DNA of 35,939 nt, from contig JBDSYI010000507.1 in the NCBI GenBank assembly GCA_039925745.1, positions 1 to 35,939 on the forward strand. Reading direction: 5' to 3'. How positions within the stretch are numbered: position 1 is the stretch's first letter; every line of letters starts with the position of its first letter. The position numbers and the translations under genes were made by a program. The notes beneath the pieces were generated by a model that was given only the letters and a program-made list of their open reading frames with translations, did no database searches and was not told the origin of the DNA. The stretch comes from Casimicrobium sp. (GTDB taxonomy: Bacteria > Pseudomonadota > Gammaproteobacteria > Burkholderiales > Casimicrobiaceae). This document shows positions 1 to 35,939 of the stretch, in pieces.

Positions 1-287
1 GCAGTCACCGACATCACCGTGAATGAGGTCGTCCGGGTGACCGAATCCCAGAACAGGGGATCCTGGAATATCTTGCCGTAGTTATCGAACCAGACAAACG
101 GCACTCGGTTCGGTCGAGTCAACTTCAGATCAAACAGGCTTATCCAAAACGAATAAAGCACCGGAAAGACAGCAACCACCATCAGCACCACCATCATCGG
201 TGCCAGAAGCAGCATGGCGCTTTTCTGGTCGTATGCGCTGACGGGATACTGGATGGCGCGCCGAAGCGCCCTGAGTGGATTTTTCAT
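1..287 (-). CDS. Carbohydrate ABC transporter permease, N-terminal part (runs off window)
   Basis: Own translation from ATG at 287: MKNPLRALRRAIQYPVSAYDQKSAMLLLAPMMVVLMVVAVFPVLYSFWISLFDLKLTRPNRVPFVWFDNYGKIFQDPLFWDSVTRT. The LLAP..FP..YS..SL and FV.FDNY..IFQDPLFW.S patterns are typical of MalF/UgpA-type permeases. Lies downstream of the binding protein. Confidence 0.9.
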   Translation of the reverse strand, partial: MKNPLRALRRAIQYPVSAYDQKSAMLLLAPMMVVLMVVAVFPVLYSFWISLFDLKLTRPNRVPFVWFDNYGKIFQDPLFWDSVTRTTSFTVMSVT

Positions 288-344
288 CGGGTATTTCTGG
301 TCGGCCTGCGCCGGGCAGACGTCAATGTGTCCGCCCAATCACAA

Positions 345-1667
345 TTACTTACGCATGTCGTTCCACGCTACCGTGGATTTTTTTAGTGCCGCGGCAACAG
401 TGCTCTTCCCAATGATGGCTGACTGCCAGGCTGAGCTATTGACTTCATCCCATTCGCCAAACCAGCGAGCGATGACATCCTTCTTGCGCGCGAACTGTTG
501 CTGCTTTTCATACATCGCGATGTCAGAATATTTGTCATAGATGGCCTTCACCTCGGGATCTTTGAATAGCTCTTTGACCGCAAAGCCGGAGCCAATATCG
601 GCGAACATCATCTTCTGGAACTGGTACTTACCGTCCGCCTTGCCTCCGAACCACTCGATTAGCTTGACGGCATTCGCCGACCGCGTTTTGTCTGCGGCCG
701 CTTGTGGCGTCATGCCATAAAAGCGCAGCCAGCCGACGGTCGCATTGGAGCCGCCGGGCCCTGCGGGCATGAGGGATTGCTTCACGTGACCAGCAATTGA
801 AGATTGCTTGGGATCATTCAGGGTACGTACTCGGTAACGCGCTAACAGGGAAAATGCGTGGTTGCCTGAGGTGAAGGACTTCAGACCATTGAGCTCGCCC
901 GTTTCGACGCACGCGGGCGACACGATTTTGTGCTTGTTGACCGCATCCACAATCCATTGCAGGGCTTTGACAGCGCCTTTTTGGGGGTCAGCCATCACCG
1001 GGTTGCCGTTGTCGTCAACAAAGCGGCCGCCGTTGGAGTAAACCATGGCGGTCATGAATTCGATGAGCCAACTTTCTTTGGCCATCGACAGCATCAGGGG
1101 GTACTCGCACACCCCAGCTTTTTTGATCAGGAGCGACTGCTGGACCACCTCGTCCCACGTTTTGGGTGGTTCGTTGATACCAACCTTTTTGAGCTTTTCG
1201 GCATCGTGGAAAAAGGCCATGTAGTCCGAGTAATAGGTTAGCCCGTATTGCTTACCCTTGTACTGCATGGATTTGGTGGCGAAGTCGTCGGCATCAGCGT
1301 TGTACTTCATGAGTTCGGGATACCCGTTGATCGGCGCAAGCCAACCTGCATCGGCCCACTCGGGCAACCAACTGTCGGACACCCACATGACGTCCAGTGG
1401 CGCTTTTCCTACAAACTTGGTCACCATGGCATCACGATACTGCGCCCAGGGCGAGTTGCTGTAGTTGACCTTGATGCCAGTTTTTGCTTCAAAGGCTGTC
1501 AGGTGACTTTTGACTACGTCCACACCTGCTGACCAGGTGTGGAAGTTCAGGGGCACACCCTGAGCGAATGCTGGTAACGCCAGCAGCCCAGTGCCCGCAA
1601 CGCCAGTAGCTGCGGACATTTTCAGGAAATCGCGGCGGCTGGTTTCATGTGTCCATAACTTGCTCAT
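345..1667 (-). CDS. Sugar-type ABC transporter substrate-binding protein with Tat signal
   Basis: SRRDFLK twin-arginine motif followed by a hydrophobic stretch ending AFA. SBP_bac_1-like motifs (AFEAKTGIKV, APLDVMW, PPKTWDE). ATG at 1667 preferred because AAGGA precedes it. Confidence 0.9.
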   Translation of the reverse strand: MSKLWTHETSRRDFLKMSAATGVAGTGLLALPAFAQGVPLNFHTWSAGVDVVKSHLTAFEAKTGIKVNYSNSPWAQYRDAMVTKFVGKAPLDVMWVSDSWLPEWADAGWLAPINGYPELMKYNADADDFATKSMQYKGKQYGLTYYSDYMAFFHDAEKLKKVGINEPPKTWDEVVQQSLLIKKAGVCEYPLMLSMAKESWLIEFMTAMVYSNGGRFVDDNGNPVMADPQKGAVKALQWIVDAVNKHKIVSPACVETGELNGLKSFTSGNHAFSLLARYRVRTLNDPKQSSIAGHVKQSLMPAGPGGSNATVGWLRFYGMTPQAAADKTRSANAVKLIEWFGGKADGKYQFQKMMFADIGSGFAVKELFKDPEVKAIYDKYSDIAMYEKQQQFARKKDVIARWFGEWDEVNSSAWQSAIIGKSTVAAALKKSTVAWNDMRK

Positions 1668-1723
1668 GATGTGATCCTTTAAAGTGTTTAACCAATGCAA
1701 ATTTGCGTTTATTGATTTTTAAG

Positions 1724-1737
1724 TCGTCAGTTGACGA
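1724..1737. promoter_or_regulatory. Candidate TetR operator TCGTCAGTTGACGA
   Basis: Imperfect palindrome upstream of the binding-protein gene. Exact reverse complement of 2163-2176. Confidence 0.75.
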
Positions 1738-1786
1738 TTTAACCATCGTTTTCTGTTACACGCCATAGACTTGCATTGCGACGGGT

Positions 1787-2098
1787 CTATTTAATGGGCG
1801 AAAATGAAACCGGGTTTAGAAACACGCTTTCCTGATGCACCAAATATGGCAAGATGCTGGGGACGAAGGCCTGCCACTCTGTGTCCTGCCCCATCTTCGC
1901 GCGCTGGCTGCCCCGGTGGCCCATGTCCTGATAGGCCCAAAGGAAAACTACTGAGTTCAGGACGCCCGACTCCTTGCTCCAGCAGCCGATCAACTGGGCA
2001 TATTTGGTGATGATGTGCAGGCCGTTGGCCTGATAGAGCTTCAGAAATTCAGGTGCCTTACCGGGCTGAATCTGGTAGGTGCGCATTTCAAGAATCAC
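1787..2098 (-). CDS. NIPSNAP family protein
   Basis: 103 aa, MILEMRTYQIQPGK...IGCW..E.G.LN.VVFLWAY...R...W...L.P..FSP pattern. GTG start with AGGAG RBS. Confidence 0.9.
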   Translation of the reverse strand: MILEMRTYQIQPGKAPEFLKLYQANGLHIITKYAQLIGCWSKESGVLNSVVFLWAYQDMGHRGSQRAKMGQDTEWQAFVPSILPYLVHQESVFLNPVSFSPIK

Positions 2099-2162
2099 AG
2101 TCTCTCCTAAGTATAAAAACGCCAGCGAAGCGCTTTCACTAACCCTCCGCGCTGGACAATAA

Positions 2163-2176
2163 TCGTCAACTGACGA
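2163..2176. promoter_or_regulatory. Candidate TetR operator TCGTCAACTGACGA
   Basis: Imperfect palindrome in the divergent NIPSNAP/TetR intergenic region, repeated at 1724-1737. Confidence 0.75.
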
Positions 2177-2206
2177 TATATTCTGCCATCAGATGAGCCT
2201 TGAGCG

Positions 2207-2908
2207 ATGAAAGCTAAATCCGATCTTCTGAGCGCCAGTAACCGCCAAAAAACATCCGTCGCCCCTAAGAACGGCGGACGCCGTGTCACGGTCCGAATGC
2301 CCGCAGCCCAACGACGTGCGCAAGTGCTGGCCAAGGCCTATGATTTTTTTGCAGAATACGGTCTGACCGCTCAAACCCGAGCGCTAGCCGATGCCTGCGG
2401 CATTTCACAACGCTTGCTCTACAGCATCTTTCCGAACAAGGCAGCGCTCATCAATGCGGTTTACGAAACAGAAATTGCGGGCGTCTTCAAGGCCATATGG
2501 TTTGCCCAGTTAGCTGATCGCACCAAGCCCATTGAGCAGCGGCTCAACGCTTTTTACCGTGAGTATTACGACACTGTTCTGACGCGACGCTGGCTGCGAC
2601 TTTTCCTCTATGCCTCTTTGGCAGAAGTAGAAATGGCGCCCACGTACATCGCTGAAATCATCACGCGTCTGCTCGACACGATTGTCGAGGAAACCGCCAA
2701 GGAGGCCGGCTTGCGTATCCCGGAAAATCCGGCGGAACTGAGAGAAATCGGCTGGATTCTTCACGGCGCGGTCTCCCACCTGGCGATCCGCCGTGAGGTC
2801 TATGGCGGACCAAGCCAATTGCCAGTTGAGGTGGTGCTGCAACTAACGGTTACGTCATTTCTCGTTGGTCTGCGGGCCATCCTTCCGTTAATCGCTGAAG
2901 CGGACTGA
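2207..2908 (+). CDS. TetR/AcrR family transcriptional regulator
   Basis: HTH: RRAQVLAKAYDFFAEYGL...TRALADACGISQRLLYSIFPNKAAL. Start could be the later ATG (MPAAQ). Confidence 0.92.
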   Translation: MKAKSDLLSASNRQKTSVAPKNGGRRVTVRMPAAQRRAQVLAKAYDFFAEYGLTAQTRALADACGISQRLLYSIFPNKAALINAVYETEIAGVFKAIWFAQLADRTKPIEQRLNAFYREYYDTVLTRRWLRLFLYASLAEVEMAPTYIAEIITRLLDTIVEETAKEAGLRIPENPAELREIGWILHGAVSHLAIRREVYGGPSQLPVEVVLQLTVTSFLVGLRAILPLIAEAD

Positions 2909-3335
2909 GCGACGCCGAACAGGAGCCGACGATCCCATTGGGAAATCGGTCACCTTGCCGATGCTGAAGCGCTCAAAAAAGTTGGCTTAAATACGCTCAG
3001 CCGTTGCAATTGAAGGTGTCAAGCGCGAAATGCAAAAAACGAGCTTGAAGTAACCGCCTGCATAGCGACCTGCCCGCCGAGCCCGGTGCAACCAATATAT
3101 TGACGACGACTGGCGATGGCGTTTGATGTTCCGGCACGCGGCGCGGATGGCTGTTGCGGCTGTGTCCAGAGGCTGTCTGGATGGTACCGTGCGCGGCAAT
3201 GACAGCATTTGTTTGAACTAAAGCGCGCGCAAAGGCTGGCTAGCTAAATCGTTAATAGTCGCCTTTTCGCTAAAACGTGACACAGCCCCTATGTAGTAGA
3301 CGTCTTACAAGAAAACCGGAGGTTCAATATGTCGC

Positions 3336-3364
3336 AAAAAAAGCACCCGAAGGTGCCTTTTTTT
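3336..3364. terminator. Intrinsic terminator, probably bidirectional
   Basis: A7-GCACC-CGAA-GGTGC-C-T7. C(UUCG)G loop on the minus strand, just after the stop at 3379. Confidence 0.85.
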
Positions 3365-3378
3365 CGTTCACCGAGAGC

Positions 3379-4959
3379 TTACGAACCGCCGCCCGAAACA
3401 TTGGCAAAGCGGGCCTCTGGACGATCATCCGAACGATGGATCGTCGTCACTTCTTTTTTCATCGCCCATGGACGAATCTGATGGTGCAGAGTGACGTAGT
3501 AGTACTCTTCTTTGGTGCGCTCGAGTGCGCGACGGATCAATGCATTGCGCTTGACTTCGTCGGGCTCGATTTTGAGCTGATCGATGATGGCGTCGAGGCG
3601 CGTATCGTTGATCCGACCGAGGTTGAAGTTGCCATCAGCGCCGGTGGTTTTGGTACGCACCAGTGATTGCAGGGAATACAGCGCATCGTAGGTCGCCACA
3701 CCCCAGCCCAACATGTAGACGCTGGTATCGAAGTTTTGAATCTTCGCGATGTAGGGTGCGAAATTCATTGAGTTCAACTTCGGTTTCATGCCGATTTTTG
3801 CCCACATGGCCACAATCGCCTGACACACCTTTTCGTCGTTGACATAGCGATTGTTCGGGCAGTCGAGCGTCAGTTCGAAGCCGTCCGGATAGCCAGCTTC
3901 AACCAGTAATTTCTTGGCTTTGATCGGGTTGTATTCAGACTTGTCGATGTCGGTGCTGTAGCCGTTAACGCCGGGCGCTACCATCATGCCAGCAGGCACA
4001 GATAGTCCGCGCATGATGGCGCGCTTGATGCCTTCGCGATCCACGGCAAGTGACAGCGCTTCACGAACGCGCTTGTCTTTGAACGGATTTTTGCCCTTGA
4101 CGTTGGTGTACTTGGCCTCGTCGCTGTGTTGATCCATGCCGAGGAAAATCGTGCGTACTTCAATGCCTTCCATTACGCGCAGTTTCGGGTCCTTTTTTAA
4201 GCGCTCAACGTCTTGCGGGGGCACTTCGGTGACGAGGTCCACGTCGCCCGCGATGAGTGCGGCAATCCGCGTCGCGTCGGCCTTGATGGGCAGGTAGGTG
4301 TAGGCCGTTACGTTGCCGTTTTTCTTGCCCCACCAATTAGCGTTGTCGGTGAACTCAATTTTTTGCTCAGGAGCCCAGCTCTTCCACACGTATGGGCCTG
4401 TGCCCATGGCGTTGCGCGAGGCGTAGGTGTCTTCCTTCGCCTTGTAATCCTGAATATTGTTCGCTTTGTTTTTCTCGGCCCACGCCTTGCTCATGATGCG
4501 GAAATCGATGATGTTCCGGAGCAGAATCGGGTTCGGGGCGGGCATGATGAAATCGACCGTGTAGTCGTCGATTTTTTTCACGTCTGAGATGCCCGCGATG
4601 TAGATTTGCATCGTGCCCTGCGGCTGCTTGATGCGGTTGAAACTGAACACTACGTCGTCAGCGGTAAACGGCGTTCCGTCGTGGAATTTGACGCCTTTGC
4701 GCAATTCAAAGCGGACCTGAGTAGGCGAGATGTACGTCCATTTGGTGGCGAGCGCTGGCTCTACTTCATATTTCGCGTTGTAGCGCGTCAAACCCTCATA
4801 TACGTGCATCAAAATCGCGTTTGTGGTCGCGTGATTCTGCGAATGCGGATCCGCAGTCAAAATATCGTTTTGCGCCGCTGCTCTGAGCGTCGCTGCCTGG
4901 CTGGTCGCCAGCGTCAAGCCAAGTGCGGCAACCAGCGCCACACGTTTAAAACAATTCAT
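3379..4959 (-). CDS. Family-5 (DppA/OppA-like) ABC substrate-binding protein
   Basis: Sec signal peptide. Motifs VYEGLT, PALATKW, F.LRKGVKFHDGTPFTADDVVFS, GTGPY, NPFKDKRVREAL. Confidence 0.92.
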   Translation of the reverse strand: MNCFKRVALVAALGLTLATSQAATLRAAAQNDILTADPHSQNHATTNAILMHVYEGLTRYNAKYEVEPALATKWTYISPTQVRFELRKGVKFHDGTPFTADDVVFSFNRIKQPQGTMQIYIAGISDVKKIDDYTVDFIMPAPNPILLRNIIDFRIMSKAWAEKNKANNIQDYKAKEDTYASRNAMGTGPYVWKSWAPEQKIEFTDNANWWGKKNGNVTAYTYLPIKADATRIAALIAGDVDLVTEVPPQDVERLKKDPKLRVMEGIEVRTIFLGMDQHSDEAKYTNVKGKNPFKDKRVREALSLAVDREGIKRAIMRGLSVPAGMMVAPGVNGYSTDIDKSEYNPIKAKKLLVEAGYPDGFELTLDCPNNRYVNDEKVCQAIVAMWAKIGMKPKLNSMNFAPYIAKIQNFDTSVYMLGWGVATYDALYSLQSLVRTKTTGADGNFNLGRINDTRLDAIIDQLKIEPDEVKRNALIRRALERTKEEYYYVTLHHQIRPWAMKKEVTTIHRSDDRPEARFANVSGGGS

Positions 4960-5100
4960 AAATTCCCCCAAAAAATTTAATCCGGTAATTTACTTTAAAT
5001 CTTGTTGCTGCGCACGCCATATGCGAGGAGGGTTATCCCGGAACTTCGGTGGCGAAAGCGGCTACACTCTTTCGGGTCAATAGAAAAGGGGAGGTGTCCG

Positions 5101-6216
5101 ATGCAGATCGGCATCATCAAAGAGACGGCAGCGGGTGAAACGCGCGTCGCCGCCACACCGGAAACGGTCAAGAAAATCGCTGCAATTCCGGGCATCACCA
5201 TAGTGCTGGAGTCAGGTGCGGGCAACGCATCCAGCCTGCTTGACGAGGCGTACGCGGCGGCGGGCGCGATGATCAAAGCCAGCGCGCAGGAAGTGCTGGC
5301 GGAGAGCGACATCGTGCTCAAAGTGCGCGGCCCCAGCGCTGGCGAATTGACCGCAGTCAAGAATGGCGCAAGTATTATTGGGCTCTTAAATCCGTTCAAT
5401 GCGGAAGGCATCGCAGCGCTCAAGGCGCACGGCGTCAACGGCTTCTCGATGGACAAAGCGCCGCGCACCACGCGCGCGCAAAGCATGGATGTGCTGTCGT
5501 CGCAGGCCAACATTGCGGGTTACAAATCCGTGATTCTCGCGGCTAATCACTACCCCAAATTTTTCCCAATGCTGATGACCGCGGCGGGCACGGTGAAAGC
5601 CGCCCGTGTTGTCATTCTCGGTGTCGGCGTTGCGGGCTTGCAAGCTATCGCTACCGCTAAACGATTGGGCGCTGTCATCGAAGCATCCGACGTGCGTCCT
5701 TCCGTTAAAGAGCAAGTCGAGTCGCTTGGCGCGAAGTTCATCGACGTGCCGTATGAGACCGATGAAGAGCGCGAAGCAGCGGTGGGCGTTGGCGGCTACG
5801 CCAAGGCCATGCCAGAGAGCTGGATGTCGCGGCAGCGCGCAGAAGTCGCCAAGCGCGTCGCGATGGCGGATATCGTCATCACCACGGCTTTGATCCCCGG
5901 TCGCCCGGCTCCAGTGCTAGTCACTGAAGACATGGTTAAAGCGATGAAGCCAGGTTCGGTCATCATCGATCTCGCAGCAGAACAGGGCGGCAATTGCCCT
6001 CTGACCGTGAAGGACGAAGTGGTGGTCAAGCACGGCGTGACGCTGGTCGGCCACACCAATCTCGCGGCGCTGTTGCCACAAGACGCTAGCGCACTTTACT
6101 CTCGCAATCTGCTGGATTTTTTGAAGCTGCTGGTTGATTTCAAGACGGGGACTTTCAAGATTGACCTTGAGGACGATATCGTTGCGGCCACATTGGTTAC
6201 AGGAGACAAAAAATGA
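5101..6216 (+). CDS. pntAa: NAD(P) transhydrogenase alpha subunit part 1 (domain I)
   Basis: GETRVAATPETVKK, RAQSMDVLSSQANIAGY, GVGVAGLQAI, ITTALIPGRPAP. ATG at 5101 follows GGAGG. Confidence 0.96.
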   Translation: MQIGIIKETAAGETRVAATPETVKKIAAIPGITIVLESGAGNASSLLDEAYAAAGAMIKASAQEVLAESDIVLKVRGPSAGELTAVKNGASIIGLLNPFNAEGIAALKAHGVNGFSMDKAPRTTRAQSMDVLSSQANIAGYKSVILAANHYPKFFPMLMTAAGTVKAARVVILGVGVAGLQAIATAKRLGAVIEASDVRPSVKEQVESLGAKFIDVPYETDEEREAAVGVGGYAKAMPESWMSRQRAEVAKRVAMADIVITTALIPGRPAPVLVTEDMVKAMKPGSVIIDLAAEQGGNCPLTVKDEVVVKHGVTLVGHTNLAALLPQDASALYSRNLLDFLKLLVDFKTGTFKIDLEDDIVAATLVTGDKK

Positions 6217-6533
6217 GCGGTGTAGACCATATTGTCATCAACCTGATCATTTTCGTTTTGGCGATCTATGTGGGCTATCACGTCGTCTGGAACGTGACAC
6301 CTGCGCTGCACACGCCGCTGATGGCAGTGACCAACGCGATCTCGGCGATCATCATCGTTGGCGCGATGCTTGCCGCTGCGTTGACCGAAACGACACTTGG
6401 CAAAACAATGGGCGTGCTCGCCGTGGCACTGGCTGCCGTGAACGTGTTCGGTGGATTTTTAGTGACCAAACGCATGCTCGAGATGTTCAAGAAAAAAGAG
6501 AAAAAAGTTGCACCGACGGAGGCTGCTAAATGA
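6213..6533 (+). CDS. pntAb: NAD(P) transhydrogenase alpha subunit part 2
   Basis: VTPALHTPLMAVTNAIS, NVFGGFLVT.RMLEMF. ATGA overlap with the upstream gene. Confidence 0.96.
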   Translation: MSGVDHIVINLIIFVLAIYVGYHVVWNVTPALHTPLMAVTNAISAIIIVGAMLAAALTETTLGKTMGVLAVALAAVNVFGGFLVTKRMLEMFKKKEKKVAPTEAAK

Positions 6534-7951
6534 GCATGAACTTAGTCGTTCTTCTCTATCTGGTTGCGTCGATCTTTTTCATTCAGGCGCTTAAAGGCCT
6601 GTCGCACCCAACGACCTCGATTAAAGGCAATCGATTCGGCATGGTCGGCATGGCCATCGCGGCCGTAACGACCTGTGCATTGATCTATAACCTCGCCGGT
6701 AATTCGGCGGCGGGTTTGAGCTATGTGCTGCTCGGGTTGATCGTCGGCGGCGGTATCGGTGCCGTCATGGCCAAGCGCGTTGAAATGACCAAGATGCCGG
6801 AGCTGGTCGCGTTCATGCACAGCATGATTGGCTTGGCTGCAGTGTTCATCGCGGTCGCAGCCGTGGCCGAGCCGTATGCGTTCGGCATCACGCAAAAAGG
6901 CGCGCTGATCCCTGGCGGTAACCGTATTGAGCTCGCTCTGGGCGCGTTCATCGGTGCAATCACTTTCACCGGTTCCGTGATCGCGTTCGGAAAGCTCTCG
7001 GGCAAATACAAATTTCGTCTGTTTCAGGGCGCGCCGGTCACGTTCAAAGGACAACATCCGCTGAACGCAGTGCTCGGACTGGCAACGCTGTTTTTCATCT
7101 ACAGCTTTTGGAGTACCGAGTCATTCAACGCGTTCATGGTCATCATCGCACTCGGTTTCTTGCTGGGCATACTGATCATCATCCCGATTGGTGGTGCCGA
7201 CATGCCGGTCGTGGTGTCGATGCTGAACAGCTATTCCGGTTGGGCAGCGGCGGGCATTGGTTTCTCGCTCAATAACCCGATGTTGATCATCGCTGGCTCG
7301 CTCGTCGGATCAAGCGGTGCGATTTTGTCGTACATCATGTGCAAAGCGATGAACCGCTCGTTCATCAGTGTGATTTTGGGCGGCTTTGGTGGGGACGCGG
7401 GCACAGTGACGGGTTCGAAAGAAGCTCGCCCCGTCAAGAGCGGCAGCGCTGACGACGCAGCGTTCATGCTGTCGAACGCGGACAGCGTTGTCATCGTTCC
7501 CGGCTACGGCCTCGCAGTAGCGCGTGCGCAGCATGCAACTAAAGAACTGGCACAGAAACTGATCGCCAAAGGCATAAGCGTGAAGTATGCGATTCATCCC
7601 GTAGCGGGCCGCATGCCGGGCCACATGAACGTGCTGCTCGCCGAAGCCGAAGTACCCTACGATCAGGTGTACGAGATGGAGGACATCAACTCCGATTTCG
7701 CGCAAACCGACGTTGTGCTGGTGCTCGGCGCCAACGACGTGGTGAACCCCCTCGCGTTGCAGAAAGGCAGCCCGATTTACGGCATGCCGATTCTTGAGGC
7801 ATACAAAGCGCGCACGGTGATCGTCAACAAGCGCTCTATGGCGGCAGGCTACGCTGGGCTCGACAACGAACTCTTCTACATGGACAAAACCATGATGGTA
7901 TTCGGCGACGCCAAGGGTGTGGTTGAGGCCATGCTCAAAGCGGTCGAGTAG
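6530..7951 (+). CDS. pntB: NAD(P) transhydrogenase beta subunit
   Basis: MPELVA.MHS, GGADMPVVVSMLNSYSG, VPGYGLAVA, HPVAGRMPGHMNVLLAEA, GANDVVNP. Confidence 0.97.
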   Translation: MSMNLVVLLYLVASIFFIQALKGLSHPTTSIKGNRFGMVGMAIAAVTTCALIYNLAGNSAAGLSYVLLGLIVGGGIGAVMAKRVEMTKMPELVAFMHSMIGLAAVFIAVAAVAEPYAFGITQKGALIPGGNRIELALGAFIGAITFTGSVIAFGKLSGKYKFRLFQGAPVTFKGQHPLNAVLGLATLFFIYSFWSTESFNAFMVIIALGFLLGILIIIPIGGADMPVVVSMLNSYSGWAAAGIGFSLNNPMLIIAGSLVGSSGAILSYIMCKAMNRSFISVILGGFGGDAGTVTGSKEARPVKSGSADDAAFMLSNADSVVIVPGYGLAVARAQHATKELAQKLIAKGISVKYAIHPVAGRMPGHMNVLLAEAEVPYDQVYEMEDINSDFAQTDVVLVLGANDVVNPLALQKGSPIYGMPILEAYKARTVIVNKRSMAAGYAGLDNELFYMDKTMMVFGDAKGVVEAMLKAVE

Positions 7952-8040
7952 ACCCGGCCAATCGCTAGCAGCGGCTTCATCGCGACCGATATCTCGAAAT
8001 TCGAGTGGGTCGCGGTACGGCCGCTTCTGCGGTTCCTACA
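7948..8040. repeat. Long imperfect hairpin, degenerate GTAG-type REP doublet
   Basis: Nested stems AGCGGC/GCCGCT, ATCGCGACC/GGTCGCGGT, CTCGAA/TTCGAG. Right end reads GTAGGAA-CCGC-AGAA-GCGG on the minus strand. Confidence 0.55.
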
Positions 8041-8072
8041 TTTTGCGAATGCTTCACGCTGCTTAGTTTTAC

Positions 8073-8963
8073 GTGCCACTTCGCCATAATCTCCTAGCGC
8101 TGGCCATTGCCACGATCTGGGGCTTGACCTTTGTCTCAATCAAAATCGCGCTGCAAACGATGCCGCCTTTCGCGCTGTCGGGCTGGCGTTTTTTTATGGC
8201 GGCCGTGCCGTTGGTGTTTTTTGTGGGCAAGCCGCAGGTGGCGTGGCGCTGGCTGTTTATCTACGCTGCGTTCATCGCCATCGGCCAGTTTGTGATTCTC
8301 TTCATCGCGCTCAATCTGGGCATGCCTGCGGGCCTTTTGTCGCTTATCGTGCAGACGCAGGTTTTCTTCACCATTGGCCTCGCCGTCGCGTTCTTCCGCG
8401 AATCCGTGCAGCGCTGGCACATCGTGGGCGCGGTGATTGCAGCGGTAGGTCTGATCGTGATCGGAGTGAGCAAGCTGCAGGGCGGCCTTGGCCTGGCATT
8501 TACGCTAGTACTCGTCGGCGCGTTCTTCTGGGGGGCGGGCAATACCGTGGCCAAGCATGTCGCCCGAGTCGCCGAAGGTGGGCGCGTGAACGCGATGAAT
8601 TTCGTGGCGTGGACGAGCCTTGCGGCAGTGCCGATGCTGATCGTGATTTCGTTGGTGATGGAAGGCAGCGACGCGCTGATGCGTCCGCTCACGGCGCATA
8701 GCTGGAGTTTGTGGGGGCACCTTGGTGTGCTCGCGTATGCGGCGCAGGTGTTTGGCTACGGGCTATGGTCTAACCTGTTGACGCGCTACCCCGCATCTGC
8801 AGTGTCGCCGTTTGCACTCTGGGTGCCAGTGGCAGGCATGTCGGCCACCGCGTGGATGTTCGGCGAATCGCTCACAGGTGTTCAGATTGTCGGCGCAATC
8901 ATCGTGCTTGCGGGGTTGGCCGTTGCGGTTTTGGGACCGATTTTCAGGCAAAAAATGGCGTAA
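8073..8963 (+). CDS. EamA/DMT family exporter (EamA/YdeD-like)
   Basis: About 10 hydrophobic segments. IWGL.FV.IK, GMPAGL.SLIVQTQVFFTI, GYGLW..LL.RYPA..V.PF.L.VPV.GM. Confidence 0.9.
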   Translation: MPLRHNLLALAIATIWGLTFVSIKIALQTMPPFALSGWRFFMAAVPLVFFVGKPQVAWRWLFIYAAFIAIGQFVILFIALNLGMPAGLLSLIVQTQVFFTIGLAVAFFRESVQRWHIVGAVIAAVGLIVIGVSKLQGGLGLAFTLVLVGAFFWGAGNTVAKHVARVAEGGRVNAMNFVAWTSLAAVPMLIVISLVMEGSDALMRPLTAHSWSLWGHLGVLAYAAQVFGYGLWSNLLTRYPASAVSPFALWVPVAGMSATAWMFGESLTGVQIVGAIIVLAGLAVAVLGPIFRQKMA

Positions 8964-9012
8964 GCGGTTCGACTTTTACGAATTTTGGCCGCTAGCCCCA
9001 GTGTGGCGGCGC

Positions 9013-10035
9013 TTACGTTGAAAAGCTGATACCGCACACGGGCGCATCTTTTGCGTGCACTTCGTCAGTGGTTTCCACCTGAATAGTGGCGTGATCGATG
9101 TCATATTTTTCGCTAAGCTCATCGCAGATGAGCGTCAGCCACGCGTCGCCCGGATGACCGTTCGGGCAAACGACGTGGGCGGTCAGCGCGACCGTTTCGG
9201 TTGACAGCGCCCAGATGTGCAAATCGTGCAGCGCCTTCACGTGCACGTCTGCGGCAAGATAGCGCGACACGGCAACCGCGTCGATATGCGGTGGCACGCC
9301 ATCGAGCGACAGGCGCACCGAATCCACCAACAGCCGCCACGACCCCACAGCGATCACGGCCGCGATGATGAGGCTAGTGAGCGGATCGAGCCACAGCCAG
9401 CCGGTCCACGCCATCACCAACGCGCTGACGACGACCCCGAGCGACACTGCGGCATCCGCGACCATGTGCAGATAGGCTCCGCGAACGTTGATGTCCGTCT
9501 TGCTGCCACGCATGAAGAGCCAGGCGGTGAACCCATTGATCAGAATGCCGATCGTCGCGATCCAGACGACGGGCCCGGTCATGATCGGCTGTGGATTGGC
9601 AAACCGCGTCATCGATTCCCACACGATCACGCCGAGCGCGGCGAACAGCAGCATCGCATTCGCCATTGCCGCCAGGATTGAACTGCGCCCGAGTCCGTAT
9701 GAATGCCGCGACGAAGGCTCGCGCCGCGACAGCCAGACGGCGGCCCACGCCAGCAACAGCCCGAGAACATCAGAAAAATTGTGCCCAGCGTCCGCGACCA
9801 GCGATAGCGAATTGAGCCAGAAGCCAGCTGCCGCCTCAATCGCCGCATACGTGACATTCAGCGCGATGCCAATGGCAAACACGCGGTCATAGTTCATGGG
9901 CCCGTGCGAATGTCCGCCCGGGCCATGCGAATGGCCGCCGTGGTCGCCATGGCCCGCGTCACGCGCGTGATGATCATGTCCGTGATCATGCGGGTGGTCG
10001 TGATCGTGCGGATGAGGATTGGGGTGACCTTGCAT
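9013..10035 (-). CDS. Cation diffusion facilitator (CzcD/ZitB-like) with His-rich N-terminus
   Basis: SLSLVADAGHNFSD, NVRGAYLHMVAD, HDLHIWALS, HATIQVE. Confidence 0.93.
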   Translation of the reverse strand: MQGHPNPHPHDHDHPHDHGHDHHARDAGHGDHGGHSHGPGGHSHGPMNYDRVFAIGIALNVTYAAIEAAAGFWLNSLSLVADAGHNFSDVLGLLLAWAAVWLSRREPSSRHSYGLGRSSILAAMANAMLLFAALGVIVWESMTRFANPQPIMTGPVVWIATIGILINGFTAWLFMRGSKTDINVRGAYLHMVADAAVSLGVVVSALVMAWTGWLWLDPLTSLIIAAVIAVGSWRLLVDSVRLSLDGVPPHIDAVAVSRYLAADVHVKALHDLHIWALSTETVALTAHVVCPNGHPGDAWLTLICDELSEKYDIDHATIQVETTDEVHAKDAPVCGISFST

Positions 10036-10044
10036 ATTTAGTGC

Positions 10045-10980
10045 TCAGTCCGCGCCGATCAGCACTTTGACGTGCTCGCCAACACTTCGTGCCAGGGCGT
10101 CCAGCGAGTAACCGCCTTCGAGCGTCGACACAATGCTGCCGTTCGAATACAGATCGGCGACAGCAACCAACTGCTGCGTTACCCAGCGATAGTCCGCCTC
10201 CACCCAACCGAGCGAGGCCAGGTCGTCGTCACGATGCGCGTCGAAACCGGCAGAAATCACGATCAACTCCGGCTGAAATTCTTGCAGCGCGGGGAGCCAG
10301 CGATCGGTTACGGCGGCGCGCATCGCGTCACCCTTTGTGTAAGCCGTCAATGGCACGTTGACCATGTTGTCGGCAAGCGGTCGCTCGCCAGTGCCAGGAT
10401 AGAGATGGTGCTGAAAGGTCGACACCATGAGCACGCGCCCGGCATCGCACTCCTCGGCCAGAATGTCTTCAGAACCATTACCGTGGTGCACGTCAAAATC
10501 AACCAGCGCCACGCGTTGTAAACCATGTGCCTCAAGCGCGTGCAGCACGGCAATTGCTGCGCTATTCAAAAAGCAAAATCCCATCGCGCGATTGCGCTCG
10601 GCGTGATGCCCTGGCGGCCGGATATTGCAAAACGCTCGCTCGACTTCGCCGGTGCAAACCAGATCCACTGCCCGCACGGCCGCACCGACGGCGTGCAACA
10701 CCGCATTCAGGGTGTGCGGATTCATCGTCGTGTCGCCGTCGATACCGGCATAGCCTTGCAGTGGTGAGATCGCAAGAAGCTCGTCCAGCAGCTCAGCACT
10801 GTGAGCGCGCAAGATTACCTCACGTGTGGCCGCCGGAGCCGTCTCTTCCCGCATGAAATCGAGCAGTCCGGTTCCCCGTAAATAATCATTGATGACGCGC
10901 ACGCGATCCGGGCATTCGGGGTGATGTGACCCCATTTCGTGCTGGGTTGAAGACGGGTGAGTAATGTAGGCAACAGTCAT
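10045..10980 (-). CDS. Zn-dependent histone deacetylase / AcuC-AphA family protein
   Basis: HPECPDR, RPPGHHA, GFC, DFDVHHGNG, SAGFDAH, LEGGY all present. MTVAY start preferred over 11034. Confidence 0.93.
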   Translation of the reverse strand: MTVAYITHPSSTQHEMGSHHPECPDRVRVINDYLRGTGLLDFMREETAPAATREVILRAHSAELLDELLAISPLQGYAGIDGDTTMNPHTLNAVLHAVGAAVRAVDLVCTGEVERAFCNIRPPGHHAERNRAMGFCFLNSAAIAVLHALEAHGLQRVALVDFDVHHGNGSEDILAEECDAGRVLMVSTFQHHLYPGTGERPLADNMVNVPLTAYTKGDAMRAAVTDRWLPALQEFQPELIVISAGFDAHRDDDLASLGWVEADYRWVTQQLVAVADLYSNGSIVSTLEGGYSLDALARSVGEHVKVLIGAD

Positions 10981-11213
10981 AGTGAGCAGTTTAGCGGGCA
11001 TGCGCGCGGCTTGCATCGAAGGTGTTAAAAACATGGCCGGTCAACACCGTTCCTGTCGCGCGTCCACGATGGCCTGGAAACCGCGTAACTTGACTGTGCC
11101 CTGATGTTTGTCGAGTCCGAGTAGGGGTTTCGTGCCGCAGCCGCCGACTGCGAAAATCGCGTGAATCGGCGTGACTTGCGTCCTCTTCGTCGCCATTATT
11201 TGGCTGCACTGCA

Positions 11214-12254
11214 ATGAAAACTATATCAATTCCGCTCCGCCCAGATTCCTCTGCATTTGACACGGTGATCGCACACGCGATTCGCGGAAATCTGACGGAG
11301 GCACTGCCGCTGCTCGAACGCATCGAACCGTCGACAATTTCCGACGAGTTGAAGGCCACACGAGCCTGTATGTTGGCTCGATTTGCAGGGCCGCGTGGCG
11401 TCGCCGACATAGTCGGTGTTCCTGCGGTGGTCTCGAACCTGATTAATCTGTTTCAAAATTATTGGCATGGCCAGCTGATGCGATCGCAGGCGAAAGATCT
11501 TGCAGAAACGTCGTTGCGAACGGGGCTCACTCAACTGCTGCGGGCTGAAGCGGTAGCGCTCTCCGCTGAGCCTGATCTGGATGAGTTGTCAGCGGCCGTG
11601 GTGGCGTTTGTCGAGCGCAAGGGCATGCATGCGTTGGGCGGCATTACGTCGCCGTATCGTGAGCTGATGATTTGGCGACGGGAAGACGAAAAGCGGTATC
11701 CGGTGACGCTCGTTGAGGGATCCATCGAAGTACCAATCGTGTTTATGGACGATTTTCTGGTCTGCGGCTGGCTTCGCTATGCGACGTGCGACAAGCGTGG
11801 TACCGGCGGCTGGGCGAAACCGGACAAGCTGTACGCGGTGAAGCGACGCTATGACGTTACCAGTCAAGCCTTCGTAGTGAGCTACGTCCATCACGAAGGC
11901 CAACATTTTTTTGACTTCCAACAATTTCCAAAACTTGAGCAGCCGGAACTTGAATACAGAGCGAAGCTCGCGGAAATCATCGCCACTCAAACCGACGATT
12001 ATCTGTTTGATCTGCTGAAAGACTTCGGCAACAGCGCCGCGCGTGGCCGCGGCTTACCGCACTCGCACGCAGCGTTTTGGTTGCTCGCGAACCTGAAAAT
12101 GAGAATTGGCCGTGATCCAGCGTTCGAGGTCAATGGATGGCGATCGTTTTCGCCTGCGGCGATCCGATCCGCGGCGCGCGCAGAGCTGCTGGAATCAAGC
12201 GCTCAGTTGCGAGCGCTGGGCGCTGCCAGCGTGACGGGCTATTTGCCGGAGTAA
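11214..12254 (+). CDS. Hypothetical protein with HExxH...ExxA zincin-like motif
   Basis: 346-aa ORF filling the gap. YVHHEGQH followed by ELEYRA. True start may lie upstream (see findings). Confidence 0.7.
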   Translation: MKTISIPLRPDSSAFDTVIAHAIRGNLTEALPLLERIEPSTISDELKATRACMLARFAGPRGVADIVGVPAVVSNLINLFQNYWHGQLMRSQAKDLAETSLRTGLTQLLRAEAVALSAEPDLDELSAAVVAFVERKGMHALGGITSPYRELMIWRREDEKRYPVTLVEGSIEVPIVFMDDFLVCGWLRYATCDKRGTGGWAKPDKLYAVKRRYDVTSQAFVVSYVHHEGQHFFDFQQFPKLEQPELEYRAKLAEIIATQTDDYLFDLLKDFGNSAARGRGLPHSHAAFWLLANLKMRIGRDPAFEVNGWRSFSPAAIRSAARAELLESSAQLRALGAASVTGYLPE

Positions 12255-12357
12255 ATGGATTCGTTTTGATCGTGCAAAACGAGGATCAACGGATTGCGCT
12301 GTGGTGCGGGCGTTGGCGTAGGTCGGCAACCGTCGGCGCGACAGTGGCGCGTCCAAC

Positions 12358-12384
12358 AAAAAAGGCCCCGAAGGGCCCTTTTTT
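12358..12384. terminator. Intrinsic terminator after efp, bidirectional shape
   Basis: A6-GGCCC-CGAA-GGGCC-C-T6. Confidence 0.85.
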
Positions 12385-12405
12385 AGCGGAACAGTTGAGC
12401 GACGT

Positions 12406-12963
12406 TTACACGCGCTTCTTGAACTCATCGGTACGCGTATCGATCTCGATCACGTCGCCCGTGTTTACAAACGCCGGAACCGGGATCTCGAAACCCGTTC
12501 CTTTGAGGCGTGCAGGCTTCATGACCTTGCCGGAAGTGTCGCCACGAACCGCAGGCTCGGTGTACTCGACTTCACGAACCAGCGTGGTCGGAATTTCAAG
12601 GCCGATGGCGCGTCCGTCGTAGAACGTGACCTCGCACGGCATTGCGTCTTCGAGGTACTTGAGCGCGTCGCCCATGCTGTCTTTTTCGATGTCGTACTGG
12701 TTGTACTCCGCATCCATGAATGCGTACATCGGGTCGTTGAAGTAGCTGTACGTGACTTCTTTTTTCTCTAGCATGACGACTTCAAATTTGTCGTCCGCCT
12801 TGAATACGGTTTCAGTGCCACCGTTTGAGAGCAGATTCTTCAGTTTCGCTTTAACGACAGCGGCGTTGCGGCCCGATTTTGACAGCTCGGCCTTAATGAC
12901 AACCATCGGCGCGCCGCTGATCATGATGACGTTACCAGTGCGGAGTTCAGATGCGAGTTTCAT
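12406..12963 (-). CDS. efp: Elongation factor P, Arg32 (rhamnosylated) type
   Basis: [10 protein letters not shown] loop, [25 protein letters not shown]. Adjacent to earP. Confidence 0.97.
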
Positions 12964-13064
12964 AGATTAATTTTTAGAGGTTACGCGCCTGAAACGTTCG
13001 GATTCAATCGCGACGGACACGATCAATGGGACTGGCGCTGGTTTTCGTAGCAAAGCCTTTAATT

Positions 13065-14093
13065 TTAGCTAATTTTTTGCTTTGTCTGCGAATTTAGGAA
13101 TTTGAGGAGACGCGTGGCGAGGTCGGTTTCGGCGAATAAGTGGTCGCGCCAGCGGCTGGCGTGAGCCGCAAGTGTGGGTAATTGCCTGGCGAAACCGGCG
13201 TAGACGGCTGCGTCCACGTCACCGCGATTGAAGGCGTGGTGAGCACGTGTGAGCGCGTCGGTGGCATCAGGTGCGAGGCCTTCACAATAACGATCCAGCC
13301 ATGCGTCCAGCTTGATGAAATGGGCATTGTCCGGGGTCGGGTAGATATGCCAGAGAAACGGCTTTGCTGCGTACTGGGCGCGCAGGAAGGAGTCCTCGCC
13401 CCGCACCACAAGGACATCGAACTCGCCGAGGAGGGCGTCGAATCGGGTTTGTGCGACGGGCGCGGTGGCGAACCACGCTGGGTCGGCGTCGTCGAGTTTG
13501 CACGATGTCGTGACATGGCCTTTAAGGGCAGTGGCGAACGCGCGTACGGGGGCATGCGGGTAGGCGAAGGCGAATAGGTGCGTCGCGTTGTCATCAGCGC
13601 ACTTGGTTCCAGTCGAGGAAACGGCCGCCAAACCGCGCTCCCGGATCAGACCGCCACTTGCCGCAGTAAAACCCGGACAGAAAAAATACTTCGTCAACGG
13701 AAGCCTCTGATGCGCCGAGGGAAGTCCGTGCACGCCGTCAACCCACGCCTCTGCAGTGAGGTATTCGAGGTTGATCCAGACTGGCTTTTCGGTGAGCGCT
13801 GCCATTGCTTCGACATACGCCGACGGCGGGTCGCAGGCAAAGGCTTCAATCACAACTTCGGCGGGCGGCAGCGCGTCGGAAATGCGCCACGCAATAACGT
13901 CCACGCCGAGCAGATTTTGCTGCGTCAACGTCGGGTCAATCTCCGGCGCAACGAATCGAAACGCTTCGAGATCGTCAACGATGAGCCGGACTTTGCAGCC
14001 GCGTTCAACGACTAGCTGTCGGGCCAATCGCCAACAAACGCCGATGTCGCCATAGTTGTCGACGACATGACAGAAAAGGTCAATTGAAGGCAT
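13065..14093 (-). CDS. earP: EF-P arginine rhamnosyltransferase
   Basis: DLFCHVVDNYGDIGVCWRLARQL, IEAFAC, WINLEYL.AE.WV, VRGEDSF.RAQ, W.IYP. Upstream of efp. Confidence 0.95.
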   Translation of the reverse strand: MPSIDLFCHVVDNYGDIGVCWRLARQLVVERGCKVRLIVDDLEAFRFVAPEIDPTLTQQNLLGVDVIAWRISDALPPAEVVIEAFACDPPSAYVEAMAALTEKPVWINLEYLTAEAWVDGVHGLPSAHQRLPLTKYFFCPGFTAASGGLIRERGLAAVSSTGTKCADDNATHLFAFAYPHAPVRAFATALKGHVTTSCKLDDADPAWFATAPVAQTRFDALLGEFDVLVVRGEDSFLRAQYAAKPFLWHIYPTPDNAHFIKLDAWLDRYCEGLAPDATDALTRAHHAFNRGDVDAAVYAGFARQLPTLAAHASRWRDHLFAETDLATRLLKFLNSQTKQKIS

Positions 14094-14156
14094 CAGCTTT
14101 TGCGTAAAAACGCCATAAATCAAGGGCTAAGGCCTGAAAATTACTAAAGTCGATAT

Positions 14157-14171
14157 TGTAATTATTCAACA
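14157..14171. promoter_or_regulatory. HexR-like box upstream of earP (TGTAATTATTCAACA)
   Basis: Matches the reverse complement of the zwf box at 11 of 15 positions. Flanks extend the symmetry (ATTGT...ACAAT). Confidence 0.5.
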
Positions 14172-14241
14172 ATCAACCCCCGTAGAACGGTTAATTCGGC
14201 GAAAAGCTGAAGCAGAAATACTTGACCCGAATAGCGTTTGT

Positions 14242-15174
14242 CTACGCCGCCGAAATCAACGCTTCCAATTTGCCCGCATCGACTGCAAACGCGCGAATGC
14301 CTTCCGCCAATTTCTCCGTTGCCATCGCGTCGTTGTTGAGCGCATAGCGAAACGCCGGCTCGGCCGTGTTGAGTTTGACTGGGGCGACTGCCGCCGTGTC
14401 CGGTGGCAAAAGTTTGCGCTCGACTGGATCGCTCATGCCTTGCAATTGGTTCAACAAATCTGGCGAAATGGTGAGCAAGTCACACCCCGCCAAAGCGAGG
14501 ATTTCGCCGATGTTCCTGAAGCTTGCGCCCATCACTTCGGTCTTGTAGCCGTAGTGTTTGAAGTAGGAGTAGATAAAGCGCACGGATTGCACGCCAGGGT
14601 CTTCTTCGGCCGTGAAATCCTTGCCGTCGCGCTTTTTGTACCAGTCCATGATGCGGCCCACGAACGGCGAAATCAGCGTGATCTTGCCCTCGGCACAGGC
14701 GGCCGCCTGAATCGGGCTAAAAAGCAAAGTGAGGTTGCAGTGAATTCCCTCTTTCTCAAGCACGGTGGCGGCCTGAATACCTTCCCAGGTCGAAGCAATT
14801 TTGATCAGCACGCGTTCTTTGCCGATTCCTGCCGCAGCGTAAAGCGCGATCAGTTCGTGCGCCTTCGCAATGGTCGCCAGGGTGTCAAACGAGAGTCGCG
14901 CATCGACCTCGGTGGATACACGACCCGGCACGATTTTGAGGATTTCGAGACCAAAGCGGATGAGCACGCGATCAACAATCTCGCCAACCGCCAGCGCACG
15001 ATTCGCGGCCACCGTTTCGCTGAATAACGGCTTGTAGGCGTCTTGTTGCACCGCCTTCAAAATCAGCGATGGATTGGTCGTGGCGTCCCTTGGCGCATAG
15101 GCGCGCATCGAATTGAAGTCGCCAGTGTCGGCGACAACGATGGTGAATTGTTTTAGCTGATCGAGCGTGTTCAT
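14242..15174 (-). CDS. tal: Transaldolase
   Basis: [57 protein letters not shown]. Confidence 0.97.
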
Positions 15175-15204
15175 AGTGTGCGGTTGGCTTTCTGGGCTTG
15201 CGTT

Positions 15205-15310
15205 TGTCGTCGTGCGCCGAGCGAAGGATCATGTGACACCGGGACTGTCCTGAAATTAGCAACAGCCAAAGCGGTGAACGCGATCCTTTGCCGTGAGGCT
15301 CAGGATGACG
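15205..15310. repeat. Degenerate CGTC-type REP doublet
   Basis: Left arm TGTCGTCGTGCGCCGAGCGAAGGATC (15205-15230). Right arm reverse complement CGTCATCCTGAGCCTCACGGCAAAGGATC (15282-15310). Confidence 0.6.
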
Positions 15311-15356
15311 ATATTTATCGTGCGTATTGTCGCCATGTAGCCCTGTAACTGCCTCT

Positions 15357-15371
15357 TGTTGTTTTACTACA
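15357..15371. promoter_or_regulatory. HexR operator (TGTTGTTTTACTACA)
   Basis: Fits the TGTA-N7-TACA HexR consensus with one mismatch. Lies 19 bp upstream of zwf, between divergent tal and zwf-hexR. Confidence 0.8.
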
Positions 15372-15390
15372 TGCCTGTTATTGTTAAGGC

Positions 15391-16848
15391 ATGGAAAGCA
15401 ATTTTGATCTCGTAATTTTCGGCGGCACGGGCGATCTGGCGCTGCGCAAACTATACCCTGCATTGTTTCTCGCCGATTGCGATGACAGGCTGCACCCACA
15501 GGGGCGCATCATCGCCGCTGCGCGGCAAGCGCTGGACGAAGCAGACTTTCGTGCCAAGGTGTCGGAAGCGCTCGCGCGCTTTGTGCCGGAACTCGTGCAG
15601 GGCGCGCGCGCTGAATGTTTGCAGCGCTTTCTCTCGCGTCTGACGTACTTCGCGCTCGACGTGAACGATGTGAATCAATATCGCGACCTAAAAGAATCAC
15701 TCGATGAGCGCGACAGTCATACCGTGTTTTATTTGTCGGTCGGCCCGAAGCTGTTTGCACCGATTATTGGCGGGTTGAAACAAGCGGGTTTGAATACCGC
15801 CGAGACGCGCATCGTGCTCGAAAAACCTCTCGGTCGCGATCTCGCCTCATCGCGTCAATTAAATTCGCTGGTGCTCGACGCATTCACTGAGTCACAGGTC
15901 TATCGCATCGATCATTATCTTGGTAAGGAGACGGTGCAGAATCTGCTGGCGCTGCGTTTCGGAAATACGTTTCTGGAGCCGTTATGGAACCGAACCTGGG
16001 TGAGCGATGTGCAGATCACTATCGCCGAGTCGGTCGGTGTCGAGACGCGCGGTGAGTTCTATGACGAGACTGGTGCCTTCCGCGATATGGTGCAAAACCA
16101 TTTGCTGAATTTGCTGTGCATGACCGCAATGGAGCCACCCGCGAGTCTTGACCCTGACGCAGTGCGTGATGAAAAATTGCAGGTGCTGCGGGCGCTCAAG
16201 CCGTGGACCCAGGACACCATCCGCGAGAACATTGTTCGCGGTCAATATCGCGCTGGATCGATGGCGGGCGTACCAGCAGTCGCTTATGTCTCGGAGCAGG
16301 GCGTTAGTGCGACTTCGCGCACCGAGACCTATGTAGCGTTGCGCGCTGAGCTGTCAAATTGGCGCTGGGCTGGCGTGCCGTTTTATCTGCGTACTGGCAA
16401 GCGTATGGCCGAGCGCCGTGCCGAAATCGTGATTAACTTCAAGTCACCACCCCACTCGATTTTCCAGAGCCCGCTGGTGCCGAACCGGCTTGTGATCAAG
16501 TTGCAACCCGAGGAAAGCGTGCGTCTCTACACGATGGCGAAAGCGTCCGGTGATGGCATGCATTTGCGCGAAGTGCACCTTGATCTTGATTTCAAGGAAT
16601 TTTTCCCTGAGCGCAGGCAGGACGCCTACGAGCGCCTGCTACTTGACGTGTTGCGCGGCAACCCAACGCTCTTTATGCGTCGCGACGAGGCCGATGCGGC
16701 GTGGCGCTGGGTGCAACCAATTCTTGATTATTGGGCCACCGACGCTGGCCCTCCGATCGGTTACGCAGCGGGTAGCTGGGGACCGCCAGCGTCAAGCCGC
16801 CTCACGGCGCGCGGCGATACGGCGTGGCACGAAGAGCGCAGTGTTTAA
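15391..16848 (+). CDS. zwf: Glucose-6-phosphate 1-dehydrogenase
   Basis: GGTGDLA.RKL.PAL, EKPLG, YRIDHYLGKE, RDMVQNH, GVPFYLRTGKR. Confidence 0.97.
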   Translation: MESNFDLVIFGGTGDLALRKLYPALFLADCDDRLHPQGRIIAAARQALDEADFRAKVSEALARFVPELVQGARAECLQRFLSRLTYFALDVNDVNQYRDLKESLDERDSHTVFYLSVGPKLFAPIIGGLKQAGLNTAETRIVLEKPLGRDLASSRQLNSLVLDAFTESQVYRIDHYLGKETVQNLLALRFGNTFLEPLWNRTWVSDVQITIAESVGVETRGEFYDETGAFRDMVQNHLLNLLCMTAMEPPASLDPDAVRDEKLQVLRALKPWTQDTIRENIVRGQYRAGSMAGVPAVAYVSEQGVSATSRTETYVALRAELSNWRWAGVPFYLRTGKRMAERRAEIVINFKSPPHSIFQSPLVPNRLVIKLQPEESVRLYTMAKASGDGMHLREVHLDLDFKEFFPERRQDAYERLLLDVLRGNPTLFMRRDEADAAWRWVQPILDYWATDAGPPIGYAAGSWGPPASSRLTARGDTAWHEERSV

Positions 16849-16889
16849 GCTCGGCACCTGCCAAATAAGAGTGCAATGAGGAGAAAAGC

Positions 16890-17828
16890 GTGAATGCCGC
16901 CGTTGAATTAGCAAACGTTGCGCCCGTGGCCGCTTCCGATGCGCTCGTTTCGCGCATCACCGCCGTGCGCTTGTCGCTGCGCCCGAGCGAACAACGCGTT
17001 GCGGCGTACGTGCTCGGTCAGCCGAACCGAGTTGCACACATGGCGATTGCGGAGTTGGCGGAGGCCGTTGGCGTCACTGATCCCACCATCGCGCGCTTTT
17101 GCCAGGCGCTGGGCTTCACCGGTTACAAAGCCTTTAAGGTAGCGCTGGCGAAAAGTCTCGCCACCGGCGTGCCCTACGTACACACGGATGTTTCTGCGCA
17201 GGATTCGTGCGCCGACGTGATCGCTAAAGTGTTTGACCGCTCCATCGCCACGCTCATCGCGATGAGAAATCAGGTCGATCCCAAGGTGTTCGAGCGCGCG
17301 GCGGACGCGATCACTGGCGCGCGGCGTGTGGAGTTCTATGGCGTTGGCAATTCCGGCGTGGTGGCGATGGATGCCCAACATAAATTTTTCCTGCTAGGCA
17401 TGCACACAGTTGCCTACAACGACCCGCACTGGCAAGTGCAGTCAGCGGCGTTATTGACGCCAGAGGATGTGGTTGTGGCAATCTCGCGCACTGGGCGCAC
17501 GCGCGACATGATTCAGACCTGCGAGCTGGCACAGCGGGCGGGAGCGACCGTGATTGCGGTCACCGAGCGTGCTTCGCAATTAGCGAAGCTGGCCGACATC
17601 GCGCTTGCGGTCGACGTCGACGAAGACCCGGATGTCTATTCACCGATGGTTGGCCGGCTCGCTCAGTTGGCGCTGGTTGATGCATTAGCCGTTGCCGTGG
17701 CCTTGAAGCGCGGCCCCGAGCTGCAGCAGACGTTACGCAGAGCGAAGGAAACACTGGTCGCAAAGCGCGAAAAAGAGGGCGACATGCTGACTCCGCTGAC
17801 GTTGGCAGCACGCAGTCGCTGGATTTGA
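16890..17828 (+). CDS. hexR: RpiR-family regulator (HTH + SIS), HexR
   Basis: PTIARFC.ALGF.GY..FK..LA.SLA.G.PYVH, YGVGNSG.VA.DAQHKFF. Directly after zwf. Confidence 0.88.
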   Translation: MNAAVELANVAPVAASDALVSRITAVRLSLRPSEQRVAAYVLGQPNRVAHMAIAELAEAVGVTDPTIARFCQALGFTGYKAFKVALAKSLATGVPYVHTDVSAQDSCADVIAKVFDRSIATLIAMRNQVDPKVFERAADAITGARRVEFYGVGNSGVVAMDAQHKFFLLGMHTVAYNDPHWQVQSAALLTPEDVVVAISRTGRTRDMIQTCELAQRAGATVIAVTERASQLAKLADIALAVDVDEDPDVYSPMVGRLAQLALVDALAVAVALKRGPELQQTLRRAKETLVAKREKEGDMLTPLTLAARSRWI

Positions 17829-17877
17829 CCGCGTTGGACCGCTGCCTACTTATACTTCCGCACATGAAACATCGCCA

Positions 17878-18732
17878 TTGCCCCCATTGCACCCATTGAA
17901 CGAAGCAGAACGCCAGACCCTTCGCGAACGCCGCGCCGCACTGAAGCTCAAACTGCGCCGTCGCGGCATGTTTGCGCTGCCCAGCATGTTTACGCTCGGC
18001 TGTTTGTTCTTTGGATTCTTCGGCATCATTCAGGCAATGAATTTCCGCTTCGACTATGCGGCGACTTGTGTATTTGTCGCGATGGTGCTTGATAGCCTCG
18101 ATGGTCGTGTCGCGCGCATGACCAAAACCCAGACTGCCTTTGGAGCCGAGTTGGACAGCCTCGCCGACATGGTGAGCTTTGGTGCTGCACCGGCATTGAT
18201 CATTTACGAATGGTCACTGAGTTCGCTGCCCAACCCGCGGATTGCCCTTGCGGCTGGCTTCATTTATGCAGCGTGCGCAGCGCTCCGACTGGCCCGATTT
18301 AACGTGCAAATTAGCGTCGTCGATAAAAGTTTTTTTAACGGTCTTCCGAGTCCCGCTGCGGCCGCTGTCGTGGCGGGCTTTGTGTTGCTGATGGATGACC
18401 TGAATATCGAAGGTGATGCTGTGGCGTGGTGGGCGTTTGCAGTCACGCTCGTGTCGGGCGTTTCGATGGTGACCACAGCCAAATTTTTCAGCTTCAAAGC
18501 CATGAGCCGACGCGCACTATCGTTCACAGCGGTGGCTACGTTGGCGGTCGGCTTTGGCGTAATCCTTATGGACCCACCGAAAGTGCTGTTCCCGGTGATC
18601 CTCGCCTATCTCGCCTCGGGCTACATCGTCTGGCTGTGGCGCGCGACGCACAAATCGCAGTACCCCGCGCCCGGCGATTCTGTGACTGATGTAGTCGTGG
18701 ACTGTGTCAAAGCGCCTGAAAAGCTCCCGTGA
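17878..18732 (+). CDS. pssA: CDP-diacylglycerol--serine O-phosphatidyltransferase
   Basis: LPSMFTL, LDSLDGRVARM...FGAELDSLADMVSFG, ALRLARFN, GLPSPAAA. Start codon uncertain. Confidence 0.93.
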   Translation: MPPLHPLNEAERQTLRERRAALKLKLRRRGMFALPSMFTLGCLFFGFFGIIQAMNFRFDYAATCVFVAMVLDSLDGRVARMTKTQTAFGAELDSLADMVSFGAAPALIIYEWSLSSLPNPRIALAAGFIYAACAALRLARFNVQISVVDKSFFNGLPSPAAAAVVAGFVLLMDDLNIEGDAVAWWAFAVTLVSGVSMVTTAKFFSFKAMSRRALSFTAVATLAVGFGVILMDPPKVLFPVILAYLASGYIVWLWRATHKSQYPAPGDSVTDVVVDCVKAPEKLP

Positions 18733-18792
18733 AGGCACGCAGTGCATCGCGTCTAACCTGAGCGATTTCACCTCCTGCGTTATATTTGGGTC

Positions 18793-18951
18793 ATGCAGTT
18801 GCCGCAATTCAATGCCAAAACGATTTTGAGCCCGGTTTATCCGGTTCGCTCGTCGCGCGGTTTTGGCTTGCCTGTTCTGCTGACCAGCACCATTTCAGCC
18901 ATCGCACCGATTGCGCTGATCTCGCTGCTGCTGCGCTCCCAGCGCAAATAA
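18793..18951 (+). CDS. Candidate leuA leader peptide / small protein (52 aa)
   Basis: MQLPQFNAKTILSPVYPVRSSRGFGLPVLLTSTISAIAPIALISLLLRSQRK*. Nine Leu including CTG-CTG-CTG near the stop. Ends 98 bp before leuA. Absent from the ORF track. Confidence 0.65.
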   Translation: MQLPQFNAKTILSPVYPVRSSRGFGLPVLLTSTISAIAPIALISLLLRSQRK

Positions 18952-19049
18952 ATTTCCCCACTCCTCTCCGCTGCGCCACATCCTGATCCCTGAAACGGGC
19001 GGATGTCGCTGCACTCCCGCATTCCATTTTTCAGATCAAGAGATTCATC

Positions 19050-20762
19050 ATGGCCATGTTGAAACAACCCCATCAAAAGTACGCCGCGTTCAAACCGATC
19101 CCTTTGCCGGACCGAACCTGGCCCAATAAAACAATCACCAAACCACCAATATGGCTCGCCACCGATTTGCGTGACGGCAATCAGGCATTGATCGAGCCTA
19201 TGGATGTTGAGCGCAAGAAAAAAATGTTCGCGCTGAACGTCAAAGTTGGCATCAAGGAAATCGAAGTAGGCTTTCCTTCCGCGTCGCAAACGGACTTCGA
19301 TTTTGTTCGTCATTTAATCGAGCAAAAACAGATTCCGGATGACGTCTGGATTCAGGTGTTGTCCCCCGCCCGCGCAGAGTTCATCGAACGCACCTTTGAA
19401 GCGCTTAAAGGGGCCAAACGCGCGATCTTTCACCTGTATCATGCCGTCGCGCCGGTAATGCGCAATGTGGTGTTCGGATTGACCCAGGATCAGGTCGTCA
19501 ATGACTTGACGATTCCGCACGTGAAGCAAGTGCGTGAGCTCATGAAAAAGTATCCTGAAACCGATTGGCGATTTGAGTTTTCGCCCGAGATGTTCTCAAA
19601 CACGGAGCTTGAATTTTCGAAACGCGTGGTCGATACGGTGGTTGATGTTTACGGCGCGACGCCGCACAACAAGATCATTATCAATTTGCCGACTACCGTT
19701 GAGAACGCGACGCCGAATTGCTACGCTGATCAAATCGAATGGATGCATTGCAACGTCGCCAAACGCGATTGCATCTTGATTTCTCTGCATCCGCACAATG
19801 ACCGTGGCACCGGCACGGCATCCGCCGAACTTGCATTGATGGCGGGTGCTGATCGCGTGGAAGGCTGTCTTTTCGGAAGCGGCGAGCGCACAGGCAACGT
19901 GGACATCGTGAACGTCGCGATGAATATGTATTCGCAGGGCGTGCATCCAGACCTTGATTTCAGCGACATCGACGAGATCAAAAAGACGGTGGAATATTGC
20001 AACCAGATTCCCGTGCATCCTCGTCATCCTTATGCTGGCGATCTGGTGTACACCAGCTTTTCGGGCTCGCATCAGGACGCAATCAAGAAGGCATTCGCGA
20101 ACCGTGAAGTTAATCCGCATGGCATTTGGGACATGCCCTATTTGCCCATCGATCCGATGGACGTCGGCCGTAGCTACGAGGCCGTGATCCGCGTCAACTC
20201 GCAATCAGGGAAGGGCGGCATCAGCTACCTTCTGCAAAGCGAATACGGCGTAGATCTGCCGCGCAGAATGCAGATTGAATTCTCGCAAGTCGTACAGCGG
20301 GTGATGGACGACACCGGCAAGGAGATGACGGCTGACGACATCTGGAATATTTTTGATACCGAGTACGTCAGTCGGGGCGCGCCGTACAAATATGTCGGCC
20401 ATAAACTCGCCGAAGATTCAGCGCGTCCCGAAGCCGTTGAAGTGCACGCCGAAGTCGTGATCGACGGCGACGCGCACAAAGCCAAAGGGTTGGGCAACGG
20501 CCCGATTGATGCTTTCGTTGCAGCCATTGCCAGCGGACTGCACGCGCCAGTTAAAGTCATGGACTATCACGAGCACGCCATCGGTCAGGGCGCGAACGCG
20601 ACTGCGATCACCTACATCGAAATGCGCGTAGGCGACGGGCCGTCGCTGCATGGCGTAGGTATGGACAGCAATATCGTTACCGCATCATTCAAGGCGATTT
20701 TGAGTGGTCTGAATCGGGATGCTGCGCGGGTTCGCCTGGCGAGTCCCGTCGCGTCGAAATAG
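19050..20762 (+). CDS. leuA: 2-isopropylmalate synthase (yeast/mycobacterial type)
   Basis: [54 protein letters not shown] regulatory domain. Confidence 0.96.
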
Positions 20763-20767
20763 CTGAC

Positions 20768-20796
20768 TGCGAGGAGGCGCCGAGCGTTTCCTCGCA
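20768..20796. terminator. Hairpin between convergent leuA and GST
   Basis: TGCGAGGA-GGCGC-CGA-GCGTT-TCCTCGCA. No clear U-tract. Confidence 0.5.
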
Positions 20797-20872
20797 AGGT
20801 TTCGGAGATGATGTCGTTGTTGTTACAAATTCTGTTGATCAACTCAGCCGACCGCAACTGCAGCAAACACCA

Positions 20873-21484
20873 TCAAGCCCCACCCTTCGCAATCGCCCGC
20901 TGATACGCTGGTCTTGCCTCGATCGTCGCAACAAATCGGGCGAGATTCGGAAACATCGCGGCCCCTGGTCCACGGGTCGCAGACTGCGCCACAAAGGACA
21001 ACTGGACGTCTGCCCCAGTAAGCGCGTCTCCGACGAAGTACGTTTTGTTGGCCAGCTCGCTGTCGAGCCAGCCCATGTGGTTCTGGATTTCGCTTTCGAT
21101 GCGCGGTTGCAGCGGCGCGCCTGCCTCGCCCAGACGGCTGGTGTAGAGCTTCAACATCAGCGGCAGCATTGCCGAGCCCTCGCCGTAGTGCAGAAACTGG
21201 ATGTAGCGGTTGTAGGCAGGCGTTCCCATCAAGGGCGCAAATTGACCGTCGCCATACTTGCGCACGAGATATTCGATGATTGCGCCGGACTCGATCAGAA
21301 CCTCGTCACCGTCACGAATGACCGGTGCTTTTCCGAGCGGATGAATGGCCTTGAGCTCGGGCGGCGCGAGCCGTGTTTTCGGGTCGCGCTGATAGCCGAT
21401 GATTTTGTAGTCCTGGCCCAGCTCTTCGAGCATCCAGGTAATGCGGCGCGAACGGGATTCGTTTAGGTGATGAATTTCAATCAT
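20873..21484 (-). CDS. Glutathione S-transferase family protein
   Basis: HHLNESRSRRI.W.LEEL, IHPLGKAPVI.DG, ESGAIIEYL, YFVGD.LTGAD. Confidence 0.93.
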   Translation of the reverse strand: MIEIHHLNESRSRRITWMLEELGQDYKIIGYQRDPKTRLAPPELKAIHPLGKAPVIRDGDEVLIESGAIIEYLVRKYGDGQFAPLMGTPAYNRYIQFLHYGEGSAMLPLMLKLYTSRLGEAGAPLQPRIESEIQNHMGWLDSELANKTYFVGDALTGADVQLSFVAQSATRGPGAAMFPNLARFVATIEARPAYQRAIAKGGA

Positions 21485-21617
21485 ATGCTGCCCAATCCTC
21501 GTCTAGATAAAGATTGATAGTCTAAACCCGGGGCGCAGGCTTCGATGCGACGTCGGGCTATGCTTGAAACGATACGCAATCGGGCGCGTGCCGCTTAAAT
21601 AATTACACTTCGGTGCT

Positions 21618-22712
21618 ATGACTGATCGCACCATTCACCCCGACACACTCCACCGCTGGGTGGCCGATTTATTTTTGGCGGCGGGATCGTCGCCGAAAGA
21701 GGCGCAGCTCACAGCCGACCACCTCGTGTTGTCGAATTTAAGCGGACATGACTCACATGGGGTGGGGATGGTGCCGCGCTATGTCAAGGCGATTGGTGCC
21801 GGTGAGCTGGTGTTGAACACCGACGTTGAGGTGGTGACCGATACCGGCAGTTTGCTGGTGCTTGATGCACATTGGGGCATTGGCCAAAGTGTGACGCATC
21901 AGGCCATGGCGATCGCGATCAAGCGGGCGAAAGATACGGGCGTTTGCGTGATGGGATTGCGCAATTCGCATCACCTTGGGCGTGTTGGCCACTGGGCAGA
22001 GCAGGCCATTGTCGAGGGATTGATTTCGATTCACTTCACCAATGCGGTTTCGAACCACTGGGTGGCTCCATACGGCGGCGCAGAGGCGCGGTTTGTGACA
22101 AACCCGTTCACCGTCGGCATTCCGCGTCCTGACGCCGATGGTGGGCCATTTGTGTTGGATTTCGCTACGAGCGCGATTGCGCAGGGCAAAGTGCGCGTGG
22201 CGTACAACGCCGGAAAGCAAACGCCAGCGGGCGCGCTGATCGATCACGCCGGTAAGCCAACTACCGATCCGGGCGTACTCTTCGAGCCCGTAGATGGACG
22301 GATAGGTGCCCTCACCACGATGGCGGCGCACAAGGGTTATGCGTTGGCGATGGTGTGCGAACTGCTGGGCGCAGCGCTGACTGGCGGCGCTGTGACGATC
22401 CCGAAGAATCAGCCGAAAGCGGGCGTCTGGAACAACATGTTGACGATTGTGTTCGATCCTGCACGTTTTGGAACGCAAACCGCATTTGAGTCGTCAACGC
22501 GGGAGTTTGTGGAATGGGTGAAATCGGCGCGCCTGATGGAGGGGCACGATGAAATTCTGATGCCAGGTGATCCAGAGCGGCGATCGCGAAAAGCACGGGC
22601 GGAAGCGGTCCCGATAGACGAGGGCACGATCACGGAGATGGACGCAGCGGCCGCTACAGTGCTCGCCTCCAGCGGCAAAGGCCCCGGTGCTTTATCGGCG
22701 TTGATGCGCTAA
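21618..22712 (+). CDS. Ldh_2-family (malate/lactate/ureidoglycolate) dehydrogenase, YbiC/HcxB-like
   Basis: GHDSHGVGM.P.Y, NSHHLGRVGHWAEQ, TNPF, LDFATSAIA.GK, HKGYALA. Confidence 0.88.
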   Translation: MTDRTIHPDTLHRWVADLFLAAGSSPKEAQLTADHLVLSNLSGHDSHGVGMVPRYVKAIGAGELVLNTDVEVVTDTGSLLVLDAHWGIGQSVTHQAMAIAIKRAKDTGVCVMGLRNSHHLGRVGHWAEQAIVEGLISIHFTNAVSNHWVAPYGGAEARFVTNPFTVGIPRPDADGGPFVLDFATSAIAQGKVRVAYNAGKQTPAGALIDHAGKPTTDPGVLFEPVDGRIGALTTMAAHKGYALAMVCELLGAALTGGAVTIPKNQPKAGVWNNMLTIVFDPARFGTQTAFESSTREFVEWVKSARLMEGHDEILMPGDPERRSRKARAEAVPIDEGTITEMDAAAATVLASSGKGPGALSALMR

Positions 22713-22936
22713 TTCTGACGTCGAATAAAGTATCAGCTTTGCGCTGAAAGGACGTTCATAAAGAGGCTATACCGAATTTTTGGCGAAAGTCGACAAACGG
22801 TTTGATCGTGGGTTAGTCCCATGTAGATAAAGCGTTTCAACGTAAAGCTGTAGCGCGATATTCGCCTCTAGTCGCTGGCCATTCGAGACTCTCGCGCCAA
22901 AAAAGAAGCGACTTTCACGGCGTTTTTGAAAGCGAG

Positions 22937-23698
22937 TTACGGCTTGGCAGATAGCGTAATGTCGCCAAACCTTGCGCTGGCTTTTTCACCCGTGTTGTCG
23001 GTATCGACCATGATGGCGATGCCAGAAATTCGTGGCGGCTCTTCTCCAAACGCGCGCTTGTAATCGTCGTAAATGTCGCGCGCGAACGACTTCCATTTAC
23101 CGATAGCGGCCGGATCAGCATCAACCACGATTGATTTCACGCGCTGGGTATACGGGCTGGTGATGATAGTGCCCAGAGCAGCTTTGTGCGTGAAGACGTA
23201 TGCCAGTGCGGCGTGTGGTGGCGTTTCACCGTACAGCGCATGGGCAATGGCGTTTTCTGCTCTTTCTTTGACGCTTGCGTGTTCAGGATCCGTGGCGAAC
23301 GTGATGTAGATCCGCGCTACGTAGTCATCGAATGCCTTGCTTCGGGGATCGCTCGTCGCAATCAGATTGCCGGGTTTCCATTTGAATCGAAGCATGGCGC
23401 TGGCGCGCGCATCGCCATCAAAACGGTAGGTCAGCGCACCTGCGGCGGCGTCCGCCACGGCTTCAAGCACCGTTGTACCAAGCTCATCGTCACGGACAAA
23501 GGCATAGCGGGTAAATTGTTTGGCACTGCGAACGGGTTGAAAGCTCCATTCCTGCGGCGAGGTTCCGGGTGCTTTGCTGGAGAAGCGCGGAATTGCCGCG
23601 GCACTCGGAGCGACAACATCAGCCGCCATCGCTACCGAGACAATCGTAGGCAGCAGGAATGAGCCGGTCGCTAAAAGGATCTTCGCAAAATTTGCCAT
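22937..23698 (-). CDS. DUF3047 family secreted protein
   Basis: Signal peptide ending AMA. L.F.WK, DDYVARIYITF, L.YV, W...RD...DYKRAFGEEPP.I.GIAIM.DTDNTG motifs. Confidence 0.85.
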   Translation of the reverse strand: MANFAKILLATGSFLLPTIVSVAMAADVVAPSAAAIPRFSSKAPGTSPQEWSFQPVRSAKQFTRYAFVRDDELGTTVLEAVADAAAGALTYRFDGDARASAMLRFKWKPGNLIATSDPRSKAFDDYVARIYITFATDPEHASVKERAENAIAHALYGETPPHAALAYVFTHKAALGTIITSPYTQRVKSIVVDADPAAIGKWKSFARDIYDDYKRAFGEEPPRISGIAIMVDTDNTGEKASARFGDITLSAKP

Positions 23699-24993
23699 CG
23701 GGATACTGCTTCCGGCGATGCCTTGCCGTCAAAATTCAGATGCTCACACACGTTGGCAAAACGCGCCATCAGGTCGTCGTGATCAGCCCCGCCCATATGG
23801 ACGAGCGCGTAGCGATAGGTACCCAGCCACTTGGTCTCGCGCGCGCGCGAGGTGCTGTGCTTGATGTCCAGAAAGAGCTTTGCATCAGGATAGGTGTTTG
23901 TTAACCAACGCTGGTCGTGATCAGGGGGGGGCTGCTTAACAGCGTCACCAAACTCCCGGAAGACAAAACTGGCTGCAGCGCCAAATTTACCGCCTCGACG
24001 GGGCCAAACCGGCACTTTCCCGAGCGCAAGGTCAAGTTCGAGCGCCCACAAACTCTTGCCATCCACGCGTTCATATAAATCAGAGAACTGACCTGCCATG
24101 CGCGGGTTAATTTCGATGATCGTAATGCGCTCCGTCTTTGGATCGAAAAACAATTCGACATTGAACAGGCCATGTGTTAGCCCCACGGCTTCGACCGCCC
24201 GTTTGGCAACCGCCTCAAGCTTTTCGACGTAATGGGCAGCGAGTTGCGACGGATATTCGAAACGCATAAACGCGTTCGTACCCGGATACATGACCGAGTC
24301 GACGGTGCCAAGAATGGTTACTTTACCTTTGTGCGCATAACCGTCAACGCAAAACTGCAGCGCGCCATCGACACTGCCCTCTGCAATGAAGCAATCAGCG
24401 TCAATTTCGCAGTCAATGTGTTTAACCGAGACGCGGCGAAACGGTCGGGTCAGCCGTTTGATGATGATTTTTTCCCAGACCCGAAACTTCAAATGCGAGC
24501 GCAGGGCGGCCTCGTCCTTGCACCGCTTGGCCAACACCGAGAATGCTGCCTTGACCGGTTTCACGAAGATCGGGTAGTCAATCGTGATGGCGTGACTCAC
24601 ATCCGCGTCATAACGGAAGCCGCAGAACGGCGGAACATTGGCGGGCATAACGTCACGATGGATTTGTCGTGCCAGATATTTGTGTTGCGCCGTGAGCAGG
24701 CCTTTCAACGGCGTGCCTGGGAGCCCGAATTTTTCTGCAAACAGGCTCGCGGCGAGTGCGCCGAACTGCTCGTGCGTAGACACGACAGCGACGATTTTTC
24801 GGGAGCGAAATTTGCGTGCCAGATTCTCGACGAACCACTCAACGTTGAACCAAAGCAGACGGGCATTCGACGGGAACGTAAAAAGATCGAATCCGGCGCG
24901 CACGAACTCGTATTCGCTGTACGCAATCTCAAGCGGCGCGAGCGCAAGATCGTCATATTCCTGCGCAAAAAGGACGAGGACGACGGGCTTCAT
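23671..24993 (-). CDS. ATP-grasp ligase of unknown specificity
   Basis: HKYLAR, PIFVKPVK..FS, FIAEG, GLFNVELF, IIEINPR. Start at MKPVV preferred; ORF extends to 25032. Confidence 0.85.
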   Translation of the reverse strand: MKPVVLVLFAQEYDDLALAPLEIAYSEYEFVRAGFDLFTFPSNARLLWFNVEWFVENLARKFRSRKIVAVVSTHEQFGALAASLFAEKFGLPGTPLKGLLTAQHKYLARQIHRDVMPANVPPFCGFRYDADVSHAITIDYPIFVKPVKAAFSVLAKRCKDEAALRSHLKFRVWEKIIIKRLTRPFRRVSVKHIDCEIDADCFIAEGSVDGALQFCVDGYAHKGKVTILGTVDSVMYPGTNAFMRFEYPSQLAAHYVEKLEAVAKRAVEAVGLTHGLFNVELFFDPKTERITIIEINPRMAGQFSDLYERVDGKSLWALELDLALGKVPVWPRRGGKFGAAASFVFREFGDAVKQPPPDHDQRWLTNTYPDAKLFLDIKHSTSRARETKWLGTYRYALVHMGGADHDDLMARFANVCEHLNFDGKASPEAVSRWQILRRSF

Positions 24994-25045
24994 CGTCACC
25001 TCAAATGTGGCGGGCCGTACAGGCCCATGCAATGGTGAACAAAGG

Positions 25046-25864
25046 CTACTTCTTGTCGTTCAGATTCCAGTCGTAATCGAGATACGAAATGTCGACCTTT
25101 CCGGTTTTGATCTCGGCCTGCGCTGCGGCGTCGGCGGAGAGATTGTCCGCATACTTGCCAAGCGTAGCTTCGAGCGAAGTGAAACCTTTGTAGCCTTTGG
25201 TGAAATCCTTTTTGTACCAGTCGAAAATCTTGCTGATTTCGAGCGTTTTCTTCCCGGCGTTGTAGCGATTGCGTGATTTGTCCGAGAGGAAACGCCGCAT
25301 ACCATCGTCGAGTTGTGCGTCAACTTTTTCCGCAGTGAAGGCTTCGTTGCGCAACATTGGACAGCCAATCGATGCACACACCACGCCAACGTGAATGCGC
25401 GGATCATTGAACACGCCTTCAGCGCGGATCATGTCGTGCTCAATGCCGTCAAGCGTCATCTCTTTGCCAAACAGTTTGAAAAACTTGATGCTCCATGGCT
25501 TGGTAAACGCACCACCCAAATCACGAATGGACTTGAGGTTGGGGTATTTCGTGAGGATCAGCTCAATTGTGTACGCGTTGTAAGCATTAATCAGGAACGC
25601 AAGCTGCTGATTCTTGTTCCAGCTTTTGTACGTCGCTTCGGAGACGGCGGACACTGAATTAAGGTAGGCGGTCAAGGCGGCGTGATCGCGCAAGACACCA
25701 GCGTAGGAAAGCTGTGACGCGTTGCCACCGCTGATGTAGGTGACGTGCTTCTTGAGCAAATCATCAAACGCTTTATGCGATTGATCGAATTGGGCGAAGG
25801 CGGTGGAGGCGATTAGCGCAGCGGCCATCACAAGTAATGTCTTCAGAAATTTCATTTTTGTCAT
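25046..25864 (-). CDS. DUF547 family secreted protein
   Basis: Signal peptide ending AFA. QLAFLINAYNA.T, TLD.IEH..IR, DPRIH..VCASIGCP.L, SKIFDWY..DF, YDWNLN. Confidence 0.88.
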   Translation of the reverse strand: MTKMKFLKTLLVMAAALIASTAFAQFDQSHKAFDDLLKKHVTYISGGNASQLSYAGVLRDHAALTAYLNSVSAVSEATYKSWNKNQQLAFLINAYNAYTIELILTKYPNLKSIRDLGGAFTKPWSIKFFKLFGKEMTLDGIEHDMIRAEGVFNDPRIHVGVVCASIGCPMLRNEAFTAEKVDAQLDDGMRRFLSDKSRNRYNAGKKTLEISKIFDWYKKDFTKGYKGFTSLEATLGKYADNLSADAAAQAEIKTGKVDISYLDYDWNLNDKK

Positions 25865-25876
25865 TCTTTCGTCGAT

Positions 25877-25963
25877 AGGGTGTGCATCAAAATGCGCACC
25901 ATCGTTGCGCTTGTCGCGGTATGGAGATTACGACCAACTGGTGCGCACTTTGGTGCACACCCT
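25877..25963. repeat. 25-bp inverted repeat, REP-doublet-like
   Basis: AGGGTGTGCATCAAAATGCGCACCA (25877-25901) and TGGTGCGCACTTTGGTGCACACCCT (25939-25963) are complementary at 23 of 25 positions. Confidence 0.75.
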
Positions 25964-25979
25964 GCGTCGGTGGGGCGAC

Positions 25980-28133
25980 TTACCCCCGCTCCCACGTATG
26001 AAACTTGGCCACCCATTCGAGCAGCTTGGTCGGTTGATGGTTCCGTTTCCATACACCTGCCGCGAATTTATTAGCCTCGCCGAGCGTCGGATAGGTGTGA
26101 ATTGTGCCCAAAATTTTGTTCATGCCGAGGCCATATTTCATCGCGGTGACGTATTCGACAAGAATGTCGCCGCCGTGATCACCCACAATAGTCGCGCCCA
26201 GAATCGTGTCCTTGCCAGGTACCGTCAACACTTTCACGAAGCCATGCGCCTCGCTGTCGGCAATCGCGCGGTCAAGGTCATCGAGGCCGTACACCGTGAC
26301 TTCATGGGGAATTTTCTTTTCTTTTGCTTCCGACTCGGAGAGGCCAACACGTGCCACTTCGGGGTCAGTAAACGTGGCCCATGGAATGACGCGGTAGTCG
26401 GCCTTGAATTTCTTGAAACGACCGAAGAGCGCGTTTACCGCGGCATACCAAGCCTGATGGGCGGCGGTATGGGTGAACTGGAACGGTCCGGCGACGTCGC
26501 CACAGGCATAGATATTCGGGTACAGCGTCTGTAAAAAATCGTTAGTTTCAATAGTTTTGTTCGGACGCGTCGGAATGCCCAACTCTTCAAGTCCGAAGCC
26601 AGTGACGTTTGCCGTGCGTCCAACGGCGACGAGGATCTGATCAAACGGAACCCGCACGTCCGCGCCATTGTGTTCGCAGACGAGAATCTTCTCGCCGTTT
26701 TCAATCACAACCTGTTTAGCTTTGTGTCCAGTCAGCACTGCGACGCCGTCTCTTATGAACGATTTCGTGACTAACGCTGAGACTTCCGGATCTTCTCGCA
26801 ACAGGATTCGCGGTGCCATTTCAATCTGCGACACCTGCGAGCCAAATCGCGCAAAGCATTGCGCCAGTTCTGAGCCGATCGGCCCGCCGCCTAGTACCAC
26901 CAGGCGTTTTGGCAGTTCGCGAAGATTCCACACGTTGTCGCTGGTCAGATACGCGATGTCAGCCAGCCCCGGAATCGGCGGCACGAAAGGCCGCGCCCCG
27001 GTGGCAATCACAATGTTTTTGGTCGTCATCGTCGATTTGCTGCCGTCCGCCGCCGTGATCTCCACGGCCCAGGGCGAAACTATCCGCGCGCTTCCAGTGA
27101 CACAGTCCACACCGATGCCTGTATAGCGCTCAACCGAATCATGCGGTTCAATCTCACGAATAACACGTTGCACGCGTTCCATCACGTCAGCAAAATTCCA
27201 CTCGGCGGATGCGCTCTTCAACCCGAACTCTTCGGCGCGCTTCATGTGCGACAGAAGCTTTGCTGTTTTGATCAATGCTTTTGAAGGCACACAACCCGTG
27301 TTCAGGCAATCGCCGCCCATCTTGTGCTTTTCGATGAGCGTGACTTTTGCCTTAACCGCAGCCGCGATGTAGCTGGTCACCAAACCTGCGGAGCCCGCAC
27401 CAATCACGATCACATTGCGATCAAACGACTTCGGCTTCATGCTGGCAAATCGCGAGTAAACCTTGCGGCCTTTCAACCAATCCAGCACTTTCTTCGCGAT
27501 GATCGGGAAGATACCCAACAATGCAAAAGAGCCCAAAATCGCGGGAGAAATGATGCCCTTGAGCGAACTAATTTGCGCGAGTTGAGTGCCCGCGTTCACA
27601 AAGACCGCCGTGCCTGCCAACATTCCAAGCTGACTCACCCAGTAGAAGGGCCAAGTCTTAATCGTCGTTAGCCCCATCACCAGATTTACCACGAAGAACG
27701 GGAAGAGGGGAACCAAACGCAGTGCAAACAGATAAAACGGCCCGTCCTTTGCAACGCCATCATTAATGGGTTTCAATCGGTCACCAAATTTGCCCTGCAC
27801 CCAGTCGCGCAGCAAAAATCGCGACGAGAAAAACGCGAGGGTGGCACCGACTGCCGACGCGAACGACACCAGGACGACGCCTTCAGCAAAGCCAAAGATC
27901 GCGCCGCCAAGCAACGTCATCAACGCTGCACCGGGCAAAGACAGCGCCGCCACCGCGACGTACGCGACAAAGAAGCCCACGGCACTCTGCACCGGGTTTG
28001 CTGCTACATAGGCGGCGAGCGTCGCCTGCTGCGCCTTGAAGGCATCAAGACTTAAAAACTGCCCCAGATCAAAGAAGAAGAATGCCCCGATTGCAGCCGC
28101 GATCACGACCAGCAACGCTATTTTTGATTTCAT
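25980..28133 (-). CDS. Fusion of a DedA/TVP38 (VTT) membrane domain with a flavin pyridine nucleotide-disulfide oxidoreductase
   Basis: N-terminal LSLPGA..MTLLGGAIFG and LRLVPLFPFF.VN. Then GAGSAG, GGDCLNTGCVPSK, ATGARP, GGGPIG.E, IYACGDV, FTDPEVA.VG, HTYPT. Confidence 0.92.
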   Translation of the reverse strand: MKSKIALLVVIAAAIGAFFFFDLGQFLSLDAFKAQQATLAAYVAANPVQSAVGFFVAYVAVAALSLPGAALMTLLGGAIFGFAEGVVLVSFASAVGATLAFFSSRFLLRDWVQGKFGDRLKPINDGVAKDGPFYLFALRLVPLFPFFVVNLVMGLTTIKTWPFYWVSQLGMLAGTAVFVNAGTQLAQISSLKGIISPAILGSFALLGIFPIIAKKVLDWLKGRKVYSRFASMKPKSFDRNVIVIGAGSAGLVTSYIAAAVKAKVTLIEKHKMGGDCLNTGCVPSKALIKTAKLLSHMKRAEEFGLKSASAEWNFADVMERVQRVIREIEPHDSVERYTGIGVDCVTGSARIVSPWAVEITAADGSKSTMTTKNIVIATGARPFVPPIPGLADIAYLTSDNVWNLRELPKRLVVLGGGPIGSELAQCFARFGSQVSQIEMAPRILLREDPEVSALVTKSFIRDGVAVLTGHKAKQVVIENGEKILVCEHNGADVRVPFDQILVAVGRTANVTGFGLEELGIPTRPNKTIETNDFLQTLYPNIYACGDVAGPFQFTHTAAHQAWYAAVNALFGRFKKFKADYRVIPWATFTDPEVARVGLSESEAKEKKIPHEVTVYGLDDLDRAIADSEAHGFVKVLTVPGKDTILGATIVGDHGGDILVEYVTAMKYGLGMNKILGTIHTYPTLGEANKFAAGVWKRNHQPTKLLEWVAKFHTWERG

Positions 28134-28244
28134 GTGTGCTCTTTTGGCTTTTAATACCGCTAACGAATCGCTCAAACGACGACTCTAAAGGCGGTTTTAG
28201 CGCTTTGTCGTCCCGCTGTCGGAGAAACTTACAGGTGATTGAGG

Positions 28245-28652
28245 TTATCGCAAAAAGCGCTGCAATCGACTGTCGACGTGGCGCAATATCAGTCCTAGCG
28301 GCGACAGGCTGATCAGCAGGGCACCGGCGACCCCCACGCCATTTGCAAACGCGTCGTGCCAGTCAAATTGACGATTGAAATAGGGCTGGATAAATTCGAT
28401 GCCAACCCCGAGCGCTATTAGCGCTACGGCGACCACCAGCCGCATCCGTAGTGGCACGTAAATCTGCGAAAAATAAGCCATCACAACAAAGTACGTCCCT
28501 GCGTGCCATAACTTGTCTGACTCGCCAAGCGGCGGCAACGCCTTTGCGGGTGCCAGCGAGCCGTAGAGCAGTAGCACAACGAGAAAGGCACCCATCGTAA
28601 GCCATAGCCTTTGGTACGCGAGGCCCGAGTTACGAAGCGCCGAATCGGTCAT
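28245..28652 (-). CDS. VanZ-like membrane protein
   Basis: SDKLWHAGTY, GIEFIQ...R.FDW.D..AN..G motifs. Confidence 0.82.
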   Translation of the reverse strand: MTDSALRNSGLAYQRLWLTMGAFLVVLLLYGSLAPAKALPPLGESDKLWHAGTYFVVMAYFSQIYVPLRMRLVVAVALIALGVGIEFIQPYFNRQFDWHDAFANGVGVAGALLISLSPLGLILRHVDSRLQRFLR

Positions 28653-28723
28653 GTTGTGTGGCGGTTGGCTGTGGGGTACGCCATGCTAGAGCAACCGTGT
28701 TGAGTCGACGGTGGCGCCGCTCA

Positions 28724-29725
28724 TTAAATCCTGAATGACTCCAGGGACTCCGGCGCGAACAATTCCTCGAGCGAGAGTTGTCTTTTCGACAGCCCTTGCT
28801 CAAAGTGGTAGCGTGTGAACGTTTCCAGCGTCTTGCGATTCTTGTCGAGTCCGTAGGGCCACCAGTCTTCACCCATTTCCCTGCGAGCCTCTTCAACGTG
28901 CGCGACGAGCCACGGCAACATCGATTTAAGCGCAGCGGTTTCGGCGAGGTCTTCGTAGGTTTTCTGTTGCGCCGCGTAGAACGCTTTGGTTAGCGACTGC
29001 GCGATCCAGCGGTTAGCTTCGTATACCTCGCGGCGCATCACAATCGTGTGCATGATCGGGAAAATGCCTGTGTCGCGCCAGTACGCACGTTCTACTTCGG
29101 CATAGTTTTCGAATAAACGTTTGACCTTGCCATCGTTACGTTTGAAAGAGGAGGGCATGCGCGCCGTGTACAGCGCATCGATGTCGCCATCGTGCAGCAT
29201 TTGCGACAGCGTTTGTGTCGGTCCGATAGCTTGCAGCTTGATGCTTGGTGGTAAGTCGAGCTTCAACTTTTCTACCCGACCTGTCTCTTCTTCGCCTCCG
29301 AAAAGGTATGGCTGCCCACCCGCGTTGGCGACTGGTACGCCGTAATGATCCTGCAAAATTCCGCGAATCCAGACGGGCGCTGTCATCTGATATTCCGGGC
29401 TGGCGATGCGCTTGCCGATCAGATCTTTAGGTTCGTTGATACCGGAAGTCGCATTAATGTAAATGGATGAATGGCGGAAGAATCGCGACGGAAAAATCGG
29501 CAGTGCCACAAACAGTCGTTCGGGTCGATTCAGCGATACGCAGTACGACGACAAGGACATCTCTGCGACATCAAATTCACGATGGCGCGCCATGCGAAAG
29601 AAGGTTTCTTCGACTGGCAAGCAGAGGTAATTCAAGTCAATGCCATCCGCCTGTACCGATCCATCGAGCAGCGCCCGCGTGCGGTCATAATTCCAGCAGG
29701 CAAAGCTTAGTGTTAGTTTAGACAT
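28724..29725 (-). CDS. ophC: 4,5-dihydroxyphthalate decarboxylase (periplasmic-binding-protein-like fold, cytoplasmic)
   Basis: YDRTRAL.DG, EETFFR, FDVAEMSLSSY, FPSRFFRHS, PEYQMTA.VW.RG, IFPIMH, D.WPYG. No signal peptide. Follows ophA2. Confidence 0.82.
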   Translation of the reverse strand: MSKLTLSFACWNYDRTRALLDGSVQADGIDLNYLCLPVEETFFRMARHREFDVAEMSLSSYCVSLNRPERLFVALPIFPSRFFRHSSIYINATSGINEPKDLIGKRIASPEYQMTAPVWIRGILQDHYGVPVANAGGQPYLFGGEEETGRVEKLKLDLPPSIKLQAIGPTQTLSQMLHDGDIDALYTARMPSSFKRNDGKVKRLFENYAEVERAYWRDTGIFPIMHTIVMRREVYEANRWIAQSLTKAFYAAQQKTYEDLAETAALKSMLPWLVAHVEEARREMGEDWWPYGLDKNRKTLETFTRYHFEQGLSKRQLSLEELFAPESLESFRI

Positions 29726-29773
29726 AGGTAGGAATCATTTGTTGGCATTGAGCGAGTAGGGCGGACGCTGTGC

Positions 29774-31105
29774 CTACGACTGTACGGGCGTTGTATACGA
29801 CGGTTCCAACGCAGGGGCGGTTTCATCCCAAACGTAGCGCGTCGGATAGGTTCGCCAGTCGGTGGTCTTCGGCACAATCGCCTGAAACGCGCACACCGAT
29901 GTCGGAATGCGCAAATCGCCTGTGCCAATTGCGATCTCGCCAGTCTGAAACGCTTTCACTGCATCCAGCATCAGTTTGCGAAATTCAATGATTGCCAGGT
30001 CGCTTGCGCCCAGCCGCTCATGCGTTCGATCCGCGATCGGTCCCATCGTTACCCACATAGCAATGTCCTGATTTGGGAAGCCGGTAATGCCGGTGAAGTT
30101 TCCTGCCTTCATCGCATCACGATCCTGCCAGAAATTGTTTTCACGATTACGTAACGGGTGATAGGTTGCGTCCAGATCAACCCCCACTGTTTGTCCCAAA
30201 AATTTGCGCCAGGTCGTGCTGTCTGGCGTGCGGCTTTTGTGCCCCCACGCCATGAAATAAAACGCTGTGTTGCTGTCGTCCATCGGTACGTTGATATTGG
30301 CAACGTTGTACAGATTGTTCGGTGGAATCAGCGTTGTTGCGGGCGCGACGAACACACTTGAACGCACGTAGTCATTGCTCGCCGCGTTCATGATTGGGCG
30401 GCGAATGGCTGCGTAACGAAAACCATACACGGTGCGCTCAACCTGCAAACGCGGCGCCTTGTCGGTGGACGGGCGCAGCCAAGTCGTCTCGGTAGTTTGT
30501 GCCGTCGCTACACGTGCGGGCACCATGTCGGACGAATGCAGACTAGAGCTGTGTGCCGAGTCAATTGCTCCTTCCAGAATTTGCGCCCAGTTACAGGGGA
30601 TGATCGCTTTGGCAATCGTCACCTGCGCATCAGCGGTTGGCGCCCACGCGGGTGGCGTAAAGCTCGGCATGGTCGCGGTGCCGTGATCCGCGCCCATGTA
30701 TGCCCACACAAAACCGCCCCATTCGCGAACCGGATACGCTTTGTGCTTCACTTTTTGCGCCGCCACGCTAGCGGCAGGCTCCGACACCATCTCGATCACA
30801 TTGCCCTTCACGTCCATCTTCCAACCGTGATACAGGCAGCGCAAACCGCAATCCTCATTGCGACCGAACACCAGCGACACGCGGCGATGAGGGCAATACT
30901 CGTCCATCACACCCACGTCGCCGTTAGTGTCGCGAAACACCACCAAATCCTCGCCGAAGACGCGCGCCTTTACCGGTGCGCCATCAGGTTCGATGACCTC
31001 GTCAATCAGGCATACCGGTGTCCAGTGACGCCGCATGAGTTGGCCCATCGGCGCAGAGCCTTCGACACGACACAACAATTCGTTTTCGTCATGGCTCATC
31101 ATCAT
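29774..31105 (-). CDS. ophA2: Phthalate 4,5-dioxygenase oxygenase subunit (Rieske)
   Basis: Rieske CPH...CLYHGW. Mononuclear site NWAQILEGAIDSAHSSSLH and GFPNQDIAMW. N-terminus ENELLCRVEG.APMGQ closely resembles Burkholderia/Comamonas phthalate dioxygenase as I recall it. Confidence 0.88.
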   Translation of the reverse strand: MMMSHDENELLCRVEGSAPMGQLMRRHWTPVCLIDEVIEPDGAPVKARVFGEDLVVFRDTNGDVGVMDEYCPHRRVSLVFGRNEDCGLRCLYHGWKMDVKGNVIEMVSEPAASVAAQKVKHKAYPVREWGGFVWAYMGADHGTATMPSFTPPAWAPTADAQVTIAKAIIPCNWAQILEGAIDSAHSSSLHSSDMVPARVATAQTTETTWLRPSTDKAPRLQVERTVYGFRYAAIRRPIMNAASNDYVRSSVFVAPATTLIPPNNLYNVANINVPMDDSNTAFYFMAWGHKSRTPDSTTWRKFLGQTVGVDLDATYHPLRNRENNFWQDRDAMKAGNFTGITGFPNQDIAMWVTMGPIADRTHERLGASDLAIIEFRKLMLDAVKAFQTGEIAIGTGDLRIPTSVCAFQAIVPKTTDWRTYPTRYVWDETAPALEPSYTTPVQS

Positions 31106-31147
31106 TGTGTGGCTCGCGTGGTTATCATCAGATTGGGCGAAACTATA

Positions 31148-31161
31148 CTTAGTTGACTAAG
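31148..31161. promoter_or_regulatory. Candidate OphR (MarR) operator CTTAGT-TG-ACTAAG
   Basis: Perfect 6-bp arms in the 104-bp divergent gap, overlapping a TATACT hexamer at 31144-31149. Confidence 0.7.
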
Positions 31162-31209
31162 ATAAATGAGCGTTATAGAAAACGCAAGCCCGCATCACGA
31201 AGGAGTGAA

Positions 31210-32193
31210 ATGACAAGCTCAGGAACATTTGAGAACGTCGAACTGGAACGTTTTTTCGATGTTCGCGTCGCTGGCAAAAGAGCGGTTGCGCGCGACACAT
31301 ATCACTTCGAACTGGTGGCGATGGACGGCGGGAAGTTGCCTGGCTTCTCGCCCGGTTCGCACATCACGGTTGTCACGCCGATCGGCTCACGCCGAAACTA
31401 TTCATTGTGCAGTGACGCGGCCGACACCATGCGCTACGAAATCGCTGTTAAACGCGATATCAACGGGCGTGGTGGATCGATCAGCATAACCGACGACGTG
31501 AACGAAGGCGGAGTCCTGACAATCAGTGCGCCGCGCAATAATTTCGAATTGTCACCGCGAGCGAAGCAGTCGATTTTTATCGCGGGTGGCATTGGCATCA
31601 CACCGATTCTCTCGATGATGCGCGGCTTAAAGCGAGGCGCCAATGGTCATTCATTTGAGCTTTTCTACTGCACGCGTGACGCGGAGTGCACGGCATTTGC
31701 AGACGAGTTGCAAGCAGAATTTCCCGGGCTCGTCACCGTTCACCACGACAAAGGTGACAGTGCCAACGGGTTCGACTTCTGGCCTGTGTTTGAGCGGCCA
31801 ACAGCAGCACATGTTTACTGCTGTGGCCCGAAAGGACTCATGGATAGCGTGGCTGACATGTCCGGTCACTGGCCATCGGGCTCGATTCACTTTGAAAGTT
31901 TTGGTGTGGACGCGAAGTTGTTTTCGGAGAACACTGCGTTTTCTGTGACGCTTCAGCGATCAGGAAAGCGAGTCTTCGTTCGACCTGAGCAGACGCTACT
32001 GGAAGTCTTGCGCGCCGCCGGTTATGTTGTTCGAAGTTCATGCGAAAGCGGCACGTGCGGGTCGTGCAAAACGGGGCTCGTCTCAGGGGCAGTTGAGCAC
32101 CGCGACAGCGTGCTGAGTGATGATGAAAAAAGGGATCACATCATGGTGTGCGTGTCGCGAGCGGCGGCGGGCGAACTGGTGCTGGATCTGTGA
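31210..32193 (+). CDS. ophA1: Phthalate dioxygenase reductase (PDR/VanB type)
   Basis: R.YSLC, GRGGS, AGGIGITP, VYCCGP..LMD.V.DM.GHW.SG..HFESFG, C-terminal CESGTCGSC...C ferredoxin. AGGAG precedes ATG 31210. Confidence 0.88.
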   Translation: MTSSGTFENVELERFFDVRVAGKRAVARDTYHFELVAMDGGKLPGFSPGSHITVVTPIGSRRNYSLCSDAADTMRYEIAVKRDINGRGGSISITDDVNEGGVLTISAPRNNFELSPRAKQSIFIAGGIGITPILSMMRGLKRGANGHSFELFYCTRDAECTAFADELQAEFPGLVTVHHDKGDSANGFDFWPVFERPTAAHVYCCGPKGLMDSVADMSGHWPSGSIHFESFGVDAKLFSENTAFSVTLQRSGKRVFVRPEQTLLEVLRAAGYVVRSSCESGTCGSCKTGLVSGAVEHRDSVLSDDEKRDHIMVCVSRAAAGELVLDL

Positions 32194-33377
32194 GCACGGC
32201 AGCGATTGCCGTCGGCGTGATCGGGCTGGGGCGTGCGTTCACATTGATGCTCAATACATTTCAACACGATCCTCGCGTTCGGCTGGTCGCTGCGTTCGAT
32301 CCGTATGCAGCGGCTCGCGCGCAATTTGAAAAAGACTTTGCGGAGCGGACTTACGAGAGTGCCGAGGCGTTGTGTGCCGACGAGAATGTGGAGCTGATCT
32401 ACATCGCATCGCCACATCAGTTTCACGCACAACATGTCGCGCTAGCGGCCGCGTACGGTAAGCATGTTTTGCTAGAAAAGCCGATGGCGATCACACTCGA
32501 CGAATGCACGCTCTCGATTGACGCGATGCGGGCTGCAGGATGTACGTTGATCGTCGGTCCCAGTCATAGCTTTGACGCGCCCGTGCTGAAAGCACGGCAG
32601 ATCATCGACAGCGGCGCAGTCGGCGACGTGCGCATGATTCAGGCGCTGAATTACACCGATTTTTTGTATCGTCCGCGTCGTCCCGAAGAGCTAAAAACGG
32701 AAGCGGGCGGCGGCGTGATTCACAGTCAGGCTGCGCATCAAATGGACATTGTTCGACTGCTTGGCGGCGGCATGTTGCGCAGGGTGCGCGCGGTGACCGG
32801 GAATTGGGACGCGGCGCGTGCGACTGAAGGTGCGTATAGCGCGCTGCTTCGATTCGAGGATGGCGCGTTTGCCAACATCACGTACAGCGGGTATGGGCAT
32901 TTCGACAGCAATGAATGGATGGAAGGATATGGTGAGCTTGGCGTGGCGACGGAAGCAAACGCCTACGGTCGCGCGCGCAAGCGCCTTGATGCGATTGCCG
33001 TAGGTTGTGACGACGAAGCTAGCGCTAAAGCTGCGCGAAACTACGGTGGTCCTGATTTCACCCAACCTACAATGCCCTCGGTACACGAGCATTTCGGGCC
33101 GATCATTATCAGTTGTGATCGCGCGGATTTGCGGCTTACACCGACTGGCGTTTGGGTCTGCTCTGACGCGACGCGCGACTTTGTGCCAACACCATTGTCG
33201 GGTGTTCCGCGCTGCGAGGTGATCGACGAAGTTTGGGCCGCTCTGCGTAGCGGCGAGAGCGCGCTGCACGACGGTGCATGGGCGCGTGCGACGACCGAGG
33301 CCTGCCTTGCCATTCTCATCTCCGCAAGAGAGGATTGTGATGTTGCGCTTCAGTGGCAGATTCCCTGGCGGCGATAA
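32190..33377 (+). CDS. ophB: Phthalate 4,5-cis-dihydrodiol dehydrogenase (Gfo/Idh/MocA family)
   Basis: GLGRAFTLML.TF..DPRV.LVAA, EKPMA, GPSHSFD, YTDFLYRPRRPEEL. GTG start overlaps the ophA1 stop (GTGA). Confidence 0.85.
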   Translation: MSTAAIAVGVIGLGRAFTLMLNTFQHDPRVRLVAAFDPYAAARAQFEKDFAERTYESAEALCADENVELIYIASPHQFHAQHVALAAAYGKHVLLEKPMAITLDECTLSIDAMRAAGCTLIVGPSHSFDAPVLKARQIIDSGAVGDVRMIQALNYTDFLYRPRRPEELKTEAGGGVIHSQAAHQMDIVRLLGGGMLRRVRAVTGNWDAARATEGAYSALLRFEDGAFANITYSGYGHFDSNEWMEGYGELGVATEANAYGRARKRLDAIAVGCDDEASAKAARNYGGPDFTQPTMPSVHEHFGPIIISCDRADLRLTPTGVWVCSDATRDFVPTPLSGVPRCEVIDEVWAALRSGESALHDGAWARATTEACLAILISAREDCDVALQWQIPWRR

Positions 33378-33384
33378 TCGGCCG

Positions 33385-33921
33385 ATGAGTGTGCCCACCG
33401 TTAAAACAACACCGCGCCGCGCGCCGCGCAAGCCTGTATCAGGCGGCGAATCACAAACCATCCTTCGCCACTGGCGGGAGGCAGTGCCGGATGACCGTTT
33501 TGCGCATCTGGTGAAGGATGCCACACGGTCATTTCAGCGCGCTCTGCAGCAACGACTTTTTGAGTACGACATTCCGTTCGGTCACTGGACCTTTTTGCGC
33601 GTGCTGTGGGAGCATGATGGCCTCACCCAAAAGCAACTGAGTGACGAGGTTGGCGTGATGGAACCAACGACTTTCACCGTGGTGCGTGCGATGGAATTGC
33701 GCGGCTGGATTGCGCGGCAGCAGATGGCGACAAACAAGAAAAACATTCATATATTTTTGACTGACGAGGGTCGTGCTTTGAAGAAAACACTGGTGCCACT
33801 CGCCGAGGAGGTGAACCGCGTTGGCGCGGCCAGTCTGTCGGCTGACGATCTGGCCACGGCGCGCAGCGTGTTGCTCGCCATGATTACGAATCTTGCAAAT
33901 GACGCGAGCGCTGCAAATTAG
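33385..33921 (+). CDS. ophR: MarR-family regulator of the phthalate cluster
   Basis: HWREAVPDDR.AHLVKDA, FGHWTFLR.LW..DGLTQ..LS...GVMEPTT, I.LT..GR.L. Confidence 0.75.
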   Translation: MSVPTVKTTPRRAPRKPVSGGESQTILRHWREAVPDDRFAHLVKDATRSFQRALQQRLFEYDIPFGHWTFLRVLWEHDGLTQKQLSDEVGVMEPTTFTVVRAMELRGWIARQQMATNKKNIHIFLTDEGRALKKTLVPLAEEVNRVGAASLSADDLATARSVLLAMITNLANDASAAN

Positions 33922-33945
33922 TGCTGCGTTCAATCGAAAGAAGCG

Positions 33946-35364
33946 ATGACTATTCTTGAAACTGACTACCTGGTTGTGGGCAGCGGTGCAGTCGGTATGG
34001 CCTTCGCTGATGTGCTGTTTTACGAGACCAGTGCGCGCATGGTGATCGTTGATCGGCACCACGGCCCCGGCGGACATTGGAACGATGCGTATCCGTTCGT
34101 TCGTTTGCATCAGCCGTCGGCCTACTATGGTGTGAATTCGCGCAGACTGGGCGGTGAGATTCGCGATGCGACTCGCCTGAATTTGGGTATGTGTCATCGG
34201 GCTACTGGTGCTGAACTGCTGAGTTATTACGAGCAGCTTATGCAGGTATTTTTGGCATCGGGTCGGGTTCAATATTTTCCGATGTGCAACTACGTAGGCG
34301 ACTACAAAACCCACCATGCGTTCCAGTCCATGATGTCGGGGGAAGCACAAAGTGTCAACGTCCAGAAAAAAATCGTAGATACGTCCTACCTGAACACGTC
34401 TGTTCCGTCGACGCATCCTCCGAAATACGCCATCGCGTCTGGCGTCAAATGCGTGCCGCTGAACGAGTTGCCGCGCGTGAAAAAGGCACCCTCCGGCTAC
34501 GTCGTGGTGGGCGCCGGAAAGACCGGCATTGACGCGGCGCTTTGGCTGCTCGACAACGGCGTTGCGCCGAAAGATATTTGCTGGATCATGCCGCGAGACG
34601 CGTGGTTAGTGGATCGCGCCAATGTGCAGCCGGGCGAAGAGTTTTTCACACAGTCCTACGGTTCCTTCGCCACACAAATGGAAGTGCTCGCACAGGCAGA
34701 ATCAGTAGACGAGCTTTTCTTGAAGCTGGAGGCCAACGGTCAACTGTTGCGCTTTGACAAAGCCGTTCAGCCCACCATGTATCACGGTGCTGTGGTTTCG
34801 CAGGCGGAGCTGGTGGAGCTGCGTCAGATCAAGAATATCGTGCGGCTCGGCCGCGTGCAACGCATCGAAACAGATCGTATTGTTCTGGCGCTAGGAACGG
34901 TGTCATCCGACCCGGATCGTCTTTATGTCGACTGCTCCGCAAGCGCGGTCGAGCGGCGACCGATCGTGCCGATTTTCGAAGGCTACAAGATTACGCCGCA
35001 GATGGTACGCACGTTTCAGCCAACGTTCAGCGGCGCGCTGATTGCGCACGTCGAGGCAACCTACGGTGGCAGTATGAGCGACGCCGAAATGAACGAACTG
35101 TGCTCAGTGATTCCGATGCCAGATCGACCGTTTCACTGGCTCACGATGCTGGCTGTGAACATGGCAAACCAGCGGCGCTGGTCGAAAAACGCTGAGTTGC
35201 GGCGCTGGATTGCCAACTCGCGACTCGACGCGTTTACGGCCATGGCCAATCGCGTCATGCCCGATGAAACCGACAAACTCGCCCTGCTGCAGCGTTATGG
35301 AAAAAGTGCAGGTCTAGCGGCTGCAAAATTGCAGCAGCTTTTGGCTGAAAATACCGCTGCGTAG
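33946..35364 (+). CDS. FAD/NAD(P)-dependent oxidoreductase of unknown function
   Basis: DYLVVGSGAVG, GGHWNDAYPFVRLHQPS, second Rossmann motif VVVGAGKTG.D. Confidence 0.85.
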   Translation: MTILETDYLVVGSGAVGMAFADVLFYETSARMVIVDRHHGPGGHWNDAYPFVRLHQPSAYYGVNSRRLGGEIRDATRLNLGMCHRATGAELLSYYEQLMQVFLASGRVQYFPMCNYVGDYKTHHAFQSMMSGEAQSVNVQKKIVDTSYLNTSVPSTHPPKYAIASGVKCVPLNELPRVKKAPSGYVVVGAGKTGIDAALWLLDNGVAPKDICWIMPRDAWLVDRANVQPGEEFFTQSYGSFATQMEVLAQAESVDELFLKLEANGQLLRFDKAVQPTMYHGAVVSQAELVELRQIKNIVRLGRVQRIETDRIVLALGTVSSDPDRLYVDCSASAVERRPIVPIFEGYKITPQMVRTFQPTFSGALIAHVEATYGGSMSDAEMNELCSVIPMPDRPFHWLTMLAVNMANQRRWSKNAELRRWIANSRLDAFTAMANRVMPDETDKLALLQRYGKSAGLAAAKLQQLLAENTAA

Positions 35365-35372
35365 GGGATAAG

Positions 35373-35411
35373 GCGATTTTTTAGCTAAAGTCGGTTTGCG
35401 CAAAAAATCGC
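35373..35411. terminator. 10-bp inverted repeat after the oxidoreductase
   Basis: GCGATTTTTT...AAAAAATCGC with a 19-nt loop, between convergent ORFs. Confidence 0.4.
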
Positions 35412-35442
35412 TGATCTCCCTTGTGCACTTGTGATTGCAGCG

Positions 35443-35660
35443 CTAAGCTGTTAGTGTCAAATCCTTCAACCATTGTGTCATTTCTGCCACGGCTTCTTCA
35501 TACGACAGCGCTCGTCCCGCTATGACTATGGCCGCATAAGTGTCGGTGCCGAGCGCCGCGGAGGCTTGTTCCACCAGCGGTGCCAGGAACGCCGCATCTG
35601 GCAAGTCTCGGTGCCGGCCCATTTGCACCGTGTGTAGGTTCGCCGCTGCGTCGAAGCGTG
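35443..35660 (-). pseudogene. Remnant C-terminus of a TPR/ATPase-type regulator (5' boundary approximate)
   Basis: ...ASAALGTDTYAAIVIAGRALSYEEAVAEM resembles the 'LG..aF..a...GRaLs.eeAva.a' tail of STAND-like ATPase/TPR proteins. Upstream translation loses protein-like character. Confidence 0.5.
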
Positions 35661-35939
35661 CTTTCTGAAGCTCTGCCTTACTCGGCTGTAACGATTTTGA
35701 GCCATGACTGAACCCGACGGTCGCGCGATCCATCGGCACGCCAGCGACGCGGCCCGGCCCGAGGCAATCACGGGGCAGAGGCATTTGACCTTGCCTGCAC
35801 GGTATAGCTTTTCTATAAAAGTACCATTTCACTAGGGCTAGCCGTCTATTTGTTTAATACTCGACATTTGTATTTATTGGCGTTCAGCCCCCTAATAGCG
35901 GTTGTTTCATGAAAAAGCTGTTTGTGTAGAAGCGCGTTC

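Follow-up and report, generated by a model that had tools for sequence, protein, structure and literature searches.

An ATP-grasp ligase from a subfamily that accompanies selenium and ArsS genes, in a conserved operon of Casimicrobium sp.

Our analysis concerns a window of 35,939 nucleotides from Casimicrobium sp., that is, the whole stretch of DNA analysed, in which five co-oriented genes lie on the minus strand at the coordinates given by the initial annotation:

28245..28652, minus strand: small VanZ-like membrane protein (weak Pfam match; outside the conserved module)
25980..28133, minus strand: fusion of a DedA/VTT membrane domain with a class I flavin disulfide reductase, 717 aa (Pfam, alignment, hydropathy)
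25046..25864, minus strand: DUF547 protein, predicted to be secreted (Pfam, alignment, structure model)
23671..24993, minus strand: ATP-grasp ligase, 440 aa (Pfam, invariant residues, structure model)
22937..23698, minus strand: DUF3047 protein, predicted to be secreted, overlapping the ligase stop (Pfam)

The overlap between the ATP-grasp and DUF3047 genes is indeed 28 nt long (23671-23698). Compared with a relative (L008), the VanZ-like gene has a dN/dS of 0.23 and the other four lie at 0.03-0.12. All five reading frames were confirmed as genuine genes that evolve under purifying selection. A promoter and terminator scan yielded signals no higher than shuffled levels. The conserved set comprises four genes, encoding the DedA-flavin disulfide reductase, the DUF547 protein, the ATP-grasp ligase and the DUF3047 protein. 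The VanZ-like gene, previously counted as an operon component, is not in this module: it scores 20.7 bits against PF04892 (gathering score 30.1; E 7e-4), was found in the closest relatives only (L002, L005-L008) and is missing from L010, L011, L088 and L146. It is a local insert, rejected as a core part on account of this restriction.

The DedA-reductase reading frame starts at ATG 28133 and, according to Pfam, unites VTT/DedA (PF09335), Pyr_redox_2 (PF07992) and Pyr_redox_dim (PF02852) domains in one chain. Its CLNTGC motif was verified as C276/C281 of 717 aa, both cysteines being invariant in the alignment. The protein scores below the cut-offs of the MerA, LPD and GR models. A C-terminal cysteine pair is a feature of mercuric reductase MerA; here this pair is missing (the last cysteine is residue 544 of 717) and TIGR02053 reaches 374.5 against a cut-off of 454.45, so that a MerA identity was rejected. 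At the level of Pfam domains the architecture is that of DedA (COG0398-type) fusions; pyridine nucleotide-disulfide oxidoreductase is the commonest fusion of that DedA subfamily, which has been proposed to scramble phospholipids and to be connected with aerobic metabolism (bioRxiv 10.1101/2023.01.04.522824). The same paper mentions neither selenium, arsenic nor the neighbour genes described here. The proposal that electrons move through the DedA domain is unsupported; what has been put forward in print for DedA proteins of this kind is lipid scrambling.

The DUF547 and DUF3047 proteins are predicted to be secreted, since each has one N-terminal hydrophobic segment. The CASIGC cysteines of the DUF547 protein (C163/C168) proved to be invariant, and the alignment contains the invariant motif R-x-H-x4-C-A-S-x2-C-P. 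Its structure model is confident; the PDB gave no sequence match below E 0.16 and Foldseek no structural match at E<=0.001 (the best, VIA, had Z 5.1 over 91 residues), which is no proof of a new fold. For the DUF3047 protein the PDB sequence search was empty and the atlas search gave DUF3047 clusters only. A predicted complex of the two proteins scored 0.10 against a mark of 0.32 and was not counted as evidence.

The likeliest start of the ATP-grasp gene is ATG 24993, behind a GAGGT ribosome site, which gives 440 aa, and not TTG 25032. Pfam assigns the product to ATP-grasp_4, with no RimK match. A single-sequence PDB search returned no matches, and a profile search found L-amino acid ligases. 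The ligase model (pLDDT 93.7) matched 3VOT with a Foldseek E of 1e-21 and Z 34.0 (rmsd 3.3 over 369 residues), followed by BacD at Z 29.6; the top four structural matches were BL00235 and BacD/YwfE, ahead of PurK/PurT at Z 27-29. Residues K105, R109, K145, E205, E280, E294, N296 and R298 are invariant, and the catalytic Lys/Glu/Asn/Arg set (K105, K145, E280, E294, N296, R298) is kept in 97/97 aligned rows. We take lysines K105 and K145 to be ATP-binding; the set also contains the metal-binding Glu and Glu-x-Asn residues and the carboxylate-binding Arg. The alignment and the model point to an intact active site and an L-amino-acid-ligase-like fold, with the roles of the acidic residue and Arg following PMC9486568. 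The L-amino acid ligases BL00235 (3VOT), BacD/YwfE and RizA share this three-domain fold and catalytic residue pattern; however, their identity to the ligase is only 13-17% and the ligase carries subfamily-specific motifs, GFDLFxFPxN and KWLG, at its N- and C-terminal domains. Substrates are not transferable from these enzymes. F9, W/Y13, F35, F38, F40 and W389 are conserved in this subfamily only and were considered as a putative aromatic cage for a trimethylammonium group. No description of the ligase or the operon was found in our literature searches, which covered few subscription journals.

The genes do belong, as the initial annotation stated, to a neighbourhood associated with arsenosugar and selenoneine. 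DedA-reductase, DUF547 and DUF3047, the three present in the window, are regular members of the arsenosugar neighbourhood (ArsS TIGR04167, TIGR04283, TIGR04282), which in relatives also contains the ligase. The ATP-grasp gene had been seen as standing in place of glycosyltransferase and radical-SAM genes, but relatives usually have it directly downstream of them, and in this genome the partners are found elsewhere, the neighbourhood being split in two. Matches to selD, senB and arsS, and a near-cut-off one to senA, lie outside the operon. senB (over its cut-off), a senA-like gene (413.8 bits, just under the cut-off of 420) and selD (split over two contig ends) are adjacent on contig C59, and a scan of the window's reading frames found no sen gene inside the operon. 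arsS lies on contig C359 (347 bits, cut-off 300) and is cut by the contig end. The TIGR04283 and TIGR04282 transferases were not found in this genome. In the complete congener G444 both directly follow arsS, with upstream genes that match those found here, so they are probably in an assembly gap. The arsenosugar pathway normally requires the arsenite methyltransferase ArsM, of which no match at E<=1e-25 was found among the candidates scored in this genome (92% complete) or the congeners G444 and G586.

The ligase belongs to a subfamily of Betaproteobacteria that is associated with selenium and ArsS genes. Its gene, where it occurs in other families of the Burkholderiales, is placed within the ArsS/TIGR04283/TIGR04282/DUF547/DUF3047 neighbourhood or next to senA/senB/selD; this recurrence with DUF547, DUF3047 and DedA-reductase in several families answers the objection that the association is lineage-restricted. 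A marker within about 6.5 kb of the ligase was present at 19 of the 39 order-level loci (ArsS-type 12, sen-type 8; the rough chance figure is 1%) and at 46/79 metagenome loci. The distant subfamilies had such a marker at none of their 21 loci, and genomes of the distant CocE-linked and intermediate subfamilies held SenB in only 4/22 cases. The ArsS-type context occupies the deepest branches of the ligase tree and the window's own clade; sen-type loci with the ligase occur in at least two separate parts of it. Tested neighbours exceeded the SenA cut-off at L105, L107, L114, L158 and L164. Frequent companions at sen loci are egtD, a YHS selenoprotein family and a putative selenate ABC transporter. 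Two candidate identities of neighbours were rejected. The partner methyltransferase is not ArsM, as it lacks an invariant cysteine and scores far under the ArsM cut-off, and the carboxymuconolactone-decarboxylase-family proteins fall below the cut-off for TIGR04169.

Co-occurrence was measured in 40 ligase-positive and 40 mostly family-matched ligase-negative genomes. DUF547 was the best genome-level co-traveller (37 vs 8). SenB (36 vs 14 over the cut-off; 39 vs 19 at E<=1e-50), ArsS and TIGR04282 (each 37 vs 16) and DUF3047 (38 vs 18) were also commoner with the ligase; SelD was uninformative (38 vs 36). ArsM was over its cut-off in 2 vs 6 genomes and loosely matched in 5 vs 12, among the at most 27 candidates scored per genome. 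Fisher p-values overstate these contrasts because the sampled genomes are related; within the 10 families that hold both genome kinds, SenB was more frequent among the ligase-positive genomes of 5, less frequent among those of 1 and tied in 4. Where SenB and ArsS are both present (47 genomes), DUF547 accompanies them in 35/36 genomes with the ligase and in 2/11 without it. ArsS-positive genomes have SenB or a SenB-like gene in 47/53 cases and anything ArsM-like, among the candidates scored, in 13/53. SenB, ArsS and TIGR04282 are strongly intercorrelated, and therefore the profile distinguishes selenium and arsenic only in part. As SenB also occurs in 14 ligase-negative genomes, selenoneine itself does not require the ligase.

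The three-gene selenoneine pathway is complete without a ligase, and the main text of the paper on it does not contain the term 'ATP-grasp' (bioRxiv 10.1101/2022.04.13.486033). Compared with the sen cluster (SenA/SenB/SenC), this genome has adjacent senB, senA-like and selD genes, but outside the window. A precedent for an ATP-grasp ligase beside a thio-imidazole synthase is given by the ash and tgi clusters (NHISS + ATP-grasp), where the ATP-grasp enzyme ligates an amino acid to a thio-imidazole, yielding thiohistidine dipeptides (PMC13674229). However, their synthases are OvoA-like and use histidine, and the TgiB ligases are RimK-like, whereas our ligase is of the ATP-grasp_4/BacD type and is found next to SenA and EgtD, whose trimethylated product offers no free amine. 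Membership in the tgi family was rejected, as there is no RimK match and the tested neighbours score as SenA.

Since the relatives of the ligase travel with selenium-sugar and 'arsenic-sugar' genes, it likely helps to build a selenium-containing small molecule. Our preferred reading, to which we give a little less than an even chance, is that the operon represents one half, with the ligase and the envelope proteins, of a neighbourhood that has been split, and that the ligase amidates a selenium-bearing small molecule derived from the SenB selenosugar. Counting against this reading are the 20/39 order-level loci with neither marker type nearby, the ArsS-type context of the deepest branches and of the window's own clade, the lack of a difference in SelD and the low frequency of SenB with the distant and intermediate subfamilies. 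We are most confident that the ligase would activate a carboxylate as an acyl phosphate and couple an amine, like L-amino acid ligases, and next that one reaction partner would be selenoneine or a seleno-sugar intermediate made by senABC elsewhere in the genome, possibly first processed by ArsS and the TIGR04283/TIGR04282 transferases. With lower confidence, the membrane-anchored flavoenzyme may keep the selenol reduced using NAD(P)H while the DedA domain translocates a form of it that is lipid-linked or amphipathic; least certain is that DUF547, with its cysteine pair, and DUF3047 might act on the product in the periplasm, by binding or processing it. The initial idea of an undescribed thiol/metalloid metabolite system thus stands in its selenium/arsenic neighbourhood but loses electron transfer through DedA, and what emerges is a split part of a known but poorly understood neighbourhood together with one enzyme family that is undescribed.

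The main rival is that the ligase tailors an arsenosugar: ArsS would adenosylate dimethylarsenite, the two transferases would build the sugar and the ligase would add an amide, with the DedA-reductase supplying reduced dimethylarsenic of environmental origin, so that no ArsM is needed. We consider this unlikely. Both transferases are named for arsenosugar synthesis in NCBIfam, ArsS and TIGR04282 each accompany the ligase in 37/40 genomes, and the ligase follows TIGR04282 directly in several families, as it does in the clade adjacent to that of the window. ArsS produces DDMAA from DMAs(III) (PMC13598754), and in the literature consulted it is the only characterised step, with no ligase described. 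However, no ArsM match, however loose, was found among the candidates scored in 35/40 ligase-positive genomes, three (G707, G694, G767) have SenB or a SenB-like gene and the ligase without ArsS, the ligase is present in 0/5 ArsS-positive, SenB-negative genomes, and it sits repeatedly inside senA/senB/selD/egtD loci (L158, L169, L209, L219, L265). The scarcity of ArsM, the ligase without ArsS, its absence from ArsS-only genomes and the repeated sen-type loci make the evidence lean towards selenium over arsenic.

Slightly less likely again, in our judgement, is a ligase whose product is a general thiol of low molecular weight or an antioxidant dipeptide. The DedA-reductase would then recycle the disulfide of that product, and the clustering with selenium and ArsS genes would reflect a shared redox role and not a shared substrate. 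About half of the loci are without selenium or ArsS markers (20/39 at order level), the models do not fix the substrate of the reductase, and wider-family members adjoin redox genes; the latter include flavocytochrome c sulfide dehydrogenase, a molybdopterin-oxidoreductase/cysteine desulfurase fusion, a VKOR-family protein and an NAD(P)/FAD oxidoreductase. Yet the reductase also occurs without the ligase (L234-L238), and SenB-like or ArsS genes are found in 40/40 ligase-positive genomes, which a thiol pathway would not require. Highly improbable is a passenger inherited with the neighbourhood and functionally unconnected to it. Many ArsS clusters do lack the ligase, and the congener G586 keeps DedA-reductase, DUF547 and DUF3047 at the same site without it (L248); but G586 does possess a copy, distinct and 45% identical, at another place in its genome next to a DedA gene (L104), the ligase has kept the same partners through several rearrangements, DUF547 and the ligase are lost together, and the ligase dN/dS is 0.058.

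The ligase subfamily genetically joins the selenium and ArsS neighbourhoods and gives DUF547 a specific partner. The ligase is soluble and its activity can be followed simply by ADP release, so it makes the selenium and post-ArsS questions directly testable. Most of the ArsS-bearing Burkholderiales tested are without ArsM among the candidates scored, and this calls into question whether the arsenosugar label suits them. An unlikely but far-reaching version of the selenium reading would make the Betaproteobacterial 'arsenosugar cluster' a selenium pathway, in which the SenB selenosugar passes to ArsS, the two transferases, a dedicated methyltransferase and the ligase, and an amide-conjugated, possibly lipid-linked product is exported by the DedA-reductase to periplasmic DUF547. 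Few selenium-specific small-molecule pathways are known in bacteria, namely selenoneine and ovoselenol; if true, this would be a third class of bacterial selenometabolite.

The minus-strand operon is real and conserved. It represents a variant form of a neighbourhood already known, though unexplained, and carries an ATP-grasp ligase subfamily that is absent from the literature we searched (our searches, with most subscription journals outside their coverage, returned no account of it). The five open reading frames of the initial annotation were recovered at their minus-strand positions, together with their cysteine motifs and the 28-nt overlap:

28245..28652, minus strand, VanZ-like protein (weak Pfam VanZ match, below cut-off)
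25980..28133, minus strand, VTT/DedA domain fused to a flavin disulfide reductase (Pfam)
25046..25864, minus strand, DUF547 protein (Pfam)
23671..24993, minus strand, ligase, ATP-grasp_4 (Pfam)
22937..23698, minus strand, DUF3047 protein (Pfam)

None of these five proteins scored over the cut-off of an NCBIfam model. The ligase most likely starts at the ATG at 24993, giving 440 aa, and its nearest named match is from Casimicrobium huifangae (76%, P0069). The loci related to the operon belong to Burkholderiales, and in 11 of 12 from the genome collection the ligase gene lies between those for DUF547 and DUF3047 with the DedA-reductase ahead, the twelfth being a 42% relative without these three partners. 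Compared with the relative L008, dN/dS is 0.030 for the reductase, 0.043 for DUF547, 0.058 for the ligase, 0.116 for DUF3047 and 0.227 for the VanZ-like protein. The VanZ-like gene, initially counted as an operon member, is present in L002 and L005-L008 but absent from L010, L011, L088 and L146; in those four the reductase directly adjoins the binding-protein gene upstream. The conserved unit is therefore four genes, DedA-reductase, DUF547, ligase and DUF3047. In the congener G586 the corresponding site holds DedA-reductase, DUF547 and DUF3047 without an intervening ligase (L248), and the ligase copy of G586, 45% identical, adjoins a DedA gene elsewhere (L104).

Upstream of the operon (window 28724-32193) lie a LigXa-like Rieske oxygenase, a divergent reductase for it and the binding protein; the oxygenase and the binding protein are co-oriented with the operon (gaps of 48 and 71 nt), a linkage seen in close relatives only. 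The ligase gene is split into two frames at L002:5127-6488 and L117:6508-7819, by frameshift or sequencing error. Elongation factor P and the rhamnosyltransferase EarP (window 12406-14123) are ordinary.

The ligase model is confident (pLDDT 93.7) and its nearest structures are L-amino acid ligases (3VOT, Z 34.0, rmsd 3.3, 369 aligned; BacD, Z 29.6), a type for which PMC9486568 gives an acyl-phosphate mechanism. Residues K105, R109, K145, E205, E280, E294, N296 and R298 are invariant in an alignment of 97 homologues. The wider family (813 clusters at E<=1e-30) falls into three groups: the window's Betaproteobacterial subfamily, which carries motifs of its own, a subfamily paired with or fused to CocE/NonD hydrolases, and an intermediate group. 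The CocE/NonD-linked subfamily occurs in Gammaproteobacteria, other Pseudomonadota and Streptomyces (L043-L058, L118, L127, L264, L266-L272; P0198, P0148, P0121); its members include a fusion to ectoine synthase and another that adjoins a glycine betaine transporter. This subfamily may be a ligase/hydrolase system of its own, acting on osmolytes.

A search of 401 order-level genomes identified the ligase in 51; G692 enters this tally only, and flanks were taken for 39 of the other 50. Neighbours, labelled by tblastn, were scored as ArsS-type (ArsS, TIGR04283, TIGR04282, DUF547, DUF3047, DedA-reductase) or sen-type (SenA/EgtB-like, SenB, SelD, selenate-type ABC, YHS), with only five SenA-like neighbours confirmed over the cut-off and one falling below. 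Twelve of the 39 loci carry an ArsS-type marker, eight a sen-type and 19 either, and counting a recurring methyltransferase or TIGR03169 as well brings the total to 26; the chance of such markers within 6.5 kb is roughly 1%. Where the layout is full, the most frequent order is reductase, DedA, DUF547, (ArsS), TIGR04283, TIGR04282, ligase, DUF3047, (TIGR03169). Recurrence with DUF547 and DUF3047, proposed as a check in the initial annotation, is found here as well as in the genome collection. Among 79 metagenome loci, many on short contigs and with the window's own organism (L145) left out, the counts are 21, 30 and 46, respectively. A complete genome drawn separately (G1061) reads selD, senB, senA, egtD, ligase, YHS, DUF547 (L265). 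For the distant groups, none of the 21 loci taken at class level has an ArsS- or sen-type marker, and 16 have CocE. In a FastTree tree of 138 sequences, judged by FastTree support values only, the context is ArsS-type both in the window's clade and in the subfamily's deepest branches, and loci of sen type are found in at least two separate places. A 560-aa membrane protein adjoins the ligase in sen-type loci L158, L160, L162, L164, L195 and L199, and a 335-aa protein lies between arsS and the DedA-reductase in L121, L123, L243 and L244; neither matched NCBIfam.

The initial annotation named selD, senA/senB and arsS as genes to seek in the window's own genome. Contig C59 holds senB (over cut-off), a senA-like gene just below cut-off (413.8 bits against 420) and, adjacent, the start of selD, which continues on C332; arsS is cut by the end of C359. 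The genome also encodes two members of the YHS family and an egtB-like/egtD pair. TIGR04283 and TIGR04282 were not found there, which is probably a gap, because in the complete congener G444 arsS, with similar genes upstream, precedes both. The recurring methyltransferase was not found in the window's genome, G444 or G586. This genome also has a stand-alone second DUF3047 gene with a lipoprotein-like N-terminus (L143:4118-4927, C22) and, by eye, two overlapping transposase-like ORFs about 1.2 kb upstream of arsS (L141:2007-2865, C359).

We compared 40 ligase-positive genomes (the window's and 39 picked for completeness) with 40 negative ones, mostly of the same families; shared ancestry means that the genomes are not independent samples, and a negative may reflect a miss in the assembly. 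Positives exceed negatives for SenB (36 vs 14 above the cut-off, or 39 vs 19 with E<=1e-50 as limit), ArsS and TIGR04282 (each 37 vs 16), DUF547 (37 vs 8), DUF3047 (38 vs 18) and the recurring methyltransferase (21 vs 1); SelD shows no difference (38 vs 36). Every one of the 40 positives has a SenB-like or ArsS gene, and 16 of the negatives lack both kinds. Where SenB and ArsS occur together (47 genomes), DUF547 accompanies the ligase in 35 of 36 cases and is present in 2 of the 11 genomes that lack the ligase. Within the 10 families containing both kinds of genome, the ligase-bearing ones are higher for DUF547 in seven (lower in none), for SenB in five (lower in one) and for ArsS in five (lower in none). 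Genomes with the distant groups have SenB in only 4 of 22 (controls, 2 of 58), thus the strong SenB link belongs to the window's subfamily. The recurring methyltransferase (unnamed, 210 aa, class I, without invariant cysteines; L098:7890-8534, L090:5155-5802, L241, L242) sits directly upstream of the ligase or within sen clusters, and is a candidate selenium methyltransferase.

The ligase fold argues for amide-forming chemistry, and gene order and genome profile point to selenium. We therefore tentatively favour, at somewhat under even odds, a ligase that would form an amide on a molecule of the SenB selenosugar branch, its product being handled at the envelope by the reductase-DedA fusion and the predicted exported DUF547 and DUF3047 proteins; the substrate and the envelope roles are the inferred parts. 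Selenoneine has no free amine, thus it could act only as acyl donor, and the amine partner could be a deacetylated selenosugar. Tailoring of an arsenosugar is a weaker candidate, about half as probable. ArsM was not found in the window's genome, G444 or G586, and it is rarer with the ligase in the panel (2 vs 6; loosely 5 vs 12); in this reading a supply of dimethylarsenic from outside the cell could make ArsM dispensable. Of 53 ArsS-positive Burkholderiales genomes in the panel, 47 have SenB or SenB-like genes and 8 have ArsM over cut-off (13 loosely), so the arsenosugar label may fit them poorly. According to PMC13188914, TIGR04167 and the YHS family are in some organisms families of selenoproteins. 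Synthesis of a general thiol dipeptide is a little less likely again, and a passenger ligase is improbable.

As to the envelope proteins, the reductase has the redox CxxxxC, lacks the C-terminal cysteines and scored over cut-off for none of the named models. Fusion to this reductase type is described as the commonest in a DedA subfamily for which phospholipid scrambling has been inferred (bioRxiv 10.1101/2023.01.04.522824). Trp, Asp and Arg residues are invariant in DUF3047. The DUF547 model (window 25046-25864) is confident (pLDDT 94.2) and found no clear relative among solved structures (best Z 5.1); with invariant His, Arg, Glu and two Cys, besides Tyr and Asn, this protein is worth a structure. 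The ligase subfamily ties the known neighbourhood to selenium metabolism.
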